Source: an uncultured Planctomycetales bacterium (GTDB lineage Bacteria > Omnitrophota > Gorgyraeia > Zapsychrales > JAHFFX01). Taken from it: a stretch of 64,000 nt of DNA. This document shows positions 1 to 64,000 of this stretch, one piece after another. Position 1 is the first letter of the stretch, and every line of letters starts with the position of its first letter. The stretch lies in assembly GCA_964372915.1 (NCBI GenBank), contig CAYJRN010000005.1, forward strand, positions 11,329 to 75,328. The letters are read 5' to 3'. The notes under the pieces were generated by a model. It was not told the DNA's origin. It searched no databases and saw only the letters and a list, made by a program, of their open reading frames with translations. The translations under genes and the position numbers were made by a program.

Positions 1-71
1 ATGGAAGCGGCCGCGATGCCTTTTCCCAAACTTGAAACCACCCCGCCGGTGATAAAGATGAACTTGGCCAT

Positions 72-1454
72 TTACGCCTTCACTCCTTCGAGAAGATACT
101 TGCTTTGATTCGTGGGGATCTTAACCGGATACTCGCCCGTAAAACACGCGTGACAAAAATCTCCGGAATTCTTCATCACCTTCAACATTCCTTGAAGGCT
201 TAAGTATTCCAGCGTATCCACCATGATAAAATCCGCGACCTCTTTGACCGTCTTATTGGACGCGACCAATTCCTTGCGGCTGGGAAAATCGATCCCATAA
301 AAACAAGGGAATTTGATAGGCGGACAACTGATGCGCATGTGGATTTCTTTGGCCCCCGCCTTCCTTAACTCCTCGATGCGGCTGCGACTCGTGGTCCCGC
401 GGACAATCGAATCCTCGATGACGATAATCTTTTTGCCTTTGAGAACACTGCTGATGGGGTTAAGTTTCACCCGGACCCTAAAATCCCGCAAAAATTGCGA
501 CGGCTGGATAAACGTGCGGCCGATATAGTGGTTACGGATCATTCCAATTTCAAGGGGTAGATTTAATTCCTGGGCATAGCCCAGCGCCGCGTAACTGCCG
601 GAGTCGGGGATTGCCATCACGAAATCGGCTTGGGCCGGATGTTCTTTGGCCAGCTCGGCGCCCAAGCGTTTTCTCACCTGATAAACGTTGTCGTCAAAAA
701 TATTACTGTCCGGACGGGCGAAATAAATATTCTCAAAAATGCACTTGGCCTTTTTGGCTTTTTCACTTCCCGGCAATTTATGGGACTCGATTGTATCGCC
801 TTTGATAAAAACCATCTCTCCGGGTTCAATCTCACGGATGAACTGCGCCCGGGTCAAATCCAAAGCACAGGTTTCGGAAGCGAGGATATATCCGTCATCT
901 AACTTTCCTAAACACAAAGGACGAAAACCGTGCGGATCGCGCACGCCGACAATCGTATCTCCGATGAGAAACACCACCGAATACGCCCCCTCCACTTGGG
1001 AAAGCGCGTGAGTGAACCAATCCTTGAGGTTGCCGTTTTTGGTGCGGGCCAAAAGATGCACGAAGATCTCCGAGTCCATCGTCGTCTGAAAGATAGCCCC
1101 CTCTTCTTCAAGCTTTTTGTATAATTCTTCCGTGTTGGTAAGATTGCCGTTGTGAGAAACCGCGATGGGTTTGCCTTTATGCATGGCAAGAAACGGCTGG
1201 ATATTCTTGATGTTGCTTGAGCCCGTCGTCGAATAACGCGAATGACCGATGGCGACAGTCCCCTGGAGTTCCTTGATCGCCCGCTCATCAAAGGCATCCG
1301 CCACCTGACCCGGCGCCTTGATGATATGGATGTCCTTGCCGTCGTAACTGGCGATGCCGGCCGCCTCCTCGCCGCGATGTTGAAGAGCATACAGCCCCAA
1401 AAAAGCAATCTTTGCGGCCTCTTCATGTTTGGAGACGCCGATTATACCGCACAT
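72..1454 (-). CDS. purF: amidophosphoribosyltransferase (glutamine-PRPP amidotransferase)
   Basis: 460 aa; N-terminal MCGIIG with catalytic Cys2 of Ntn glutaminase, PRTase-type C-terminal half. Confidence 0.92.
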   Translation of the reverse strand: MCGIIGVSKHEEAAKIAFLGLYALQHRGEEAAGIASYDGKDIHIIKAPGQVADAFDERAIKELQGTVAIGHSRYSTTGSSNIKNIQPFLAMHKGKPIAVSHNGNLTNTEELYKKLEEEGAIFQTTMDSEIFVHLLARTKNGNLKDWFTHALSQVEGAYSVVFLIGDTIVGVRDPHGFRPLCLGKLDDGYILASETCALDLTRAQFIREIEPGEMVFIKGDTIESHKLPGSEKAKKAKCIFENIYFARPDSNIFDDNVYQVRKRLGAELAKEHPAQADFVMAIPDSGSYAALGYAQELNLPLEIGMIRNHYIGRTFIQPSQFLRDFRVRVKLNPISSVLKGKKIIVIEDSIVRGTTSRSRIEELRKAGAKEIHMRISCPPIKFPCFYGIDFPSRKELVASNKTVKEVADFIMVDTLEYLSLQGMLKVMKNSGDFCHACFTGEYPVKIPTNQSKYLLEGVKA

Positions 1455-1646
1455 GAAACACCTCTCTCGTTTTTGTCCGCCTTCGCTGAATTATTTACGT
1501 GTTCAGTCCGCCTTCGCCAAGGCTTCGGCGAGATTTCTCCAAAGCTTTAGCGAAGGAGAACTTCGGCGGATGTCGCTTCAAAAATTCTCAGCGGACAACC
1601 CTGCGAAGCCAAACACAATAAGTATTTGGCGAAGCAGGGTAAATCT
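1455..1646 (-). promoter_or_regulatory. structured purF 5' leader / carB 3' region with repeated GCGAAGGCGGAC and CCTTCGC words
   Basis: On the minus-strand RNA, GCGAAGGCGGAC occurs twice and complementary CUCCUUCGCU/CCGCCGAAG once each, giving alternative pairings. A hairpin sits immediately after the carB stop (about 1609-1640). Confidence 0.4.
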
Positions 1647-4916
<3,270 letters not shown>

Positions 4917-4919
4917 TGT

Positions 4920-6011
4920 TTACGTACCATATTTTTCCATCATCTGAATAAATTGTTTAAATAAATATTGGGCATCCGAAGGGCCCGGGGCGCTTTCCGG
5001 ATGATATTGGATGGAAAATACCGGAAACTTTTTATGGCGTAATCCCTCGACAGTGTTATCGTTCAAATTCATATGGGTCACCTCGACCTCTGCAGGATTA
5101 AGGCTCTTCATGTCCACGCAAAATCCATGATTCTGCGAGGTGATCCCGATGCGATTAACCTGCATATCCTTGACAGGGTGATTCGCACCGTGATGACCAA
5201 ATTTGAGCTTATAGGTTGTTCCGCCTAAGGCATGCCCCAAAATTTGATGGCCTAAACAAATCCCAAAAATCGGGAGTTTGCCGAAAGATTTTCGAACCGT
5301 ATCAATCACACAGGTAACCACCGCCGGATCGCCGGGGCCGTTGGAAAGGAAAAGCCCGTCGGGCTTGATACTCAAAATGTCTTCGAGATTTGTCTGCGCG
5401 GGAAACACATGGATCTCGCAGCCCAAGCTGGCCAAGATCCTTAAAATATTGAATTTAATACCGCAATCGATCGCCGCAACTTTAAAACGAATAGTTTCCT
5501 GCGCCGGCCAAACATATTTCTCTTTGGTGGAAACGGATTTGACCCAGTCGTAACCGACCATGCTGGGAACGGCGTCGAGTTTTTTCTTCAAGGAGTTAGG
5601 ATCAAAATCTTCCGTTGAGATCATTCCCTTCATCGCCCCAAAAAGGCGCAAATGACGAGTCAACGCGCGGGTATCAATCCCCTCAACGGCAAGAATTTTA
5701 TTTTTATTGAGATACTCAATGAGGCTTTGGGTGGCGCGGAAATTGGAGTGGTGCCGGCAGAATTCCTTGACGACAAAACCTTTGACGTGGACTTGTCTTG
5801 ATTCGACGTCTTCTTCGTTGACGCCGTAATTGCCGATCAAGGGATACGTCATCACGACGATCTGGCCGGCGTAGGAGGGGTCGGTCAAAATCTCTTGATA
5901 CCCGGTCATGGCGGTATTGAAGACAAATTCCCCGGCGGTTTCTCCTGTGACTGAAAGCGACTCACCCGTAAAGGTTTTACCGTCCTGCAGATACAGAATT
6001 GCCTTTTTCAT
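4920..6011 (-). CDS. carA: carbamoyl-phosphate synthase small (glutamine amidotransferase) subunit
   Basis: 363 aa; CPSase small N-domain plus class-I GATase with GICLGHQ catalytic Cys; 3-nt gap to carB. Confidence 0.93.
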   Translation of the reverse strand: MKKAILYLQDGKTFTGESLSVTGETAGEFVFNTAMTGYQEILTDPSYAGQIVVMTYPLIGNYGVNEEDVESRQVHVKGFVVKEFCRHHSNFRATQSLIEYLNKNKILAVEGIDTRALTRHLRLFGAMKGMISTEDFDPNSLKKKLDAVPSMVGYDWVKSVSTKEKYVWPAQETIRFKVAAIDCGIKFNILRILASLGCEIHVFPAQTNLEDILSIKPDGLFLSNGPGDPAVVTCVIDTVRKSFGKLPIFGICLGHQILGHALGGTTYKLKFGHHGANHPVKDMQVNRIGITSQNHGFCVDMKSLNPAEVEVTHMNLNDNTVEGLRHKKFPVFSIQYHPESAPGPSDAQYLFKQFIQMMEKYGT

Positions 6012-6133
6012 GGCCGACCGACACGCATGAGAGGTGGAAAAATTAAAAAATTTTTCGAAATGATTGAAATACTGCGGGGTGGGAATACTTTCTTCCTGCT
6101 GCCCCAGTAACTATACCATCGCTTAAACTTTTG

Positions 6134-7702
6134 TCAAGAATTAATCTTCACCATCTCCTCGATCACCCGACGGCATTGCTGCGTGGGGCACTCGAGATAC
6201 CCCAACGACAGGCGCCGGTCAATAATATCTTCCGGCTTTTGGGCCATCTCGACCTTGAGCGCATAAACTACCTGCGCCTTGATCGCCAAAGAACACGAGC
6301 ACAGCCGCGCCTTCAAAAAAGGATCACCGCGGGTCAAACGCAAAACATCCGTGTACCGCGTTCCATACTTGTCCATGAGCATTTGGACGGTTTCGGTATC
6401 CAGATCATACTCCAGAGCCGCCTCTTCCGGTCTTTGAACAAAGGTGCCGCTGCCGTACAGAGGATACTCGGTCGATTCCTCGGAAGATTTCACTTTGAGG
6501 ACGCGGTTCACCGTCTCTTGCGCGATTCGCCGGTAGGTTGTGTACTTGCCGCCCATCACAAAAAGAATTCCGCCGAATGTTTCTAGAATGGCGTGCCGGC
6601 GCGAAATCTTGGAAGGCGCCCCCTCCTCCTTGACCAACGGCCTTAACCCCGCAAACGTGGTAATGATATTTTCTTTTTTAAAACCCACCGCCGGGAAGAC
6701 GCGATTGGCCTCGTTCAAAAGATAATTGATATCCTCTTCTTGCACCGAAACGCCGTCGGGACTGCCCGAATAATCCGTGTCGGTCGTGCCGATCAAGGAA
6801 TTTCCCATCCAGGGAATGACGAAAAAGACCCGGTTGTCTTTTTGAGAGGTCATCAAAAGCGCGTGCGTGGAAATTTTTCCTTTATAAACGATATGGATCC
6901 CCTTGGTCAAGCGCACTTTTTCCATGGACCGATGATTTTCCATCTTTAAAAGCGCGTTGGTCCAAGGGCCGCCGGCGCAGACCACTTTTTTCGCGCGCGC
7001 CTCAAACGTCTTGCCGCTTAAAACGTCCTTGGCCGCCACACCCACGGCCTTGCCGTTAATTTTGATAAATGAAACAACCTCAATATAGTTGGCAACCACC
7101 GCTCCCTTCCCTCGGGCGGAAAGAACATTCTCCAGAACGAGCCTGGCGTCATCCATTTGAGCATCGTAATACGTGAGGCCTCCCGCCAAACCTTCCTTCT
7201 TGATCCCCGGCTCCAGGCGCAGGATTTCCTCAACACTCAAAGAGCGGTGAGATTGTATTTTATACGGACCGCTTAAGACGTCATACAAAAAAACTCCCAG
7301 TCTCATCATCCACAACGGCCTTCGATCGGTTTTATAAACGGGAATGATGAGGCCCAAGGGCTTGACCAGATGGGGAACATTTTTGAGCTGAATAAAACGC
7401 TCTTTGAGGGATTCCCGGACGAGATCAAATTCGAGATTCTCAAGATAACGGATCCCGCCGTGGATGAGCTTGGTGGATTTGCTCGAGGTGCCGGAGGCAA
7501 AATCGTTCTTCTCAAGAAGGGTAACCTTAAGACCCCGCCCGGCGGCGACGTTGGCGATCGCGGCCCCGTTAATGCCTCCGCCGATAATCAAAAGATCGAA
7601 TGAGCCTTTGGTAAACTGCGTAAAATCCCTCAACATGTCCTTATTGACCTTTCTTCGATTAACGCCGTATGCGGAAGTCAATATTACCTTTTCTCTCCCC
7701 AA
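6134..7702 (-). CDS. glpD: FAD-dependent glycerol-3-phosphate dehydrogenase
   Basis: 522 aa; N-terminal FAD fold LLIIGGGINGAAIA, GlpA/GlpD family length and C-terminal domain. Confidence 0.85.
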   Translation of the reverse strand: MGREKVILTSAYGVNRRKVNKDMLRDFTQFTKGSFDLLIIGGGINGAAIANVAAGRGLKVTLLEKNDFASGTSSKSTKLIHGGIRYLENLEFDLVRESLKERFIQLKNVPHLVKPLGLIIPVYKTDRRPLWMMRLGVFLYDVLSGPYKIQSHRSLSVEEILRLEPGIKKEGLAGGLTYYDAQMDDARLVLENVLSARGKGAVVANYIEVVSFIKINGKAVGVAAKDVLSGKTFEARAKKVVCAGGPWTNALLKMENHRSMEKVRLTKGIHIVYKGKISTHALLMTSQKDNRVFFVIPWMGNSLIGTTDTDYSGSPDGVSVQEEDINYLLNEANRVFPAVGFKKENIITTFAGLRPLVKEEGAPSKISRRHAILETFGGILFVMGGKYTTYRRIAQETVNRVLKVKSSEESTEYPLYGSGTFVQRPEEAALEYDLDTETVQMLMDKYGTRYTDVLRLTRGDPFLKARLCSCSLAIKAQVVYALKVEMAQKPEDIIDRRLSLGYLECPTQQCRRVIEEMVKINS

Positions 7703-7716
7703 AGCTGGAGAAAAAC

Positions 7717-9240
7717 TTACGGCTTAAAGGAAGAAAAGGTTAATAAGGTCCTTTGGACAGCCCGTTGCCAGCCGGCATACAGCCCTTCCCGCGTCTTAGC
7801 GGCCATCGACGGAAAGAAGATCCTGTCGGTTTCTTGAAGTCTTTTGAAATCCGCAGCGCCTTTCCATAATCCAACGCTGACTCCGGCTAAAATGGCCGCG
7901 CCCCGGACCGTGGATTCGATACCCCGAGGGCGAACGATTTTTGCGCCCAGCACATCCGCTTGGAACTGCATCAAAAAATTATTCTTGCAAGCGCCCCCAT
8001 CCACCTTCAACTCCTTCACCCGATGATGGAATTCCTCTTGCATCAGGTCAAAAACATCCCGCGTTTGATAGGCAATCGATTCCAGCGCCGCCCGGATTAT
8101 ATGTCGCACGTTTGAGCCCCGGGTCAGCCCCGCGATAAGGCCGCGGGCCGCAGAGTCCCAGTAAGGCGCGCCCAAACCCGTGAACGCGGGAACAAAATAA
8201 ACGCCTTGCGTGTCGGAAACGCCGCGAATCGCGCGTTCAGACTCCGACGAGGTTTTGAGGACTTTTAATTCATCGCGCAACCACTGTATCGCCGCCCCGG
8301 CCACAAAAACCGAACCTTCCAACGCATAAACGGGATTTCCTTTTTCATCACAGGCAATGGTTGAAAGCAATCCTTTTTTGGAATAAATCAGTTTCTTGCC
8401 TGTATTTAAAACCATAAAACATCCCGTCCCATACGTATTCTTAACGGTGCCGGATGTAAAACAGCCTTGTCCGTACAGAGCCGCCTGCTGATCACCCATC
8501 ACGGCCGTAATCGGAATGCCGGAAGGCAATCCGGCGACACCGTCGGCGGTCTTGCCGAAGGAACTGCCGGATTTTTGTACGCACGGCAAGACCGCCGACG
8601 GGACATTCAAAATCCTCAAAATTTCCTCATCCCATTTGAGCGTGCGGATATTAAAAAGCATTGTGCGCGAGGCATTGGTCATATCGGTCGCGTGAAAACG
8701 CCCGCCGGTCAGTTTCCAAATGAGCCAACTGTCGATGGTGCCGAAGGCAATCTCGCCTTTAAGGGCTCGGTCCCGTAAACCGGGGACACGATCCAAAATC
8801 CATTTGATTTTGGTACCGGAAAAATAAGGATCAATGACCAATCCGGTTTTAAGACGCACTGTGGCGGCATGGCGCGCCAGGCCTTTGCAGATATCGGCTG
8901 TCCGACGGCATTGCCAGACGATCGCGCGATGGACAGGTTTTGAGGTTTTGCGGTCCCAGAGGACGGTTGTTTCCCGTTGATTGGTAATTCCGATGGCGAG
9001 AATCTTGGAGGGATTGATCTTGGCTGCTGCGACGGCTTTGCGGATTACAGTTTCAACCGAACGCCAGATCTCCTCGGCATCGTGCTCGACCCAGCCGGGC
9101 TTGGGATAATACTGCTTGAACTCGCGGGTGGCACTTCCTGCGATGCGGCCCTTGGAATCAAAAACATAGGCCCTTGAACCCGTGGTCCCTTGATCGAGGG
9201 CGAGGATATACTGTTTTTTCAAGGCAAATTTTAATTTCAA
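7717..9240 (-). CDS. glpK: glycerol kinase
   Basis: 507 aa; FGGY kinase, ILALDQGTTGSRAYVFD N-terminus typical of GlpK. Confidence 0.92.
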   Translation of the reverse strand: MKLKFALKKQYILALDQGTTGSRAYVFDSKGRIAGSATREFKQYYPKPGWVEHDAEEIWRSVETVIRKAVAAAKINPSKILAIGITNQRETTVLWDRKTSKPVHRAIVWQCRRTADICKGLARHAATVRLKTGLVIDPYFSGTKIKWILDRVPGLRDRALKGEIAFGTIDSWLIWKLTGGRFHATDMTNASRTMLFNIRTLKWDEEILRILNVPSAVLPCVQKSGSSFGKTADGVAGLPSGIPITAVMGDQQAALYGQGCFTSGTVKNTYGTGCFMVLNTGKKLIYSKKGLLSTIACDEKGNPVYALEGSVFVAGAAIQWLRDELKVLKTSSESERAIRGVSDTQGVYFVPAFTGLGAPYWDSAARGLIAGLTRGSNVRHIIRAALESIAYQTRDVFDLMQEEFHHRVKELKVDGGACKNNFLMQFQADVLGAKIVRPRGIESTVRGAAILAGVSVGLWKGAADFKRLQETDRIFFPSMAAKTREGLYAGWQRAVQRTLLTFSSFKP

Positions 9241-10676
9241 AATTTTGTTTCCGCCAGCAGATACTGATGAATCCCTTCGGCGGCCGCGCGCCCCTCGGCA
9301 ATGGCCCAGACCACGAGCGACTGTCCGCGCGCCATGTCCCCGGCGACAAAAACCCCGGGAACACCGGTCATCTTGTTCTTATCCTGCTTGACGTTGCCCC
9401 GCGCGTCGAGCTCTACTCCCAATTCTTCCAGCATGCCTTTTTTGACCGGGCCCAAAAAACCCATGGCCAGAAGCACCAGGTCGCATTCCACTTCGAATTC
9501 CGAACCCGGGATTTCCTTCATCGCGCTTCTGCCGGTCACGGGATCCTGGGGGCCGAATTCCAATCGTACGGCGTGAAGTTTTTTGAGCTTTCCGTTTTCA
9601 CCGCTGAATTTTTTGGTCAGGATGGAATAATCCTGCTCAACGCCTTCTTCGTGAGAACTCGATTTTCTTTGGACAAAGGCCCATTGGGGCCAGGGATTAT
9701 CGAAGGATCGATCCTTGGGGGGCTGGGGCAGCAATTCAAATTGTTTCACCCACACAGCCCCCTGACGATTGGACGTTCCTAAACAGTCGGAGCCCGTATC
9801 GCCTCCGCCTAAAATGACAACTCTTTTTGCCTGGGCCGTAATACTAGCCTTGGGATCGACAGGCTGCCCCAAATTTCGACGGTTCTGCTGCGGCAAGAAG
9901 ATCATGGCCTGGTAAATGCCCTCGAGCTCACGCCCGGGAATCGGTAAATCGCGCCAATCTTCCGCTCCGCCGCACAAAACCAGCGCGTCATATTTTTTCC
10001 GCAATTCTTTCGCGGAAATGTTGACACCGACGTGAGCGCCCGTCTTCAATTCAACGCCTTCCTGATGCATTCTCTTGACGCGCCGCTCCACAATCCACTT
10101 TTCCAGCTTGAAATCCGGAATTCCTAAGGTGAGAAGTCCGCCAATCACCTCATTTTTTTCATAGACCGTCACCTTGTGGCCCATCTTATTGAGCTCATCC
10201 GCGCACGCTAAGCCCGCGGGACCGGAACCGACGACGGCAACTTTTTTGCCCGTGCGGTGTTTGGGAGGATGGGGCTTTACCCATCCGTGTTCATAAGCCT
10301 TGTCAATGATCGCGACTTCGATATTTTTGATCGTCACCGCCGGCTGGTTGATGGCCAACACACAGGCGTTCTCGCAGGGGGCCGGACAGATACGACCGGT
10401 GAACTCCGGAAAATTATTCGTTTTGTGAAGCCGTTCAATCGCTTCCTGCCAGCGATCATTAAAGACGAGATCATTCCAGTCGGGAATGATATTGCCGATA
10501 GGACACCCGGACTGACAAAACGGAACGCCGCAATCCATGCAGCGTCCGCCTTGTTTTTTTAACTCTTCTTCCGGCAAAAGAACTGAAAATTCTTTCCAGT
10601 GCTTTAATCGTTCTTCAACGGGTTCTTTCTTGAATTCCTTACGATCATATTTCATGAACCCTTTAATATCACCCAC
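9237..10676 (-). CDS. gltD: glutamate synthase small (NADPH) subunit
   Basis: 479 aa; N-terminal 4Fe-4S Cys cluster plus two Rossmann FAD/NAD motifs (VAVVGSGPAG); GTG start with GGAG SD. Confidence 0.9.
   Translation of the reverse strand: MGDIKGFMKYDRKEFKKEPVEERLKHWKEFSVLLPEEELKKQGGRCMDCGVPFCQSGCPIGNIIPDWNDLVFNDRWQEAIERLHKTNNFPEFTGRICPAPCENACVLAINQPAVTIKNIEVAIIDKAYEHGWVKPHPPKHRTGKKVAVVGSGPAGLACADELNKMGHKVTVYEKNEVIGGLLTLGIPDFKLEKWIVERRVKRMHQEGVELKTGAHVGVNISAKELRKKYDALVLCGGAEDWRDLPIPGRELEGIYQAMIFLPQQNRRNLGQPVDPKASITAQAKRVVILGGGDTGSDCLGTSNRQGAVWVKQFELLPQPPKDRSFDNPWPQWAFVQRKSSSHEEGVEQDYSILTKKFSGENGKLKKLHAVRLEFGPQDPVTGRSAMKEIPGSEFEVECDLVLLAMGFLGPVKKGMLEELGVELDARGNVKQDKNKMTGVPGVFVAGDMARGQSLVVWAIAEGRAAAEGIHQYLLAETKF
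10651..10673. repeat. 23-bp direct repeat copy A (inside the first codons of gltD)
   Basis: TTCATGAACCCTTTAATATCACC; 20/20 + 2/3 identical to 11188-11210. Confidence 0.9.
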
Positions 10677-10697
10677 AATACATCTCCATATTACTTT

Positions 10698-10858
10698 TAG
10701 GCATCGACCCGGCGTTCTTCATGTGTCCCAATATTTACCTGGGGTACATCAGCCGGGGTTAACCTCTGAAAATCTTCCCTTGTAATACCGCTAAGAAAGC
10801 TCTGGATATGCGTAACGGCATCGAGAATATGCTTTAAATAAATTTCATTACTTTTCAT
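10698..10858 (-). pseudogene. hepT: truncated HepT/DUF86 (HEPN) toxin fragment
   Basis: 53-codon ORF MKSNEIYLKHILDAVTHIQSFLSGITREDFQ... matches the DUF86 N-terminus then terminates early. Its start overlaps the mntA stop by 11 nt, as in HepT/MntA pairs. Confidence 0.55.
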
Positions 10859-11171
10859 AAACGACTTTCATGGAATGCAAAATATCATTTTTGAGATACG
10901 GACTAAGACTGTCCATGGTCAGTAAATCGACTTTCCTGTGAAATATCTTCTGCATCTCGCTTTCCGCATGAATTAAATCAATCAAGCTTTTTGTCTGATT
11001 GGCGTCAAACTTAATGAGCACATCAAGGTCACTTCTTCCTTTCTGCTGTTTTCTGACAAACGACCCAAACAACGCCATAAAAGTAATACCGTTGGCCTCG
11101 CAAAGATTTTGAATTTTTTCTATGATAGACTTTTTTCTAAATTGAATCGGCAGGGAATTGATCTTAACCAT
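10848..11171 (-). CDS. mntA: MntA-type minimal nucleotidyltransferase (antitoxin of HEPN/MNT module)
   Basis: 107 aa; GSxxRGxxxxxSDxD motif (LFGSFVRKQQKGRSDLDVLI); GGAGGT SD 5 nt upstream. Confidence 0.8.
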   Translation of the reverse strand: MVKINSLPIQFRKKSIIEKIQNLCEANGITFMALFGSFVRKQQKGRSDLDVLIKFDANQTKSLIDLIHAESEMQKIFHRKVDLLTMDSLSPYLKNDILHSMKVVYEK

Positions 11172-11187
11172 TTTCTACCTCCAATGC

Positions 11188-11210
11188 TTCATGAACCCTT
11201 TAATATCGCC
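11188..11210. repeat. 23-bp direct repeat copy B (gltD 5'-end remnant upstream of mntA RBS)
   Basis: TTCATGAACCCTTTAATATCGCC; reproduces the GDIKGFMK coding segment of gltD out of context. Confidence 0.9.
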
Positions 11211-11243
11211 ATGTAGATTTATCATCCCTTCTTCCATGAATCT

Positions 11244-11504
11244 TTATTTAAAAGGAATATAAACTTGAAATGCCGCAATGATCGTTAAAACTATTGTCAA
11301 AACCACTAAAACCCATGTCAACTGAACCAATCTTTCATTAGCTGTATTTTGCGTTTTGATATACCGTCGCTGAATTTCTGCAATAACAACAGAAAATTTA
11401 TCAGTGGAATGTGTCCATTCGCCTATCCGCTCATGAACATACTGCTTGAGCCAATCTTCCAGTTCTTTATCTGTATATTCTGTAAAATCCTTACGAGTCC
11501 CCAC
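11244..11504 (-). CDS. hypothetical small tail-anchored membrane protein
   Basis: 86 aa; charged N-terminal 60 aa then a single C-terminal TM helix (LTWVLVVLTIVLTIIAAF); AT-rich codon usage. Confidence 0.45.
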   Translation of the reverse strand: MGTRKDFTEYTDKELEDWLKQYVHERIGEWTHSTDKFSVVIAEIQRRYIKTQNTANERLVQLTWVLVVLTIVLTIIAAFQVYIPFK

Positions 11505-11578
11505 AACCTATCCTCCAGACCATTTAAACACTTACTCCCGTCATCAGCACTTCTTGAAAAAAGCTCGCCGGGAATGCT

Positions 11579-11794
11579 TTATCGTTTTATATCTTCCGTT
11601 AGCGCCATCTCAACTTGAAATTCTTTGTGTCCGCCAAACAATTTGGCCGCGTCGAGGAATTCAATCCCCACCGGTTTACCTGCGGTATCATAATCAACTA
11701 TGACACCTTCAGCAATTTCGTCGCTTTCTTCAATTTTGGATTTTCGCAATCGAATATATAAAACATCTGCCTTAGAAGCATAGCTTATTTTCAT
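11579..11794 (-). CDS. DUF2283 family protein
   Basis: 71 aa; MKISYASKADVLYIRL...DYDTAGKPVGIEFLDA matches the DUF2283 pattern. Confidence 0.75.
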   Translation of the reverse strand: MKISYASKADVLYIRLRKSKIEESDEIAEGVIVDYDTAGKPVGIEFLDAAKLFGGHKEFQVEMALTEDIKR

Positions 11795-11800
11795 AAATTC

Positions 11801-12013
11801 TTAACCGGCAATCGTTTCAAAAGCCACTTTCAAGTGATCCAGCTTGGCCACTTGAAAATTCAATTTTTCAAAACCCAGCACGTGTCCTTTTTTGTCTTTC
11901 ATAAGAACAACCTCTTCCGCGGTTTCTTCACAAACATACTCACGCTTGGGTTCGCCAAACCAAACCGTCAGGGTATTGCCGGTACGATCATAAAATACCT
12001 TTACTTGGGCCAT
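11801..12013 (-). CDS. DUF2283 family protein (second, divergent copy)
   Basis: 70 aa; ...GNTLTVWFGE...DKKGHVLGFEKLN resembles DUF2283; overlaps upstream gene by 13 nt. Confidence 0.6.
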   Translation of the reverse strand: MAQVKVFYDRTGNTLTVWFGEPKREYVCEETAEEVVLMKDKKGHVLGFEKLNFQVAKLDHLKVAFETIAG

Positions 12014-12330
12014 ATTTTTTCTCCTGCTTTGATAATATCCGTTAAATAAGCTGTTATAAGAAATCCTTCTCCGTTAAGCCGTTTGCTCACAGCGCATACC
12101 CACTTGCCTTTATGGTAAGTCTTATAAAACAAATAAACAGCCGAATCTGTTTTACTCCTTCGGATTTCTTCGGGGTTCTCAAGAGTAGCCTTGACTTCTT
12201 TCTCATGTCCAGCCATCAACGGATGCTTAATTCCAACAATAATCTCCCAATAAGAACGGCTGACATGCACACGAAAACCAAGCGGCGTTAAAACATCAAA
12301 CCGTACACCTTTCCCATTCTGTTTTTCCAT
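12001..12330 (-). CDS. DUF4258-like small protein (putative toxin partner of DUF2283)
   Basis: 109 aa; LENPEEI... and C-terminal hydrophobic stretch ending ITAY resemble DUF4258; start codon 2 nt after gltB stop. Confidence 0.5.
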   Translation of the reverse strand: MEKQNGKGVRFDVLTPLGFRVHVSRSYWEIIVGIKHPLMAGHEKEVKATLENPEEIRRSKTDSAVYLFYKTYHKGKWVCAVSKRLNGEGFLITAYLTDIIKAGEKIWPK

Positions 12331-12332
12331 CT

Positions 12333-16907
<4,575 letters not shown>

Positions 16908-16960
16908 CGAAATTTCTCGATATAAATGTTCAACTTTCTTATTTTAGTTAAATCTTATCC

Positions 16961-16988
16961 ATTTTAACGATTCTAAGGAAATGTTCAA
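16961..16988 (-). promoter_or_regulatory. candidate sigma70 promoter of gltB (TTGAAC-N16-TAAAAT on minus strand)
   Basis: -35 complement at 16983-16988, -10 complement at 16961-16966, about 54-nt leader to gltB ATG. Confidence 0.45.
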
Positions 16989-17007
16989 TTGAAAAGTTAC
17001 ATGAAAA

Positions 17008-17072
17008 GTCACATGTCACAATGTCACAATGTCACAAAAAACACTTCTACGGTGACGTGTGACATTGTGACC
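17008..17072. promoter_or_regulatory. array of TGTCACA heptamers: four direct copies plus an inverted pair (14-bp arms, 21-bp spacer)
   Basis: GTCACATGTCACAATGTCACAATGTCACA ...21 nt... TGTGACATTGTGAC; between nadE stop and gltB promoter. Confidence 0.6.
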
Positions 17073-17075
17073 CCA

Positions 17076-18752
17076 TCAAAATTCCTTATATTTATTCGTA
17101 ATCGGCAACCTCCAATCTTTGCCGAAAGCCCTGGGGGTGATTTTAACCCCCGGCGGTGATTGCCGGCGTTTGTATTCGCTCCGGTCGACCATTGTGATAA
17201 CCTTCTTAACGATGTCGCCCGTAAATTTCTTCTTACTGATATCAACAAAAGACCGGTGTTCCTCGACATAGGCCTTAAGCATCTCATCCAAGTCCTCATA
17301 CGGCGGCAAAGAATCCTGATCGGTCTGGTTTTCCTTAAGCTCCGCCGTGGGCGCGCGAGTAAAAACACTTTCCGGAATCAAGCGCCCGCCCTCTTCATTG
17401 TTCCTCATCTTCGCCAATTCATAGACTTTCGTCTTGGGGACATCTTTAATGACCGCGAAACCTCCGGACATATCACCATAAAGCGTGCAATACCCGACGG
17501 CAATTTCGCTTTTATTGCCCGTCGTCAACACCAGCCACTCGAATTTATTAGAGAAGCCCATCAAGAGGTTCCCGCGGATACGGGCCTGCAGATTCTCTTC
17601 GGCCACGTTGCTGGGATATCCGGCAAAAGGCTCTTTCAAAGTCGCAAGATACGCGTTGAAGATTTCTTCGATCGGAACTTCCAGATATTTTATCCCTAAG
17701 TTCTGGGCGACACTTTTGGCATCAGACCGCGTTCCTTTCGAAGAGAACCGTGAGGGCATCGAAATCCCCACCACATTCTCCCTGCCAATGGCATCGCTGG
17801 CAATGAGAGCGACCAGCGAGGAATCAATGCCGCCGCTTAAACCAACCAGAACTTTTTTAAAACCGTTTTTCTTAACATAATCGCGCGTGCCCAAAACCAG
17901 GGCTCGATAAACACCCTCCAATCGAGTCAATGGCTTGGCTTTCTGTGCCGTGAGTGGAATTTTCGCGGCAGTACCCGCTCTTAAAGAAAGAATGGCCGTC
18001 TTCGCGTTCTTTTTCTTGGCCCGCGCTATTTCCAGATCCGCGACCAAAAGGTCCTCGTCAAACTCTTTGCCTGCGGCGAGCAATCGGCCTTGGGGGTCAA
18101 AAATGAGGCTCGCCCCGTCGAAAACCAATTCATCCTGACCGCCCACAATGTTGGCATAGCAAATAAAAGATTTGGTTTCAAGCGCGCGGCTTTTAAGCAT
18201 TTTCTTGCGAACTTCGAGTTTACCCTCGTAATAAGGAGAGGCGGAAATATTAATAAGGATTCGCGCGCCGGCCTTGGCCTGGCGCAGATACAACCCGTCG
18301 TGGATCCAGATGTCTTCGCAGATATTGACGCCAAATATTGTTTTGCCAAGGGCGAAAACTTTTTCGTTTTTTCCGGGCGTGAAATAGCGTTTCTCGTCAA
18401 ACACGCCGTAGTTGGGCAATTGCTCTTTATGACAAACGTCTTTAAGTTTCCCGTCGTGAAGAATAGCCGCGGCATTGAAGAGCTCGCCTTTTTTTCCTTT
18501 GTCGACAAATCCAATGATGGCTGTGAGATCAGAGGTCTTAGGTGCCAAAGATTTAAGCGCCGCGAGATTGTCGTGGACAAAGTGTTGTTTATACAAAAGG
18601 TCTTCCGGCGGATAACCGCAGACGGCGAGTTCCGGAAAGATCACAAGGTCGGCTTGCACCTTGCGCGCCTTTTCCAGATACCCGGCGATTTTCTTGGCGT
18701 TGCCGGTTAAATCGCCGACTGTTGGATTGATTTGGGCGATGGATATTCTCAT
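17076..18752 (-). CDS. nadE: glutamine-dependent NAD+ synthetase
   Basis: 558 aa; N-terminal CN-hydrolase (nitrilase) glutaminase domain plus C-terminal NAD synthetase PP-loop SGGIDSS. Confidence 0.9.
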   Translation of the reverse strand: MRISIAQINPTVGDLTGNAKKIAGYLEKARKVQADLVIFPELAVCGYPPEDLLYKQHFVHDNLAALKSLAPKTSDLTAIIGFVDKGKKGELFNAAAILHDGKLKDVCHKEQLPNYGVFDEKRYFTPGKNEKVFALGKTIFGVNICEDIWIHDGLYLRQAKAGARILINISASPYYEGKLEVRKKMLKSRALETKSFICYANIVGGQDELVFDGASLIFDPQGRLLAAGKEFDEDLLVADLEIARAKKKNAKTAILSLRAGTAAKIPLTAQKAKPLTRLEGVYRALVLGTRDYVKKNGFKKVLVGLSGGIDSSLVALIASDAIGRENVVGISMPSRFSSKGTRSDAKSVAQNLGIKYLEVPIEEIFNAYLATLKEPFAGYPSNVAEENLQARIRGNLLMGFSNKFEWLVLTTGNKSEIAVGYCTLYGDMSGGFAVIKDVPKTKVYELAKMRNNEEGGRLIPESVFTRAPTAELKENQTDQDSLPPYEDLDEMLKAYVEEHRSFVDISKKKFTGDIVKKVITMVDRSEYKRRQSPPGVKITPRAFGKDWRLPITNKYKEF

Positions 18753-18758
18753 ATCTAG

Positions 18759-19055
18759 CTATTTTCTGATTCTCACTCCGCCAGCCAGCGCGTATAAGAT
18801 AAAAGCGTTAATAAAAACAAAAAGTAAATAAAAAACATACGCCAATGCCCCCCAAAGCCTTGAATACGCGACGGACTTGGGGACCATCAGGATCCACGGC
18901 AAACAAAACGGAAGCAAAACGATGCTGCTTTCGCCGGAATCTGCGACATTCGTCTTCACCGAATACAAATGCCAACATAACGCCCAAATCGCCAACACCA
19001 CGAATATCCCCGCGACGATAAAACCTGTTATAGATTTTTGCAATTTCATACTCAT
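18759..19055 (-). CDS. hypothetical membrane protein (3 predicted TM helices)
   Basis: 98 aa, hydrophobic segments; AT-richer than neighbours. Confidence 0.4.
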   Translation of the reverse strand: MSMKLQKSITGFIVAGIFVVLAIWALCWHLYSVKTNVADSGESSIVLLPFCLPWILMVPKSVAYSRLWGALAYVFYLLFVFINAFILYALAGGVRIRK

Positions 19056-19311
19056 AACTTACTTTTGTTCTGCTGCGCCATCTTTTTGTGGTGCCTATTT
19101 TTTAGGCAGGGCACATTAAAAATTCTTACACTTTGACGCGGCTATCAATCGTGATCTTCATAAAGTTATCATACATCTTCCGGGCTGTCGCGCTCAAGGT
19201 TTCCTATTTCTTTTTGTACGTCTCAAGTCTCTCTTGGGCCTTCTGTTTGAGCGCCTTCTTGATAAAAACATCCTCGTCTTTGAGAAATGAAAACTTGTCC
19301 TCTATATTAAC

Positions 19312-19346
19312 AAAAAGCCCAAGAGTTTTTAAGCTCCTGGGCTTTT
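19312..19346 (-). terminator. rho-independent terminator downstream of glnN
   Basis: Minus-strand hairpin AGCCCAGGAG/CUCUUGGGCU with 10-bp stem (one GU), followed by UUUUUGUU; 23 nt after glnN stop. Confidence 0.7.
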
Positions 19347-19368
19347 ATTTGCTTTATTTCTACTGGGC

Positions 19369-21546
19369 TTAATTCATCAGGAGCATTTCCGCGTATGACG
19401 GCAGCGGCCACTTGTCCGCCGGAACCAAATTCTCCAGCGCGTCCACGGCCTCACGAAGTTTCAACATACCCGCGTTGGTCTTGGCGGCATCGTGCTTGGC
19501 GATCGCGGCCTCGAGCGCATCAGCGGCACCGATAGCGGCTTCCGTCAAAGCGGCGACTTGCCTTAACAGGCCCTTAGTCGCCGTCGTTTTACCGAAGGTA
19601 CCGACGATCTTGATCGTTTCCGCCAATTCTTTTTCAAACGAAAGCGCGGCTGGGATAATCTGCGTACGAGCCATCGTTGCGGCGCAGTTACCTTCGATTT
19701 GAACCATCGTCTGGTACCCGTGCTTATAAATTTCGTAGCGGGATGCGGTTTCCCGACGAGAAAGGACCCCGTGCTTTTCCAAAACGCGGATGTTTTTATC
19801 CTCTTTGAACTGTTCTAACGACTCGGGAGTCGATTTTAAATTCAAAAGACCGCGCTTTTTCGCTTCTTTCTGCCATTCCTCGATGTAGTTATCGCCGTTA
19901 TAAATGATCCGCTTGTGTTTCTTGATAATCTCCTGAAGGACTTTCTGCAAAGAGCTGTTGAAATCCTTCTTGGCTTTAACATCCGTCTCGAGCTGCGCGC
20001 AGATCTGATCCAAGGCCTCCGCCACAATCGTATTCAACACGACGTTCGGGCCCGAGGGGCTCATGTTAGAACCCACGGCGCGAAACTCGAACTTGGCGCC
20101 GGTGAAGGCAAAAGGAGAAGTTCTGTTCCTGTCGGTGGCATCACGAGGAAGGATGGGCAAAGAATCAACGCCGATATGAATAACACCGCCTTCCTTCGAG
20201 GTTTTCGGCGAACCTTTCTCAATCTGTTCGATGATATCCGTCAGCTGATCCCCAAGAAAAATCGAGATGATGGCCGGCGGAGCCTCGTTGGCCCCCAGAC
20301 GATGATCGTTGCCGGCGGTTGCCACGGACACTCTTAAGAGCCCCTGATACTCATCGACGGCTTTGATGACGGCGCAAAGCATCGTCAAGAACTTCGCGTT
20401 TTCGTGCGGGGTCTTGCCCGGATACAACCAGTTCTTGCCATCGGGCCCAACGATTGACCAGTTGTTGTGCTTGCCGGAACCGTTGACACCGGCAAAAGGC
20501 TTCTCGTGCAACAAACACGTCAAGCCGTGTTTATCGGCGGTCTGTCTCATCACTTCCATCGCAATCATGTTGTGATCAACGCCGAGATTCAGTTCTTCGA
20601 AGACCGGAGCGATTTCGTATTGGGCCGGGGAGACTTCGTTATGACGAGTCTTGGACGGAATACCCAATCTCCAAAGGGCGCGATCCAGATCTTCCATAAA
20701 GGCCATGACCCGCGGTTTGATGGCACCAAAATAATGATCTTCCTGCTGCTGATGCTTGGCAGGTTTGCGGCCAAACAAGGTACGACCCGTTTGGACCAAA
20801 TCCATACGAGCTTCGTAGTAAGCCTTATCGATGAGAAAATATTCCTGCTCGGGTCCTAAAGTCGCATACGAACGCTTGCCCTTGACATCAATGCCAAAGA
20901 GCTTGCCTAAACGCGAGGCCTGCTTGGAGAGCGCCGCCATGGAACGCAGAAGCGGTGTTTTCTTATCGAGCGCTTCCCCGTGATAACCGCAGAAGATCGT
21001 TGGGATGCAAAGCGTGGCGCATTCCGGACCTTCCTTAATAAAGGCGGGGCTGGTGGGGTCCCACGCCGTGTAACCGCGGGCTTCAAACGTCGCGCGCAAA
21101 CCGCCCGACGGGAAACTGGAGGCGTCGGGTTCGCCCTGAATCAATTCCTTGCCGGAAAATTTGAGCATCACTCCGCCTTCTGTGTCCGGAGAAATGAACG
21201 CGTCGTGCTTTTCGGCGGTCATGCCGGTCAAAGGCTGGAACCAATGGGTAAAATGGGTCGCCCCTTTGGCCAACGCCCAATTCTTCATGGCCTCGGCCAC
21301 TTCATCGGCGATATTGGGATCCAATTTGCCGCCTTCTCTAATAGTGGTACTAATCGACTGGAACGCCTTCTCTGAAAGATGCTCGCGCATGATCTTCAAA
21401 CCGAAGACATTCTCGCCATAGATGTCGGCAATCGTTTTTTTCGCTTCCCCATTGCCCGTTTCACCCCTAATGCTCTCCTTCAAATTGAAAACCGTCTGAT
21501 CAAAATCCTGCATCAGTTGCCTTCTTTTTTTGTTCACTTCATTCAT
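19369..21546 (-). CDS. glnN: glutamine synthetase type III
   Basis: 725 aa, length and domain order typical of GSIII. Confidence 0.85.
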   Translation of the reverse strand: MNEVNKKRRQLMQDFDQTVFNLKESIRGETGNGEAKKTIADIYGENVFGLKIMREHLSEKAFQSISTTIREGGKLDPNIADEVAEAMKNWALAKGATHFTHWFQPLTGMTAEKHDAFISPDTEGGVMLKFSGKELIQGEPDASSFPSGGLRATFEARGYTAWDPTSPAFIKEGPECATLCIPTIFCGYHGEALDKKTPLLRSMAALSKQASRLGKLFGIDVKGKRSYATLGPEQEYFLIDKAYYEARMDLVQTGRTLFGRKPAKHQQQEDHYFGAIKPRVMAFMEDLDRALWRLGIPSKTRHNEVSPAQYEIAPVFEELNLGVDHNMIAMEVMRQTADKHGLTCLLHEKPFAGVNGSGKHNNWSIVGPDGKNWLYPGKTPHENAKFLTMLCAVIKAVDEYQGLLRVSVATAGNDHRLGANEAPPAIISIFLGDQLTDIIEQIEKGSPKTSKEGGVIHIGVDSLPILPRDATDRNRTSPFAFTGAKFEFRAVGSNMSPSGPNVVLNTIVAEALDQICAQLETDVKAKKDFNSSLQKVLQEIIKKHKRIIYNGDNYIEEWQKEAKKRGLLNLKSTPESLEQFKEDKNIRVLEKHGVLSRRETASRYEIYKHGYQTMVQIEGNCAATMARTQIIPAALSFEKELAETIKIVGTFGKTTATKGLLRQVAALTEAAIGAADALEAAIAKHDAAKTNAGMLKLREAVDALENLVPADKWPLPSYAEMLLMN

Positions 21547-21630
21547 GCCATTCTCCTCAATTTCCTAACCTCCGCGGACTCACATCCGTGGAGGTTCCTT
21601 GTGTCTTTCGCTTACCGTTTTAAAATCCCC

Positions 21631-21674
21631 CCGCCTGTCCGCCTCGCCGAAGGCTCGCCGAGGCGGACAGGCGG
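21631..21674 (-). terminator. GC-rich hairpin after glnA (16-bp perfect stem) in glnA-glnN spacer
   Basis: CCGCCTGTCCGCCTCG ... CGAGGCGGACAGGCGG; on the minus strand followed by GGGGAUUUUAAAA. Confidence 0.5.
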
Positions 21675-21688
21675 GGCGCGAAGCGAGA

Positions 21689-23170
21689 TTAAACATCGTA
21701 ATACAGATGAAACTCGTAGGGGTGCGGCCTTAAACGGATGCTGTCGATATCGACTTCGTTCTTGTATTCAATCCACGTGTCAATCACGTCATCCGTAAAA
21801 ACGCCGCCGGCCGTCAAGAAGCCCCGATCCTTATCCAAGGCCTCCAAGGCCTGTTCCAGAGAACGAGGAACAGTTTTGATCTTCTTGGCCTCGGCCTCAG
21901 GCAACGCATAGATGTTCTTGTCAATCGGCTGACCCGGATCGATCTTGTGCTTAATGCCGTCGATGCCGGCCATAAGCATCGCCGCCATCGCCAGGTACGG
22001 GTTGCACGACGGGTCCGGCGGACGAAATTCGATTCTTTTCGCCTTTTCGCTTGCGGAATACATCGGAATGCGCACTGCCGCGGATCTATTCCTTTGCGAA
22101 TACACCAAATTCACCGGCGCTTCATAGCCGGGAACAAGACGTTTGTACGAATTCGTCGTCGGCGCCGCGAAGGCCAAAATCGCATGGGCATGCTTCAGGA
22201 GTCCGCCGATATAATGCTTGGCCATATCGCTCAAAAGCGCGTAACCTTTCTTGTCATAGAACAAGTTCTTACCGTCCTTCCAAAGACTTTGGTGGACGTG
22301 CATCCCGGAACCGTTATCCTTGAAGATGGGCTTGGGCATGAAGGTCGCCGTCATGTTATTTTTCTTGGCGATATTCTTAATCACGTACTTGTAGATCAAG
22401 AGATTATCGCACATCCTTACCAGCGGACTATAGCGGATGTCGATCTCGCACTGACCGGCGGTCGCCACCTCATGGTGATGAACCTCAACGGGAACGCCCA
22501 CCTTCCTTAACGTGAGCATAATCTCGCTACGAATATCCTGCAGCGTATCATGGGGCGGCACCGGAAAGTAGCCTTCCTTATATCGCGGTTTGTAGCCGAG
22601 ATTCGGTTTCTCGTCGCGACCGGTGTTCCATTCCCCTTCATTCGAATCGATGTAATAGTAACCGCTATTTTCCGTCTGATCGAAACGGATGTCGTTAAAG
22701 AGAAAGAACTCGGCCTCCGGCCCCCAGTAACTGATGTCCGCGATCTTCGTCGATTTTAAGTATCCGGCCGCCTTTTGCGCGATATACCGGGGATCCCGGG
22801 AATACGGATCCTTGGAAATAGGATCGTACACATCGCAGATAATGCTGAGCGTGGGCACCTGGGCAATGGGATCCACGAAAGCGGTCGTCGCATCCGGTCT
22901 AAGGATCATGTCGCTTTCGTGAATCTTCTTAAAACCGCGAATACTCGAACCGTCAAACCCAATCCCCTCCTTCCAGATGCTGGATTCGGCATCCAGATCT
23001 TCCGATGGAATTGAAAAATGCTGCCAAAGACCGGGCAGGTCGTTGAATTTGAAATCAACGACCCTGATCCCGTTCTTTTCAATCAACTTTGATACGTCTT
23101 TTACATCCTTGGGATGACCGTTTTCATCCTTTTTGGTCACCAGCGTGGTCATAGCATTCTCCCTTCTCAA
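21689..23170 (-). CDS. glnA: glutamine synthetase type I
   Basis: 493 aa; GS beta-grasp plus catalytic domain with GSGMHVHQS signature. Confidence 0.9.
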
Positions 23171-23207
23171 ATATAATAAACTTACGCCCTATGTGCTTTT
23201 GAGGATC

Positions 23208-23252
23208 AACGATGACCAGCGCCGCGCGCGGCTCATTGCGCTGGTCATCGTT
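23208..23252. promoter_or_regulatory. 15-bp perfect inverted repeat with 15-nt spacer between glnK and glnA
   Basis: AACGATGACCAGCGC cgcgcgcggctcatt GCGCTGGTCATCGTT. Confidence 0.5.
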
Positions 23253-23263
23253 AAAACCATCTT

Positions 23264-23605
23264 TTAACCAATCGCCTGCGGACCTTCGTCGCCGGTCCTG
23301 ATCCGAATGCAGCGCGGCAGATCCACGACAAAAATTTTTCCGTCGCCGATCTTGCCGGTGCGGGCACCTTTGATAATCGCCTTGACGGTCGGCTCAACGA
23401 AATTCTCATTGACCGCGATATCCAGACGGATTTTTCTCAAGAGGTTCCCCGATTCCTTGGAACCGCGATAGAACTCATCGACACCTTTTTGGCGGCCGTG
23501 ACCCAAAACCTCACTGACCGTAATCAGATTCACATCCGCTTCATAAAGCGCTTTTTTGACTTCCTCCAACCGATGCGGTTGAATAATGGCTATAACAAGT
23601 TTCAT
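23264..23605 (-). CDS. glnK: nitrogen regulatory protein P-II
   Basis: 113 aa; MKLVIAIIQPHRLEEVKKAL, T-loop region GRQKG; adjacent to amtB. Confidence 0.93.
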   Translation of the reverse strand: MKLVIAIIQPHRLEEVKKALYEADVNLITVSEVLGHGRQKGVDEFYRGSKESGNLLRKIRLDIAVNENFVEPTVKAIIKGARTGKIGDGKIFVVDLPRCIRIRTGDEGPQAIG

Positions 23606-23669
23606 GGAATTTCCTCCTCATTTCCCTCGAAAGACATAGAAACATCTTCGAGAGATTCAGTTTTATGAA

Positions 23670-24908
23670 TTATTCTAAGATAGTATATGCTCTCTCGTGA
23701 TGCTGCGACAGGTCAAGACCCAAGACTTCGTCTTCCTGAACGGCTCTCACCCCGACGATCATATCCACCACCTTATAAATGATGAGAGTGACAACGAATG
23801 AATATACGAGCGTCACTCCCACGGCTGCTGCCTGAATGAGGAGTTGCTTCGGGTTCCCTAAAAGCAGGCCGTCTGCGCCGGCCGAGTTGACGACTTTGGT
23901 GGCAAAAATCCCCGTCGCCAAAGCGCCCCACATACCGCCGATACAGTGAACGCCGAAAGCGTCCAGTGAATCATCGTAACCGAATTTTGGTTTGAGGATA
24001 CTCACCGCCAAGAAGCAGAAGCAGCTCACCAGTAAGCCGATCCAAATCGCGCCAGTCACATCGACAAAACCCGCGGCCGGAGTAATCGCGACCAACCCGG
24101 CGACCGCGCCGGTGGCCATCCCCAGCATCGTCGGCTTGCCCGAAAAAATCCATTCCACAAGCGCCCAGCTCAAGCCCGCCGCTGCCGTTGCCACGTGAGT
24201 CGTCACAAAGGCATTCGCCGCAAGACCATTGGCTGCTAAAGCGCTGCCAGCGTTAAAACCGAACCACCCGAACCACAGCAAAGCCGCCCCTATAACCGTG
24301 AACGGCAGATTGTGAATCGCCGTTGCCTTATTTTCATAACCATGACGGGGACCCAAAACCAAGGCTGTCGCCAAGGCCGCGATACCGGCGTTGATATGAA
24401 CGACCGTACCACCGGCAAAATCCAAGGCGCCCATGTTCCTTACCCAGCCGCCCACCGCCCAAACCATGTGGCAGATCGGATCATAAACGAATGTCGCCCA
24501 CAAAAGAATAAAAAGAATGTAGGCGGAAAACTTCATGCGCTCGGCAAAAGCACCGATGATGATAGCCGGCGTAATGACCGCGAACATCATCTGGAAAATC
24601 ATAAAGGCCTGATGAGGAATGGTCGCCGCATAATCGGCATTCGGGGTAAGTCCTACGTCTTTAAGCATGAACCAATCCAATCCTCCAATAAAAGGATTCC
24701 CCTTACCAAAGGAAAGGCTGTAGCCCAAAACCACCCACTGCAACGAAAGCACGCACATCGCGGCAAAGCATTGCATGAGGACACTCAAAACATTCTTACG
24801 TCTGACCAGGCCTCCGTAGAAGAAGGCCAAGCCAGGAATCGTCATTAACATGACCAGGGCACTGGAAACCAGAACCCACGCTGTATCTCCGGCATTGATT
24901 TGATCCAT
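23670..24908 (-). CDS. amtB: ammonium transporter
   Basis: 412 aa; Amt/MEP signature, 11 TM helices, upstream of glnK. Confidence 0.93.
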   Translation of the reverse strand: MDQINAGDTAWVLVSSALVMLMTIPGLAFFYGGLVRRKNVLSVLMQCFAAMCVLSLQWVVLGYSLSFGKGNPFIGGLDWFMLKDVGLTPNADYAATIPHQAFMIFQMMFAVITPAIIIGAFAERMKFSAYILFILLWATFVYDPICHMVWAVGGWVRNMGALDFAGGTVVHINAGIAALATALVLGPRHGYENKATAIHNLPFTVIGAALLWFGWFGFNAGSALAANGLAANAFVTTHVATAAAGLSWALVEWIFSGKPTMLGMATGAVAGLVAITPAAGFVDVTGAIWIGLLVSCFCFLAVSILKPKFGYDDSLDAFGVHCIGGMWGALATGIFATKVVNSAGADGLLLGNPKQLLIQAAAVGVTLVYSFVVTLIIYKVVDMIVGVRAVQEDEVLGLDLSQHHERAYTILE

Positions 24909-25154
24909 TTCGCTTATCTCCCTTCGCTTTTAAAATATTTTTGAAACCATTTGCCTTAAACCCAACCTCTGATTCTTAGGACCTCATTGCCCTTCTTTCT
25001 TTAGCGAATGAGGCAATAAAAAATCCGATTCGAACCCCCGGATATTAAGATGGGTTCTCGTCGGACTTCTATGCCCAATCACTAAATTTCTGCTGATCCA
25101 ACAACTCTCAGCCTCTTGTGCTTGAAGACTTCATCGCCTTCAAAAGACGAAGAG

Positions 25155-25183
25155 AGTATAACTTTTGTCTTTTGGCTTGTCAA
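25155..25183 (-). promoter_or_regulatory. near-consensus sigma70 promoter (TTGACA-N17-TATACT) about 245 nt upstream of amtB
   Basis: -35 complement at 25178-25183, -10 complement at 25155-25160. Confidence 0.5.
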
Positions 25184-25245
25184 GAAAATTTTTAGTGAGA
25201 CTTAATTTGCGGAACGCTAGTGAACGCAAATGAGAAGTCGAACTT

Positions 25246-25260
25246 ATCCCCGAAGGGGAT
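25246..25260. repeat. short CCCC-GAA-GGGG hairpin (REP-like family, minimal copy)
   Basis: ATCCCCGAAGGGGAT. Confidence 0.4.
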
Positions 25261-25296
25261 TAGCAAGGCTTAACCCCCGCCCGCCGGCGGCGGGCC

Positions 25297-25322
25297 AATT
25301 GTGGCCGCGCGGCCACAATTGT
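25297..25322. repeat. 26-bp perfect palindrome CAATTGTGGCCGCGCGGCCACAATTG
   Basis: Self-complementary over all 26 nt; flanked by a second GC palindrome CCCGCCGGCGGCGGG. Confidence 0.8.
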
Positions 25323-25346
25323 AGTGTAAAACGGCATGCGGGGGAA

Positions 25347-25384
25347 CGTAAGTCACTGTGCGAATTACCCCCGAAGGGGGTCGA
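25347..25384 (+). repeat. REP-like dispersed element copy 1 (CGTAAGT...GTGCGAATTACCCCCGAAGGGGG)
   Basis: 20-nt core CGAATTACCCCCGAAGGGGG also at 53327 and 55790 (reverse complement); 5' part GTGCGAATT(T)ACCCC also at 58271 and 60109. Confidence 0.7.
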
Positions 25385-25414
25385 AGGGTGTTAAAAATCT
25401 TTGCAATGAACAAC

Positions 25415-26698
25415 TTAAACCAGCAAGCGATAAATCCCCAGATAAGAAAAGATACCGGCAAAATAGCCGACCAATGTCGGAAAGCTGATCTTTTTCAAAT
25501 ACCAAAAAAAATTGATTTTTTCCATGCCCATGACCACCACCCCGGCCGCCGAACCAATGATAAGAATGCTTCCCCCGGTGCCAACGCTATAGGCCAATAG
25601 TTCCCAAATCTTGGAATCCGTTGGGTAGGAACTTAAATCATACATCCCCATGGTTGCCGCGGTTAAAGGAACATTATCGATGATCGCGGAAAGTAACCCG
25701 AGGATCGTCGCGATGATGTCTTTATTTCGAAAATACTGATCCATGCCTAACGCTATACTTTTCAATATTCCCGCCGTTTCTAAGGCCGCGACCGCCAAAA
25801 GAATCCCCAAAAAAAACAAAATACTGGAAAAATCAATCTTGCGAAAAACATAGGGGACCTTTAGATGCTCCCGTTCTTCCCGGTGCATCAAATCCGTTAA
25901 CACCCAGATGGCCCCCAGTCCCGCTATCATCCCCATAAACGGAGGCAGATTCGTCATCGCGCGAAAGATGGGAACAAATATCAATGCCCCCACGCCCAAA
26001 CACAATATTCTCCGGGCGCCGGGCTCCGCGCGGATATTGTCCGAAACAAGGGTTTTGGATACCAATTCGCTCTTCATCAAAAAAGAAAAGTAAACGAGCG
26101 GAACAACCATGGATACCAAGCTGGGGATAAACAACGTTAGCATCATTCTGGTTGTCGAAAGCCTTTCTCCGATCCATAACATCGTGGTCGTGATATCGCC
26201 GATGGGGGACCAGGCCCCGCCGGCGTTGGCGGCGATAATAACCATACTGCTGAAAATGAGACGATCCTCGCGGTTATGGATCAGCCGGTGAAGGATCGAG
26301 ACCATCACAATGGCCGTCGTAAGATTATCCAGAACGGGTGAAAGAAAAAAAGTCAGAAAGGAAATCACCCAGAGCAATTTTCGCTTACTCTTGGTCCTGA
26401 TAAAATCCGTGATGATTCTAAAGCCGTTGTGCGAATCAATGAGCTGAACGATCGTCATGGCTCCCATCAGAAAGAGGACTATCTGGGCAATGCCTTGAAG
26501 ATGCTCGCCCAGGGCCGCGATGGTCTCTCTGGTGGGCACGCCGGGGATAACCTTAGAATATTCCTCTATCGTCAGCAGCACCCAACAGATAACCGCCATC
26601 AATAGAACTGTTGCCGTCTTGTTGATATGGATTTTATGCTCTGTCACAACGGCTAAATAGCCGACGATAAAAACAATAAGGATAAGAGTATTAGTCAT
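25415..26698 (-). CDS. NhaD/ArsB-superfamily ion transporter (Na+/H+ antiporter NhaD-like)
   Basis: 427 aa polytopic membrane protein with internally duplicated halves typical of ArsB/NhaD permeases. Confidence 0.6.
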   Translation of the reverse strand: MTNTLILIVFIVGYLAVVTEHKIHINKTATVLLMAVICWVLLTIEEYSKVIPGVPTRETIAALGEHLQGIAQIVLFLMGAMTIVQLIDSHNGFRIITDFIRTKSKRKLLWVISFLTFFLSPVLDNLTTAIVMVSILHRLIHNREDRLIFSSMVIIAANAGGAWSPIGDITTTMLWIGERLSTTRMMLTLFIPSLVSMVVPLVYFSFLMKSELVSKTLVSDNIRAEPGARRILCLGVGALIFVPIFRAMTNLPPFMGMIAGLGAIWVLTDLMHREEREHLKVPYVFRKIDFSSILFFLGILLAVAALETAGILKSIALGMDQYFRNKDIIATILGLLSAIIDNVPLTAATMGMYDLSSYPTDSKIWELLAYSVGTGGSILIIGSAAGVVVMGMEKINFFWYLKKISFPTLVGYFAGIFSYLGIYRLLV

Positions 26699-26775
26699 GT
26701 GTCGGTCGCCTTTCCCCGATATCGATCACCTCCTCTATTATCTGGTTTAAAAATGAAAAAGCCCAGTGTTAATTT

Positions 26776-27297
26776 TCATTTTTTATACCGCTTTATGCCG
26801 CAAAGGTTTTCTCCCGCTTGTGCGGCTAGCCGCGTGACTTCGACAGGCTCTCCTACCCTTAATACCCCCTCGCGCAATACCTTCGCGTAAAAACCGCACC
26901 GGCCAATGATCGCTTCTTTTAATCGGGGATGAATCGAATCCAAAACGTAACAGGGTTTTCTCTCTTTGGTTAATTCCAAGACTACGCCTCCGAAGAATTC
27001 CAAAACGGTGCCGACCGATAATTTTTGAACGTTTAAAGAACAGACCGTGAGATTTTCTCCGATAGTCCCAACCGCAAGCTTGAATCCTTCTCTATGAAGG
27101 GCCTCCAAAATCTCCCAATCCATAAGACAAACCGCCTGCAACGGATTGTTGTGCTTTTCGTGGTTGTGCCCGTCGCCTTCCAGGCCGTTAAAATGAACAC
27201 GAACGCTTAATTGCGGTAACTTCGGGATACCGCCGGAGGAAATACAAACGGAAGCAATACAAGGAAGCTTCTCTATATTATGGTAAGGTATGATCAT
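26776..27297 (-). CDS. MOSC domain protein (YiiM/YcbX-like)
   Basis: 173 aa; GENLTV...G motif and conserved C-terminal Cys (KPCYVL) of the MOSC beta-barrel. Confidence 0.7.
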   Translation of the reverse strand: MIIPYHNIEKLPCIASVCISSGGIPKLPQLSVRVHFNGLEGDGHNHEKHNNPLQAVCLMDWEILEALHREGFKLAVGTIGENLTVCSLNVQKLSVGTVLEFFGGVVLELTKERKPCYVLDSIHPRLKEAIIGRCGFYAKVLREGVLRVGEPVEVTRLAAQAGENLCGIKRYKK

Positions 27298-27306
27298 TTT
27301 TGAACC

Positions 27307-27558
27307 TCAACAACTCAACGACCTACTGACCTTTTCTTTACCAATAGCATTTATGGTAGTCAGTATATCGCCCCGGTTTTCCTTAATGTTCTTTTTAGAG
27401 GAAACTGGGGCTGTACCAGCTTCCTCTGATTCTTTTTTAAGGAAAGCTGGCACGACGTTTGTTTCCTTGAATTTCTTGCTATTGGTTGTACAAACGTCAA
27501 TAATAACCCAATGACTCCATAGACTCAATACGGCCGATGCGAAACGTTGGCGGCGCAT
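27307..27558 (-). CDS. hypothetical protein (low-confidence ORF)
   Basis: 83 aa, low-complexity; overlaps nasA start by 34 nt. Confidence 0.25.
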
Positions 27559-29747
27559 ATTTTATACGAAGGCTGTCGCGAAAACGGGTCAAACGCCGGA
27601 AAAGTCAATTTGTTCGTTTCTTCATAATGCATCGGCATAAAGATCTGTCCGGGTTTGACCGTCATCACCGGCACGGCCCGCGCCTTCACCACAGCTCTTT
27701 TCGTTAAAACATACACCCATTCATTGTGCTGGATGTTGAGCCGCGCGGCGTCTTTGACGTTGATCTCAACGTAAACCTCCTGCGGATACATTTGCCGCAA
27801 CACCGCTGATTTTGCGGTGCGCGTCTGCGTATGCCATTGAGCCGAGGTACCACGACCCGTCAACAAACAAAAAGGATACGCGTCATCCGTCGGTTCGGGA
27901 ATGCTTCCGACCTCCGCGAAAATAAACCGGGCCTTGCCGTCGGGATGATAAAATTTCCCGTCCTCGAACAACCGTCGTTCGGTGAGGGGCGCCCCGCCAT
28001 GGCGGGGCGCCCCCGGCGTCGCCGCATTTTCTGGAAACGGCCACTGAATTCCACCCATCCGATCGATCATCGCGTAGTCTTCAATTCCTGTAATATCGCA
28101 GGGGGTTCCTTTCGAAATCTCTTTTAAAATCTGAAAAACCGCCTCCGGAGACGACCAGCGCTTCAGAAGCTCCTCGCATCCCCAATATTTCGCGATGAGT
28201 TTAAAAATGTAGAAATCCGCCAAGGCCGCTCCCGGCGCCTGTGCCACTTTCTTGAACAATCCGATCCGGCGTTCCGAATTGATGACCGTCCCGTCTTTCT
28301 CTCCCCAGCCGGCCGCCGGCAGAATAAGATCAGCCAGCTTCGCCATTTCCGTCGTATGATACATGTCCTGAACCACCAAAAAATCCAAATTGCCGATGAG
28401 GGCCCGAAAATCCCTTTGATTGATCCAGGAGTGCGCCGGATTCGTTGCGATAACCCACAGCCCTTTAATCTTATTCACCGGAATCTGCTCCAAGATTTGG
28501 TCGTACGCCAGGCTGTTTCGCGCGGGGATGAGCGTCTCCTCGATTCCCAAAATAGCAGCAATCTTTCGACGATGTTCGGCGTTCAAGAAGTCGTGTCCGC
28601 CCAAAAGATTCGTGGTATTGCTAAAAAGCCGAGAGCCCATCGCGTTGCATTGGCCGGTGATGGAGTTGGCGCCGGTCCCGGGGCGGCCGATATTGCCCGT
28701 CATCAAGGCGAGATTAATGAGGGCCTGGGCCGCGCGCGTGCCCTCATAGCTTTGATTAATGCCCATCGTCCACCAGAAGGAAACGCGTTTACCCTGATGG
28801 ATGGCCGCGGCGAATTCGTAAAGGTCGTCGGCGCTCAAACCCGTCGCCTCGCTCACGCGCTTAAGAGAAAATTCTTTGACGTGCTCTTTGAACTGATCGA
28901 AATCGCGCGCGTGCCTTTCGATGAATCCCTCATCGATCCAACCGTTTTGAATCAAAATGTGCGCGAGACCATAAAAAAGCGTCAGATCGCTTTTGGGTTT
29001 AAGCGCATAGTGCCTCGTCGCCGCCATCGCCGTCTCAGTTTTCCGAGGATCCACGACAATGATCTGCGGATTATGCCGATTCATACACACCCGCTGCCAC
29101 ATGATGGGGTGCGCGATGCAAGGATTGGCCCCCACAAAAACCAACACATCCGATTCCTCAAAATCTTTATATGTATAAGGCGGCGCGTCAAAACCAAACG
29201 ACTGTTTGTAAGCCACCGCAGCGGTGGCCATGCACTGGCGCGTATTGCTATCGGTGTGCACCATCCCCATGCCGAATTTGGCCAGGGCTCCCAGAAGCGC
29301 CATTTCTTCCGTGCAGAATTGACCGGTACTTAAAAACGCGACGCTTTCTTTTCCATACTTTGTTTGAATCTTTTTGAAGTTATCGACGAAAGCCTTTAAA
29401 GCCGTATCCCAATCGACGGGTGTGAGCCGTCCCGCGCGATCCCGCAGGCACGGGGTCGTTGCCCGGTCCGGCGCTTTCAGCGGCGTCAGGGCTTCCCATC
29501 CCTTGGGGCATGCCTCTCCCAGGTTCACCGGATAACCGCGCGCCGGCGTCAAGTTCACCGGCTGCTGATCTTTGATGTGCACTGTGAGGGCGCAGCCCGT
29601 CGAGCAATAGCCGCAGATCAAATCCGTGGTTTTATCCGGCATCAGACGCTTGGGCAGCTTGCCCAGCCCCAAGGCAGAGGCCCCCAGCGCCAACTCCCGG
29701 GTCAATGGACCGTTGGTTTGATAAAAGACACTGTTAATTTTTTTCAT
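27525..29747 (-). CDS. nasA: assimilatory nitrate reductase catalytic subunit (molybdopterin oxidoreductase, NasA/NarB type)
   Basis: 740 aa; N-terminal CGYCSTGC...C 4Fe-4S motif, no twin-arginine signal, [17 protein letters not shown] motif; sits in nirBD/narK cluster. Confidence 0.8.
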
Positions 29748-29759
29748 ATTCTTACTTAT

Positions 29760-31454
29760 CTAATTTCCACCGGGCATTTTGAGAGGGACCACGGCCCTAA
29801 AAAACAAATATCGCTCGGCGAGCTCTCCCAAAAAGGAAAAAAGAAAGATGCCGACCGCTAACAATAAACCGACTCCGGCGCTCATGGGCCCGGTGAGGGC
29901 TAAAAACAGAATCGGAAAAATAATACCGCCTAAAGCCCCATACATCAAACGTTGCGCCGCTGCGTTCTTTAACACGCCCGTCATCAAAAGAGCGGTTTTT
30001 TTAAGCGAGGTCAATTCTCGATCTCTTAAATGGAAAAAAATGATTGTTTCAAAAACGAGCTTAACGATCGTCATCATCACTAAAGCCGCGCAAAGATTTT
30101 TCCCGTATTCCTTGTGAAAAAAATAAACGCTGCCCTGCGAAGAAAACGTAAGCAACACCATCGTCGTCACAAGAATCGTGGCGATCCCTAAAATCGCGGC
30201 GGTCAGAAAAAATTTGATCGCCGTTAAAGGGCCGCTCCAAAAAGGCCGGTGGGTGTCTTTATAAACCATCACCGAACAAAAAACACCCAAAATCCCCGTG
30301 GCCGCCGCTGTAAACGCCAATAATAGAGAAGAGCCGTTGCTTCCGAAATCCGGGATGCCATGGAAAGCATAAATAGCTGAGAAGACGGCGAACGCGCCAA
30401 ACGCGACAATCTCCCGGCTTAACCACGATCTTTTAAGGCCCAACACCGCGCGAAACGCGTACAACGGCCGCCCCAGATGAAAAACACTCGCCCCCATCGC
30501 GAGCACGCCCGTGCCCAATGCCACAAAAACCTGATACGTCGCCAATGTCCCCGAAAAATAATCCGCCGCGGTATTTTGAAGCCACAACACCGCTATAAAC
30601 GCACCGGCCGACAATTGTGTAAAAATAAGCATCAGGATCAGCGGCCAATGGGAATGTTGGGCTTTAAGCCCCAAAAAATCCATGGAAATCATGTCGGCCG
30701 GCAGTTCTTTCGCGCTCACGTAGCGGGTCGTCGGCAAAGTATAGCGGGAGTCGGGCGCCTCGGGAATTCGCACAAAGTCTTGAGGATTCTTTTTAACGGA
30801 CGCAGTTTCCACTAAACTGATTCGAATGGCGCCGCTCGGACAGGCACGCACGCACGCGGGTGGCTGTCCCACCTCCAAACGACTAATGCACATATCGCAC
30901 TTGTGCACGATACCTTTTTTCTTGTTGTATTTGGGAACATCGTAGGGACAGGTGAATATGCAATACTGACAACCAATGCACTGATCCTCGAGGTGTTTGA
31001 CGATCCCTGTCGCTGCATCTTTCTCATAAGCATTCACGGGACAACCCTTGAGGCACCCCGGCTCCAAACAGTGATGACAGGCGCTGGTGACATGCTGCAG
31101 CGCGATCCCCTCTTGGGACACTCCCCTCAAAAGCCCCACCGAGCGCCAGGTTTCGTCTTCCTCTAAACCATTCTCGTTGTGACAGGCCGTGACACAGGCC
31201 TTACAGCCAGTGCACCGGTCAAGATCGACGGTAAAAGCGTACTGCTGGCCGGGCCCAGGCGTGCTCTTTGGAATTAATTCTTCATACAGACACTCTCCCG
31301 GTGGCAATTGTCTCAAGTCGTGCTGAAGAGTGAACTTCTCGACGGCCGTCAGGGCTTGCTGATCCTCCAGGTAGGTATCAATAATATTTTGCGCCATCGT
31401 GACAAATTCCCTCAAATGGGCTAAACGGCTTGCCAGTTGATCTCTCGGGCCCAC
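29760..31454 (-). CDS. fused 4Fe-4S ferredoxin (DmsB/NrfC-like, four Cys clusters) and polytopic membrane anchor (NrfD/DmsC-like)
   Basis: 564 aa; CTGCKACVTAC, CHHCLEPGC, CIGCQYCIFTC and CDMC...C motifs, followed by about 8 predicted TM helices. The annotated start overlaps the narK end; an alternative start at M20 is 31397. Confidence 0.65.
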   Translation of the reverse strand: MGPRDQLASRLAHLREFVTMAQNIIDTYLEDQQALTAVEKFTLQHDLRQLPPGECLYEELIPKSTPGPGQQYAFTVDLDRCTGCKACVTACHNENGLEEDETWRSVGLLRGVSQEGIALQHVTSACHHCLEPGCLKGCPVNAYEKDAATGIVKHLEDQCIGCQYCIFTCPYDVPKYNKKKGIVHKCDMCISRLEVGQPPACVRACPSGAIRISLVETASVKKNPQDFVRIPEAPDSRYTLPTTRYVSAKELPADMISMDFLGLKAQHSHWPLILMLIFTQLSAGAFIAVLWLQNTAADYFSGTLATYQVFVALGTGVLAMGASVFHLGRPLYAFRAVLGLKRSWLSREIVAFGAFAVFSAIYAFHGIPDFGSNGSSLLLAFTAAATGILGVFCSVMVYKDTHRPFWSGPLTAIKFFLTAAILGIATILVTTMVLLTFSSQGSVYFFHKEYGKNLCAALVMMTIVKLVFETIIFFHLRDRELTSLKKTALLMTGVLKNAAAQRLMYGALGGIIFPILFLALTGPMSAGVGLLLAVGIFLFSFLGELAERYLFFRAVVPLKMPGGN

Positions 31455-32755
31455 GCCGATTCTATTTCTGTTTCACTTTCTTTCTCATCTTCCAAAGAAA
31501 ATCTCACCAGAAAACAACACAACGAGGAACAAACGACCAACATCCCCAGAAATAACAGGGCCGTCGAATAGGTCAATGTTTCCGCTCGGAAAAGAAAGCC
31601 GAATAAAACACCACCCGCATTGCCTCCGGCGCCAATAATGCCAGCCACGGCTCCTAAGGCCTTTTTGTTAATAAAGGGAACGACCGCGTACGTCGCACCG
31701 TTGGCCATCTTGATAAAAAGCGCGAAGAGAATCATGGAAGCGATGGCCCAGAACAAAATTTTCGCGCACGAAAAAAGCATAAGGGCCAATCCGCCCATCA
31801 ATAGCATGCTTCCCAAATACAGAACCCTTCCCTTGAGTCCCACTCGACGGGCAAAGTGATCAGAAAAAATTCCGCCCAAAGCCCGGGCAAAAAGATTCAT
31901 TGCGCCAAAAAGACCGGCAACTAACCCCGCTTGAGTCATCGGTAAAGCGAACTGATCGGTAAAATACAACGCGGCAATATTATTAATCGTAAGCTCCACG
32001 CCAAAGCTGGCGGCATACATCACAAATAACGCCCAGACACGGTAATCCGTAAGCGCCGCCTTGAACGCCCCATTGACTTGTTTTTTAGGCAAGATTTTCC
32101 CTTGTTCCTGCAAGATATTAAGATTTCCTTCCGGGAAATCTTGGGTAAAAAAATAATATAAAACTCCCATGACCAAAAGTGCCGCGCCCGGAACAATCAT
32201 ACTTAAACGCCAGCTGAGAGATGAACTGAGACCAAAACTCAAGAACACCGACAAGATAAGAGGCATCACCATTTGAGTGATTCCGCCTCCGAGATTTCCC
32301 CATCCAGCCGTTGTTGCATTGGCTGTACCGACGCAATTGGAATTGAACATGACGGACGTGTGATATTGCGTGATCACAAAAGAAGCACCAATAGCACCTA
32401 TCGCCAGACGAAATAAGAGGAAGGATCCGTAATGATGCGCAAGGCCAATTCCCATAATCGGCAAAGATCCGAAAACCATCAAAATTGAATAAACCCGACG
32501 TGGGCCGATGCGATCGCACAACCATCCGATGATGAGCCGCACAAGAACCGTGATGGCCACCGAGGCGATCATCGTATTGCCGATTTGTTCCTTGGTGAGT
32601 CCCAGATCTTGGCGCACCAAAGGCATCAGTGGAGCAACGGCAAACCATCCGAAGAAACACAAAAAAAACGCCATCCATGTCATATGAAACGTTCTCATCG
32701 GGACAGTATTAAAATCCAAAAGATGAATACGGCTCGCTTTATACGATCTCATCAT
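31421..32755 (-). CDS. narK: nitrate/nitrite transporter (MFS, NNP family)
   Basis: 444 aa; 12 TM MFS with NNP signature motifs; context. Confidence 0.85.
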   Translation of the reverse strand: MMRSYKASRIHLLDFNTVPMRTFHMTWMAFFLCFFGWFAVAPLMPLVRQDLGLTKEQIGNTMIASVAITVLVRLIIGWLCDRIGPRRVYSILMVFGSLPIMGIGLAHHYGSFLLFRLAIGAIGASFVITQYHTSVMFNSNCVGTANATTAGWGNLGGGITQMVMPLILSVFLSFGLSSSLSWRLSMIVPGAALLVMGVLYYFFTQDFPEGNLNILQEQGKILPKKQVNGAFKAALTDYRVWALFVMYAASFGVELTINNIAALYFTDQFALPMTQAGLVAGLFGAMNLFARALGGIFSDHFARRVGLKGRVLYLGSMLLMGGLALMLFSCAKILFWAIASMILFALFIKMANGATYAVVPFINKKALGAVAGIIGAGGNAGGVLFGFLFRAETLTYSTALLFLGMLVVCSSLCCFLVRFSLEDEKESETEIESAWAREINWQAV

Positions 32756-32765
32756 TCTCTCCTTA

Positions 32766-33116
32766 TCAGACAGCGCATGCCGGTGTTGGGATCTTGGAGA
32801 GGGCTTCCCATTTCAGGAAGATCTCTCCGTGTTCTTCCCACGCCTTGAATGTTTTCACGCATTCCTGCGGCTCGACGCCTTTGCCGGTCGCAAGGTCGAA
32901 CTTATGCCCATGCAACGGACAAATAACTTTCCCGTCGCCGATGACTCCCTCCGAAAGCGGCCCCTTACGGTGCGGGCATTGATTTTCCAAAGCAAAAATC
33001 CCGCCGCTACGGGTACGAAAAACCGCGACTTCTTCTCCCTGGACCACGAAGCAACGGCCTTGCCCGATAGGAATTTGATTGACCTCTCCTAAATTTGCCA
33101 TCATCCGTTTATCCAT
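32766..33116 (-). CDS. nirD: nitrite reductase small subunit (Rieske-type)
   Basis: Rieske motif CPHRKGPL...CPLHGHKF. The 175-aa ORF carries an implausible N-extension; the likely start is M60 or M65, 14-29 nt after the nirB stop. Confidence 0.8.
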   Translation of the reverse strand: MDKRMMANLGEVNQIPIGQGRCFVVQGEEVAVFRTRSGGIFALENQCPHRKGPLSEGVIGDGKVICPLHGHKFDLATGKGVEPQECVKTFKAWEEHGEIFLKWEALSKIPTPACAV

Positions 33117-33129
33117 AGATTTCTTCTTC

Positions 33130-35637
33130 CTACCCATTGTTTTCCGCTTCCTGAAGAACCTCGATGAGCTTGGGCCCGTCGAACTGTCCTGTGTAGGCTG
33201 GAATCTCCGCCTCTTTCCAGGGATCTTTATAGGCTGACACCGCTTCTTCAATGCGCTCGTCGAGTTGGGCGCAAATTCCGAGAGCATCATCAATCAAGAC
33301 GCTTTTTAAAACATCGATTCCGATCCGGGCGACGAATCCATACGTTCTCTCTAAATATTTCGCATGTTCGCGATAATACTGAATAAATCGGCCGATAAAT
33401 TTCAGCACGGCCTCGTGACTGTCGACCGTGCACAGAAGATCGCCCTTTCTCACCGTGCTGCCGGCCGCGCCGCCGACATAAATCTCCCAGCTTCCCCCTT
33501 CGATCGCAACCGCCCCGACGTCCTTGACGTAGGCCTCCGAACAATTCCGCGGGCAGCCGGCGGTTGCAAGTTTCATCTTATGCGGGGACTCGACACCCTG
33601 AAAACGGTATTCGATCTTTTGCGCGAGGCTGATGGAATCTCCGACGCCATAACGGCAAAAGTCCGTTCCCACGCAACTTTTGCAGGTCCGGAAGGCCTTG
33701 GTATACGCATGACCGCTGGGCATCTTTAAATCTTTCCAAATGCCGGGGAGGTCTTCCTTTTTAACCCCCAAAAGATCGATGCGCTGGCCGCCGGTGATTT
33801 TAACCATCTTGACTTTGTATTTAACCGCCGCCGCGGCAATACGCATCAACTCCTCTGGTGTTGTGACACCACCGAAAATCCGCGGCACCACGGAAAATGT
33901 CCCGTCTCTTTGGATATTGGCGTGCACGCGGTCGTTGATGAACCGCGCGTCGCGTTCGTCTTCGTATTCGCGCGGCCAAATAGTTTTCAAAAGCGAAGCT
34001 AATCCAACCTTGCTGTCGGCATCCTCCTTGCCGCCGATCAGTTCCCGGAAAACCGCGCTCACGGAAATGAGTCTTCGGTTCCTAATCTCAGCGACCAGTT
34101 GTGATTTTTCCAACGGAACGCCCGGCACATAATAATGTTCGCTCGCATCGTAGGACACCTGACCTAAGCAATCTTCAAGGAGCTGCGCAATCAACCCGCG
34201 GCACGAGCCGCAGCCTTTACCGGCTTTGGTTTTGGTGCCGACGGAGGCCACGGTTTTGCACCCCTCGTTGATCGCGTCACTGATCGTTTTTTTACACACG
34301 CCGTTGCAATTGCAAATCTGCGCGTGGTCAGGAAGATCGGCGACTTTAATCATGGATGTCCCGGTCACGGACCCAAAAAGGAGTTCCGAGCGATTTTCCG
34401 GAACTTTTTGTTCCTGCATAAACAAACGCGTAAGACTGTCGGCAAATTCGGTATCACCGAGCAAGATAGCGCCGTGGATTTTTTCCCGACGAATAATGAG
34501 CTTTTTGTAAATACCCCGATTGGGTTCGCGATAAACGACCACTTCGTCATCGGGCTCGTTCGGTTCTTTTTCTCCTAACGAAACCAGTTCAACCCCCATG
34601 ACTTTCAGTTTCGTACCCGTCTTCGATCCTATATACGCGGCCTCTGGACGACTTTCCGTAATAACATCCGCGAGCGCCCGGGCCTGTTCCCAAATCGGTT
34701 CGACCAAACCGTACAATTTACCGCGATGCTCAATACATTCTCCGAGCGCGAAAATGTTTGGGTCGTTCGTTCTCATCTGATCGTCGCACACAATCCCTTT
34801 GTTCACTATGAGCCCTGAACTGGCCGCGACTTCCGTGATGGGACGAATCCCGGCGCTCACCACCACCATGTCCGTTGCCAAAAAGGAACCATCCGCGAAT
34901 TGGAGCGAAACAATCCTGCCGCCTTCACCTAAAATACGGGCAGTCTTGGCATTAGTCAAAACCCGAATACCCATCGCCTCCATGGTTCTTCTTAAGATTT
35001 GGCCAGCCTCCTGATCGAGCTGAGCGGACATTAATTGCGGAACAGCTTCAATCACGGTCACCTCAACGTTGTGGGTGAGAAGCCCGCGCGCGGCTTCCAG
35101 CCCCAGCAATCCTCCGCCGATCACCGCCGCCTTGCGGCAGCTTTTCGCATACTCGGCGATTCGGCGACAATCATCCAGCGTGCGGAACAAAAACGTTCCC
35201 GCTTGACCGAAGCCTTCCATAGGAGGCACAAAAGGACGCGAACCCGTGGCGATGATGACATAATCATAGGATTCAGCGATTTCTTCCTGCCCGGACAAAA
35301 TCTCATCGTTATTCGCGTAAGCCACGTCTTCCCGGGAAAGACCTCTGCCGATAACGACCTTTCTCCCGCGATCAATCTTGATTGCCTTCATGCCCGTATG
35401 CAAAACGATATTCTTCTCACGGTACCAGTTTAAAGGGTTAATGAAAATCTCGGTGGGTTCCTGGGTCTGATTAAGAATATTGCTAAGCAGGATGCGATTA
35501 TAATTCCCGTGGGGTTCGGCCCCGAACATCACGATGTCGAACTTGTTCGGCGCGCATTTTAAGATCTCCTCCACCACGCGCGCGCCCGCCATGCCATTTC
35601 CGATCACAACCAGCTTTTTCTTGATCACATTGATCAT
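33130..35637 (-). CDS. nirB: NAD(P)H-nitrite reductase large subunit
   Basis: 835 aa; N-terminal FAD/NAD Rossmann VVIGNGMAG, BFD-like 2Fe-2S, sirohaem/4Fe-4S C-terminal domain. Confidence 0.92.
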   Translation of the reverse strand: MINVIKKKLVVIGNGMAGARVVEEILKCAPNKFDIVMFGAEPHGNYNRILLSNILNQTQEPTEIFINPLNWYREKNIVLHTGMKAIKIDRGRKVVIGRGLSREDVAYANNDEILSGQEEIAESYDYVIIATGSRPFVPPMEGFGQAGTFLFRTLDDCRRIAEYAKSCRKAAVIGGGLLGLEAARGLLTHNVEVTVIEAVPQLMSAQLDQEAGQILRRTMEAMGIRVLTNAKTARILGEGGRIVSLQFADGSFLATDMVVVSAGIRPITEVAASSGLIVNKGIVCDDQMRTNDPNIFALGECIEHRGKLYGLVEPIWEQARALADVITESRPEAAYIGSKTGTKLKVMGVELVSLGEKEPNEPDDEVVVYREPNRGIYKKLIIRREKIHGAILLGDTEFADSLTRLFMQEQKVPENRSELLFGSVTGTSMIKVADLPDHAQICNCNGVCKKTISDAINEGCKTVASVGTKTKAGKGCGSCRGLIAQLLEDCLGQVSYDASEHYYVPGVPLEKSQLVAEIRNRRLISVSAVFRELIGGKEDADSKVGLASLLKTIWPREYEDERDARFINDRVHANIQRDGTFSVVPRIFGGVTTPEELMRIAAAAVKYKVKMVKITGGQRIDLLGVKKEDLPGIWKDLKMPSGHAYTKAFRTCKSCVGTDFCRYGVGDSISLAQKIEYRFQGVESPHKMKLATAGCPRNCSEAYVKDVGAVAIEGGSWEIYVGGAAGSTVRKGDLLCTVDSHEAVLKFIGRFIQYYREHAKYLERTYGFVARIGIDVLKSVLIDDALGICAQLDERIEEAVSAYKDPWKEAEIPAYTGQFDGPKLIEVLQEAENNG

Positions 35638-35699
35638 CCTGTCTCCTTTTCCAAAATTTTTTCATTGGGTTTCATTCTCTTGGCTCCTTTTTTGGAAAA

Positions 35700-35746
35700 T
35701 CCAAAAAAATAAAAACCCAGTCCGCCAAAAATTGTGGCGGACTGGG
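35700..35746 (-). terminator. intrinsic terminator inside the nirB operon leader (candidate ANTAR-controlled attenuator)
   Basis: Minus-strand perfect 11-bp stem CCCAGUCCGCC/GGCGGACUGGG with 9-nt loop, followed by UUUUUAUUUUUUU; 60-110 nt upstream of nirB ATG. Confidence 0.75.
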
Positions 35747-35960
35747 CGTCAATGCCTAAATAGCTATCCCCTTCGTTTCACTCCGGGGATTAATTCCGTA
35801 CGCCCTTTTACTTTAAAATGTTTCAGAGGTAAAGGGCTACGTCATTAAAAAATCCTCTTTCAAAAAGACTTCCGTGCCTTTTTAAAAAGAGGACATCATT
35901 GCCCATCAGAAATTTTACAACCGAACAGAGTATAAAATCGCTTACAATAATTGTCAAGAT

Positions 35961-37208
35961 TTATTTTTGTAATTCATCCATCAGCATCACCGACTCGGCG
36001 ATGTCTTTCATCGAACGGCAGGAATCCATGCTCTTTTTGTGGATGAGCCTGTAGGCGGCCTCTTCCGAAAGACCGTTCATCCGCATCAGAATGCCTTTGG
36101 CGCGTTCGATGAGCTTACGCGTTTCCAAGGCCTCCTTGGCCTTCAAGGTCTCTTCCATGAGTTTGGTATTCTCGACGGCCACGGCCGCTTGGTTGGCCAC
36201 CATCTGCAAGGCATCAATTTCGTCTTGAGTAAAATGATGAGGATTTTTCGTGTAGACGTTGATGATCCCTATGACCTTTTCTTTAACAATCATTGGGACG
36301 GAAAGCATGGAGGTCAAATCTTCTCTGACCGCCAAGTCCCGATATCGATAACGTTCCTCCTTGCGGACATCATAAACGGTCATGGGTTTTCTTAACTTAA
36401 TCACTTCTCCGCTTAAGCTATTATTGACCTTGATGTTAGGCTTTTTCTTGTATTCTTCACTCAAACTTTGTGTCGCTTTGATGGCAAGTTCTTCTTTCTT
36501 TTCATCCAAGAGCATAATGGAACAAATTTTGGAATTCAGCATTTCCGCGGTCACAACCACAATGAGGTTTAAAATTTCATCCAGATACCGCTCTGAAGAA
36601 ATAGAGTGGCTGACCTTGATGAGGCTGTCGAACTGGGCGGCCTTTTTTTTGGTCTCGGCATAAAGCCGGGCGTTTTCGATAACACCGCCGATTTGTTTGG
36701 CGATCGTGTGAATCAAATTAACGGTACTGGCCGCGTATTCATGGGAATGCTTGTGCTGCACGTTGACAACGCCGATCGCCTTACCCTGATAATTGATGGG
36801 AACGGAAAGAAAGGCCTCGTAGCGGTCTTCCGGCAGCACGTCGAAACCTTTAAACCGCGGGTCTTTATAAGCGTTCTTCTTGATGGCCACGAGTTTATTT
36901 TCTTTGGCCACCCACCCCGTGATGCCCTCGCCGGCCTTTAAAATAATTTTGCCCAGCTCCTTCTTATGCGGCGTTTTCGAGGCCATCAAAACAAGGGTGT
37001 CCTTTTTCTCATCAAAAAGATAAACGAACACCGAATCGGCCGTCATCACATCCGTCACGATCTTGACAACCTCTTTTAAGATCCAGTCCAGATCCAATAC
37101 GGAACTGGTGATGTCGACGATCTTGCGCAAGAATTTAACTTCTTGGGATTGGCTGAGCTTCTGTCTTTTAGCGTTCGGATTCTGAAAAACGGCTTGAGAG
37201 TCTGTCAT
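35961..37208 (-). CDS. GAF-GAF-ANTAR RNA-binding antitermination regulator (NasR/NasT-like role)
   Basis: 415 aa; two GAF domains, C-terminal ANTAR helix bundle (...RAKGILMRMNGLSEEAAYRLIHKKSMDSCRSMKDIAESV); directly upstream of nirB leader. Confidence 0.75.
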   Translation of the reverse strand: MTDSQAVFQNPNAKRQKLSQSQEVKFLRKIVDITSSVLDLDWILKEVVKIVTDVMTADSVFVYLFDEKKDTLVLMASKTPHKKELGKIILKAGEGITGWVAKENKLVAIKKNAYKDPRFKGFDVLPEDRYEAFLSVPINYQGKAIGVVNVQHKHSHEYAASTVNLIHTIAKQIGGVIENARLYAETKKKAAQFDSLIKVSHSISSERYLDEILNLIVVVTAEMLNSKICSIMLLDEKKEELAIKATQSLSEEYKKKPNIKVNNSLSGEVIKLRKPMTVYDVRKEERYRYRDLAVREDLTSMLSVPMIVKEKVIGIINVYTKNPHHFTQDEIDALQMVANQAAVAVENTKLMEETLKAKEALETRKLIERAKGILMRMNGLSEEAAYRLIHKKSMDSCRSMKDIAESVMLMDELQK

Positions 37209-37209
37209 A

Positions 37210-38403
37210 TTAAGAAATCCTTTCGAGGGCCACCGCCACCGCTCCCCCGCCGCCTAAATAAATACAGGCCAGGCCTCTCTTCTTTTTTTGATCCTTAAGA
37301 GCGTTTAAGAGGGTGACAAAAATCCGCGCGCCGGCGGCTCCCAGCGGATGCCCGAGGGCCAGATCCCCTCCCCAGATATTCAGCTTTTCCTCGGGAATTT
37401 TCAATTCATTCCGGGTAATGATGACCGGGGCCGCGAAGGCCTCTGCCACTTCAAAAAGATCGATATCCTTAAGAGTCAGCCCCGCGTCTTTCAAACAAGT
37501 TTCAATGGCCGGGGTCGCCGCCATAAAAGTCTTGCGGGGTTCCACCGCGATGGACGCATAGCCTAAGATCCTGGCTTTGGGGGCGAGCTTGGTATTCTTC
37601 ACGTAATCCGCTGAGGCAACGCCCACGACCGCCGCCCCATCGGAAGGATGCGAAGAATTTCCGGCCGTCACGGTCCCTTGTTTTCCAAAAACCGCGGGAA
37701 GTTCTGACAGCTTTTCCAAATCGATATTCTTGCGGGGCCGTTCATCCACGGCGTACATTTGTCCCGTGTTAAGTTGAACCGGGACAATTTCTTCCTTGAG
37801 CTTGCCCGCGCCAATCGCCCGACAGACCTTCCTATGACTCTCTAAGGCAAACTGATCCTGGGCGTCTCTGGTCACACCAAATTTTTTAACAACATATTCG
37901 CACAATTCGCCCATGTGTTTCTCCGTCAACTGACAATACAAACCGTCGTACACCAAACTATCGACCATCATCGTCTCATCGCCGCTTTCTTCGCCTTTTT
38001 TAAAAACAATTTCCGGGGCCAGCGAGGCGCTTTCCGTACCACCCGCCAAACACAAATCCGCATCCAAAGAACGGATCGCCCGGGCAGACTGAATGAGCGC
38101 CGAAAGACCGCCGCCGCAGACATGATTCAGCGTATAAGCCGGAATGGAGGCCGGCAACCCGCCCAAGATGGCGGACTGCCGTGCCAAATTTTGTCCGGTG
38201 CCGGCGCAAACGGCATTGCCCAAAATAACTTCATCAACCCACTCTTCGGCGATGTTGTTTCGTTCAAGAAACTCCCGGATAAGAATGGCCGCGAGCGCGG
38301 CCGCGCTAAAATCCTTAAAACTCTTGTTGGGGCTTCCGATCGCGGTGCGCAGCCCATCGATGATGAAAACATCTTGAGCGGATTTCTTTTTTTCGCGAGT
38401 CAT
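37210..38403 (-). CDS. acetyl-CoA C-acetyltransferase (thiolase)
   Basis: 397 aa; thiolase N/C domains with active-site Cys (NHVCGGG) and C-terminal GGGAVAVAL motif. Confidence 0.88.
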   Translation of the reverse strand: MTREKKKSAQDVFIIDGLRTAIGSPNKSFKDFSAAALAAILIREFLERNNIAEEWVDEVILGNAVCAGTGQNLARQSAILGGLPASIPAYTLNHVCGGGLSALIQSARAIRSLDADLCLAGGTESASLAPEIVFKKGEESGDETMMVDSLVYDGLYCQLTEKHMGELCEYVVKKFGVTRDAQDQFALESHRKVCRAIGAGKLKEEIVPVQLNTGQMYAVDERPRKNIDLEKLSELPAVFGKQGTVTAGNSSHPSDGAAVVGVASADYVKNTKLAPKARILGYASIAVEPRKTFMAATPAIETCLKDAGLTLKDIDLFEVAEAFAAPVIITRNELKIPEEKLNIWGGDLALGHPLGAAGARIFVTLLNALKDQKKKRGLACIYLGGGGAVAVALERIS

Positions 38404-38462
38404 ATTGACAGTGTCCCAGACGCCCAGCGACCTTGGGGCCCCGGACGCTAGGTATCCTTTCG

Positions 38463-39560
38463 TTAAAGCTGCTTCAATAGCGTCTTTGTATCCACATACT
38501 TCTTAACCAGCCTCCCGGCCTCGGCAATTTTATCCTTATCGGTCTTTTCGATCTTGCAAACTAACGATTCGATTTTTCCCGCGACGGTATACGTGTCGTC
38601 CATAGAGGACAAGACCGGAATATTACTCTTCTTTAAAAGGTGAACGATCCGCCGGTCCGGCACCATGCCGCCGGTCAGAATAATCCCGGCGAGCCTGAAT
38701 TTCCTGGCCCGATGGATGAGGTGCGAACTGATGGTCACCAAAATATTGTCGATGCGATCGCCCGAGGTGATGACCAGCGTCCCGTCCTTAAGATACGTCA
38801 AAACGTTTTGCGGCTCCATGGCGGCAACAATCGTGTTCAAGACATGCGTGTTCAATTGACCCCGGCCGCACACCAGCTGCAAATCGAGCTCTCGCATAAT
38901 TTGTTGAACGGTCGGCGAGCTTAAGATGGGGTCAAGCGGAATCACGCCCAGCAATCGAATGCCTTTATTTTTTAAACCTTGAGCCAGGACCTTCTGAATA
39001 CGATCGTATTTCTCCGGCAGGACCTTGTTCACAATGACGCCCAGCACTTCGACTTTTTTAAGATCAAAGAGCGCTTTGTTGAGCATGATCTCATCGATAC
39101 TGCGCCCGATGCCTCCCTGCGAAATGATGATGACCTTGGAGCCTAAGAGGCTCGCCACATCCGCGTTGGAAAAATCAATGACGGAACCCACCCCCGCGTG
39201 GCCGGTTCCCTCGATGATCAAAGCGTCCTTGCCGCGGCTTAAACGCTCAAAAGATTTTTCAATTTTCCCACGCAAAATTCCCCGCCGCGGATTGAAAATG
39301 TATTTCTCGGTAAACCCGCGCTCCAAAGTGATGGGGCTCATTTCCTTGAAACGCGAATAACAGTGATAGACCTCGCCGATAAGATACGAATCCTTATCGA
39401 CGTGCTGGTTCTTGACCGTGACCACCCGCTGGCCAATGGGTTTCATGAAGGCGGCTTTATAATTCCGCTCTTTGAAAATTTTGTACAACCCTAAGGCAAT
39501 GGTGGTCTTGCCGGCATTCTGGTGAATAGAGGAAAGGAAGACGTTCTTAAATTTCTTCAT
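38463..39560 (-). CDS. DRTGG domain protein resembling the N-terminal regulatory domain of phosphotransacetylase
   Basis: AAA-like P-loop (HQNAGKTT) followed by a DRTGG-type motif (SGDRIDNIL). Likely start is MKKFKNV at 39560; the ORF track extends to 39620. Confidence 0.6.
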
Positions 39561-40461
39561 TGTTGAATTTTTCTTGAAGCCGCCGCGGGATCTCATCGGG
39601 AAAATCGACGACATCAACACCGGCTTCCTTCAAAACTTTCACCTTGCTCGCGGCGGTCGAATCTCCGGAAGAAATGATGGCCCCGGCGTGACCCATCCTT
39701 TTACCCGGCGGCGCAGTCTTGCCGGCGATGAAACCAATGATGGGCTTGGTGGCCTTGGCCTTGATGTATTCCGCCGCCGCTTGCTCATCGCCCCCGCCGA
39801 TCTCGCCTACCATCACAATCCCTCGGGTTTCCGGGTCTTTCATAAAAAGATCCAGAAGATCGGTAAATAACATTCCGATCACGGGGTCTCCGCCAAGCCC
39901 GACGCACGTGGACTGACCAATGCCATTCATGGTAAGATTATAAACCACTTCATAGGTGAGTGTCCCGCTCCTTGAGATCACGCCGATCTTACCGGGTCTA
40001 TGGATGTGCCCGGGCATGATACCGACCTTACTTTTGCCCGGAGAAATAAGCCCCGGGCAATTCGGTCCAATCAAACGGCTTTTGGTCCTTTTCAAGGCCG
40101 CCTTGACTTCAATCATGTCGAGGATCGGAACACCTTCAGTGATACAAACGATCAGTTCAATGCCCGCTTCCAGGTCTTCGATGAGCGCGTCCTTGGCAAA
40201 TTTTGCCGGAACGTAAATGACGGCCGTATTGGCCCGCGTTTCTTTTTTGGCATCCTTGACCGTGTTGAACACCGGAATCTCGTCGATAAATTGACCGCCC
40301 TTACCCGGCGTCACGCCAGCGACCACCTTCGTGCCGTATTCCTTCATTTTCTGGGCGTGGAAAGACCCGTCGCGGCCGGTGATGCCTTGGACGATGACTC
40401 GCGTGTTTTGGTCGATTAAAATACTCACTTGAACAACCTTTGTGTTATCGCTCGTGACCAA
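39547..40461 (-). CDS. sucD: succinyl-CoA synthetase alpha subunit
   Basis: CoA-binding plus ligase-CoA domains, SRSGTLTYE and phospho-His loop MGHAGAII; possible GTG start at VSILIDQ. Confidence 0.88.
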
Positions 40462-40482
40462 TGTCCCGGGTCACGCTTCACT

Positions 40483-41613
40483 CTACGCCGCCAACCGGAT
40501 CGCCTCGCAAACGGCTTCACGCATCGTGGTAAACGTCGTCATGGTGTTGGCGCTCAAGAGTTCCCTGGCTTCTTGTTCATTGGTCCCCGTGAGTCGAACG
40601 ACGAGCGGGACCGGAATTTTCCATTGCCGACGGGCCTCTAGGATTCCTCTGGCAATGTCATCGCAACGGGTGATCCCGCCGAAGATATTAATAAGGACGG
40701 ACTTCACTTGCTTGTTACGCAAAATGATTTTGAGCGCGTTCAAAACTTTTTCCGGACTGGAACTGCCGCCCACATCCAAAAAATTGGCCGGATTCCCGCC
40801 TAAGAGCTTCACGATGTCCATCGTCGCCATCGCCAGGCCGGCGCCGTTGACAATGCATCCGACGTTGCCGTCCATCTTGACAAAGCTCAAATTCTTTTCC
40901 TTCGCCTCGATCTCATCGGGGTCTTCATACTTCATGTCTCTCAACGACTGGACATCCGGATGACGGAAAAGCGCATTATCATCGAGCTCCATCTTGGCGT
41001 CAAGAGCGCAAAATTTTCCGGAAAAGTCAATAATAAGCGGGTTGATCTCGGCCAACGTGCAATCGTATTGGAAAAAGACGCTCAAAAGGCTTTTGAAAAT
41101 CTTCCTGGCCGATTCCTGCAGGGCAACGTCGGAGAAAACCGCTTTGATAAATGCTGACCAATGGTCACTGTCCGACTCTTTTTTCCCCTGCATATAAAAC
41201 TTGTGAATTTTCCCCGGGCTTTTTTGGGCTGTTTCCTCGATATCCACTCCGCCTTCGGAGCTTGCGATCAACACAACATCATCGATAGTGTAATCGATCG
41301 TCACCGCCGCGTAATATTCCTTCTTAATCGGGGAGGCCCGCACCAAAAGGACTTTGTCGACGGAATAACCTTGGATGATGAGGTTCTTGACCTGAGGGAA
41401 AAACCCCTCGAGTTCTTTTAAATCTTTGGCGATTTTGACGCCGCCGGCTTTGCCGCGGCCACCGGTTAAAACCTGCGCCTTGATGACCAGAGGAAAGCCG
41501 ATCTGGGGGGCGACCGACTTTGCCTCTTCAAGGGTGGTCGCGATTTGGCCGTCAATAACCGGCAGGCCGCCTTTTTTAAAAAGTTCTTTGGCTTGATATT
41601 CGTGAAGTTTCAT
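40483..41613 (-). CDS. sucC: succinyl-CoA synthetase beta subunit
   Basis: 376 aa; ATP-grasp MKLHEYQAKELF...GGRGKAGGVK. Confidence 0.9.
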   Translation of the reverse strand: MKLHEYQAKELFKKGGLPVIDGQIATTLEEAKSVAPQIGFPLVIKAQVLTGGRGKAGGVKIAKDLKELEGFFPQVKNLIIQGYSVDKVLLVRASPIKKEYYAAVTIDYTIDDVVLIASSEGGVDIEETAQKSPGKIHKFYMQGKKESDSDHWSAFIKAVFSDVALQESARKIFKSLLSVFFQYDCTLAEINPLIIDFSGKFCALDAKMELDDNALFRHPDVQSLRDMKYEDPDEIEAKEKNLSFVKMDGNVGCIVNGAGLAMATMDIVKLLGGNPANFLDVGGSSSPEKVLNALKIILRNKQVKSVLINIFGGITRCDDIARGILEARRQWKIPVPLVVRLTGTNEQEARELLSANTMTTFTTMREAVCEAIRLAA

Positions 41614-41708
41614 ATTGACAGAAATCCTATCACGCGAGTTTATCTTTGTAAATACAATAAACCTTCTTTGTTATCCCGTGAGGTGGGATTTTTTTATGTC
41701 AGCAATCA

Positions 41709-43457
41709 CTACCCAAACGTAAAGGCATACACCAAATCTCCCTCATTCTGAAATTCCAAACGAAGGAGGTGCGACTCGACCTTACCTTTAAGATCGATCA
41801 GATGGTAAAGCCTTCCCTCATCGAGCAGAAGCCCTGCGTCTTTCACGTCTACCCCGGCGTTTGAGTCCTCCACGGGCTCACCGTCGACAAATAGCTTGAT
41901 GCGGTCATTCTTGGCCCGCGGCCCGATCACAAGAAACACTTTGTCCGCTCTAAAGCGGATCTCTAAGGCTGCTCCTTTTTGAGCGGCCGCGAATTCCCCG
42001 GAAATTTCCCAAGCCCCTTCGTAAGCGAAATGATCTTCCGGAATGACGGAGGGGTGGCTGAACGTTTGTTTTCCGCCGGCGACCCTCTCACGGGAGGCAA
42101 AGCGTTCCAGGCGGGCTTGTCCTAAATACGTTTCAGGAGTTCGAGAATAGCGCGGGGTGAGATCTTTCAAAAAATTCGAATTCCCATCAAGGATATTCCC
42201 GGCTTCTTCTAAAAGCTGTCGGATCGCCACCTCCATTTGATCATAATGCCCCTCGCCAAAATGGGTCCGGCGGATATGTCCTTGGGCATCGATCAGGTAT
42301 TCGGCCGGCCAATAATTATTTTGATAGGCCTGCCAGGTTCGATAATCGTTGTCTTGCGCCACCGGGTAACGGATCTTAAATTGCCCGATGGCATTTTGCA
42401 CATTCTTTGTTTCTTTTTCAAACGCGAACTCCGGCGTGTGAACGCCGATGACGACAAAGTTCTTATTTTTATATTTTTCATACCAGCCGGCCACGTGCGG
42501 CAGGGTCCTTACGCAATTAATACAACTGTACGTCCAGAAATCGATAAGAACGACCTTGCCTCGCAGCCGCGCCATCGAAAAAGGTTCCGAAGTGTTGAGC
42601 CATTGGCTAATCCCGATAAATTCCGGGGCCGCGCCTAGGTCGGGGAGACGTTGCGAATCTTCAAGAATTGCTTTGGGGGTCTCTTTTTCTTGGCGCAGAG
42701 CGCTGAGTTGCTTGCTCACCGTCTCATTATTCTCAATTGTGTTCAAAAAATTCCCGTAGGAAGGAAACACGCTGAGGATCTTAAGCTGGAGGACTTTGTC
42801 ATAATTCGTATAGATGAGCCCGGCGGCCACAATCATAATGAACCCGAAGATTTGTTGGATGCCTCCGGTATATAAGGAGAAGCGTCGCATTCGGCTAAAG
42901 CCCCATGACCCGGCCAAAGAAAAAACAAAAAGCGGAATTCCAAGGCCCAGAATATAAGCGAGCGTGACCATCACGACCTTCGTATTCACCGCTTGGGTGG
43001 CGGCAAGCGTTGCGATCGTCGCTAAAATCGGACCCGCGCAGGGAGCCCACACCAAACCAGCGGAGAATCCCGTCGCATACCCGGCCATAAACCCTGTTCC
43101 TTGCTTTTGGCCGCGGCCTTGAAAAGGACTTAAAATACGGTTGATGAAATTTTCGAATTCTGTTCCCAGCCGAGGAATCATCATTGACAAGCCTAATAAC
43201 CCGATCATGATGACCGCGAGCAAGCGAAACGTATTCGCATTGATGTGAAGAGTCTTTTCAAGGGTGGAAATGGACAACGTAAAAATGGTAAAGCTTGTCA
43301 TGATCCCAAGCGTGATTCCAAAAGGCCTGCGCTTACCACCGCCTAAAGAGGCCGAAAGGACAATCGGCAACAGCGGCCAAATACACGGCGCCAAAATTGT
43401 CACAAAACCGGCGAGAAAGGAAAACACAAGCAAGATCATCATGAGGCGCCCTCCCAT
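41709..43457 (-). CDS. dipZ: DipZ-like thiol-disulfide protein (CcdA/DsbD membrane domain fused to TlpA-like thioredoxin domain and C-terminal domain)
   Basis: 582 aa; CcdA-type TM core with Cys pair, periplasmic thioredoxin fold with WTYSCINC (CxxC). Confidence 0.75.
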   Translation of the reverse strand: MGGRLMMILLVFSFLAGFVTILAPCIWPLLPIVLSASLGGGKRRPFGITLGIMTSFTIFTLSISTLEKTLHINANTFRLLAVIMIGLLGLSMMIPRLGTEFENFINRILSPFQGRGQKQGTGFMAGYATGFSAGLVWAPCAGPILATIATLAATQAVNTKVVMVTLAYILGLGIPLFVFSLAGSWGFSRMRRFSLYTGGIQQIFGFIMIVAAGLIYTNYDKVLQLKILSVFPSYGNFLNTIENNETVSKQLSALRQEKETPKAILEDSQRLPDLGAAPEFIGISQWLNTSEPFSMARLRGKVVLIDFWTYSCINCVRTLPHVAGWYEKYKNKNFVVIGVHTPEFAFEKETKNVQNAIGQFKIRYPVAQDNDYRTWQAYQNNYWPAEYLIDAQGHIRRTHFGEGHYDQMEVAIRQLLEEAGNILDGNSNFLKDLTPRYSRTPETYLGQARLERFASRERVAGGKQTFSHPSVIPEDHFAYEGAWEISGEFAAAQKGAALEIRFRADKVFLVIGPRAKNDRIKLFVDGEPVEDSNAGVDVKDAGLLLDEGRLYHLIDLKGKVESHLLRLEFQNEGDLVYAFTFG

Positions 43458-44332
43458 GAATTGTATTTCATAATCACCGGATTAAACGCCTTCGAAGCCA
43501 CGATGACCTTTGAGCCGACACAGAGATCCTGGATCTCTTCATCCGTCGCCACGACCTTCACAAAGTTGTTGCCCACAAGGATCGTCAGGATATTGACGCT
43601 TTGATCTTTATGGATTTCAACGATTTCCCCGGGAAACTTAAATTTGCCGCTTAAGCGGCTCCCGGCGAAGATCTCCCGCGGGATTCCGGTCTTGACGATT
43701 TTCCCGTCGGCCAGAACGAAAACTCTATTGGCCAGCTTAAAAACCTCGCCAAAGTCATGGCTCACAAAAATGGTGGTGATGCCGCTGGTACGATAAAGAC
43801 GAATCATCTCATCCTGTAAATGCAGCCTCATGTCCATATCCAGCGCCGCCAAGGGCTCGTCTAGAAGATAAACGCGCGGCTCCCTCAACAAAGCCCTGAC
43901 CAAGGCGACTCTTTGCTTCTGCCCGCCGGATAACTGATCCGGGTGTCGGTCTTCCAATTCTTTCAAACGCACAATTTTTAACAACGCGTCGATACGCCCA
44001 CTTTTTCTTTTATCTTCGAGCGCATATTCCAAATTCTCTCGCACCGTCAGGTTGGGAAACAACGCGTATTCCTGAAAAACAACGCCCGTCCTTCTTTTCC
44101 TGGCCGGGACATTGATTCTCTGGGCACTGTCAAACCACACCTCGCTATCGACCGTGATGACTCCCTCGTCGGGGTCCGTGAGCCCGGCGATCATCCGCAA
44201 GGTCGTTGTCTTGCCGGCGCCGGATTGACCGAATAACGTCACAAACTCACCTTCTTTAACCTCAAAGTCCACCCGCAAATCTAAAGGACCTTGAGCGGTC
44301 ATCAGTTTTTTAACCAGATTGACTCGGATCAT
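43439..44332 (-). CDS. modC: molybdate ABC transporter ATP-binding protein with C-terminal TOBE/MOP domain
   Basis: Walker A GQSGAGKTT, LSGGQKQR signature, C-terminal TOBE. Start set at MIRV (44332); the longer ORF-track N-terminus runs into a palindromic repeat. Confidence 0.82.
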   Translation of the reverse strand: MIRVNLVKKLMTAQGPLDLRVDFEVKEGEFVTLFGQSGAGKTTTLRMIAGLTDPDEGVITVDSEVWFDSAQRINVPARKRRTGVVFQEYALFPNLTVRENLEYALEDKRKSGRIDALLKIVRLKELEDRHPDQLSGGQKQRVALVRALLREPRVYLLDEPLAALDMDMRLHLQDEMIRLYRTSGITTIFVSHDFGEVFKLANRVFVLADGKIVKTGIPREIFAGSRLSGKFKFPGEIVEIHKDQSVNILTILVGNNFVKVVATDEEIQDLCVGSKVIVASKAFNPVIMKYNSWEGAS

Positions 44333-44351
44333 CGGAACAAACTCCTCAAGC

Positions 44352-44595
44352 GTGCCATTGGGGACCTTTCCAAGGCGAGTTCCCTGCCTGCCGGCAGGCA
44401 GGCGCAGCCGTCCCGCTGCATTTTTTGGACCTTTCGCGATGGCTTGTTTGCTCACCGAACCCTGTCCCGCCTTTTCTATATGGAAGGTAGGCGGGGCTGG
44501 GTTCGAAGTTCGCTTGACAAGCCATCGCGAAGGTCCTACTAGAGAAGCGGGACGTGCGAGGACTGTTTGAGCGACGAAAGGTCCCCAATGGCACG
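44352..44595. mobile_element. MITE-like 244-bp nested imperfect palindrome filling the modB-modC spacer
   Basis: Perfect 19-bp terminal inverted repeats GTGCCATTGGGGACCTTTC / GAAAGGTCCCCAATGGCAC. Internal 20-bp perfect palindrome CCTGCCTGCCGGCAGGCAGG and an inner IR pair GGACCTTTCGCGATGGCTTGT / ACAAGCCATCGCGAAGGTCC. Confidence 0.65.
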
Positions 44596-44597
44596 CC

Positions 44598-45272
44598 TCA
44601 TAAAAATCCCCTCGCGGATTTTCTGTTAAACCAGTAAAGCCCGAATAAAATACAGAAAGAAATTACGAACATCACGGCAGAATAAAAATTAGCAGTTTGG
44701 TAGTTGAGCGCTTCCACTTCGCTAAAGATCGCGATGGAGGCGACCCGCGTCGCGCCCGGGATATTCCCGCCGATCATCAAGACAACGCCGAATTCTCCAA
44801 TCGTATGGGCAAAACTCATGACGACTCCGGTCAATAAGGAATGTTTGATATTGGGGATCAGGACCCTCGAAAGTGTCTCGACCCGCGATTTACCCAAGGT
44901 TTCGGAAGCGTCGATCCAGGCTTGCGGCAGGCTTTGAAAACCCGTCTTGACGGGATTGACCATAAACGGCAGACTGAACAGAACCGATCCGACGACAAGT
45001 CCAAAAAAGGAAAACACCATTTGAACATTAAACGCGGTATCGAAGAATCTCCCCAGGAAGGATTTGGGGCCCATGGCGACCAAAATGTAAAACCCCAAAA
45101 CCGTGGGCGGTAAAACCAGCGGCATGCTCACCAGCGCCTCCAGCAGATACTTGAAACGGCTTTTTGTAAAGGCCAGCCAATACGAAAGAGGAATGCCGAT
45201 GACGACAAGAATGGCGGTGGTAACAACGGCCAGCTTAAACGTTAAAATCAGCGGAGTTAAATCGTAGACCAT
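44598..45272 (-). CDS. modB: molybdate ABC transporter permease
   Basis: 224 aa; ABC TMD with EAA-like loop; context modA-mop-modB-modC. Confidence 0.88.
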   Translation of the reverse strand: MVYDLTPLILTFKLAVVTTAILVVIGIPLSYWLAFTKSRFKYLLEALVSMPLVLPPTVLGFYILVAMGPKSFLGRFFDTAFNVQMVFSFFGLVVGSVLFSLPFMVNPVKTGFQSLPQAWIDASETLGKSRVETLSRVLIPNIKHSLLTGVVMSFAHTIGEFGVVLMIGGNIPGATRVASIAIFSEVEALNYQTANFYSAVMFVISFCILFGLYWFNRKSARGFL

Positions 45273-45661
45273 AACGAGATTTCGTTGGTTTTAACCAGCC
45301 ACTCCACGTCTTCATCTTTTTTTAATTCCAGGCGGTTGGCGGATTTGGTGGAAATAATCGCGGTGATCTCTCTTCCCTTATAATCCAAAATCACCGTCGT
45401 CAAAATTTCACGCTTTTCGATTTTCTTAACGGAGGATTGGGCGCGATTTCTAATACTGATCCGCCCGGAGAGATTTTTGGCGATGGAGACTTCCGTTTCT
45501 TTAAACAGAAGAGTTACGCGGGCGCCTATTTTCAAATAGGCGGCGGTTGTTGGCGTTTCCAAAACAATCGAGCTAAAAATATCTCCTTTAACGTCGACCT
45601 CAACGATGGACATCTGTTCGGAAGACTCAATGTTAACGATGGTCCCTTGCAATTTGTTCAC
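45257..45661 (-). CDS. mop: molybdopterin/molybdate-binding Mop protein (tandem TOBE domains)
   Basis: 134 aa; two TOBE repeats. Confidence 0.7.
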   Translation of the reverse strand: MNKLQGTIVNIESSEQMSIVEVDVKGDIFSSIVLETPTTAAYLKIGARVTLLFKETEVSIAKNLSGRISIRNRAQSSVKKIEKREILTTVILDYKGREITAIISTKSANRLELKKDEDVEWLVKTNEISLWSTI

Positions 45662-46410
45662 GGCAACTTATACCCATATTTTTTAAAAATTTCCTGCGCT
45701 TGGGGAAAAAAAAGAAAATCATAAAACGCCTTCGCCTCTGGAAGGTTCTCTTTTTCGGCATGCTTTAAAATAACCACTGCCTGCGCAATGGGGTCATAGG
45801 TCCTGGCGTCCACCTCAACCCATCGGCCTTTTTCTTTTAAGTGAGGCGCCAGCACGACCGATTTCGCGGTAAACCCCACATCCACCGCTTCTGTGGCGAT
45901 AAATTGATTCACCTGGGCGAGACTTTCGCCATAAACCAATTTGGACTGAACGTCCTTGTACACATGAGCGTGCTCAAGGGCGTTAAGCGCCTGACGCCCA
46001 TAAGGAGCGGTTTTAGGATTGGCAATGGCAACCTTCTTGATGGAAGGACTCGCGATAACCGTCAAACCTCTTGAAAGATCAATGCCTTGAAACGTCCACA
46101 GAACCAAAGCACCGTACGCATAAATCTTGGGCCGCTCATAAGCCAGGCCTTTCTTATCTAAAGCTTCCGGATACTCCACATCAGCAGAGATAAAAACATC
46201 GAAAGGCGCGCCGTTTTCGATTTGCGCCGTCAATTTTCCCGACGAGCCGATAATCGTTCGGAGTTTTATCCTCGTGTCCTTTTCAAATTCCGCTTTCAAT
46301 TCCTCCAACGCGTACTGAACATTGGCGGCCGCGGCCACCGTGATTTGCTGGGCAAACGTGAATGGCGGGAACAATAAAAAGAACATAAACGCCGGTAAGA
46401 TTTTCTTCAT
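45658..46410 (-). CDS. modA: molybdate ABC transporter substrate-binding protein
   Basis: 250 aa; signal peptide, ModA fold motifs (AAANVQYA, SSGKLTAQIENGAPFDVFISA). Confidence 0.9.
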   Translation of the reverse strand: MKKILPAFMFFLLFPPFTFAQQITVAAAANVQYALEELKAEFEKDTRIKLRTIIGSSGKLTAQIENGAPFDVFISADVEYPEALDKKGLAYERPKIYAYGALVLWTFQGIDLSRGLTVIASPSIKKVAIANPKTAPYGRQALNALEHAHVYKDVQSKLVYGESLAQVNQFIATEAVDVGFTAKSVVLAPHLKEKGRWVEVDARTYDPIAQAVVILKHAEKENLPEAKAFYDFLFFPQAQEIFKKYGYKLP

Positions 46411-46430
46411 ATTTCACGGGCCCGCTGCTG

Positions 46431-46628
46431 CTAAACCTTTTTGCCGCCGATTAAAAAGCCCCAAACACTTAAAAGTCCTGACGCCGCCAAACCCACCCAC
46501 GACGCCCACAAGGGCACTGTCCATGGGCCTAGGACAACGGTCCACTGATTCATAATTCTTAAAAAATGCATCAAAGCCACCACCGCAAAAATCATACCGG
46601 AGATAAGACCATAAACGCGATCATTCAT
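46431..46628 (-). CDS. hypothetical small membrane protein (2 TM)
   Basis: 65 aa hydrophobic; upstream of modA. Confidence 0.4.
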   Translation of the reverse strand: MNDRVYGLISGMIFAVVALMHFLRIMNQWTVVLGPWTVPLWASWVGLAASGLLSVWGFLIGGKKV

Positions 46629-46655
46629 AAAAACCCCCTCTTTCTCTTCACTGTA

Positions 46656-46730
46656 CTGGTTGCCTCGCCTGGAATCGAACCAGGATTGACAGATCCAGAG
46701 TCTGCTGTCCTACCAATTAGACGACAAGGC
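46656..46730 (-). tRNA. tRNA-Gln (anticodon CUG)
   Basis: Hand-folded cloverleaf: U1-A72 acceptor pair, D-arm GTCT/AATTGGTA/GGAC, anticodon loop CTCTGGA, T-loop TTCGATT, CCA encoded. Confidence 0.8.
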
Positions 46731-46809
46731 AATACGTCCACAATATTTATCCAGAAAGGTATTGCCCAGCCCCCACGTGTTTAAATTTCTGGGGGCAGGG
46801 CCATTATTC

Positions 46810-48207
46810 TTAAACCCCTCCTTCTCCTTGGTTGAAGGCTTCTGAAAGCCGTTGGATCGTCTTGTCTTTTCCCAGAATCGCCATCGTCTCAAAAAGTCCT
46901 GGCCCAACGGCCTTGCCGGTCAAGGCCACGCGCACCGGGTGAACAAGTTCAGCGGCCCCAATCCCCAATTCAGCGACGAGGCTCCTAAATACCTCTTCGG
47001 CAGTCGCCGCGCTAAAACTCTCGATGCCTTTAAGCCTCCCGGCTAAAAGATGAAATTCTTTGGACTTATCTTGCGTCAAATACTGCGCCCGGGCCGCCGG
47101 ATCAATGTTCACACGATCCACAAAAACAAAATCGGCCCAATCCAGAAAATCACAAAGTGTGGCCAGCCGACCTTTGAACAAGTTTACAATATTTTCTAAA
47201 CCCTGCCTATCAAAATTCTCGTCAACAAAACCTTTTTCTTTAAGAAAAGGCACAAGCAGAGTCGTAAGCGTGGCTGTATCCGTTTTCTTGATATACTGGG
47301 AATTGATCCATTCGAGCTTCTCCATCGAAAAAGCCGCTCCCGCCTTATTGATTTTCTTAATCGAAAAATTTTTGACGGCGGCATCGAGCTTCACGATTTC
47401 CTGGTTGCTGCCCGGCGACCAACCCAAAAGCATCAGATAGTTCACGAGCGCCTCGGACAAAAATCCCATCCGTTGGTATTCGCTCACGGCCACCGCCCCA
47501 TGGCGTTTGGACAACCGCCCTCCCTCTTCTCCCATAATGAGAGGTAAATGGGCGAATTTCGGCGGATTCAACCCCAACGAATAATAAATGGCCAACTGCT
47601 TAGGGGTATTGGAAATGTGGTCTTCGCCGCGAATAACGCAAGAGATGTTCATCAAGGCATCGTCCACCACGCAACAAAAATTATAGGCCGGGGACCCGTC
47701 GGATTTGATGAGGACCTGGTCTTTGATTTCGGAAGAATCAAACTGGATGTCGCCGCGGATAAGATCTGTGAACTTAAGAGGCCCGCCATCCCGCTGAAGG
47801 CGGGATGGCGGGGTCTCGCCCCGACGCAATGTCGGGGCGGACATTTTAAGAATAATGGCTTCTCCGTCTTTATAGGCCTTGCCCTCGGCCAACAATTTTT
47901 GGGCATGCTCCCGATAGATGGAAAAACGCTCGCTTTGCTTATACAATTCATCCCACTTGAGGCCCAACCACTCCATGCTGTCGAGGATTTCGTCGTAATA
48001 CTTTTTCTCGGAGCGCGTCCTATCCGTGTCCTCAATGCGCAGAATGAACTGCCCACCCTGCGAACGCGCGTACATCCAATTAAAAAGCGCCGTGCGCGCC
48101 CCGCCGATATGTAAATACCCCGTCGGACTGGGAGCGAATCTAACTCTGACCATAAGATAATCCTCTAAAATGAATTCAGTTTGGAGATTGGTGGCGCGGG
48201 GATTCAA
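46810..48207 (-). CDS. gltX: glutamyl-tRNA synthetase
   Basis: 465 aa; class I HIGH (PSPTGYLHIGGART) and KMSKS-like (LSKRHG) motifs. Confidence 0.9.
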   Translation of the reverse strand: MNPRATNLQTEFILEDYLMVRVRFAPSPTGYLHIGGARTALFNWMYARSQGGQFILRIEDTDRTRSEKKYYDEILDSMEWLGLKWDELYKQSERFSIYREHAQKLLAEGKAYKDGEAIILKMSAPTLRRGETPPSRLQRDGGPLKFTDLIRGDIQFDSSEIKDQVLIKSDGSPAYNFCCVVDDALMNISCVIRGEDHISNTPKQLAIYYSLGLNPPKFAHLPLIMGEEGGRLSKRHGAVAVSEYQRMGFLSEALVNYLMLLGWSPGSNQEIVKLDAAVKNFSIKKINKAGAAFSMEKLEWINSQYIKKTDTATLTTLLVPFLKEKGFVDENFDRQGLENIVNLFKGRLATLCDFLDWADFVFVDRVNIDPAARAQYLTQDKSKEFHLLAGRLKGIESFSAATAEEVFRSLVAELGIGAAELVHPVRVALTGKAVGPGLFETMAILGKDKTIQRLSEAFNQGEGGV

Positions 48208-48599
48208 CTGTTGGTATAGGGGACTTCCTTGCCTTGCCGGACAAGTCTCTTCACGATATCATCCAGCCGTCTTTGATCGGAATCTTCGATGTGCAAAAAT
48301 TCGATACCGATATCATAAAAGAGAGGCTTCTTTTTCTCATCGGCGCTGCGCTGGATAACCCAGGCAATCTTTCCACGGCATTTAAGATGGTTACCGGTAT
48401 CCAAAAGATCGATTTCAATGGTCAAGGGCATAAAAGTCTTGAAATCCCGATTCAGGACAACACCTACACCGCCAATGCCGATATTTTCCGTATGGGTCAG
48501 GATGACGTTGGGCTCGCCGTTTTCGTGGTGAACCGTAATCAAGCATGGATAGCTGACCCTGGGAAACTTTCTTCTATTGATCCCATCCCAATGTTTCAT
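48204..48599 (-). CDS. PilZ domain protein (putative c-di-GMP receptor)
   Basis: 131 aa; RRKFPR and ENIGIGG (D/NxSxxG-like) PilZ motifs. Confidence 0.65.
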   Translation of the reverse strand: MKHWDGINRRKFPRVSYPCLITVHHENGEPNVILTHTENIGIGGVGVVLNRDFKTFMPLTIEIDLLDTGNHLKCRGKIAWVIQRSADEKKKPLFYDIGIEFLHIEDSDQRRLDDIVKRLVRQGKEVPYTNS

Positions 48600-49381
48600 G
48601 CGAGCCTCCTTTGAATCCTCAAAATACTTTTGGCCTTGCCGGTCATCGCGTCGATATCCACGACGACTCCATTAAGCCGCACGTCTTCCGTGGCCACTTC
48701 GAATTTTGTGGGCACCACCTGGATAAACCGCTTGATGATCGCCTCTTTGTTTTGGCCGATCACCGAATCGTGCGGGCCCGTCATTCCCATATCCGTAATA
48801 TAAGCGGTCCCCCGCGAAAGGATCGTTTCGTCCGCCGTCGGAACGTGCGTGTGCGTTCCAACGACCGCCGACACTTGCCCGTCGATAAATAAGCCTATGG
48901 CGACCTTTTCGCTGGTGGCCTCCGCGTGCATATCGACCACGATATTGGGAGTGTGTTTCCTCATCTCTTCAACAAGCTTTTTAAGTTCCCGAAAAGGACA
49001 ATTCACATTATAGCGCATAAAAACACGGCCTAAAAGATTTATCACGCCAATTTTTTCTCCCGCAGGGGTGTCGAAAAGACACCAGCCTTTGCCCGGGGCT
49101 TCGGCAGGAAAATTAGCGGGCCGAATGATATTTTTATGCTCATTGAGAAAGGGCGCAATCTCTCCTTTGTCCCACACGTGGTCCCCTAACGTCAAGACAT
49201 CGCACCCCAGAGAAAAAAGCTCTTCGGCGATGCGCGAGGTAATGCCCGCTCCCCCCGCCGAATTTTCCCCATTGGCGACCGTACAGTCAATGGAGAATTC
49301 CCTTTTGAGTCCCGGCAAAAGAGCTTCCAAGGCATCGCGCCCGGGACGGCCAACGATATCACCGACGCATAAAATTTTCAT
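48596..49381 (-). CDS. ymdB: YmdB-family metallophosphoesterase (2',3'-cyclic-nucleotide phosphodiesterase)
   Basis: 261 aa; MKILCVGDIVGRPGR, GNHE-like metal-binding motifs; follows rny as in Bacillus. Confidence 0.85.
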   Translation of the reverse strand: MKILCVGDIVGRPGRDALEALLPGLKREFSIDCTVANGENSAGGAGITSRIAEELFSLGCDVLTLGDHVWDKGEIAPFLNEHKNIIRPANFPAEAPGKGWCLFDTPAGEKIGVINLLGRVFMRYNVNCPFRELKKLVEEMRKHTPNIVVDMHAEATSEKVAIGLFIDGQVSAVVGTHTHVPTADETILSRGTAYITDMGMTGPHDSVIGQNKEAIIKRFIQVVPTKFEVATEDVRLNGVVVDIDAMTGKAKSILRIQRRLA

Positions 49382-49474
49382 AAGTTAGGGTGAATGAATT
49401 TTAAAAAAATAAAAAGCAATACAAGTATAACATACCCCGCGGGCGGCCCCAAAGGGGCCGCCCGCAAACAATCA

Positions 49475-51085
49475 TTACTTTGCGTACTCAATCGCGCGTG
49501 TTTCCCGGACGACCAAAACCTTGATATGCCCGGGATATTCCATCTCTTCTTCGATTTTTTTACGAATATCTCTGGCCATCACAATGGCTTCATCATCGTT
49601 GATCTTCCCCGGATCGACGATGATCCTCATTTCACGCCCGGCCTGCAAGGCAAAAGCTTTTTCAACGCCTTTAAACGAATGGGCGATCGTTTCGAGGCTT
49701 TCCAAGCGCTTGACATAGGTTTCCAGTGTCTCGGCCCTCGCCCCGGGACGGGCAGCGCTGATGGCATCGGCCGCGCAGACCAAGACCCCATAAATAGTAT
49801 TCATCGCCACTTCTTCATGGTGCGATTCAACGGCCCGGGCAACCTCCTCCAGCTCGCCGAATTTGCGGCAGAGATTCCCTCCGACGATGGCGTGCGTGCC
49901 TTCTTCCTGTTCCTGGCTCACCACCTTGCCGATGTCATGCAAAAGCCCGGCACGAACGGCAATCTTCACATCCAACCCCAGCTGCCCGGCCATGAAACCC
50001 ATGAGCTGCGCCACTTCTTTGGTGTGCTGAAGGGCATTCTGGCCAAAACTCGTGCGGAACTTAAGTTTCCCCAGAAGCTTCAGAAGTTCCGGATGCATAT
50101 TGTGAACGCCCAGATCGAAGGCCGCGCGCTCTCCTTCCTCTTTGATCCGGTTCTCCATTTCTTTTTTAGCCTTCTCCACCACCTCTTCAATACGCCCGGG
50201 ATGAATCCGCCCGTCGGCAACCAAATATTCCAGGGCCATCTTGGCGATTTCGCGACGAACCATATCAAAGCCGGAAATGGTCACCGCCTCCGGCGTGTCG
50301 TCGATAATAATGTCGACGCCAGTGGCGGTCTCCAGCGCCCGGATATTGCGCCCTTCGCGGCCGATAATGCGCCCCTTCATTTCGTCGCTGGGCAAGGTCA
50401 CGACGCTCACGGTTGTTTCCGCCGTGTGATCGGAGGCGCAGCGCTGAATCGCGGTGCTGATAACCTGCCGGGCCTTTTTATCGGCGGAATCCTTGATCTC
50501 TTCCTCCGCGCGTCGAATGCGCGTCGCTTTCTCTTCCACCAATTCCTGATCCAGCATGGACAACAATAACTTTTTCCCCTCCTCCGGCGTTAAAGAAGAG
50601 ATCGTTTGCAGTTTTTGTTTTTGATCTACCAATAATTTTTCCAACTGTTCATTCTTCTGCTTGATGCTTGTCTCTTCGTCTCGCAAAGTATTCAAACGCT
50701 GATTGATATCTTTTTCCTTTTTATCCAAAAGATCCAAACGCTTCTCGACATTCTCTTCCTTTTGCTGAATTCTTTTCTCCGACGCCAAAACCTCTTCGCG
50801 GCGGTCTTTGGTCTCCTTTTCAAAGTCCTGTCTTAGCTTGATCAAAAGATCCTTGCCCGCGAGCTCGGCTTCTTTGCGGCGGGTTTCGATCTCGCGTTCC
50901 ACCGAACCCTTAAGCTCCCGGGCGTGTTTTTCCGCTTCTCTAATTTGCCGGGACGAAAAAAACCAGCGTAACAGATACCCGGAAAGAATCAAACCAATGG
51001 CTGAAAACGTGTACAACACACTTTTAAACATCACTCCCGAATCATCGAACATGGCCCCTCGCTCCTTCTGTATGGATAAAGACAA
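49475..51085 (-). CDS. rny: ribonuclease Y
   Basis: 536 aa; N-terminal TM plus coiled coil, KH domain ([13 protein letters not shown]), HD domain (LLHDIGK). Confidence 0.92.
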
Positions 51086-51293
51086 AAAAACCGATTGAGT
51101 GTCGGAAAAATTTCTGTCACGTTGTTTTTAACCGCTCGGGATTTTTAGACCACCTTCCCCGAGTGGTCATCCTGTCCGCCCCGGCAAGCGCAAGCGGCGG
51201 GCCGGGGAAACCCGAAGAATGAAGGATCTCTAAAAAAGAGATCCTTCGCTTCGCTCAGGATGAGCCCGCTCAATAAAAATTATTTTAATGGGC

Positions 51294-51833
51294 TCAGTTG
51301 GCGATAACGAGGGAAACCGGAATATCGTGATGAGACAACTGCGGCAGGCGGTCAACGATTTGGAAGTCAAATGCCAGACCAATAGTAGGAAGGGTTGCCG
51401 GGATCTCGCTTAAGAAGCGATCATAGTATCCCCCGCCGCGGCCGAGACGGTTGTTTCCTCTGTCAAAGGCAACGGCAGGGACGATCACAAGATCCAACTG
51501 GCTAGAATCCAGATAAGCGCCCGGACTCCCGTGAGGTTCTTTGATGCCGTAAGGCCCTTCCTTCAATTGATCCAATTGTTCAACATAAGCAGGAACGATT
51601 GCTTTTGGATTCTTAACAATGGCTGGCAATGCGATTTTTTTTCCAAGTTTTTGTGCCTGTTTCATCATCTCAATGGTCTCAACCTCCCCATCAAAGGAAG
51701 CGTAAAACATGACGGTTTGGGAACGCTTAAACTCCGGTGTCGTAAAAAGCCTCTGTTGAATCAAACGGCTTTTGCTGATCCTTTCTTCCTCCTTTTGGTT
51801 CCGTAAAAGATTTAATAATCTTTTTCTGAGCAT
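51294..51833 (-). CDS. ygfA: 5-formyltetrahydrofolate cyclo-ligase
   Basis: MTHFS motifs (GRGGGYYDRFL). Start chosen at MLRKRLLNL; the ORF track extends to 51944. Confidence 0.8.
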   Translation of the reverse strand: MLRKRLLNLLRNQKEEERISKSRLIQQRLFTTPEFKRSQTVMFYASFDGEVETIEMMKQAQKLGKKIALPAIVKNPKAIVPAYVEQLDQLKEGPYGIKEPHGSPGAYLDSSQLDLVIVPAVAFDRGNNRLGRGGGYYDRFLSEIPATLPTIGLAFDFQIVDRLPQLSHHDIPVSLVIAN

Positions 51834-51953
51834 TGCTTTAGTTTCGGTTTGCACGTGACGAATACGAATTTGAAGCTTGTTTGAATGGAGCTGACGTCCT
51901 GATAAAACCGCTTTTATTTTAACATTTTTAAAAAAATTATACAACCTTTAGTC

Positions 51954-53300
51954 TTAAAGGGGTATTCGCCCCTTCTGATAATGATCTTTAATAATTTTTT
52001 CGTATCCCTGATCCGTGGGCTTGTAATACGTCTTGTCCTGCGGCAGATATTCCTGTTCCACGTAATGGTCCTTGTACTCGTGGGCATACTTATAGCCTTC
52101 CCCGTGACCCAAGCGTTTCGATCCCGAATACGCCGTGCTCTTGAGGGCCTTGGGAACCGATTGGGTCTTTTGGTTCTTCACATCCGCCAGCGCCGCTTCA
52201 ATACCAAGGTAGGCGGCGTTGGACTTAGGGGCGCAGGCCACATAAACGGCGGCCTGCGCCAAAGGAATCCTGGCCTCCGGAAGACCGATGAATTCGGCCA
52301 CTTGCATTGCGGCGTTCGCTATCACCAGCGCCTGCGGATCGGCGTTGCCCACATCTTCAGCCGCGCAGATGCAGATGCGGCGCGCGATGAAACGCGGGTC
52401 TTCTCCCGCGTAAATCATTTTGGCCATCCAATAAAGCGCCGCGTCCGGGTCTGAGCCGCGCATCGATTTGATGAACGCCGAAATAGTGTCGTAGTGCGCG
52501 TCGCCGTCTTTGTCGTAAACCACCTGTTTCTTCTGGATCGATTCTTGAGCCACCGACACGCTAAAGTGGATGACCCCCGCGCCATTGGGCGGTGTCGTCA
52601 GGCAGCCCACCTCCAAAGCATTCAAGGCTTTTCTCGCATCACCGTCGGAAATTTCCGATAAGAATTTAAGCGCCTCTTCGTCGGCCTTGATGTTCATCGC
52701 CCCGAGTCCGCGCTCCTTGTCGGCAAGCGCTCGCTCAAGGATCAACAAAAGTTCCTCCGGGTAAAGCGGCTGCAATTCGAAAATGAGTGACCGCGACAAG
52801 AGCGGGCCCGTCAAGGCAAAAAATGGATTGAACACCGTGGCGCCGATAAGAACGACGTTACCTTCTTCCAGATCGGGCATGAGAATGTCCTGCTGCGCTT
52901 TGTTGAAACGGTGAATCTCGTCGATGAAAAAAATGGTTTTCTTGCCGGAGATTCTGCGGCGATTCTGCGCGCCGGCCAAAACTTTGCGCATTTCCTCGAC
53001 GTTGGAGGCAACGGCGTTGATCCGTTCAAACGTAGCCTTGGTCTTTTGACTGATGCAGTGTGCCAGCGTCGTTTTCCCCGTGCCTGGCGGCCCGTAAAGA
53101 ATAAGAGAAGCCAGGCGGTCCGATTCAATGGCGCGCGTCAACAGTTTGCCCGGCCCCAGGATATGTTTTTGTCCCACGTATTCTTCGAGCGTTTTGGGAC
53201 GCAAGCGGGCGCTTAAGGGAGAATCTTTTAAGAGTTGTTCTTCGGGCTGGGAAAACAGAAGCGGATCGTTTGATTGCGTTGGTATCTGGTTCTTTTTCAT
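51954..53300 (-). CDS. rarA: replication-associated recombination protein A (AAA+ ATPase)
   Basis: 448 aa; Walker A GPPGTGKTT, MgsA C-terminal domains. Confidence 0.9.
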   Translation of the reverse strand: MKKNQIPTQSNDPLLFSQPEEQLLKDSPLSARLRPKTLEEYVGQKHILGPGKLLTRAIESDRLASLILYGPPGTGKTTLAHCISQKTKATFERINAVASNVEEMRKVLAGAQNRRRISGKKTIFFIDEIHRFNKAQQDILMPDLEEGNVVLIGATVFNPFFALTGPLLSRSLIFELQPLYPEELLLILERALADKERGLGAMNIKADEEALKFLSEISDGDARKALNALEVGCLTTPPNGAGVIHFSVSVAQESIQKKQVVYDKDGDAHYDTISAFIKSMRGSDPDAALYWMAKMIYAGEDPRFIARRICICAAEDVGNADPQALVIANAAMQVAEFIGLPEARIPLAQAAVYVACAPKSNAAYLGIEAALADVKNQKTQSVPKALKSTAYSGSKRLGHGEGYKYAHEYKDHYVEQEYLPQDKTYYKPTDQGYEKIIKDHYQKGRIPL

Positions 53301-53326
53301 GGCAGGACATGGCAGGAAAGGCCGTG

Positions 53327-53361
53327 ACCCCCTTCGGGGGTAATTCGGCCCGCGGCTTACG
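53327..53361 (-). repeat. REP-like dispersed element copy 2 (reverse orientation)
   Basis: ACCCCCTTCGGGGGTAATTCG...GGCTTACG; rarA-pheT spacer. Confidence 0.7.
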
Positions 53362-53735
53362 CTCGCTTTCTCCAGTCTACCGACAGGGGGGCTTGCGTAA
53401 GTCGCGGCCTCATTATAAATCCCCGCACATGCCGTCGGGCCTGAGTATGGTGAACCGATTCACCAAGTGGGAGCCCACGGAAGCGTCCACGGACGCCTCA
53501 CGATATTAACTCCCCAGCGTATTGTTAATGGTTCAATACATCGTGGCCCTAGCGCGCACAGCAGGGAGAGCTTCCTTAAATATTTTCCAGAAAGGCTCGA
53601 ACCAGTCCTTGACTTCCTTAAAACTTTCTTAAGAAAAGTCAAGGGCAGGGAAGAAATCTATTAAAATTATAACACAGTTGTAGAAATGATTCAAAAATTC
53701 AATCAAAGAAATTCAATCAAAGAGCTGTCCGGGGG

Positions 53736-55784
53736 CTACCGGCAAATGGCCCCCAGACGGTCGATCAAGGCCTGCGTGATCCGGGTGTGGACGCCCGTTA
53801 CCTCTTCTTCGCGCAGCGTCCGCGAGGCAGATTGGTACACTAAAGAAAAGATGATCCCTCGATGACCGGCAGGGATCTTATCGCCGATATATTCCTCAAT
53901 CAAGCGAATGGACGATAAAAATTCCGCGCCTTGCGCGCGCACGACGGCCTTGAGGGCATCGAAGGTCACGTGCTCCTTGACGGCCAGACTCACATCGCGC
54001 ACCACCGCCGGGAATTCGGGAATGGGAGCGAAACCTTTTATGGGCTGGGCTTGCTTAGAAATTTTTTCCAGATCCATTTGGGCGAAAAAAATATTTTTGA
54101 CGCGAATATCCCATTGATTCAGCACCTCCGTCGAAATTTTCCCCAGATACCCAACGGCATCATTCCCAATCTTCACAACACTTTGCGCGCCCTCGAAAAA
54201 CGGTTGTTCCGCGACAACAAATGAGACGTCGTAAACCCCTGCCTTTTCTAACACCCGCTCAACAACACCCTTGAGATCAAAAAAATCCACCTCTTCTTTG
54301 GGCATGCGGCGCCAATCACTCGAACGACCCCCCATCATCATAACGCCCAGAGCTTCTTTCTCTCCCGATGGCGTATAGATTTTGCTCGCTTCGAACAAAC
54401 GCAAATCTTTCTGCCCGCGGTTAAGATTAGAGAGAATCACCGGTAAAAAACTCGGCAGCAAAGCGGGGCGCAGGATCTCTTGGTCCTGACTTAAAGGATT
54501 TCGGATTTTGACCGCGTCTTTAAAAACCAGCTTAGTTTTATCCAGGCTTTTTTGATTGATGAGCGTGGTGGTCACCATCTCATCCAGGCCCAGGCTTATC
54601 AGGACAGCGGTGATGTCTTTTCGAAAGAGTCTTTTCTGTAAAACTGGAACACTGGAAACCCTGACCTGCGGCAGGCTCGCCGGCAAACGGTCATACCCGA
54701 CGACGCGCGCAATCTCCTCCACGATATCGGCTCCCATCTTGACGTCGGCACGCCCCAAAAATGGCATGACTTTCAAAACATCTTTCTTTGTGCTGACTTC
54801 AAATCCCAATTGACTCAAAATAGATTTGCATCGCAATAAAGATATCGCGATGCCGAGGCTCCCCTCGATGAATTTTTTCGTGATGACAATGGGCTGCTTG
54901 GAAAAAGTGGGCCTGGTTACGATCTTATCCGTGAAATTCTCAACGCTGCCGCCGGCCAAATCCAAAATCAAAAATAAGGCCCGCAGCGCGCCGGTCTTAA
55001 CCCCGTCAAAATTGACTCTACGCTCGAAACGGTACGAAGAATCGCTCGCCAGCCCTAGTTTGCGGCCCGCCAAACGGATCAAGGCCGGATCAAAGTAGGC
55101 GCTTTCAAGCAGAATATTTTTTGTGCGCGCCGTGACTTCCGTCTGTCTGCCGCCCATAATGCCGGCGATCGCCACCGGACGCTTTTCATCCGCAATCACC
55201 AGAATCGAGGAATCGAGCTTACGTTCTACGTCATCGATGGTGACGATGGTTTCGCCTGCCTTGGCCCGACGGACAACGACCTTGCCACCCATCAATTTGT
55301 CATAATCAAAGGCGTGTAACGGCTGACCCTGCTCCATTAAACAGAAATTGGTGATGTCGACGACATTGTTAATCGCGCGGCTGCCGATCGCCTGGAGATT
55401 TTTCTGAAAGACCTGGGAAGACTCTTTAATCGACACACCCTTCACGACAACGCCTAAATAACGCAAACACCCTTTTTTATCTTCAATGGTGATCTCTGTC
55501 TTCTGTTGAACTTTTTTGAGGTCTTTGACCTTGGGCGCCTTAAAGGATTTGTTTAAAACCGCCGCCGCCTCGCGGGCTATGCCAAGATAACTCAAACAAT
55601 CCGGGCGGTTAGGAGTCACCTCCACCTCCAACACTGTATCTGTGCCAACTTTGTGTTGTTTCTCAACGCCTAGGCCCGCCATAGTAAGAAGAGCGCTAAG
55701 CTTCTCAGGCGAAACTTTAATGTCAACGTAATTTTTCAACCAGTTAATGCTGATTTTCATCGCTTCCCCATACTGATACTGCAA
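53736..55784 (-). CDS. pheT: phenylalanine-tRNA ligase beta subunit
   Basis: 682 aa; B1/B3-4/B5 and catalytic-like domains; alternative start MKISINWL at 55760. Confidence 0.88.
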   Translation of the reverse strand: MQYQYGEAMKISINWLKNYVDIKVSPEKLSALLTMAGLGVEKQHKVGTDTVLEVEVTPNRPDCLSYLGIAREAAAVLNKSFKAPKVKDLKKVQQKTEITIEDKKGCLRYLGVVVKGVSIKESSQVFQKNLQAIGSRAINNVVDITNFCLMEQGQPLHAFDYDKLMGGKVVVRRAKAGETIVTIDDVERKLDSSILVIADEKRPVAIAGIMGGRQTEVTARTKNILLESAYFDPALIRLAGRKLGLASDSSYRFERRVNFDGVKTGALRALFLILDLAGGSVENFTDKIVTRPTFSKQPIVITKKFIEGSLGIAISLLRCKSILSQLGFEVSTKKDVLKVMPFLGRADVKMGADIVEEIARVVGYDRLPASLPQVRVSSVPVLQKRLFRKDITAVLISLGLDEMVTTTLINQKSLDKTKLVFKDAVKIRNPLSQDQEILRPALLPSFLPVILSNLNRGQKDLRLFEASKIYTPSGEKEALGVMMMGGRSSDWRRMPKEEVDFFDLKGVVERVLEKAGVYDVSFVVAEQPFFEGAQSVVKIGNDAVGYLGKISTEVLNQWDIRVKNIFFAQMDLEKISKQAQPIKGFAPIPEFPAVVRDVSLAVKEHVTFDALKAVVRAQGAEFLSSIRLIEEYIGDKIPAGHRGIIFSLVYQSASRTLREEEVTGVHTRITQALIDRLGAICR

Positions 55785-55789
55785 AATTC

Positions 55790-55828
55790 ATTACCCCCCT
55801 TCGGGGGTAATTCGTGCCGTCACTTATG
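55790..55828 (-). repeat. REP-like dispersed element copy 3 (reverse orientation)
   Basis: ATTACCCCCCTTCGGGGGTAATTCGTGCCGTCACTTATG; pheS-pheT spacer. Confidence 0.7.
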
Positions 55829-55865
55829 TTCGCTCATTTCATTCACTCCATAAGTGACGCACTCA

Positions 55866-56915
55866 TTAAAACTGTTGCAAAAATCTCACATCATTCTCAA
55901 AAAAAAGCCGGATATCGTTGATACCATATTTAAGCATCGCCAGGCGTTCAACGCCCATTCCAAAGGCCAGTCCGGTGTATTTTCCTTCAGGGTAGCCCAC
56001 GGCTTCAAAAACTTTCGGATGCACCATGCCGCAGCCCATGACCTCCAGCCAGCCTTTACGTCCGCAGACAGAACACCCCTTGCCGCTACAGATGTAACAG
56101 GAAATGTCCACATCCGCCGAGGGTTCGGTAAAAGGAAAATAATGCGGCCGCAGTCGCATGCGCACGTTTTCTCCAAAAAGTTTTTGGCAGAAAGCTTGCA
56201 AGAGCCCTTTAAGATCCGAGAATTTCACGTCCTTGTCCACCAAAAGACCTTCGATCTGATGGAACATAAAAGAGTGGCTGGCATCCACGGCGTCGGGACG
56301 ATACACCTTCCCCGGGATGACAACCGCCAGGGGCGGTTTGTACTTTTTCATCACATGAATCTGTCCCGGGGAGGTCTGGCTGCGCAAAAGAAGATAGCGG
56401 TCTTTTTGAGCGGGGTCTTTGAGATCGAGATAAAATGTATCGAAGGCGTCCCGCGCGGGGTGGTTGAGAGGAATATTCAGCGCGGTAAAATTGTTGAATT
56501 CTGTTTCGATCTCCGGTCCTTCCTGCACGACGAATCCCAGACGCTCGAAGATGGAGCAGGCTTCATCAATTGTTTGCGTCAGGATGTGACGATGCCCTAA
56601 TTCCGGCGCCACGCCGGGCATTGTGACATCGACTGCTGGGGCGGCCCCGCTAGAGGCGGGGCCGCCCAAAATTTTAGATTTCTTTTCGAGAAGCTGCGTG
56701 ACTAAATTTTTTAAATCATTGGCGCCTTTGCCAAGGGCGGGTTTCTCGTTGGGCGCGGCCGTCGACAGACTCGCGTAAATTTGAGAGATGAGTCCTTTAC
56801 GGCTCAAATATTTAAGGCGCAGCGCTTCGAGCGTTTGAAGATCACCGACGGCGGTAATTTCCTGTTCCGCCTGTTTGTGCAGCTCAACGAAATCCCAACT
56901 CATAGCCCCGCTCAC
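55866..56915 (-). CDS. pheS: phenylalanine-tRNA ligase alpha subunit
   Basis: 349 aa; class II motifs 1-3. Confidence 0.92.
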   Translation of the reverse strand: MSGAMSWDFVELHKQAEQEITAVGDLQTLEALRLKYLSRKGLISQIYASLSTAAPNEKPALGKGANDLKNLVTQLLEKKSKILGGPASSGAAPAVDVTMPGVAPELGHRHILTQTIDEACSIFERLGFVVQEGPEIETEFNNFTALNIPLNHPARDAFDTFYLDLKDPAQKDRYLLLRSQTSPGQIHVMKKYKPPLAVVIPGKVYRPDAVDASHSFMFHQIEGLLVDKDVKFSDLKGLLQAFCQKLFGENVRMRLRPHYFPFTEPSADVDISCYICSGKGCSVCGRKGWLEVMGCGMVHPKVFEAVGYPEGKYTGLAFGMGVERLAMLKYGINDIRLFFENDVRFLQQF

Positions 56916-57304
56916 CGCTCGGCCTGCGGCTTCGCCGTGAGGCGAGCGGAACTGAGGGCTTCCTGGGCGACTTTCACCAATTTCTTAAACGCGAGCGGAG
57001 AATTCACCGCGAGTTCGGCCAACAACTTGCGATTAATCGCGACCTTGGCGTCGGTGAGCCCTTTAATAAAACGGCTGTAGGAAATCCCTGATTCACGGCA
57101 GATAGCATTGATGCGAACCGTCCACAATCGACGGAATTCTCGTTTGCGCACCTTGCGGTCGCGGTACGCGTAGGTCATCGACTTCATCAAAGACCGGCGC
57201 GCCTGCTGATAGCGACGGCTTCTTTGTCCGAATTGACCTTTGGCCTTTTTTAACAGACGCTTCTTTCGGCGGTGCGTTGAAACGGAATGCTTGATTCTAA
57301 CCAT
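56912..57304 (-). CDS. rplT: 50S ribosomal protein L20
   Basis: [26 protein letters not shown]...; start chosen at MVRIK (ORF track has an 11-aa N-extension). Confidence 0.9.
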
Positions 57305-57494
57305 AAGGCAACAACCTCCTGATCCTCTGTTCTTCATTCTTCGAAAGATACCCGGGGTGTCTTAAATGACGTTTGCGCTTGCGCGACTTCTTCCCCAAAA
57401 TGTGACCGCGACCGGCGTTGCGCTTTTTGATCTTCCCCTTCTTGGTAAAGCGAAAACGTTTGGCGGCCCCTTTATTCGTTTTTAGTTTCGGCAT
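57297..57494 (-). CDS. rpmI: 50S ribosomal protein L35
   Basis: 65 aa [24 protein letters not shown]. Confidence 0.92.
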
Positions 57495-57531
57495 TCTTTA
57501 AGTCCTTTCTTATCTCTTTATGACTTTTGCT

Positions 57532-57584
57532 CACCCGCGCCCTTACAACTATCTTCTCATTTAGAAAAAGGGCGCGAGGGCCGC
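57532..57584 (-). promoter_or_regulatory. bulged long helix in infC-rpmI spacer (candidate L20 autoregulatory operator)
   Basis: CACCCGCGCCCTT ...loop... AAGGGCGCGAGGG; about 12-bp stem with single-nt bulge. Confidence 0.35.
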
Positions 57585-57600
57585 TTACCACCACTTTCGT

Positions 57601-58212
57601 CTAGCTGGTGAGTTTAGTTGGAGCGGTGCCGGCAACCTGAACCGGAAATTCCTCTTGTTCCGACGAAGAATTTGAACTCCTGCCAACCTTTTTCTCGGAC
57701 TTTGGAGCCAGCACCACGTACATGACGCGCCCTTCAAGGGCCGGGGCCCCTTCGGCTGTCCCATGCTCGATCAAATCCTTGACAATCCTCTCCAAAACCC
57801 GGCGGCCTTGATCCTTAAACGACATTTCCCGGCCGCGGAAGAACATATTGACCTTAACCTTGTCCTTCTTTTCTAAGAACGCGATAGCCTGACGGATCTT
57901 CACTTGATAATCGTGCTCATCGATATGGGGCTTAAAACGGATCTGCTTTAAATGCGTGACTTTCTGGCTTTTCTTAACGCGCCGCTCTTTTTTCTCTTGA
58001 TCATATTTGTATTTGCTGAAATCCATGATGCGGCATACCGGGGGCTTGCTGTTGGGCGAAACCTCAACGAGATCAAGGCCGTTTTCCTCGGCCAATTCCA
58101 GCGCCCTTTTAATTGCGACAACGCCGAGCTGTTCGGAGTCGGGACCAATGACCCTCACTTCCGACGACCTAATTCGGTAATTGACTCTTATGTTCTTTTG
58201 AATATGAACCAC
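57601..58212 (-). CDS. infC: translation initiation factor IF-3
   Basis: IF3 N and C domains. AGGAGG lies 8 nt upstream of an in-frame AUU (58201-58203), so that is the likely start; the GUG at 58212 has no usable spacing. Confidence 0.88.
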   Translation of the reverse strand: MVHIQKNIRVNYRIRSSEVRVIGPDSEQLGVVAIKRALELAEENGLDLVEVSPNSKPPVCRIMDFSKYKYDQEKKERRVKKSQKVTHLKQIRFKPHIDEHDYQVKIRQAIAFLEKKDKVKVNMFFRGREMSFKDQGRRVLERIVKDLIEHGTAEGAPALEGRVMYVVLAPKSEKKVGRSSNSSSEQEEFPVQVAGTAPTKLTS

Positions 58213-58227
58213 CTCCTAAATGAGCAC

Positions 58228-58268
58228 ATAAGTTACGTCGTCCGCCTTGGGCGGACGACGTAACTTAT
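58228..58268. promoter_or_regulatory. 19-bp perfect stem with 3-nt loop, 16 nt upstream of infC
   Basis: ATAAGTTACGTCGTCCGCC ttg GGCGGACGACGTAACTTAT. Confidence 0.6.
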
Positions 58269-58284
58269 AAGTGCGAATTTACCC
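58259..58284 (+). repeat. REP-like element copy 4 (5' half only: CGTAACTTATAAGTGCGAATTTACCC)
   Basis: Shares GTGCGAATTTACCC with copies 1 and 5. Confidence 0.55.
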
Positions 58285-58341
58285 AGCACTTATTTTGGCT
58301 TGTATGTTGTGTCGCAAAATAAGTGCTGGATTACCATAAAA

Positions 58342-60081
58342 TTACTTCTTCAAATCGATTTCCTCTTTAATATGCGCGATAAAATCTTTTAAAGGCACGA
58401 CCCCTTGATCGGCCCCTCTTCGGCGGACGGCCACGGTATTCTGGGACGCTTCTTTCTCTCCGAGGATAAGCAGATAGGGGATTTTATTAACGGTCCCTTC
58501 GCGGATCCGCTTGTTTAAGGTGTCGTTGGTGCTGTCCATTATAACTCTCACCCCCGTCGATTGTAAACTTCCTTTTACCGTTTCGGCGTATTTGAGGTGT
58601 TCGGCTCTAAGGGGAATGAGTAAGACCTGGTTAGGCGCCAGCCACGTCGGGAAAGCGCCGCCATAATGTTCGATGAGCGTTCCAATAAAACGTTCCACGC
58701 TCCCCAAAATGGCCCGATGCAGCATGATGGGGCGAACGGCCCGGCCGTTGTCATCCACATAGCTGAGATCAAACCGCTCCGGGAGAAAAAAGTCGCACTG
58801 GATCGTCCCGCACTGCCACTGACGACCGATGGCGTCTTTGAGTTTAATGTCAATCTTGGGGCCGTAAAATGCGCCCTCGCCGGCATTGATTTGAAACGTG
58901 AGATTTTTTTCCTTCAAAGATTCTTCCAGGGCCTTGGTCGCCGCGTCCCAGTCCGCCGGTTTGCCGATAAATTTTTCCGGCTGCGTGCTGAGTTCAATCG
59001 AAATATTTTCAAACCCGAAATCGCGCATCATATCAAAAACAAAATCCATGACCGCTTTCACCTCCGATTTGACCTGATCCGGACGGCAAAAAATATGGGC
59101 ATCGTCCTGGGTAAACCCGCGCACGCGCAATAACCCATGCAAGACACCCGTCTTTTCCTGACGGTAAACCGTTCCTAATTCAAAAAACCGCGTGGGCAAA
59201 TCACGATACGAACGTATTTTCGATTTGAAAATAAGCATATGCCCCGGACAGTTCATGGGCTTGACGGCATAATCCTCGTCGTCAACTTTAAAGTAATACA
59301 TATTGTCGCGATAATACTGCGCGTGGCCGCTCAAGTCCCAAAGCTTGCCTTTAAGCATGTGCGGCGTTATCACGAATTGGTAACCGCGCTTTAAGTGCTC
59401 GGCGCGGACATAATCTTCGATTGTTTTGCGCAGCATGGCGCCATTGGGATGATAAAAGACGAGTCCCGCCCCGGCGGTTTCGTGATAAATGTTAAAAAGC
59501 TCCAACTGGGGCCCCAGCTTGCGATGATCGCGCTTCTGCGCTTCTTCGAGTCTATGCAAATGTTCGTCGAGCTCCTTCTGCGAAAAAAAGGCCGTGCCGT
59601 AAATCCTTTGCAGCATCGGATTCTTTTCATTGCCGCGCCAATAGGCGCCGGCAACGGAAAGAAGCTTGAAGGCCTTGATCTCTCCCGCGTGATCCACGTG
59701 CGGCCCTTTACAGAGATCGAGCCATTCGTCGCCGGTCTTAAAAATGGAGACTTTCTCATCGGGAATGCCATTAATGAGTTCGACCTTGTAATCTTCTTTC
59801 ATCTTGGTGAACATCGCGATGGCTTCGTTTCTGGGCATGAAGCTCTGACGAAAGGCAGGCTTGCGTTCGATGATCCGGCGCATGGTCTTTTCGATTTTCG
59901 CTAAATCCTGGTCGGTAAAAGGCTCCTTCCTATCGAAATCATAGTAGAAGCCGTTATCAATGGCGGGGCCGATCGTCACCTTGACCTCAGGCCATAATTC
60001 TTTGACGGCCTGGGCCATGACGTGGGAACAACTGTGGCGTAATTTGTCTAAATCAGTTTTGTATTGCATAAATGAGCACAC
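58342..60081 (-). CDS. thrS: threonine-tRNA ligase (N-terminally short form)
   Basis: 579 aa; second additional domain (HxxxH/CxxxH), class II core, anticodon-binding domain; GTG at 60081 or ATG at 60069. Confidence 0.9.
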   Translation of the reverse strand: MCSFMQYKTDLDKLRHSCSHVMAQAVKELWPEVKVTIGPAIDNGFYYDFDRKEPFTDQDLAKIEKTMRRIIERKPAFRQSFMPRNEAIAMFTKMKEDYKVELINGIPDEKVSIFKTGDEWLDLCKGPHVDHAGEIKAFKLLSVAGAYWRGNEKNPMLQRIYGTAFFSQKELDEHLHRLEEAQKRDHRKLGPQLELFNIYHETAGAGLVFYHPNGAMLRKTIEDYVRAEHLKRGYQFVITPHMLKGKLWDLSGHAQYYRDNMYYFKVDDEDYAVKPMNCPGHMLIFKSKIRSYRDLPTRFFELGTVYRQEKTGVLHGLLRVRGFTQDDAHIFCRPDQVKSEVKAVMDFVFDMMRDFGFENISIELSTQPEKFIGKPADWDAATKALEESLKEKNLTFQINAGEGAFYGPKIDIKLKDAIGRQWQCGTIQCDFFLPERFDLSYVDDNGRAVRPIMLHRAILGSVERFIGTLIEHYGGAFPTWLAPNQVLLIPLRAEHLKYAETVKGSLQSTGVRVIMDSTNDTLNKRIREGTVNKIPYLLILGEKEASQNTVAVRRRGADQGVVPLKDFIAHIKEEIDLKK

Positions 60082-60104
60082 ACCCCGTTGTTTAACAAGC
60101 GGGT

Positions 60105-60123
60105 GTAAGTGCGAATTTACCCC
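60105..60123 (+). repeat. REP-like element copy 5 (GTAAGTGCGAATTTACCCC), followed by CCCCGAAGGGG hairpin at 60153-60165
   Basis: Sequence identity to copies 1 and 4. Confidence 0.55.
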
Positions 60124-60192
60124 AAAGCTGCGACGAGCAGGCGCGCATGCCGTCCCCGAAGGGGAAGCAGCGTGGGGTCATTAATCTGGTGT

Positions 60193-60241
60193 TCTACTCC
60201 GCTCAAATGTTCGACCTTCTGTCGCGTTTGAGCTTCGTAGA
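60193..60241 (-). repeat. structured repeat R1 (two-tier hairpin) in thrS upstream region
   Basis: CTACTCCGCTCAAATGTTCGACCTTCTGTCGCGTTTGAGCTTCGTAGAA is about 80% identical to R2 at 60647-60697; inner stem GCTCAAA/TTTGAGC. Confidence 0.6.
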
Positions 60242-60395
60242 AACATTCTGCTTCGCAAGCATTCATGGCCTGTTTCTGCGAAGCTCAAGGCGTCCTTGTT
60301 TTCCTCTATGTCATTAAAGATGAAACAAGGACATGCCCCCACTTTCTCTAAAGAATTAAGGTAAGTTGGGGCGCAAGCACTTGAGCGAAGCAGAA

Positions 60396-60469
60396 TGGAC
60401 CCGACAGGACTCGAACCTGTGGCCTTCACGATGTCAACGTGACACTCTAACCAACTGAGCTACGGGTCC
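60396..60469 (-). tRNA. tRNA-Val (anticodon GAC)
   Basis: GGACCCGTAGCTCAGTTGGTTAGAGT...TTGACAT...GGTTCGAGTCC cloverleaf; CCA not encoded. Confidence 0.85.
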
Positions 60470-60557
60470 TTGTTGTCTTCCATGTTTTATAAACCAGGCG
60501 AAGCTAAACGTGAAAACATTTTGATTTTAACGGAGCCTCAAGCATTTGAACGAAGCC

Positions 60558-60646
60558 TGGTGCCGGGAGAGGGAATCGAACCCTCACATCCTTACGGACG
60601 CAGGATTTTAAGTCCTGTGCGTATGCCAATTCCGCCATCCCGGCTC
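60558..60646 (-). tRNA. tRNA-Leu (anticodon UAA), long variable arm
   Basis: GAGCCGGGATGGCGGAATTGG..., anticodon loop CTTAAAA, extended variable arm, CCA encoded. Confidence 0.85.
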
Positions 60647-60697
60647 TACTACGTTCAAATGTTTCGTTTCACTTCACGTTTGAACTTCGTAGAAGCT
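60647..60697 (-). repeat. structured repeat R2 abutting the 5' end of tRNA-Leu
   Basis: Inner stem GTTCAAA/TTTGAAC differs from R1 by two compensatory changes; outer CTAC/GTAG stem conserved. Confidence 0.6.
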
Positions 60698-60747
60698 TGA
60701 AAGTTCCTCCAAAGCTCTCACTTGCCCTGGCCTTTAAATCTCAATTA

Positions 60748-60819
60748 AGGCGGCAATCGGAATCGAACCGATGAATAGCGGTTTTGCAGACCGCTGCCTT
60801 ACCACTTGGCTATGCCGCC
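60748..60819 (-). tRNA. tRNA-Cys (anticodon GCA)
   Basis: GGCGGCATAGCCAAGTGGTAAGGC..., anticodon loop CTGCAAA, U73 discriminator. Confidence 0.85.
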
Positions 60820-60832
60820 GATATTTCAAAAA

Positions 60833-61381
60833 CTACTTTGCCAAACGGACAACCGCATCCACGATATCTTCCACGTCCGCCAAGTGTCCATCTCCGACGA
60901 CACCGCAGGCGAGCTTCCCCTTCACGGGATTGACCAAATGAAATCCGTTCTCTTTAAGCTTTTTGCAATTGGCCTGAACGATTGTGTTGTTGAACATCTC
61001 ATCATTCATCGCTGGCGCCACCACAATGGGGGCGTTCGTGGCCAATGCCGTGCAGGTTAAAAGATCATCCGCGAGTCCACAGGAAAGTTTTCCGATCACA
61101 TTCGCCGTCGCCGGCGCGATCAAAAAAACATCCGCTTCCCGGGCCAGAGCAATGTGGCTCATCACCCAAGCGTCATTGTTCTCATCAAACATGTCGGAAT
61201 AAACTTTTTCTCCGGTGAGCGCTGCTAAGGTCAGAGACGTGATGAACTTCTCGGCTTCTTTGGTCATAATGACCGAAACGCGGCAACCTTGATCCTGTAA
61301 GCGCCGGATAATGTCCCCGGCTTTATAGGCGGCAATACTGCCGGTTACACCCAAAACAATTCTTTTAGGCTTGGGCGACAC
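60833..61381 (-). CDS. coaC: phosphopantothenoylcysteine decarboxylase (flavoprotein, stand-alone CoaC)
   Basis: 182 aa; flavoprotein fold VLGVTGSIAAYKA, PAMN motif. Confidence 0.85.
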   Translation of the reverse strand: MSPKPKRIVLGVTGSIAAYKAGDIIRRLQDQGCRVSVIMTKEAEKFITSLTLAALTGEKVYSDMFDENNDAWVMSHIALAREADVFLIAPATANVIGKLSCGLADDLLTCTALATNAPIVVAPAMNDEMFNNTIVQANCKKLKENGFHLVNPVKGKLACGVVGDGHLADVEDIVDAVVRLAK

Positions 61382-61631
61382 TTTCTTCTTTCTCTTCGCT
61401 CTGGGCGGCTTTGGGAGGGGCCTTAAAATCTTTCGAAACCTCTCTGAGCATCACCTTGCCCGCCGCTATTTCTTCAAGCGCAATTGTTGCTGTTTTGGTA
61501 GAAGCAGGAATATCAATAAGTCTTGGCATATTATCGGCCAGTTCCAGGGCTCTTTTGGAAGCCATGGCAACCAAGCGGTAAATGCTCCCGCCGGATCTAG
61601 GTAAAAGTTTTTCTAAAGGTACGTTTCCCAT
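61365..61631 (-). CDS. rpoZ: DNA-directed RNA polymerase subunit omega
   Basis: 88 aa; SIYRLVAMASKRALEL. Confidence 0.88.
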   Translation of the reverse strand: MGNVPLEKLLPRSGGSIYRLVAMASKRALELADNMPRLIDIPASTKTATIALEEIAAGKVMLREVSKDFKAPPKAAQSEEKEESVAQA

Positions 61632-61718
61632 CTGAACCTCCTTTAAGTGATTCTGGATTCTCTAAATATTATTATTTAATCTAAAAAGGTGTCTATTGTA
61701 TCCCGAAAGAGAGCTTTT

Positions 61719-61747
61719 TATATAACATATCGTCTTCAACTTGTCAA
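61719..61747 (-). promoter_or_regulatory. consensus sigma70 promoter TTGACA-N17-TATATA upstream of rpoZ
   Basis: -35 complement 61742-61747, -10 complement 61719-61724, about 80-nt leader. Confidence 0.55.
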
Positions 61748-61786
61748 CCCTGAGCGAAGTCGAAGGGTCAACCCCTTCGACGAAGC

Positions 61787-62368
61787 CTAAACAGTCGTTA
61801 ATTCCTTGAGCACAATGGATTCCAGCTCTTTAATCGCCTGCTTAAAATCCGCATTGACAACAATATAGTTGTAATTCCTGGCTTCTTTCATCTCCTGGCG
61901 CGCCGTCTTAAGCCGCAGTTCCAGAGCTCGCGAGTTTTCTGTTCCACGGGCCATAAGACGTTTTTTAAGCATGGCCCAGGAAGGGGCCCGGATAAATACG
62001 CGCAAAGCCTCGGGATACTTACGGGCCACAACCTTGGCGCCCTTCACCTCAATACACAGCAGCACATTTTTACCTGTCTTTAATAACTTCTTCACATACT
62101 GTTCCGGCGTGCCGTAATATCGATCAAAAACCTTCTGCCATTCCAAGAAGTAACCTTTTTTCCGACGAGCCAAAAATCGTTCCCGCGTTAAAAAAAAATA
62201 ATCCCGGCCGGGCTTTTCCCCGGCGCGCGGCCTTCGCGTGGTCGCCGAAATCGACTTGACCAATATGTTTTTGAGTTTCCTGCTTAAGAGCAGTTTTTTA
62301 TGGAGGGTGGTTTTACCGGATCCGGAAGGTCCGGAGATAATAACGATTCTGCCTCTTTTCATATTCAA
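61787..62368 (-). CDS. gmk: guanylate kinase
   Basis: 193 aa; P-loop GPSGSGKTT, GMP-binding motifs. Confidence 0.92.
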   Translation of the reverse strand: MNMKRGRIVIISGPSGSGKTTLHKKLLLSRKLKNILVKSISATTRRPRAGEKPGRDYFFLTRERFLARRKKGYFLEWQKVFDRYYGTPEQYVKKLLKTGKNVLLCIEVKGAKVVARKYPEALRVFIRAPSWAMLKKRLMARGTENSRALELRLKTARQEMKEARNYNYIVVNADFKQAIKELESIVLKELTTV

Positions 62369-62390
62369 TCCAGTGTGGTCAAGAGGTCAT

Positions 62391-63218
62391 CTATTCGATG
62401 TTTTGGGAGAGCTCGCGGATTTTTTCAATCTTGCTCTTAAGGGCAATGACCGCGTTGATGACGATTCTGTCCTGCAGTTTTGAACCGATGGTATTGGTTT
62501 CGCGTTGCATTTCTTGGGCAATGAAATCCAGTTTTTTCCCGACGGCCGGATCCGCCTTTAAAAGCTGTTTAAGCTCCTCGATATAATGAGCTAATCGGGC
62601 AATTTCCTCGTTCACATCATTGCTTTTCTGCAGAGCCGAGAATTCCTCGCGGGAAAGAACCTTCTTTTTTTCCTTGAGGATCACTTGAGCTCTCTTTTGG
62701 ATCTCTCGACTTTGCGACAGCATTTGCTTGAGTAAGTCGTGGATTTCTTTGGCCAGGCTTTTGCCCTCCCGAAGACGCATGGTCATCAAACCCTTGACGG
62801 AGGTCTTGAGACATTTCTCGATCGAAGACCACAGTGCCTCGACATCCAAACTCGTCTCTTTAATTTCCATCACCCCGGGTAGGCGAATCAATTCACTCAA
62901 AGACAGATCATCTTTTAAATGGAATTCTTTCTTAAGAATATCGGCATATTTAAAATACGTTTTCACGATTTCTTTGCTGAACTGGACCGTTTGGGTCGGC
63001 TTATCCATAATTTTTAAGGAAACCGTGATCCGTCCGCGCTCCATGGACTTATGGATCAGGGCCCGGATCTTGTCCTCGAGCGAAGAAAATCCCCCGGGGA
63101 GATAACACACCACGTCGAGATAACGATGGTTTACGCTCTTAATCTCCACAATACCCTTAAATTTTTCCTCATGAAGCTGGGCGGTCCCAAAACCCGTCAT
63201 GCCTTTAATCATGCCCAC
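62391..63218 (-). CDS. yicC: YicC family stress-induced protein
   Basis: 275 aa; N-terminal YicC-like and C-terminal DUF1732 regions. Confidence 0.85.
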   Translation of the reverse strand: MGMIKGMTGFGTAQLHEEKFKGIVEIKSVNHRYLDVVCYLPGGFSSLEDKIRALIHKSMERGRITVSLKIMDKPTQTVQFSKEIVKTYFKYADILKKEFHLKDDLSLSELIRLPGVMEIKETSLDVEALWSSIEKCLKTSVKGLMTMRLREGKSLAKEIHDLLKQMLSQSREIQKRAQVILKEKKKVLSREEFSALQKSNDVNEEIARLAHYIEELKQLLKADPAVGKKLDFIAQEMQRETNTIGSKLQDRIVINAVIALKSKIEKIRELSQNIE

Positions 63219-63712
63219 ACCTGCCTTTTTTCTTTCATCGCCATGATGATCTTAGTCCGGAATAATCTCCTGGTCAGATCTTCGGGCTTAAACCAAAGTT
63301 TAATTTCACGTTCCGCCTCTTTTCGATTTGAAGAGACATGGAGCAAATTTTCATAAATTCCTTTCGTCGTGATCCGTCCGCAAGAACCCCGAATGCTGCC
63401 GGGGTCAGCCGCTTCCGGATTCGTGGCCCCGGCGAGATCCCGGCATCTTTGAATGGCATTCGTTCCATAATAAACCAACGCCAGGGAACTGCTGCCGCGA
63501 TGAAGACGCCCGCATAAATAACGAATGATTTCCTCAAAGAAAAATTTCTTGCGGTGAGGTTTGTAGTGTTCCTCGGCGAGGGCTCGATCGACCTTCACCA
63601 GTTTGACCGCCGCCAACTGCAATTTGGTCTCCGCCAATCGCGTCAATAAGTATCCCATCAAGGACTTGGAGACACCGTCGGGTTTAATAATAACGAGGGC
63701 GGCTTCTTTCAT
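63209..63712 (-). CDS. ndk: nucleoside diphosphate kinase
   Basis: ALVIIKPDG, YxxHxxKxFF, GATNPxxAxPGSIRG motifs; C-terminal extension. Confidence 0.85.
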   Translation of the reverse strand: MKEAALVIIKPDGVSKSLMGYLLTRLAETKLQLAAVKLVKVDRALAEEHYKPHRKKFFFEEIIRYLCGRLHRGSSSLALVYYGTNAIQRCRDLAGATNPEAADPGSIRGSCGRITTKGIYENLLHVSSNRKEAEREIKLWFKPEDLTRRLFRTKIIMAMKEKRQVWA

Positions 63713-64000
63713 TTCTTTATGATGTCAACAATGCGTTCTAAATCTTCGTTCGAATAATATTCGATGACAATCTTCCCGCGCTTTTTTTGCGCCGCGATTC
63801 GCACTTTGCTCCCCAAAATTCTTTGTAAATCTTCTTCCACAAAGGAAAGATAGTTATCTTTGCTGACCGCTTTGGTTTTTCCCCGATAAACGGAACCCTT
63901 GATTCCGGTTTTCAGCAAATTTTCAAGAGCGCGAACGGATAAATTTTTTTTGATGATCTGTTCGAAGAACCGCTTCTGCTCCTGCGGGTTTTCTACCGCC
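63709..64000 (-). CDS. parB: ParB/Spo0J family protein, C-terminal part (5' end beyond the window)
   Basis: Reading frame is open to the window edge; ...LSVRALENLL... and C-terminal GKIVIEYYSNEDLERIVDII typical of ParB dimerisation domain. Confidence 0.6.
   Translation of the reverse strand, partial: AVENPQEQKRFFEQIIKKNLSVRALENLLKTGIKGSVYRGKTKAVSKDNYLSFVEEDLQRILGSKVRIAAQKKRGKIVIEYYSNEDLERIVDIIKK

What the first reader, a model, noticed from the sequence alone, without database searches (positions are those of the whole stretch)
10651..11210. mntA/hepT cassette bracketed by a 23-bp direct repeat that duplicates the first codons of gltD
TTCATGAACCCTTTAATATC(A/G)CC occurs at 10651-10673, where it encodes gltD residues 2-9 (GDIKGFMK). 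It recurs at 11188-11210, just upstream of the mntA ribosome-binding site, where the same codons are out of context and followed by a stop. The 515 bp between the copies hold only the MntA nucleotidyltransferase and a truncated HepT. A 20/20-nt match plus 2 of the next 3 is not chance. It looks like an insertion footprint (target duplication or att-core duplication) of a mobile toxin-antitoxin cassette that landed in the 5' end of gltD and regenerated the gltD N-terminus.
Basis: seen in the sequence. Interest (0 to 1): 0.72.

Follow-up and report, generated by a model that had tools for sequence, protein, structure and literature searches.

The report
Old gltD-start scar beside mntA cassette
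The repeat is real: a leftover copy of the first ten codons of the glutamate-synthase gene gltD, left where a small toxin-antitoxin module was inserted into a gene-insertion hot spot of an Omnitrophota bacterium. It is a fairly ordinary insertion scar, but an old one that is shared with other lineages and oddly well preserved.

Summary
The 23-mer repeat is confirmed (22/23, 20/20 core, none expected by chance).

- **What the copies are.** On the coding (minus) strand the downstream copy is the working gltD start. The upstream copy (11184-11212) is a 29-nt stub of a gltD start: ATG plus codons 2-10 with one G lost. It is fused directly to the mntA ribosome-binding site.
- **Empty sites.** 38 Omnitrophota orthologues have one such start, always ATG. 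Most have gltB and gltD adjacent, including the two closest relatives found (83-85% aa).
- **Hot spot.** The window's 1.66-kb, 39%-GC island of small toxin-antitoxin genes is therefore an insertion. Relatives carry other cargo at the same place.
- **Not a fresh target duplication.** The same stub|GGAGG-mntA junction occurs in two other lineages (MntA 75-84% identical). One of them has an intact hepT that ends 4 nt before the gltD start codon.
- **The stubs have not decayed.** Each looks like a genuine gltD allele and is closer to another genome's gltD than to its own.
- **Carriers are scattered** in a GltD tree, and cassette DNA is mosaic.

I infer turnover by recombination between stub and resident gltD start, with no recombinase. 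Here hepT lost codons 33-110, leaving an orphan MntA antitoxin.

The parts
10647..10676 (-). Working gltD start: GTG + codons 2-10 (MGDIKGFMKY). Contains the reported copy 10651-10673.
   Evidence: It is the only GTG start among 39 gltD 5' ends compared. A GGAG lies 7 nt upstream.
11184..11212 (-). Stub (relic) of a gltD 5' end: ATG + codons 2-10 with one G of the ATGGGC run deleted. Contains the reported copy 11188-11210.
   Evidence: With the G restored it is 29/30 identical to the gltD start of L018 and 26/30 to the window's own. The homologous stub sits at the same junction in L088 (153-182) and L087 (1115-1144).
10848..11183 (-). mntA (ATG at 11171-11169, 107 aa) with its RBS leader TGGAGGTAGAAA (11183-11172), which abuts the stub.
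   Evidence: Pfam PF18765 58.9 bits and PF01909 49.8 bits, both above cut-off. NCBIfam MntA_antitoxin 53.8 bits, below the cut-off of 60. PADLOC PDC-S09. hGS and DxD motifs are visible in the alignment.
10763..10858 (-). hepT remnant: codons 1-32 only. The ORF then runs on out of homology to a stop at 10697.
   Evidence: 30/32 identical to residues 1-32 of the 110-aa HepT of L090. Homology ends at ...GATTTTCAGAGG. No Pfam hit for the 53-aa ORF. Full-length HepT in L090 is PF01934 at 100 bits.
10677..10762 (-). Spacer between the hepT break and gltD. Its first ~19 nt resemble the sequence just after the hepT stop in L090. It carries the GGAG used by gltD.
   Evidence: AGGTTAACCCCGGCTGATG versus L090 AGATTAATCCCGGCT-ATG (17/19), but the score is within the shuffle range. 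TATGGAGATGTATTG versus L090 TATGGAGATGCATCG was matched by eye. Assignment is tentative.
10677..12332 (-). Whole inserted island between gltB and gltD. It holds a DUF4258-like gene (12001-12330), DUF2283 (11801-12013), DUF2283 (11579-11794), an 86-aa gene of unknown function (11244-11504), the stub, mntA and the hepT remnant.
   Evidence: ORFs, Pfam. GC is 39% against 53% for gltB and gltD. The same arrangement is seen in five same-strain contigs. No terminator-like site on the minus strand inside the island.
9237..10676 (-). gltD (glutamate synthase small subunit, 479 aa).
   Evidence: Pfam Fer4_20 + Pyr_redox_2. 80-85% aa identity to Omnitrophota GltD.
12333..16907 (-). gltB (glutamate synthase large subunit, 1524 aa), the upstream flank of the hot spot.
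   Evidence: Its C-terminal 300 aa match the gene immediately upstream of gltD in relatives.

Best explanation
The upstream repeat copy is a 29-nt stub of a gltD start codon region, fused to the mntA ribosome-binding site. The downstream copy is the working gltD start. Together they mark the insertion of a compact mntA-hepT (type VII toxin-antitoxin) module after codon 10 of gltD. The insertion lies in the gltB-gltD gap, which is an insertion hot spot for small toxin-antitoxin and defence genes in this Omnitrophota clade.

Shown:
- The stub is gltD-derived.
- The closest relatives found have empty sites.
- Other relatives carry different cargo at the same place.
- The same stub-mntA junction exists in two other lineages, one with intact hepT that ends 4 nt before the gltD start codon.
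- In this genome hepT lost codons 33-110, including the RX4HXY active site. MntA is therefore an orphan antitoxin.

Inferred:
- The founding event was an illegitimate join next to a homologous anchor in gltD (homology-facilitated illegitimate recombination, HFIR), not transposition.
- Since then the module, with the stub as a short left arm and gltD as a long right arm, has been gained, exchanged and cleanly lost by host recombination between the stub and resident gltD starts.
- This would explain why stubs look like undecayed gltD alleles of other genomes, why carriers are scattered in the GltD tree, and why empty sites are clean.
- All island genes face the same way as gltB and gltD and no terminator-like site was found, so the operon is probably still read through. 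gltD is translated from a new GTG with its own GGAG.
For: - **Repeat is real.**
- **Stub is a gltD start.** Every stub position lies within the polymorphism of 39 true gltD 5' 30-mers. The L088 stub is 30/30 to the gltD of L008, and the window stub is 29/30 to that of L018.
- **Empty sites.** The distance from the end of the gltB C-terminal match to the gltD start is 10-170 nt in most of about 75 relatives. In the closest relatives, L171 (85% aa) and L172 (83%), the stop-to-start gap is 23 and 87 nt.
- **Hot spot.** L007 carries DUF4160/DUF2442. L009 carries a small TA-like pair (unscanned) plus a weak SIR2-like protein. L090 carries eleven small genes including AbiEii.
- **Shared junction.** YAT|WGGAGG-N5-ATG(mntA) in the window, L088 and L087. 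L088 has 30-nt repeats (26/30) around a 661-nt insert with a full 110-aa HepT.
- **Stubs conserved beyond neutral expectation.** 2, 5 and 7 differences per 30 nt against a 36-39% third-position difference rate in the adjacent mntA. Binomial P = 2e-4, 9e-3 and 0.05.
- **Horizontal signal.** The island is 39% GC against 53% for its flanks. Window 10763-10866 is 96% identical to L090, against 77% for the rest of mntA and 72% for gltD (P about 4e-6). Carriers are polyphyletic in a GltD NJ tree.
- **A gltB 3' relic inside the L090 island** shows that flank-gene stubs recur.
- **hepT truncation.**
- **Analogy.** Sequential displacement by HFIR that leaves orphan immunity genes is described for T6SS arrays, and Rhs loci with orphaned 3' regions are cited there (PMC5361080). 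Recombinase-free HGT hot spots between core genes are described in PMC5635113.
Against: - Only three stubs of 30 nt exist, so the allele and decay statistics are thin, and the mosaic test is post hoc.
- There is no direct sign of current mobility. All five same-strain contigs carry the cassette, and no ORF86-gltD empty variant was found.
- L089 and L090 have close mntA-hepT copies without any stub, so the stub is not needed for the module to persist.
- 20-30 nt is at the lower limit for RecA-type recombination (my own knowledge).
- The third-position comparison may be inflated by the AT-rich composition of the cassette.
- The GltD tree is NJ without support values, and gltD itself may be recombinant.
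- The right-hand junction could not be assigned with statistical support.
Confidence: 0.5

Rival explanations
1. One ancient illegitimate insertion, inherited vertically and lost many times. The stub is an inert scar, and its good preservation and the mosaic segment come from chance and occasional gene conversion. There is no ongoing horizontal movement.
For: - The shared left junction in three lineages fits a single event.
- Clean loss by recombination between the two 30-mers would give normal empty sites.
- mntA dS of 1.3-2.3 shows the cassettes are old.
- No polymorphism for presence in the sampled strain.
Against: - The stubs show no substitution at any position that is invariant in real gltD, despite neighbouring synonymous sites being 36-39% different.
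- Each stub is closer to another genome's gltD than to its own.
- A 96%-identical tract is shared with L090 inside 77%-identical mntA and beside 72%-identical gltD.
- The window groups with empty-site genomes, while L088 and L090 group with L009, which carries other cargo. This needs six or more independent losses.
Confidence: 0.25
2. A mobile ~515-bp cassette inserted into this genome's gltD by a transposase or site-specific recombinase acting in trans, creating the direct repeat as a target-site or att-core duplication at that moment.
For: - Direct repeats bracket the module and the core is 20/20 identical.
- Empty sites exist.
- The insertion position after codon 10 is the same in three lineages, as a site-specific enzyme would give.
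- The core holds an 8-nt palindrome, TTCATGAA.
Against: - The copies differ by four substitutions and an indel over 30 nt. They are no more alike than gltD starts of unrelated genomes, and the exact 20-mer also occurs in the gltD of L014 and L018.
- 30 nt is far longer than usual target-site duplications (my own knowledge).
- No inverted repeats at the ends, no recombinase gene in the island, and no GTTRRRY-type attC core was seen (reading).
- Right-hand boundaries differ between lineages.
- L089 and L090 lack the repeat.
Confidence: 0.1
3. The stub is kept because it works. It supplies a strong translation-initiation region or short leader ORF that is translationally coupled to mntA, so purifying selection rather than recombination preserves it.
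For: - In L087 and L088 the stub has a start codon behind a purine-rich RBS, and its reading frame ends inside the first codons of mntA.
- In the window an in-frame 20-codon ORF ends 4 nt before the mntA ATG.
- The stubs are conserved above neutral expectation.
Against: - The window's stub has lost one G, so its ATG is out of frame.
- The peptide tails differ in all three.
- L089 and L090 express the same mntA from GGAGG alone, without a stub.
- A leader has no obvious reason to keep exactly the gltD pattern of constrained first and second codon positions.
Confidence: 0.1

Closest known systems
Type VII toxin-antitoxin system MntA/HepT (minimal nucleotidyltransferase antitoxin + HEPN RNase toxin; own knowledge of the Shewanella and Aphanizomenon systems; NCBIfam NF047752/NF047751)
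   Same: A small NTase-fold gene upstream of, and overlapping by 11 nt, a HEPN-family gene. GS and DxD motifs are present in MntA. Full-length partners in L088 and L090 carry RDKLIHQY (RX4HXY).
   Different: Here the toxin is cut to 32 codons, so only the antitoxin survives. MntA scores below the NCBIfam equivalog cut-off (53.8 against 60).
Sequential displacement arrays: T6SS effector-immunity arrays of Vibrio cholerae (PMC5361080), with the Rhs loci carrying 'orphaned' 3' regions cited there
   Same: - New modules enter next to a conserved anchor gene by homologous or homology-facilitated illegitimate recombination.
- Older modules are pushed aside.
- Toxins are lost while immunity or antitoxin genes stay as orphans.
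- Fragments of the conserved gene remain between modules.
- Alleles within one genome come from different strains.
   Different: The anchor here is a housekeeping gene (gltD 5' end, and gltB 3' end in L090), not the toxin gene itself. The modules are classical TA pairs. The stub is only 30 nt.
Recombinase-free HGT hot spots between conserved core genes (PMC5635113)
   Same: The cargo between the same two core genes varies among relatives. The island has low GC and no mobility genes, and many relatives have empty sites.
   Different: The hot spot lies inside an operon (gltB-gltD) and carries duplicated ends of its flanking genes.
Integrative elements that insert into a gene end and carry a replacement end (e.g. 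prophage e14 in icd; own knowledge)
   Same: The target gene stays functional because a second copy of its end is supplied. The displaced fragment remains as a pseudo-end with silent differences.
   Different: There is no integrase. The element is 0.5-0.7 kb, the 5' end rather than the 3' end is duplicated, and the duplicated part is only 30 nt.

Membership tests
MntA/HepT type VII TA | Antitoxin with minimal nucleotidyltransferase fold (GS...DxD) | tested here: met
   PF18765 at 58.9 bits and PF01909 at 49.8 bits, both above cut-off. FGSF and SDLDVLI are visible. The NCBIfam MntA equivalog scores 53.8, below the cut-off of 60, so this is family level only.
MntA/HepT type VII TA | HEPN toxin with RX4HXY active site | tested here: not met
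   The window keeps only HepT residues 1-32 and has no Pfam hit. The motif RDKLIHQY is present in the full-length HepT of L090 and L088.
MntA/HepT type VII TA | Antitoxin gene first, overlapping the toxin gene | tested here: met
   mntA 10848-11171 and the hepT stub 10697-10858 overlap by 11 nt. The layout is the same in L087, L088 and L090.
Transposon with target-site duplication | Terminal inverted repeats and a transposase, flanked by short identical direct repeats | tested here: not met
   No inverted repeats at the cassette ends. No transposase domain in the island proteins. The repeats are 30 nt long and differ at 4 sites plus an indel.
Integron gene cassette | attC site (imperfect palindrome with GTTRRRY core) at the cassette 3' end, with intI/attI nearby | tested here: inconclusive
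   By eye I saw no GTTRRRY core at the boundaries and no integrase among the island ORFs. No attC covariance model was available. Hairpins do occur at cassette 3' ends in L087, L088 and L090.
Integrase-driven element with att core in a gene end | Integrase encoded by the element | tested here: not met
   The 514 nt between the repeats hold only mntA and the hepT stub. None of the island's six ORFs has a recombinase domain.
Integrase-driven element with att core in a gene end | Direct repeats at both ends, with the target gene kept intact | tested here: met
HGT hot spot / sequential displacement array | Different cargo between the same conserved flanking genes in relatives, with empty sites | tested here: met
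HGT hot spot / sequential displacement array | Orphan antitoxin or immunity genes with lost or truncated toxins | tested here: met
   The hepT stub. The 71-aa DUF2283 lacks the DUF4258 partner that its L090 orthologue has.
HGT hot spot / sequential displacement array | Fragments of the conserved anchor gene left between modules | tested here: met
   gltD 5' stub in the window, L087 and L088. gltB 3' stub in L090.
HGT hot spot / sequential displacement array | Acquisition by homologous or homology-facilitated illegitimate recombination | not testable with these tools
   Only indirect evidence: allele pattern, mosaic tract and a polyphyletic distribution.

The most novel reading that the evidence does not exclude
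The 30-nt gltD stub is not just a scar but the working 'address label' of a recombinase-free selfish TA cassette. By carrying a copy of one of the most conserved stretches of a housekeeping gene as its left arm, with gltD itself as its right arm, the mntA-hepT module can home into the gltB-gltD junction of any related genome. It can also pop out cleanly using host recombination alone. Each transfer rewrites part of the stub from a live gltD allele, which is why the stub never decays.
Probability: 0.25. Interest if true: 0.6.

Novelty: new member of a known kind. Interest (0 to 1): 0.35.

Why it matters
The locus gives a clean, datable example of how small toxin-antitoxin modules colonise the inside of an essential operon without breaking it. 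It also shows how such modules turn into orphan antitoxins, in a phylum (Omnitrophota) known only from metagenomes.

If the stub proves to be an active homology arm, it would show a minimal way for gene cassettes to target a conserved site without any recombinase of their own. That would add a mechanism to the explanation of recombinase-free hot spots and defence islands. As it stands, the finding is mainly a well-documented insertion scar.

Tried and rejected
- **Exact-protein look-ups.** The 479-aa GltD found nothing, because gene callers used the internal ATG. The 472-aa form, MntA and ORF86 returned only same-strain contigs, all with the cassette. No empty-site strain variant was found.
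- **Viral contig scan** for the stub-RBS junction TTCATGAARYATWGGAGG gave 19 hits. All were unrelated chance or phage coding matches.
- **Rfam** on the island and on L087-L090 gave only chance miRNA/lncRNA hits below threshold. The hairpin plus purine-rich repeat is not a known RNA family.
- **The 38-52-nt cassette-boundary repeat** of L087-L090 was not found in the window or in 80 gltD loci. I could not show that it is the native gltD leader.
- **Local alignments of window 10677-10765** to cassette flanks of L087-L090 scored within the shuffle range. The right junction stays tentative.
- **Second copies in relatives.** Second gltD-start copies were sought in all loci then fetched, and second gltB-end copies in 82 relatives' loci. 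None were found outside the mntA-bearing islands.
- **Other mntA/hepT copies in the window:** none.
- **More distant MntA homologues** (60% identity or less; the gltD scan covered 79 loci, of which the stub motif was scanned in 77) are not next to gltD and have no stub.
- **Transposon, integron and integrase models** were considered and set aside (see the membership table).
- **Promoter and terminator scan:** nothing above chance.
Full report
**Observation**

The repeat exists as described. TTCATGAACCCTTTAATATCACC lies at 10651-10673 and TTCATGAACCCTTTAATATCGCC at 11188-11210. The 20-nt core occurs exactly twice in the window even with three mismatches allowed, and never in 100 dinucleotide-preserving shuffles.

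All genes here are on the minus strand:

| Feature | Coordinates |
|---|---|
| gltB | 12333-16907 |
| DUF4258-like ORF | 12001-12330 |
| DUF2283 gene | 11801-12013 |
| DUF2283 gene | 11579-11794 |
| 86-aa ORF | 11244-11504 |
| mntA | 10848-11171 |
| 53-codon hepT stub | 10697-10858 |
| gltD | 9237-10676 |

- The gltD copy is GTG GGT GAT ATT AAA GGG TTC ATG AAA TAT.
- The upstream copy is ATG G-C GAT ATT AAA GGG TTC ATG AAG CAT.

The upstream copy is a start codon plus codons 2-10 with one G missing. It runs straight into TGGAGGTAGAAA-ATG, the ribosome-binding site and start of mntA.

**Organism and empty sites**

GltD relatives are Candidatus Omnitrophota, 85% aa identity at best. In 38 orthologues the gene starts ATG GGY GAY RTH AAA GGN TTY ATG AAR. 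The window's gltD is the only one with GTG.

In relatives the distance from the end of the gltB C-terminal match to the gltD start is 10-170 nt in nearly all cases. The two closest relatives found, L171 (85%) and L172 (83%), have stop-to-start gaps of 23 and 87 nt and a single gltD start. The window has 1,656 nt between the genes, at 39% GC against 53% for gltB and gltD. The island is therefore an insertion, and empty sites with one copy of the motif exist.

**A hot spot**

A few relatives have other cargo in the same gap.
- L007 has a DUF4160-like/DUF2442-like pair (named by eye, not scanned).
- L009 has a small TA-like pair (unscanned) plus a lipoprotein-like ORF and a weak SIR2-like protein.
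- L090 has eleven small ORFs, including DUF4258/DUF2283, a second nucleotidyltransferase and an AbiEii toxin.

None of the window's island proteins has a recombinase or transposase domain. No terminator-like site lies inside the island on the coding strand.

**The same junction elsewhere**

Only four 90%-identity clusters of close MntA relatives (75% aa or more) exist in the protein collection. A fifth locus came from the metagenome scan.

- **L088** (MntA 75%) reads: hairpin, purine-rich leader, ATGGGCGACGTTAAAGGTTTCATGAAATAT|TGGAGGcaaaaATG-mntA, full-length hepT (110 aa), 4 nt, then ATGGGCGATATCAAAGGTTTCATGAAGTAT-gltD. That is a 661-nt insert between 30-nt direct repeats that match 26/30.
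- **L087** (84%) has GTGGGTGACGTTAAAGGTTTCATGAAATAT|AGGAGGcgaaaATG-mntA-hepT, followed by another small gene.
- **L089 and L090** (81-82%) have mntA-hepT without the stub. In L090 gltD lies 1.9 kb further down the same island.

More distant MntA homologues (60% or less) are neither near gltD nor preceded by a stub.

The left junction (codon 10 of the stub joined to WGGAGG) is thus shared by three lineages whose mntA genes differ at dS 1.3-1.7. This argues against a duplication made when a cassette landed in this particular genome.

**The stubs look alive**

I compared the three stubs with 39 true gltD 5' 30-mers.
- Every stub nucleotide lies within the polymorphism seen in working genes.
- No position that is invariant in gltD has changed in any stub. 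The window's single-base deletion is the only defect.
- The L088 stub is identical to the gltD start of L008.
- The window's stub (G restored) is 29/30 to L018 but only 26/30 to its own gltD. The L088 stub is likewise 26/30 to its own gltD.
- The mean distance between gltD starts of different genomes is 6/30.

Pairwise stub differences are 2, 5 and 7 of 30. These are fewer than the third-position difference rate of the adjacent mntA (36-39%) would predict (binomial P = 2e-4, 9e-3, 0.05). So the stubs are not old neutral DNA. The two copies in one genome behave like gltD alleles from different genomes.

**Signs of horizontal exchange**

- Window 10763-10866 (mntA 3' end and hepT 5' end) is 96% identical to L090. 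The rest of mntA is 77% identical and gltD 72% (P about 4e-6, a post hoc test).
- In an NJ tree of GltD, the window sits among empty-site genomes (L171, L006, L172, L010, L008). L088 and L090 sit with L009, which carries other cargo.
- L090 also holds a stub of the gltB 3' end (39 aa, 62% identity, E = 8e-12) between two cassettes. No such stub occurs in 80 other relatives.
- In L087 the whole stub-mntA-hepT unit is bracketed by a 52-nt direct repeat (81%). A 38-nt part of it is identical to the sequence in front of the next cassette in L090.

**Fate of the toxin**

The window's hepT matches L090 HepT at 30 of its first 32 residues and then stops matching. The HEPN RX4HXY motif (RDKLIHQY in L090 and L088) is gone. 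The sequence after the break begins with TTAACCCCGGCT, like TTAATCCCGGCT just after the hepT stop of L090. This suggests a roughly 235-nt internal deletion, but the match is too short to be significant. MntA itself is intact, with Pfam hits above cut-off and the NCBIfam equivalog slightly below.

**Interpretation**

Firmly supported:
- The upstream copy is a displaced gltD start left by insertion of a compact mntA-hepT module after codon 10 of gltD.
- The gltB-gltD gap is a hot spot.
- The scar is old and shared.
- hepT was later deleted, leaving an orphan antitoxin.
- gltD now starts at a GTG with a GGAG 7 nt upstream.

Inferred:
- The founding event was an illegitimate join beside a homologous anchor in gltD. 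This mode is proposed for T6SS effector-immunity arrays, and Rhs loci with orphaned 3' regions are cited in the same paper (PMC5361080). It fits recombinase-free hot spots between core genes (PMC5635113).
- The module has since moved, been refreshed and been lost by host recombination between the stub and resident gltD starts.

This accounts for the undecayed, foreign-looking stubs, the constant left junction, the variable right junction, the patchy distribution and the clean empty sites. MntA-type TA genes are also reported among laterally transferred cargo in Omnitrophota (bioRxiv 10.64898/2026.05.20.726742).

**Rivals**

- **A purely vertical scar with many losses.** It fits the shared junction, but not the lack of decay or the mosaic tract.
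- **A fresh TSD or att duplication by a trans-acting enzyme.** It fits the identical insertion point and the palindromic TTCATGAA core. It does not fit the allele differences, the missing recombinase and inverted repeats, or the stub-less copies.
- **A functional leader ORF.** It fits the conservation. It does not fit the frameshift in the window or the stub-less L089 and L090.

**Limits**

- Only three stubs of 30 nt are known.
- No read-level evidence for excision or circles was available.
- All five same-strain contigs carry the cassette.
- The tree is a simple NJ tree.
- 20-30 nt is marginal for RecA-type exchange (my own knowledge).

**Verdict**

This is a real and correctly located footprint. 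In kind it is ordinary: a TA module inserted in a hot spot with a duplicated gene end. Its unexpected features are its age, its spread and the preservation of the stub. I rate it a new member of a known kind, of moderate-low interest. There is a 25% chance that the stub is an active homing arm of a recombinase-free cassette, which would be more interesting.

Noticed in passing
L090 4070-4186: A stub of the gltB 3' end (39 aa, 62% identical to the GltB C-terminus, E = 8e-12) lies inside the island, between an 86-aa ORF and an AbiEii-type pair. None was found in 80 other relatives.
   Followed up: partly
L087 1062-1113 and 1855-1906; L088 39-68 and 123-152; L089 223-274; L090 3725-3762: A GC-rich hairpin followed by a 38-52-nt purine-rich repeat (GGGGTGAAAAACCCGGAAGGAAAAAAGGAAAGTTTTTC, then a start codon) marks cassette 5' boundaries. 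It is 38/38 identical between L087 and L090 at different cassettes. It has no Rfam match and is absent from the window and from 80 gltD loci. Its nature is unknown.
   Followed up: partly
window 10763-10866: This tract is 96% identical to L090, while the rest of mntA is 77% and the flanking gltD 72%. It looks like a recombination mosaic within the cassette, ending exactly at the hepT deletion point.
   Followed up: yes
window 10674-10676: gltD uses GTG, the only non-ATG start among 39 orthologous gltD 5' ends. The L087 stub also begins GTG GGT.
   Followed up: partly
window 11175-11237 (minus strand): A 20-codon ORF, MEEGMINLHGDIKGFMKHWR, reads through the stub in the gltD frame and stops 4 nt before the mntA ATG. 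It may be coincidence or a coupling leader.
   Followed up: no
window 11579-12330: Two DUF2283 genes lie in tandem. The 71-aa gene is 80% nt identical to L090 506-725, where a DUF4258 toxin gene precedes it. In the window that partner is missing, so this is a second orphan antitoxin-like gene.
   Followed up: partly
L009 5716-5838 and L090 1177-1314: A ~40-codon ORF or segment (MFTALTVFL...GFIQDCCLMFYLGKGM) is about 88% identical between two islands with otherwise different cargo. The islands share modules.
   Followed up: no
window 10651-10658 and 11188-11195: The repeat core begins with the 8-nt palindrome TTCATGAA, which encodes F-M-K.
   Followed up: no
window 11244-11504: An 86-aa ORF with a hydrophobic C-terminal segment. 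It has no Pfam, NCBIfam or PADLOC match and is found only in same-strain contigs.
   Followed up: partly

Follow-up and report, generated by a model that had tools for sequence, protein, structure and literature searches.

The two subunits of glutamate synthase are encoded by gltB and gltD, genes that normally adjoin one another. In the 64-kb stretch of DNA analysed here (hereafter the window), they are held apart by an islet of small genes, which raises the question of whether this islet entered the operon as one system or was built up by a series of events, and of why it lies at this junction.

The gltB–gltD interval and its composition

Both flanking genes lie on the minus strand, gltB (12333..16907) coding for the large subunit of 1524 aa (Pfam GATase_2, Glu_syn_central, Glu_synthase and GXGXG) and gltD (9237..10676) for the small subunit of 479 aa (TIGR01317, 692 bits), in a neighbourhood of nitrogen assimilation and glycerol genes (amt, glnA, GSIII, nadE, glpK, glpD and carA). 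In 76 out of 78 relatives carrying both genes, the gap between them was 2–220 nt, in line with a preliminary description of this DNA, which had noted the usual adjacency of the pair and its separation by 1.65 kb in this case. Within the 1,656 nt of the gap (10677–12332), we recovered the six co-oriented and tightly packed elements that it had listed, here named ORF-A to ORF-F in the order from gltB to gltD, all on the minus strand; the gaps from ORF-A to gltD are −13, 6, 74, 72, −11 and 20 nt. The native C-terminus of GltB (...EKIKV, then stop) is intact and matches that of relatives, and the cargo starts 2 nt past it, with the ATG of ORF-A following the gltB TAA as previously described. At the other end, gltD now starts with GTG, with a GGAG motif 7 nt before it; in relatives, the gene begins with ATG. 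Because the islet was 100% identical on four independently assembled contigs, an assembly artefact was rejected as an explanation.

With a GC content of 0.393, compared with 0.503 ± 0.025 over all segments of 1,656 nt in the window (z = −4.4), the islet is the lowest point in GC, and no other segment of that length was so low. GC3 values were 0.30–0.45 as against 0.56–0.64 in the flanking genes, and the tetranucleotide distance of 0.427 exceeded the maximum of 0.297 found among 148 other segments. The islet is the strongest compositional outlier in the window; the earlier remark that it is AT-richer than its flanks was confirmed, and the segment is foreign by composition. Horizontal acquisition, also proposed previously, agrees with this composition, but not in the form of a single event, since the gene relics described below point to several successive ones.

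Neither integrase, transposase nor tRNA genes were found near the islet. An Rfam search of positions 9000–17500 returned one chance-level match only, PHROGs gave nothing useful for the islet, and the nucleotidyltransferase (NTase) gene ORF-E was the only one recognised by PADLOC. The genes stand too close together for terminators to fit between them, and no terminator-like sites were detected on the minus (coding) strand within 10677–12332. Promoter matches within the islet did not rise above the shuffled expectation, so no internal promoters are claimed. Since the cargo lies only a few nucleotides from either flanking gene and holds no terminator-like site, transcription from the glt promoter most likely reads through the whole array and, to judge by the gene layout, joint expression with glutamate synthase, controlled by nitrogen, is plausible.

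Genes and gene relics of the islet

ORF-A (12001..12330, minus strand, 109 aa) is a divergent DUF4258-like gene, which matched PF14076 with an E-value of 0.006 and 17.3 bits, below the gathering score of 25 bits. Among its relatives, 24 of 41 family members matched individually (E < 0.01, best 5.8e-6), and some homologues are named DUF4258 by NCBI. The match of ORF-A itself, called DUF4258-like earlier, is weak, and hhalign gave no significant match (probability 3.6%) between the ORF-A family and one bona fide DUF4258 protein. Homologues at 60–80% identity numbered at least 499. In the AF2 model (pLDDT 86), the top PDB fold match was a chain of a CDI toxin/immunity complex and HigB toxins came next, the E-values being weak throughout (0.03 or higher); a PDB sequence search with ORF-A was empty. 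ORF-B (11801..12013, minus strand, 70 aa) belongs to DUF2283 (YuzE-like; PF10049, 1e-8), its 35.5 bits passing the gathering score of 23 bits, and overlaps ORF-A by 13 nt. This arrangement recurred in all 11 places examined that hold an ORF-A homologue, where a single DUF2283 gene coding for 70 aa comes next each time and again overlaps by 13 nt, in five distinct and unrelated contexts: next to a Tn3 transposase, in an integrase/relaxase region, in a pil operon, between tkt and rpiB (L089) and near thrS. ORF-B is 77–82% identical to the DUF2283 partners of the ORF-A homologues. When the flanks of these copies were aligned across contexts, neither a conserved promoter or operator nor any homology past the two ORFs was seen. 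ORF-A and ORF-B are a mobile two-gene module, with ORF-A as its first gene.

From family placement, fold matches and the conserved gene pairing, ORF-A is predicted to be a BECR-fold RNase-type toxin and ORF-B its cognate antitoxin, such that the RNase-like protein would be neutralised by the DUF2283 protein translated from the overlapping gene. DUF4258 has been placed among the BECR toxins (PMC11980606; bioRxiv 10.64898/2026.08.28.747851), with the family order given as antitoxin/toxin, MqsA fusions reported and the target listed as unknown (Gerdes 2025, PMC11980606). Like these toxins (PF14076, overlapping Ntox49), ORF-A would be a small alpha/beta protein; many of its relatives match PF14076, the best of its weak fold matches are to BECR toxins of the CDI and HigB types, and it is always paired with a small overlapping downstream gene. 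It differs from them in lying under the family threshold, in an extra N-terminal beta-hairpin (109 aa as against a model of ~71 positions) and in a gene order in which the toxin precedes the antitoxin, with a DUF2283 protein as the partner, as opposed to the order given in the review. Values of dN/dS were 0.19 for ORF-A and 0.10 for ORF-B. The ORF-A of the window departs from near-invariant residues at three positions (L10R, R76K and P96L), and its product may therefore be an attenuated toxin. As far as can be judged from the sequences, ORF-A and ORF-B form the only potentially complete toxin–antitoxin (TA) pair in the islet.

A second DUF2283 (YuzE-like) gene follows, ORF-C (11579..11794, minus strand, 71 aa), which matched PF10049 well above its gathering score (7e-18, 65 bits vs. 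23). Both genes are thus DUF2283 by profile, as the preliminary description of two tandem DUF2283 genes had it, but a tandem duplication is contradicted by their identity of only 27% and by the lack of a cross-match in tblastn, and ORF-C is assigned to another DUF2283 subfamily than ORF-B. Its homologues occur solo or with their own short DUF4258 partner: in the order gltB–HEPN–NTase–ORF-C homologue–gltD (L102/L103), behind a DUF4258 gene coding for 86 aa (L098), and in the sdhA–sdhB interval (L100). ORF-C had a dN/dS of 0.06–0.08, and a PDB sequence search with it was empty; in this islet, it appears to be an orphan antitoxin-like gene. Immediately behind it lies the 3' end of an NTase gene, reduced to its final 17 codons and stop (AFPASFFQEVLMTGVSV, then stop; 54 nt, 11524..11577, minus strand), which aligns with the C-terminus (ASPASFLQEVLVTGVRI, then stop) of the intact NTase found before the ORF-D homologue of L096; that NTase also occurs in L102/L103 and L098. 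The relic, which lies between ORF-C and ORF-D, is probably what remains of an overwritten HEPN–NTase cassette.

ORF-D (11244..11504, minus strand, 86 aa, GTG start) encodes a protein with a single C-terminal transmembrane helix at residues ~59–84 by hydropathy, in agreement with its earlier description as tail-anchored; its structure model was poor (pLDDT 67, two helices). It is rare, with only 3 homologues among 5.8 billion clusters, and a metagenome scan with the ORF-D alignment brought no relatives. Homologues lie 20 nt upstream of gltD in both L096 and L097, and a third contig shows the same 20-nt spacing before a downstream gene that cannot be identified there. By this distribution, ORF-D travels with gltD and not with the toxin-like genes, and would be a resident of the junction.

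ORF-E (10848..11171, minus strand, 107 aa) is a minimal, MntA-like nucleotidyltransferase (Polbeta 6e-16, 58.9 bits; NTP_transf_2 5e-13, 49.8 bits), with a GSx10DxD motif (GSFVRKQQKGRSDLD) at residues 36–50 and further matches to PADLOC PDC-S09 (6e-21) and to the minimal NTase of PDB 1wot (1e-6). It was rightly described as of MntA type, although its score against NCBIfam MntA (NF047752; 53.8 bits, E 1.5e-14) falls under the curated cut-off of 60. Its homologue in the L098 islet is 80% identical, its dN/dS was 0.10, and a metagenome scan with it found no relatives. ORF-F (10697..10858, minus strand, 53 aa) overlaps ORF-E by 11 nt, an overlap typical of mntA–hepT pairs. In BLASTP, its residues 1–32 aligned ungapped with residues 1–32 of the HepT-like protein (PF01934; DUF86/HEPN) of L098, at 41% identity and 72% positives (pairwise E 4e-9). 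No Pfam or NCBIfam match to ORF-F was obtained even at E ≤ 10, nor any PDB sequence match, nor any hit in an exhaustive phmmer search over 1.84 billion representatives; the Rx4-6H motif is absent from its 53 residues, and no further HepT sequence was found in other frames before gltD. Directly after ORF-E, there are thus 32 HepT-like residues in place of an intact HepT gene, and ORF-F, already recognised as a HepT remnant in the preliminary description, is by all appearances dead.

MntA–HepT (HEPN/MNT) pairs reportedly constitute type VII TA systems, examples being SO_3165/3166 of Shewanella oneidensis and the HEPN–MNT pair of Aphanizomenon. The unit in the islet resembles them in its minimal NTase with GSx10DxD and in the canonical order of mntA then hepT, the 3' end of ORF-E overlapping the start of the HepT-like ORF. 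It differs in the reduction of ORF-F to 32 homologous residues that do not include the catalytic Rx4-6H, in the slightly subthreshold MntA score of ORF-E, and in its position within the 5' end of gltD, with a duplicated gltD start at both sides. Since ORF-F retains neither Rx4-6H nor more than 32 HepT residues, no toxin would be left for ORF-E to neutralise, and ORF-E, too, is likely to be an orphan antitoxin-like gene.

The duplicated start is a direct repeat (D2), whose copies agree at 22/23 positions and stand on either side of the NTase/HepT unit, with a spacing of 537 nt. Its downstream copy lies within gltD (10651–10673), and its upstream copy is part of a relic gltD start of 29 nt (11184..11212, minus strand; ATGG-CGATATTAAAGGGTTCATGAAGCAT, corresponding to MGDIKGFMKH with a 1-nt deletion), which can be aligned with the genuine start of gltD in L096 and in L097, directly behind ORF-D. 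Since no copy of it precedes the ORF-E homologue of L098, the relic is best read as target DNA and not as part of the cassette; it would mark the point at which the NTase/HepT cassette was inserted. An origin of the relic in donor DNA was rejected, as it is nearer to the gltD of the window (22/23) than to those of L097 and L096 and is absent before the L098 homologue. The NTase 3' end, the old gltD start and the repeat bracketing the NTase/HepT unit had all been missed in the preliminary description.

The junction in related lineages

Cargo at the gltB–gltD junction was found in six of nine lineages of one gltD clade, the other three junctions being empty, compared with none of 26 other Omnitrophota lineages, all of them empty (Fisher p = 5e-5). 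The cargo consists of ORFs A to F in the window; HEPN, NTase and an ORF-D homologue in L096; an ORF-D homologue in L097; HEPN, NTase and an ORF-C homologue in L102/L103; DUF4160 and DUF2442 in L002; and DUF433, DUF5615/PIN and two further genes in L004. Between them, sister lineages carry no fewer than five different pairs of TA families at the site. At the gltB end, the cargo sits between a 4-nt overlap and a gap of 4 nt (window, L096, L002), or at 21 nt in L004, and at the gltD end, the gaps are 20–52 nt. With a sample of about ten lineages, mostly MAGs or short metagenome contigs, and with the L098 islet read without its gltD end, we consider it probable that the junction is a clade-specific hotspot for the insertion of TA genes inside an operon, with rapid turnover through several successive insertion, replacement and deletion events.

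Chromosomal integration hotspots and defence or TA islands are reportedly found beside core genes. The glt junction shares with them the same conserved flanking genes with differing accessory cargo among related genomes, rapid turnover, leftover relics and an atypical composition. It differs in lying between two subunit genes of one enzyme within a co-directional operon, in a cargo trimmed to bare ORFs that abut both flanks, in the lack of integrase, tRNA and transposase, and in its limitation to one small clade. Its parts (TA pairs, orphan antitoxins, gene relics) are familiar; less so is the setting, a hotspot that interrupts an operon where the two subunit genes of a central enzyme of nitrogen assimilation meet, and that keeps a readable record of overwriting. 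The site offers a natural example of selfish cassettes that lack mobility genes and would be carried along by the transcription of housekeeping genes, and of the constraints on such cargo: bare ORFs, no terminators and a regenerated downstream start codon. For annotation, it implies that a tight, co-oriented array of small genes need not be one system, and the relatives of the islet make a clean comparative set for experiments on DUF4258/DUF2283 pairing.

Several other readings were weighed against the hotspot. The array from DUF4258 through two DUF2283 genes to the small membrane protein had been presented as one undescribed module, and it could be a new TA or defence system from a single acquisition, with an mntA/hepT remnant beside it, as its co-oriented, tightly packed ORFs and their common low GC would suggest. 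However, these genes do not behave as a unit: all 11 places with an ORF-A homologue have one DUF2283 gene only, none with a second directly next to it or with an ORF-D homologue; ORF-D homologues were seen only beside gltD where the neighbour is identifiable, in L096 with neither a DUF4258 nor a DUF2283 gene, the contigs of L097 and of the third homologue ending too soon upstream; ORF-C homologues are solo or with a different DUF4258; and an unrelated NTase relic separates ORF-C from ORF-D. We regard this reading as largely refuted and very improbable. An integron-like cassette array (CALIN or sedentary integron) is likewise extremely improbable. Sedentary chromosomal arrays such as the Vibrio superintegron are rich in TA genes, and their small, co-oriented, promoterless cassettes, presumably expressed from an upstream promoter, resemble the TA-type ORFs of the islet, as does the turnover among relatives. 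The gaps of −13 to 74 nt, the two larger of which hold gene relics, nevertheless leave no room for attC sites of 55–140 nt, no suitable inverted repeats occur within the islet, no IntI integrase lies in the neighbourhood, and the boundaries are instead gene relics and a target duplication.

The islet could also be a one-off horizontal acquisition by this strain at a random intergenic site, the hotspot being a coincidence of sampling. Only a handful of lineages are involved, and TA genes also wedge into other operons of related organisms, as at sdhA/sdhB (L100) and tkt/rpiB (L089). Against this stand the six independent junctions in a single clade, with their diverse TA families, compared with none outside it, the relics of earlier cassettes inside the islet and the fact that no TA-like small gene was found outside the islet in the 64-kb window; we hold coincidence to be highly unlikely. 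A further reading takes ORF-D for a vertically inherited accessory gene of the glt operon, for instance a membrane tether or regulator of GltD, around which TA genes merely gather. This would account for its fixed 20-nt spacing before gltD in L096, L097 and the third contig, its purifying selection (dN/dS 0.17–0.32) and the relic gltD start directly behind it. It is at odds with the absence of ORF-D from the cargo-free closest relatives L001, L003 and L005 and from L002, L004 and L102 of the same clade, with a GC3 of 0.30 as against 0.60 for gltD, and with the rarity of the family (only 4 clusters in 5.8 billion). Moreover, 82% of ORF-D codons are identical between the window and L097, compared with 49% in the adjacent gltD (p = 1e-6), which suggests that ORF-D was exchanged more recently than gltD diverged, although the strong AT bias of its codon usage could partly explain this identity. 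Vertical inheritance of ORF-D is therefore unlikely in our view. It is decidedly doubtful, too, that the junction is a dedicated capture site, where promoterless TA or defence cassettes come to lie exactly behind the stop of gltB and before the start of gltD, through a site-directed mechanism or through strong selection, with their dosage set by the nitrogen-regulated glt promoter and with ORF-D as part of the arrangement (e.g., a GltD-associated membrane factor or a landing-pad marker). If this were so, TA activity would be coupled to nitrogen status, and the loss of a cassette would be costly because it is embedded in an essential operon.

A proposed order of assembly

The two relics and the bracketing repeat argue for several successive events at the hotspot and not for one acquisition. 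We propose that the rare membrane-protein gene ORF-D was placed directly upstream of gltD, and that a HEPN–NTase pair then came to lie in front of ORF-D, an order that L096 retains. This pair would have been overwritten by the ORF-A/ORF-B module together with ORF-C, leaving the last 54 nt of the NTase gene. An mntA–hepT cassette would have entered the first ~10 codons of gltD, duplicating a target of ~23–29 nt, so that a dead gltD start was left upstream and a GTG start was re-created downstream; hepT would later have been cut down to its 32-residue stub. The order of events is deduced from the relics, and the replacement by ORF-A/ORF-B and ORF-C and the insertion of mntA–hepT may have occurred in either order. 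Presumably, a cassette could persist at the junction only if it allowed gltD to be expressed. Across ORFs A to E, dN/dS ranged from 0.06 to 0.32, and ORF-C and ORF-E, both under purifying selection, may guard against cognate toxins, whether these are encoded at other loci or enter from outside.

Composition and coding content of the gltB-gltD islet

The genes gltB (positions 12333-16907) and gltD (9237-10676), bona fide glutamate synthase subunits by domain and family profiles and by family profile, respectively, lie on the minus strand of the window and are separated by 1,656 nt (10677-12332; hereafter, the islet) with six ORFs inside, at coordinates exactly as the preliminary description had implied. 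On the same strand, these are ORF-A (12001-12330; 109 aa), whose ATG lies 2 nt past the gltB stop, ORF-B (11801-12013; 70 aa), overlapping ORF-A by 13 nt, ORF-C (11579-11794; 71 aa), ORF-D (11244-11504; 86 aa; GTG start), ORF-E (10848-11171; 107 aa) and ORF-F (10697-10858; 53 aa), overlapping ORF-E by 11 nt. Of all GC troughs in the 64-kb window, the islet is both the deepest and the longest: its GC content is 0.393 versus 0.503 ± 0.025 in same-sized windows (z = -4.4), none of which is as low. GC3 (0.30-0.45 versus 0.56-0.64 in neighbouring genes) and tetranucleotide distance (0.427 versus a maximum of 0.297 in 148 other windows) also place it as an outlier, which bears out the AT-richness noted earlier. 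A chimeric assembly was ruled out because four contigs, assembled independently from different runs, carry the identical islet. No TA (toxin-antitoxin)-like small genes were found in the rest of the window.

The call of ORF-A as DUF4258-like received mixed support: 24 of 41 sampled family members match DUF4258 individually, whereas the match of ORF-A itself is weak, at 17.3 bits against a gathering score of 25. The family is large and tightly conserved (at least 499 matches at 60-80% identity). The AF2 model of ORF-A is confident (pLDDT 86), and its best PDB fold matches are a CDI toxin/immunity complex chain, HigB toxins and CdiA-CT Kp342, all with weak E-values. DUF4258 has been placed among the BECR-fold RNase toxins, with its target listed as unknown (PMC11980606; bioRxiv 10.64898/2026.08.28.747851). 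We regard ORF-A as divergent but DUF4258-like, and as a putative BECR toxin. It keeps the invariant family residues K35, H36, R57, S59, Y69, Y95, T97 and K101; since three positions at least 90% conserved in the family are substituted (L10R, R76K and P96L, the last changing YPT to YLT), the window protein may be attenuated as a toxin.

At each of the 11 places examined, a 70-aa DUF2283 gene comes after the ORF-A homologue and overlaps it by 13 nt, as in the window. These places represent five unrelated contexts (adjoining a Tn3 transposase; beside genes for an integrase and TrwC relaxase; past pilM/pilO; in the interval from transketolase to rpiB; close to thrS and PIN/PemK genes), and none of the 11 has a second DUF2283 gene directly downstream or an ORF-D homologue. 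ORF-A and ORF-B are therefore a self-contained mobile pair, and homology between copies from different contexts ends at the ORF ends.

The DUF2283 assignment of ORF-B and ORF-C is secure by profile search. The two are 27% identical, and ORF-C belongs to a separate subfamily of 71-aa proteins. Among the related lineages used for comparison (loci with L-numbers), ORF-C homologues occur in L102/L103 (gltB-HEPN-NTase-ORF-C-gltD), in the gltB islet of L098, behind a short DUF4258 gene that does pass the family threshold, and solo between sdhA and sdhB (L100:2501-2716); the window copy is an orphan. ORF-D has one C-terminal TM helix, in agreement with the tail anchor ascribed to it, and its homologues are extremely rare (three among 5.8 billion clusters). 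It lies 20 nt upstream of gltD in both lineages with an identifiable downstream gene, L096 (gltB-HEPN-NTase-ORF-D-gltD) and L097 (ORF-D-gltD), and a third contig has the same spacing between ORF-D and the next gene. The novel four-gene module put forward in the preliminary description (DUF4258, two DUF2283 and a membrane protein) thus did not hold, as the ORF-A/ORF-B pair, ORF-C and ORF-D each occur in separate contexts. In L089 (4001-6316), an ORF-A/ORF-B-type pair sits with an AbiEii gene and a further DUF2283 gene between transketolase and rpiB. As in the sdhA/sdhB case, the site is a housekeeping operon of a related organism, and insertion within operons may be typical of these TA-like cassettes in general.

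ORF-E is a minimal nucleotidyltransferase clearly of the Polbeta/NTP_transf_2 group, with a GSx10DxD motif and a PADLOC match to PDC-S09; its proposed MntA type is less firm, as it scores 53.8 bits against NCBIfam MntA, just under the cut-off of 60. ORF-F had no match in profile, PDB or exhaustive sequence searches. However, its residues 1-32 align without gaps to residues 1-32 of a HepT-like protein, verified by Pfam, that is encoded at a related junction (41% identity, E 4e-9). An overlap of the hepT start with the NTase stop is a trait of mntA-hepT pairs, and the ORF-F start overlaps the ORF-E stop in this style. Past residue 32 the similarity ends, no frame carries it on, and the Rx4-6H motif is absent. 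By its sequence, then, ORF-F is a dead HepT stub, the remnant it had been taken for. Taken singly, the parts of the islet belong to, or fall close to, known families (DUF4258-like/DUF2283 pairs, MntA-HepT and HEPN-MNT).

Cargo and its proposed turnover at the gltB-gltD junction

The gltB-gltD gap measures 2-220 nt at the loci where both genes are present (78 in all), with two close relatives, L002 and L004, as the exceptions. Six junctions bear cargo (the window, L002, L004, L096, L097 and L102/L103) and their cargo comes from no fewer than five TA family pairs, including DUF4160/DUF2442 in L002 and DUF433/DUF5615-PIN in L004, the latter along with a gene of lipoprotein type and a weakly SIR2-like one. 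In the gltD tree, all six fall into one clade, along with three empty-site relatives, and cargo was found in 0 of 26 other Omnitrophota lineages (Fisher p = 5e-5). We read this distribution as a cargo hotspot specific to that clade. A still larger islet follows gltB in L098, of which only the gltB end was recovered. Cargo fits closely against both flanks. It starts 2 nt past gltB in the window and 4 nt past it in L096, and overlaps it by 4 nt in L002; the spacing is wider in L004 (21 nt) and L098 (95 nt). At the gltD end, the gap is 20-52 nt.

An integron-like array was excluded because attC sites and an integrase are absent; no integrase, transposase or tRNA was found in the neighbourhood of the islet. 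The nearest concept is a chromosomal integration hotspot or defence island, from which the islet differs in being intra-operon, between two subunit genes, in having cargo trimmed to bare ORFs without a mobility gene, and in the restriction of gltB-gltD cargo to one clade. Recent Omnitrophota studies give TA pairs, MntA included, as lateral-transfer cargo, and do not describe this junction. We consider its turnover history a more interesting result than the proposed module.

Several features of related junctions were also observed. The gene directly upstream of gltD in the sister lineage L004 (5211-5978) encodes 255 aa and matches SIR2_2 weakly (E 4e-4); its product may be a defence-type NADase carried at the same hotspot. 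The otherwise different gltB-junction islets of L098 (3147-3346) and L004 (4693-4892) share an 89% identical element of ~200 nt, absent from the window, which could be a scar of recombination or a common element of regulatory or RNA type; a 40-45-aa ORF within it (MFTALTVFL...CCLMFYLGKGM) may be non-coding. The empty junctions L003:1456-1552 and L005:5883-6000 hold a long perfect hairpin, GGGCCGTTTCT(A/G)TTTT...AAAA(T/C)AGAAACGGCCC, which might be an intra-operon attenuator, a REP-like element, or else a favoured target, or a scar, of inserting cassettes.

Relics, proposed insertion history and probable exchange

Between ORF-C and ORF-D, positions 11524-11577 read AFPASFFQEVLMTGVSV*, homologous to the C-terminus of the NTase preceding ORF-D in L096; this sequence points to an earlier HEPN-NTase cassette that was overwritten, leaving its last 17 codons. 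Between ORF-D and ORF-E, positions 11184-11212 read ATGG-CGATATTAAAGGGTTCATGAAGCAT, an old gltD start (MGDIKGFMKH) with a 1-nt deletion, which aligns with the true gltD starts after ORF-D in L096 and L097. This relic and the present gltD start, 537 nt downstream, form a 22/23 direct repeat that brackets exactly ORF-E and ORF-F. Upstream of the 80%-identical ORF-E homologue in L098 the relic is absent, which identifies it as target DNA; homology to the L098 copy begins at the ribosome-binding site. Together with the bracketing repeat, this argues for insertion of an mntA-hepT unit into the gltD 5' end, which would have occurred within the first ~10 codons and made a short duplication, with hepT truncated afterwards. 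This insertion and the HEPN-NTase overwriting would be two events, in either order. In the window, functional gltD now begins at a GTG after a GGAG motif, and in all relatives examined at an ATG. Gene callers place the window start (10650-10676; also in L093 and L081) differently, one contig annotation taking the internal Met8 (472 aa) and another the GTG.

ORFs A to E show purifying selection against their homologues (dN/dS 0.06-0.32). At conserved residues, identical codons are more frequent in ORF-D than in adjacent gltD, both between the window and L097 (82% versus 49%, p = 1e-6) and between the window and L096 (66% versus 46%, p = 0.005), a signal that the AT-biased codon usage of ORF-D may inflate; nucleotide identity falls from ~0.9 to ~0.7 at the ORF-D/gltD boundary. 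These data suggest that exchange of junction content between lineages postdates the divergence of gltD and probably took place by recombination through the conserved flanks.

Proposed function and expression

We infer that ORF-A and ORF-B are the only candidate complete TA pair in the islet, with ORF-A as putative BECR-type RNase-like toxin and ORF-B as putative, translationally coupled DUF2283 antitoxin. ORF-C and ORF-E would be orphan antitoxin-like genes kept under selection, possibly giving immunity to cognate toxins that come in from outside or have their genes elsewhere. Since the coding strand of the islet has no terminator-like site and leaves no room for regulatory DNA, the whole array is most likely transcribed from the glt promoter, with gltD expression reliant on read-through; cassettes bringing a terminator would be selected against.

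The neighbourhood is co-directional (amt, glnA, GSIII, nadE, gltB, islet, gltD, glpK, glpD, carA). At 19369-23170, the genes for a type III (725 aa) and a type I glutamine synthetase (glnA, 493 aa) are neighbours and, with the adjacent amt and nadE, make up a large co-directional nitrogen-assimilation cluster. On the other side, glpK and the gltD stop share 4 nt (9237-9240) and glpD follows 14 nt after glpK (7702-7717), so that, judged from gene spacing, both appear to be co-transcribed with glutamate synthase; in L102, a TPR protein takes the place of glpK. The AT-rich, intergenic gltB leader (16990-17070, minus strand) holds three TGTGACAT units in tandem (GTGACATTGTGACATTGTGACATGTGAC) and, ahead of them, an inverted GTCACA...GTCAC element; these repeats look like a CRP/FNR-type or other operator array, which could be the nitrogen-control site of the glt operon.

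Follow-up and report, generated by a model that had tools for sequence, protein, structure and literature searches.

Intercistronic palindromic insertions are a known class, and several well-described systems bear on the locus discussed here. The Correia elements of Neisseria (CREE/NEMIS) are 100-155 bp long, occur in hundreds of copies per genome and carry 26-bp repeats, a TA duplication and an IHF site. REP sequences consist of ~35-bp units headed by GTAG, are likewise present in hundreds of copies and are associated with RAYT. Their hairpins, for example in malE-malF of E. coli, can be intercistronic within a transporter operon, where they can shield the mRNA upstream against 3' exonucleases and shift the balance between subunits. 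Dispersed GC-rich short palindromes are also found in organelles, namely the mitochondrial PstI palindromes of Neurospora and the GC clusters of yeast mitochondria, each restricted to a single organelle genome. Transcription of Correia elements together with their operons produces long hairpins that RNase III binds or cleaves, and the expression of neighbouring genes is altered in this way (PMC2649163). Prokaryotic MITEs are defined by a size of 50-800 bp, terminal repeats of at least 10-15 bp and a target duplication of 2-10 bp (PMC11602168).

An element that is ordinary in kind when set beside these systems lies between modB and modC of a modA-mop-modB-modC operon, which reads from right to left on the minus strand of a 64-kb stretch of DNA (the window). 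The first-pass annotation described this operon as otherwise tight. Indeed, modA and mop overlap by 4 nt and mop and modB by 16 nt, and the element occupies 247 of the 265 nt that separate modB from modC, which agrees with the earlier statement that it fills nearly the entire gap. The genes, the gap and the short features at its borders are as follows.

45658-46410, minus strand: modA (NCBIfam TIGR01256)
45257-45661, minus strand: gene for a Mop/TOBE protein (NCBIfam TIGR00638)
44598-45272, minus strand: modB, molybdate ABC permease, 224 aa, intact (TIGR02141, 224.7 bits)
44333-44597: gap between modB and modC, 265 nt
44597-44601, minus strand: ATGAG, left flank of the candidate target-site duplication, overlapping the modB stop codon
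44345-44349, minus strand: TTGAG, right flank of the candidate target-site duplication, equal to the left flank at 4 of 5 positions
44539-44601, minus strand: possible 20-codon upstream open reading frame (uORF; MRRAIGDLSSLKQSSHVPLL, then stop) that reads into the 5' arm of the hairpin
44333-44349, minus strand: 17-nt linker from the element to the modC ATG, carrying the modC Shine-Dalgarno sequence
43439-44332, minus strand: modC, ABC ATPase, 297 aa from ATG 44332 (NCBIfam, best matches ModC/PhnT2)

Six loci were compared, from the nearest ModC relatives (ModC identity 68-75%) with an available gene map or DNA. Two of them share the modA-mop-modB-modC order, and in all six the last base of modB is the first base of modC, leaving no spacer. 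The junction reads TAATG, a 1-nt overlap, at all five of these loci with DNA, while the sixth was read from the gene map. Here, both modB and modC are intact, and their lengths and ends are the same as in the relatives; hence, the 265 nt are extra at this locus. By this comparison the element is a lineage-specific insertion into a tight operon, and the coupling architecture of all relatives examined is evidently broken here. The element was thus not found to be conserved in relatives as part of a longer modC, an outcome named beforehand as fatal to the first-pass annotation, and the comparison of modBC loci suggested there favours the earlier reading.

The element itself is an imperfect palindrome. 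Its parts are listed below together with the reading frames that it generates.

44350-44596, no strand: imperfect palindromic element, 247 bp, non-coding insert
44350-44370: left terminal inverted repeat GCGTGCCATTGGGGACCTTTC, 21 bp, perfect
44576-44596: right terminal inverted repeat, 21 bp, perfect complement of the left repeat
44383-44402: 20-bp perfect palindrome CCTGCCTGCCGGCAGGCAGG, in one arm of the element only
44427-44447: inner inverted repeat, left arm GGACCTTTCGCGATGGCTTGT
44517-44537: inner inverted repeat, right arm, 15 bp perfect and extended with one indel
44456-44505: apical stem-loop with 17-bp arms (44456-44472 and 44489-44505, 88% complementarity) and a 16-nt loop
44404-44427, plus strand: terminator-like hairpin and T-run (GCAGCCGTCCCGCTGC ATTTTTT), antisense to the operon
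44291-44542, plus strand: spurious ORF
44319-44570, plus strand: spurious ORF
44346-44594, minus strand: spurious ORF, mirror image of the plus-strand frames

A palindromic unit had been noted from the letters as 244 bp at 44352-44595 with perfect terminal repeats of 19 bp. Its palindromic character and the perfection of its termini hold, while the inverted-repeat search moves the limits to 44350-44596 and lengthens the repeats to 21 bp. The 21-mer occurs at two sites only in the window when up to 3 mismatches are allowed, with 0.01 expected by chance. The internal 20-bp palindrome is present as described, and so are the further symmetric arms. The same search returned a perfect 15-bp inner pair (44433-44447 and 44517-44531) and a further nested pair of 25 nt with 76% complementarity, which join the 17-bp apical arms. 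In comparison with the perfect termini, the interior arms are only ~74% identical. The motif GGACCTTTC is common to the terminal and the inner repeat. As a side observation, its presence in both resembles repeated transposase-binding sites.

The predicted structure is far more stable than that of shuffled sequence. The RNA fold of the 264-nt spacer reaches -151.5 kcal/mol, compared with -94.0 +/- 5.0 kcal/mol for shuffled sequences (z = -11.5; 0 of 200 shuffles as good), and the DNA fold gives z = -12.3. The big helix is retained after 60 nt from each flanking gene are added to the fold. In this model, the spacer could form a single long imperfect hairpin of ~120 bp plus a side hairpin, in line with the fold proposed at the outset. 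The hairpin is asymmetric because the 20-bp palindrome sits on one arm only: the distance from the terminal repeat to the next conserved block is 39 nt in the palindrome zone and 22 nt in the opposite arm. Removal of a 20-nt block from this zone brings back the best arm-to-arm alignment, with the exact palindrome not being the single best choice. This is consistent with the palindrome being a secondary insertion into one hairpin arm. Long GC-rich intergenic hairpins built around GTCCGCC...GGCGGAC are plentiful in the window, with 24 instances versus 10.1 expected and none of 100 shuffles reaching 24.

In size, terminal repeats, whole-length imperfect palindromy and a presumably transcribed intergenic site, the element is similar to ERIC/IRU, RUP and other bacterial MITEs (PMC11602168; review PMC10969869). 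What marks these families, however, is a high copy number and, in many cases, an identifiable parent IS, and for the modB-modC element neither was found in the data searched. The resemblance to Correia elements is of the same kind, i.e. a short, non-coding and largely self-complementary sequence with perfect terminal inverted repeats between the genes of an operon. Yet, instead of hundreds of copies, one copy is known here, the candidate target duplication is an imperfect one of 5 bp, and there is no sequence similarity between the two. [quoted passage not shown] The target duplication is harder to judge. On the minus strand, the context reads TTTTTATGAG, then the element, then TTGAGGAGTTTGTTCCGATGATC. 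The flanks ATGAG and TTGAG have 4 of their 5 letters in common (p ~0.016 at zero offset), or TGAG can be matched with a 1-nt offset, and the closest relative, with only 75% ModC identity, offers no near-isogenic empty site. As a target-site duplication, this match is suggestive, not decisive. It competes with a second repeat, ATGA, of which one copy lies at the modB stop and the other at the modC start. An ATGA duplication would imply that the insert comprises the whole 265 nt, with asymmetric ends and a 17-nt tail that bears the Shine-Dalgarno sequence, and that it entered an ancestral ATGA overlap.

Additional copies, which the first-pass annotation had proposed to look for, were found neither in the window nor in the other collections searched. 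The 64-kb window contains one copy, and no part of it is otherwise similar to the element. The exact 18-mer of the terminal repeat gave 2 matches in 185,579 GTDB genomes and 11 in JGI metagenomes, each of them single, unpaired and with unrelated flanks, and all were judged to be chance. A 17-mer of the same repeat had three chance matches of this kind in IMG/VR, the inner repeat and the apical arm, used as probes, met chance matches in coding DNA only, and blastn of the element against PLSDB plasmids and INPHARED phages gave no match. Translated copies were also absent, though the source assembly's own proteins are in the searched collection. Moreover, no transposase, autonomous partner or matching IS end was seen within the 64-kb window, which was scanned for the repeat at up to 3 mismatches. 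In Logan contigs each 31-mer occurs once per accession (PMC12424806). A near-identical second copy in the genome would thus have ended the contigs at the element. In three accessions, however, contigs of this collection (k=31) traverse the element and continue for 2.8 kb or more into unique sequence on either side, from which we infer that such a copy is improbable. Diverged copies, or copies elsewhere in the source genome, may nevertheless exist. The closest GltX and ModC homologues to the window share only 74-75% identity, and the best named ones, from Candidatus Omnitrophota, share 57-67%. Sampling around this organism is thus sparse, and the negative copy searches carry less weight for that reason. 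By these data, the element is MITE-like in its anatomy only, and we refrain from classing it as a MITE.

The proposed kinship with REP/BIME elements fared less well. Like REP sequences in malE-malF, the element is an intercistronic hairpin inside a transporter operon. In contrast to them, it measures 247 bp and not 20-40 bp, follows the permease gene instead of the binding-protein gene, is present as a single copy and has no GTAG beside its terminal repeats or beside the 20-mer, so that the GTAG-headed 20-40-bp units and the high copy number of REP, BIME and REPIN sequences are both missing. A role as an attenuation element, which had been offered as a further option, found no backing either: the sense strand has no U-tract terminator or attenuator, and the big helix is followed by UUGAGGAGUUUGUU. 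The sole terminator-like site in the element (44404-44419 plus T6) lies on the plus strand, antisense to the operon. A sigma-70-like promoter was not found within the element. Against Rfam, in both E-value and gathering modes, the best scores for the element region were at most 18 bits, compared with cut-offs of 41-84, and had E > 1; neither a Moco riboswitch nor any other family was recognised, and the only matches that pass in the whole window are four tRNAs. ARAGORN detected no tRNA-like gene in the element despite its GGTTCGAA motif.

The 20-bp palindrome proved to be the one part of the element with a wider distribution. As an exact string, CCTGCCTGCCGGCAGGCAGG occurs at 39 distinct sites on 35 stretches of 31 IMG/VR viral contigs, whereas three composition-matched control palindromes of 20 bp gave 0, 0 and 0 matches and other 17-18-mers from the element 1-3 chance matches each. 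The contigs that harbor it range from 38 to 68% GC and have unrelated flanks. Searching with the 16-nt core yielded 52 distinct sites, of which 39 have the full 20-mer and 10 a one-sided difference. Palindromy does not continue into the flanks more than expected by chance, with an extension of 0 at 26 of the 39 sites, and the unit therefore has sharp limits at 20 bp. Judged from the tRNA structure, two of the sites are precise insertions in tRNA genes. In locus L052, the palindrome is placed in the variable loop of a tRNA-Met, which becomes a canonical tRNA of 72 nt once the palindrome is deleted. The palindrome recurs at this tRNA position in L029, a diverged relative; hence, it is heritable and not a library artefact. 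In locus L059, the palindrome splits the D-loop of a tRNA in which a group I intron is present as well. At three sites, the 20-mer lies directly between perfect direct repeats (7, 8 and 14 bp), and the tRNA sites have none. Some viral contigs contain many variant copies, L061 a tandem array of 21-bp units and L048 GTAG-headed copies in both orientations.

No exact 20-mer was detected in cultured-phage records or among the best plasmid matches; near matches in PLSDB (Ralstonia, Nonomuraea) were dismissed as unrelated GC-rich sequence. An ORF map that was meant to class the viral sites as coding or intergenic was set aside as unreliable in high-GC DNA. In the cases checked with Pfam, the palindrome lies outside the real domains, which begin beyond it or stop short of it. 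Protein families common to several of the 35 viral loci reach 8 loci at most and are terminase, portal and capsid; therefore, no candidate partner enzyme emerges. A published description of the string was not found in a literature search. Similar to the PstI palindromes of Neurospora and the GC clusters of yeast, the 20-mer is very short, GC-rich, near-invariant, intergenic and located next to or inside RNA genes. Unlike the organelle palindromes, it is common to unrelated phage contigs (38-68% GC) and a bacterium. We tentatively put forward that the 20-mer is a discrete unit, either an ultra-small mobile insertion that integrates precisely, makes no fixed target duplication and enters even tRNA loops, or the recognition hairpin of a widespread protein. 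The 247-bp hairpin might then have been secondarily hit by the palindrome or be its carrier.

With regard to the element as a whole, we lean towards a stranded non-autonomous transposon derivative of single or very low copy number, i.e. a foreign, non-coding and self-complementary sequence of 247 bp that entered the modB/modC junction solely in this lineage. The transposon origin suggested by the first-pass annotation is retained in part: the MITE-like anatomy, the insertion and the non-coding nature stand, while a repeat family, a clear target duplication and a partner are missing. A foreign origin is suggested because the element has no similarity to the remainder of the window and its GC content is 58% compared with 50%. 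One arm would carry, or have additionally acquired, the separate 20-bp palindrome module. Once inserted, the element would be co-transcribed with the operon as part of the mRNA, and the transcript could adopt the imperfect ~120-bp duplex with its side hairpin. This would abolish the translational coupling of modB and modC, so that ModC would be made only if ribosomes initiate separately, immediately 3' of a highly stable helix. The Shine-Dalgarno sequence of modC, GAGGAG (44347-44342), is located 9 nt upstream of ATG 44332 and 2 nt outside the base of the helix, and it is left free in the predicted fold. By analogy, the helix is a plausible RNase III substrate and 3'-exonuclease block that would let the modA-mop-modB part of the mRNA and the modC part decay independently. 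The possible uORF, whose ATG overlaps the modB stop (ATGA) and is preceded by an SD-like GAGGGG, invites the speculation that ribosomes re-initiating there could transiently melt the helix. The insertion was probably tolerated and not selected. A selfish or accidental origin is the most economical reading when compared with an adaptive regulator.

Could the region instead be coding? Four of the six frames are open through most of the element, and the public gene call for ModC (P0001) is 338 aa long with a GTG start at 44455 inside the element, which might indicate a true N-terminal extension of 41 aa or small proteins of 82-83 aa. However, open frames and the mirror-image ORFs on both strands, all of which are present as first described, arise because the element is a palindrome, and such ORFs are expected from any palindrome. 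When the four open frames were joined into one chimeric query and compared with 5.8 billion proteins, the ModC call of the window itself was the sole match, and the 82-aa ORF found no real homologue among 1.84 billion representative proteins, its single match, a 522-aa tandem-repeat translation, being rejected for low complexity. The extension fares no better: the other 119 of the best 120 ModC homologues are 281-299 aa long, with 338 aa seen in the window's own call only, and in an alignment with eight relatives M1 of each corresponds to M42 of the call, so that the 41-aa extension has no counterpart in any of them. ATG 44332 is preceded by a good Shine-Dalgarno sequence and aligns with M1 of all relatives. 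The 338-aa call is, on this alignment, an artefact in which 41 residues are read into the element, as the first-pass annotation had supposed, with the true start at ATG 44332, and the element is evidently non-coding; a coding function deserves almost no credence. Equally hard to sustain is the notion that a chimeric fold-back read was assembled into the contig. Such chimeras can yield palindromes, and the sequence is a metagenome assembly. The sequence is nonetheless found at 100% identity in the window's own contig (90.9 kb, on record at NCBI) and in three Logan contigs from different runs (ERR3478687, ERR4904393, ERR4904392), which match over 4.6-6.6 kb with the element inside; this rules out an assembly chimera. 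In addition, the palindrome is imperfect, contains indels and is unrelated to the flanking genes, which are intact and have the correct SD spacing. All available copies of the locus are from one strain, and the four assemblies are identical, with no covariation or population polymorphism among them.

A more serious competitor is an origin without transposition, in which phage or other mobile DNA was captured by illegitimate recombination or break repair and became palindromic via template switching, or an IS inserted once and collapsed in situ, with no repeated family at any time. The single copy in all data searched speaks for such a scenario, as does the fact that the sole part with relatives elsewhere, the 20-bp palindrome, has them in viral contigs. 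The 17-nt non-palindromic tail with the Shine-Dalgarno sequence before modC and the ATGA at both ends of the 265-nt spacer would fit as well. Still, one inverted duplication followed by neutral decay would not be expected to leave the 21-bp termini perfect and the adjoining interior arms far more diverged. Collapse of an IS in situ would leave the terminal repeats alone complementary and not the whole length, and except for the 20-mer no part matches any viral contig. We therefore rate this origin as unlikely, if worth keeping in mind. Less probable still is a selected cis-acting RNA, i.e. an intercistronic hairpin that sets the ModB:ModC ratio through RNase III processing, through stabilisation of the modA-mop-modB 3' end as with REP in malE-malF, or through a uORF that relays ribosomes into the helix. 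The very stable structure in its mRNA context, the freely accessible Shine-Dalgarno sequence 2 nt from the helix, the SD-preceded ATG that overlaps the modB stop and opens a 20-codon ORF into the 5' arm, the intact flanking genes and the heavy use of long GC-rich intergenic hairpins in this genome could all be accommodated by a regulator of this type. It would have to be reconciled, though, with the absence of the element from every relative examined, four identical assemblies without variation for covariation, the lack of an Rfam match and of a U-tract terminator on the sense strand, and a site between permease and ATPase genes that has no obvious stoichiometric logic.

The locus would represent a clean natural case of an ABC-transporter operon whose translational coupling was broken by an inserted hairpin, and it could be used to study the tolerance to such insertions. 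The ModC record of the organism is mis-annotated in public data, with 41 of the 338 aa being artefactual. The 20-mer is a lead worth following and could matter more than the 247-bp element. If the tentative reading given above is true, it would constitute either a very small mobile unit that has so far escaped recognition or a conserved DNA or RNA recognition site across phages and their hosts.

The 20-bp perfect palindrome CCTGCCTGCCGGCAGGCAGG, which lies on one arm of the 247-bp MITE-like element between modB and modC (window 44383-44402), recurs without a mismatch in 31 viral contigs of IMG/VR, where it occupies 39 distinct sites (loci L028-L073); the same search with three matched control palindromes returned 0 matches for each. 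These viral contigs range from 38 to 68% in GC content and share no related sequence around the palindrome, whose edges are sharp, i. e. it continues into the flanks no more than by chance.

Some of the placements are within tRNA genes. In the viral stretch L052, the variable loop of a phage tRNA-Met (2239-2330) holds the 20-mer as an exact insertion, the removal of which leaves a canonical 72-nt tRNA, and the identical position is occupied in L029 (about 8570-8650), a diverged relative. In L059 (about 480-1416), it is the D-loop that is broken by the 20-mer, in a tRNA gene that additionally contains a group I intron with a GIY-YIG-like ORF.

In some of the viral contigs (L061, L050, L048), variants of the palindrome are present in many copies. 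At three viral sites (L030, L046, L036) the 20-mer stands between perfect, immediately abutting direct repeats.

Variant copies and flanking repeats of the 20-mer in viral contigs
L061 3916-4125: tandem array of at least 10 units of 21 bp (CATGCCTACCGGCAGGCAGGC)
L050: 8 copies, with asymmetric variants terminating in ...GGCACG
L048 2648, 2897 and 10690: REP-like copies headed by GTAG, in both orientations
L048 10903-10948: Acido-Lenti-1 RNA (Rfam), adjoining GTAG-headed copies
L030 1660: abutting 8-bp direct repeat CACAGAGA
L046 3391: abutting 7-bp direct repeat TTGCGGA
L036 8396: abutting 14-bp direct repeat TCTCGTCTCTCGCT

The direct repeats differ in length (7, 8 and 14 bp), whereas a fixed transposase stagger would give a constant one.

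In the window, the public gene call for modC runs into the element. The public ModC record P0001 (NCBI, Logan) comprises 338 aa (43439-44455, minus strand), of which residues 1-41 are a translation of the palindromic element; the start of ModC is the ATG at 44332, which yields 297 aa. For gltX (46810-48207, minus strand), the mechanical ORF of 465 aa begins at a TTG versus 447 aa in the public call, and its first 18 N-terminal residues are probably untranslated. Immediately upstream of modA is a 65-aa ORF (46431-46628, minus strand) that gave no Pfam match, although each of the three Logan contigs has it as a gene call; the relative L006 has an 84-aa ORF at the equivalent position. A tRNA-Gln(CTG) (46657-46731, minus strand) separates the 65-aa ORF from gltX. 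A crude ORF map of the whole 64 kb (1-64000) shows an extreme strand bias, with all but two of 47 long ORFs (45) on the minus strand.

Long hairpins, GC-rich and nearly perfect over 15-22 bp, are present in many intergenic regions of the window.

GC-rich intergenic hairpins (window positions)
1455-1646
21629-21676
35716-35746
55785-55865
58228-58268
58283-58329

Several hairpins in the window are based on GTCCGCC...GGCGGAC, a heptamer that occurs 24 times against 10 expected, a count attained in none of 100 shuffles. The GC-rich hairpins may act as terminators or represent a REP-like motif specific to this genome. The 247-bp element has an apical stem (GTCCCGCC...GGCGGGGC) that resembles the GTCCGCC...GGCGGAC motif. 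Within the element, GGACCTTTC(G) occurs four times (44427-44436 and 44361-44370 / 44575-44584), being common to the terminal and the inner inverted repeats, and may represent a repeated protein-binding site.
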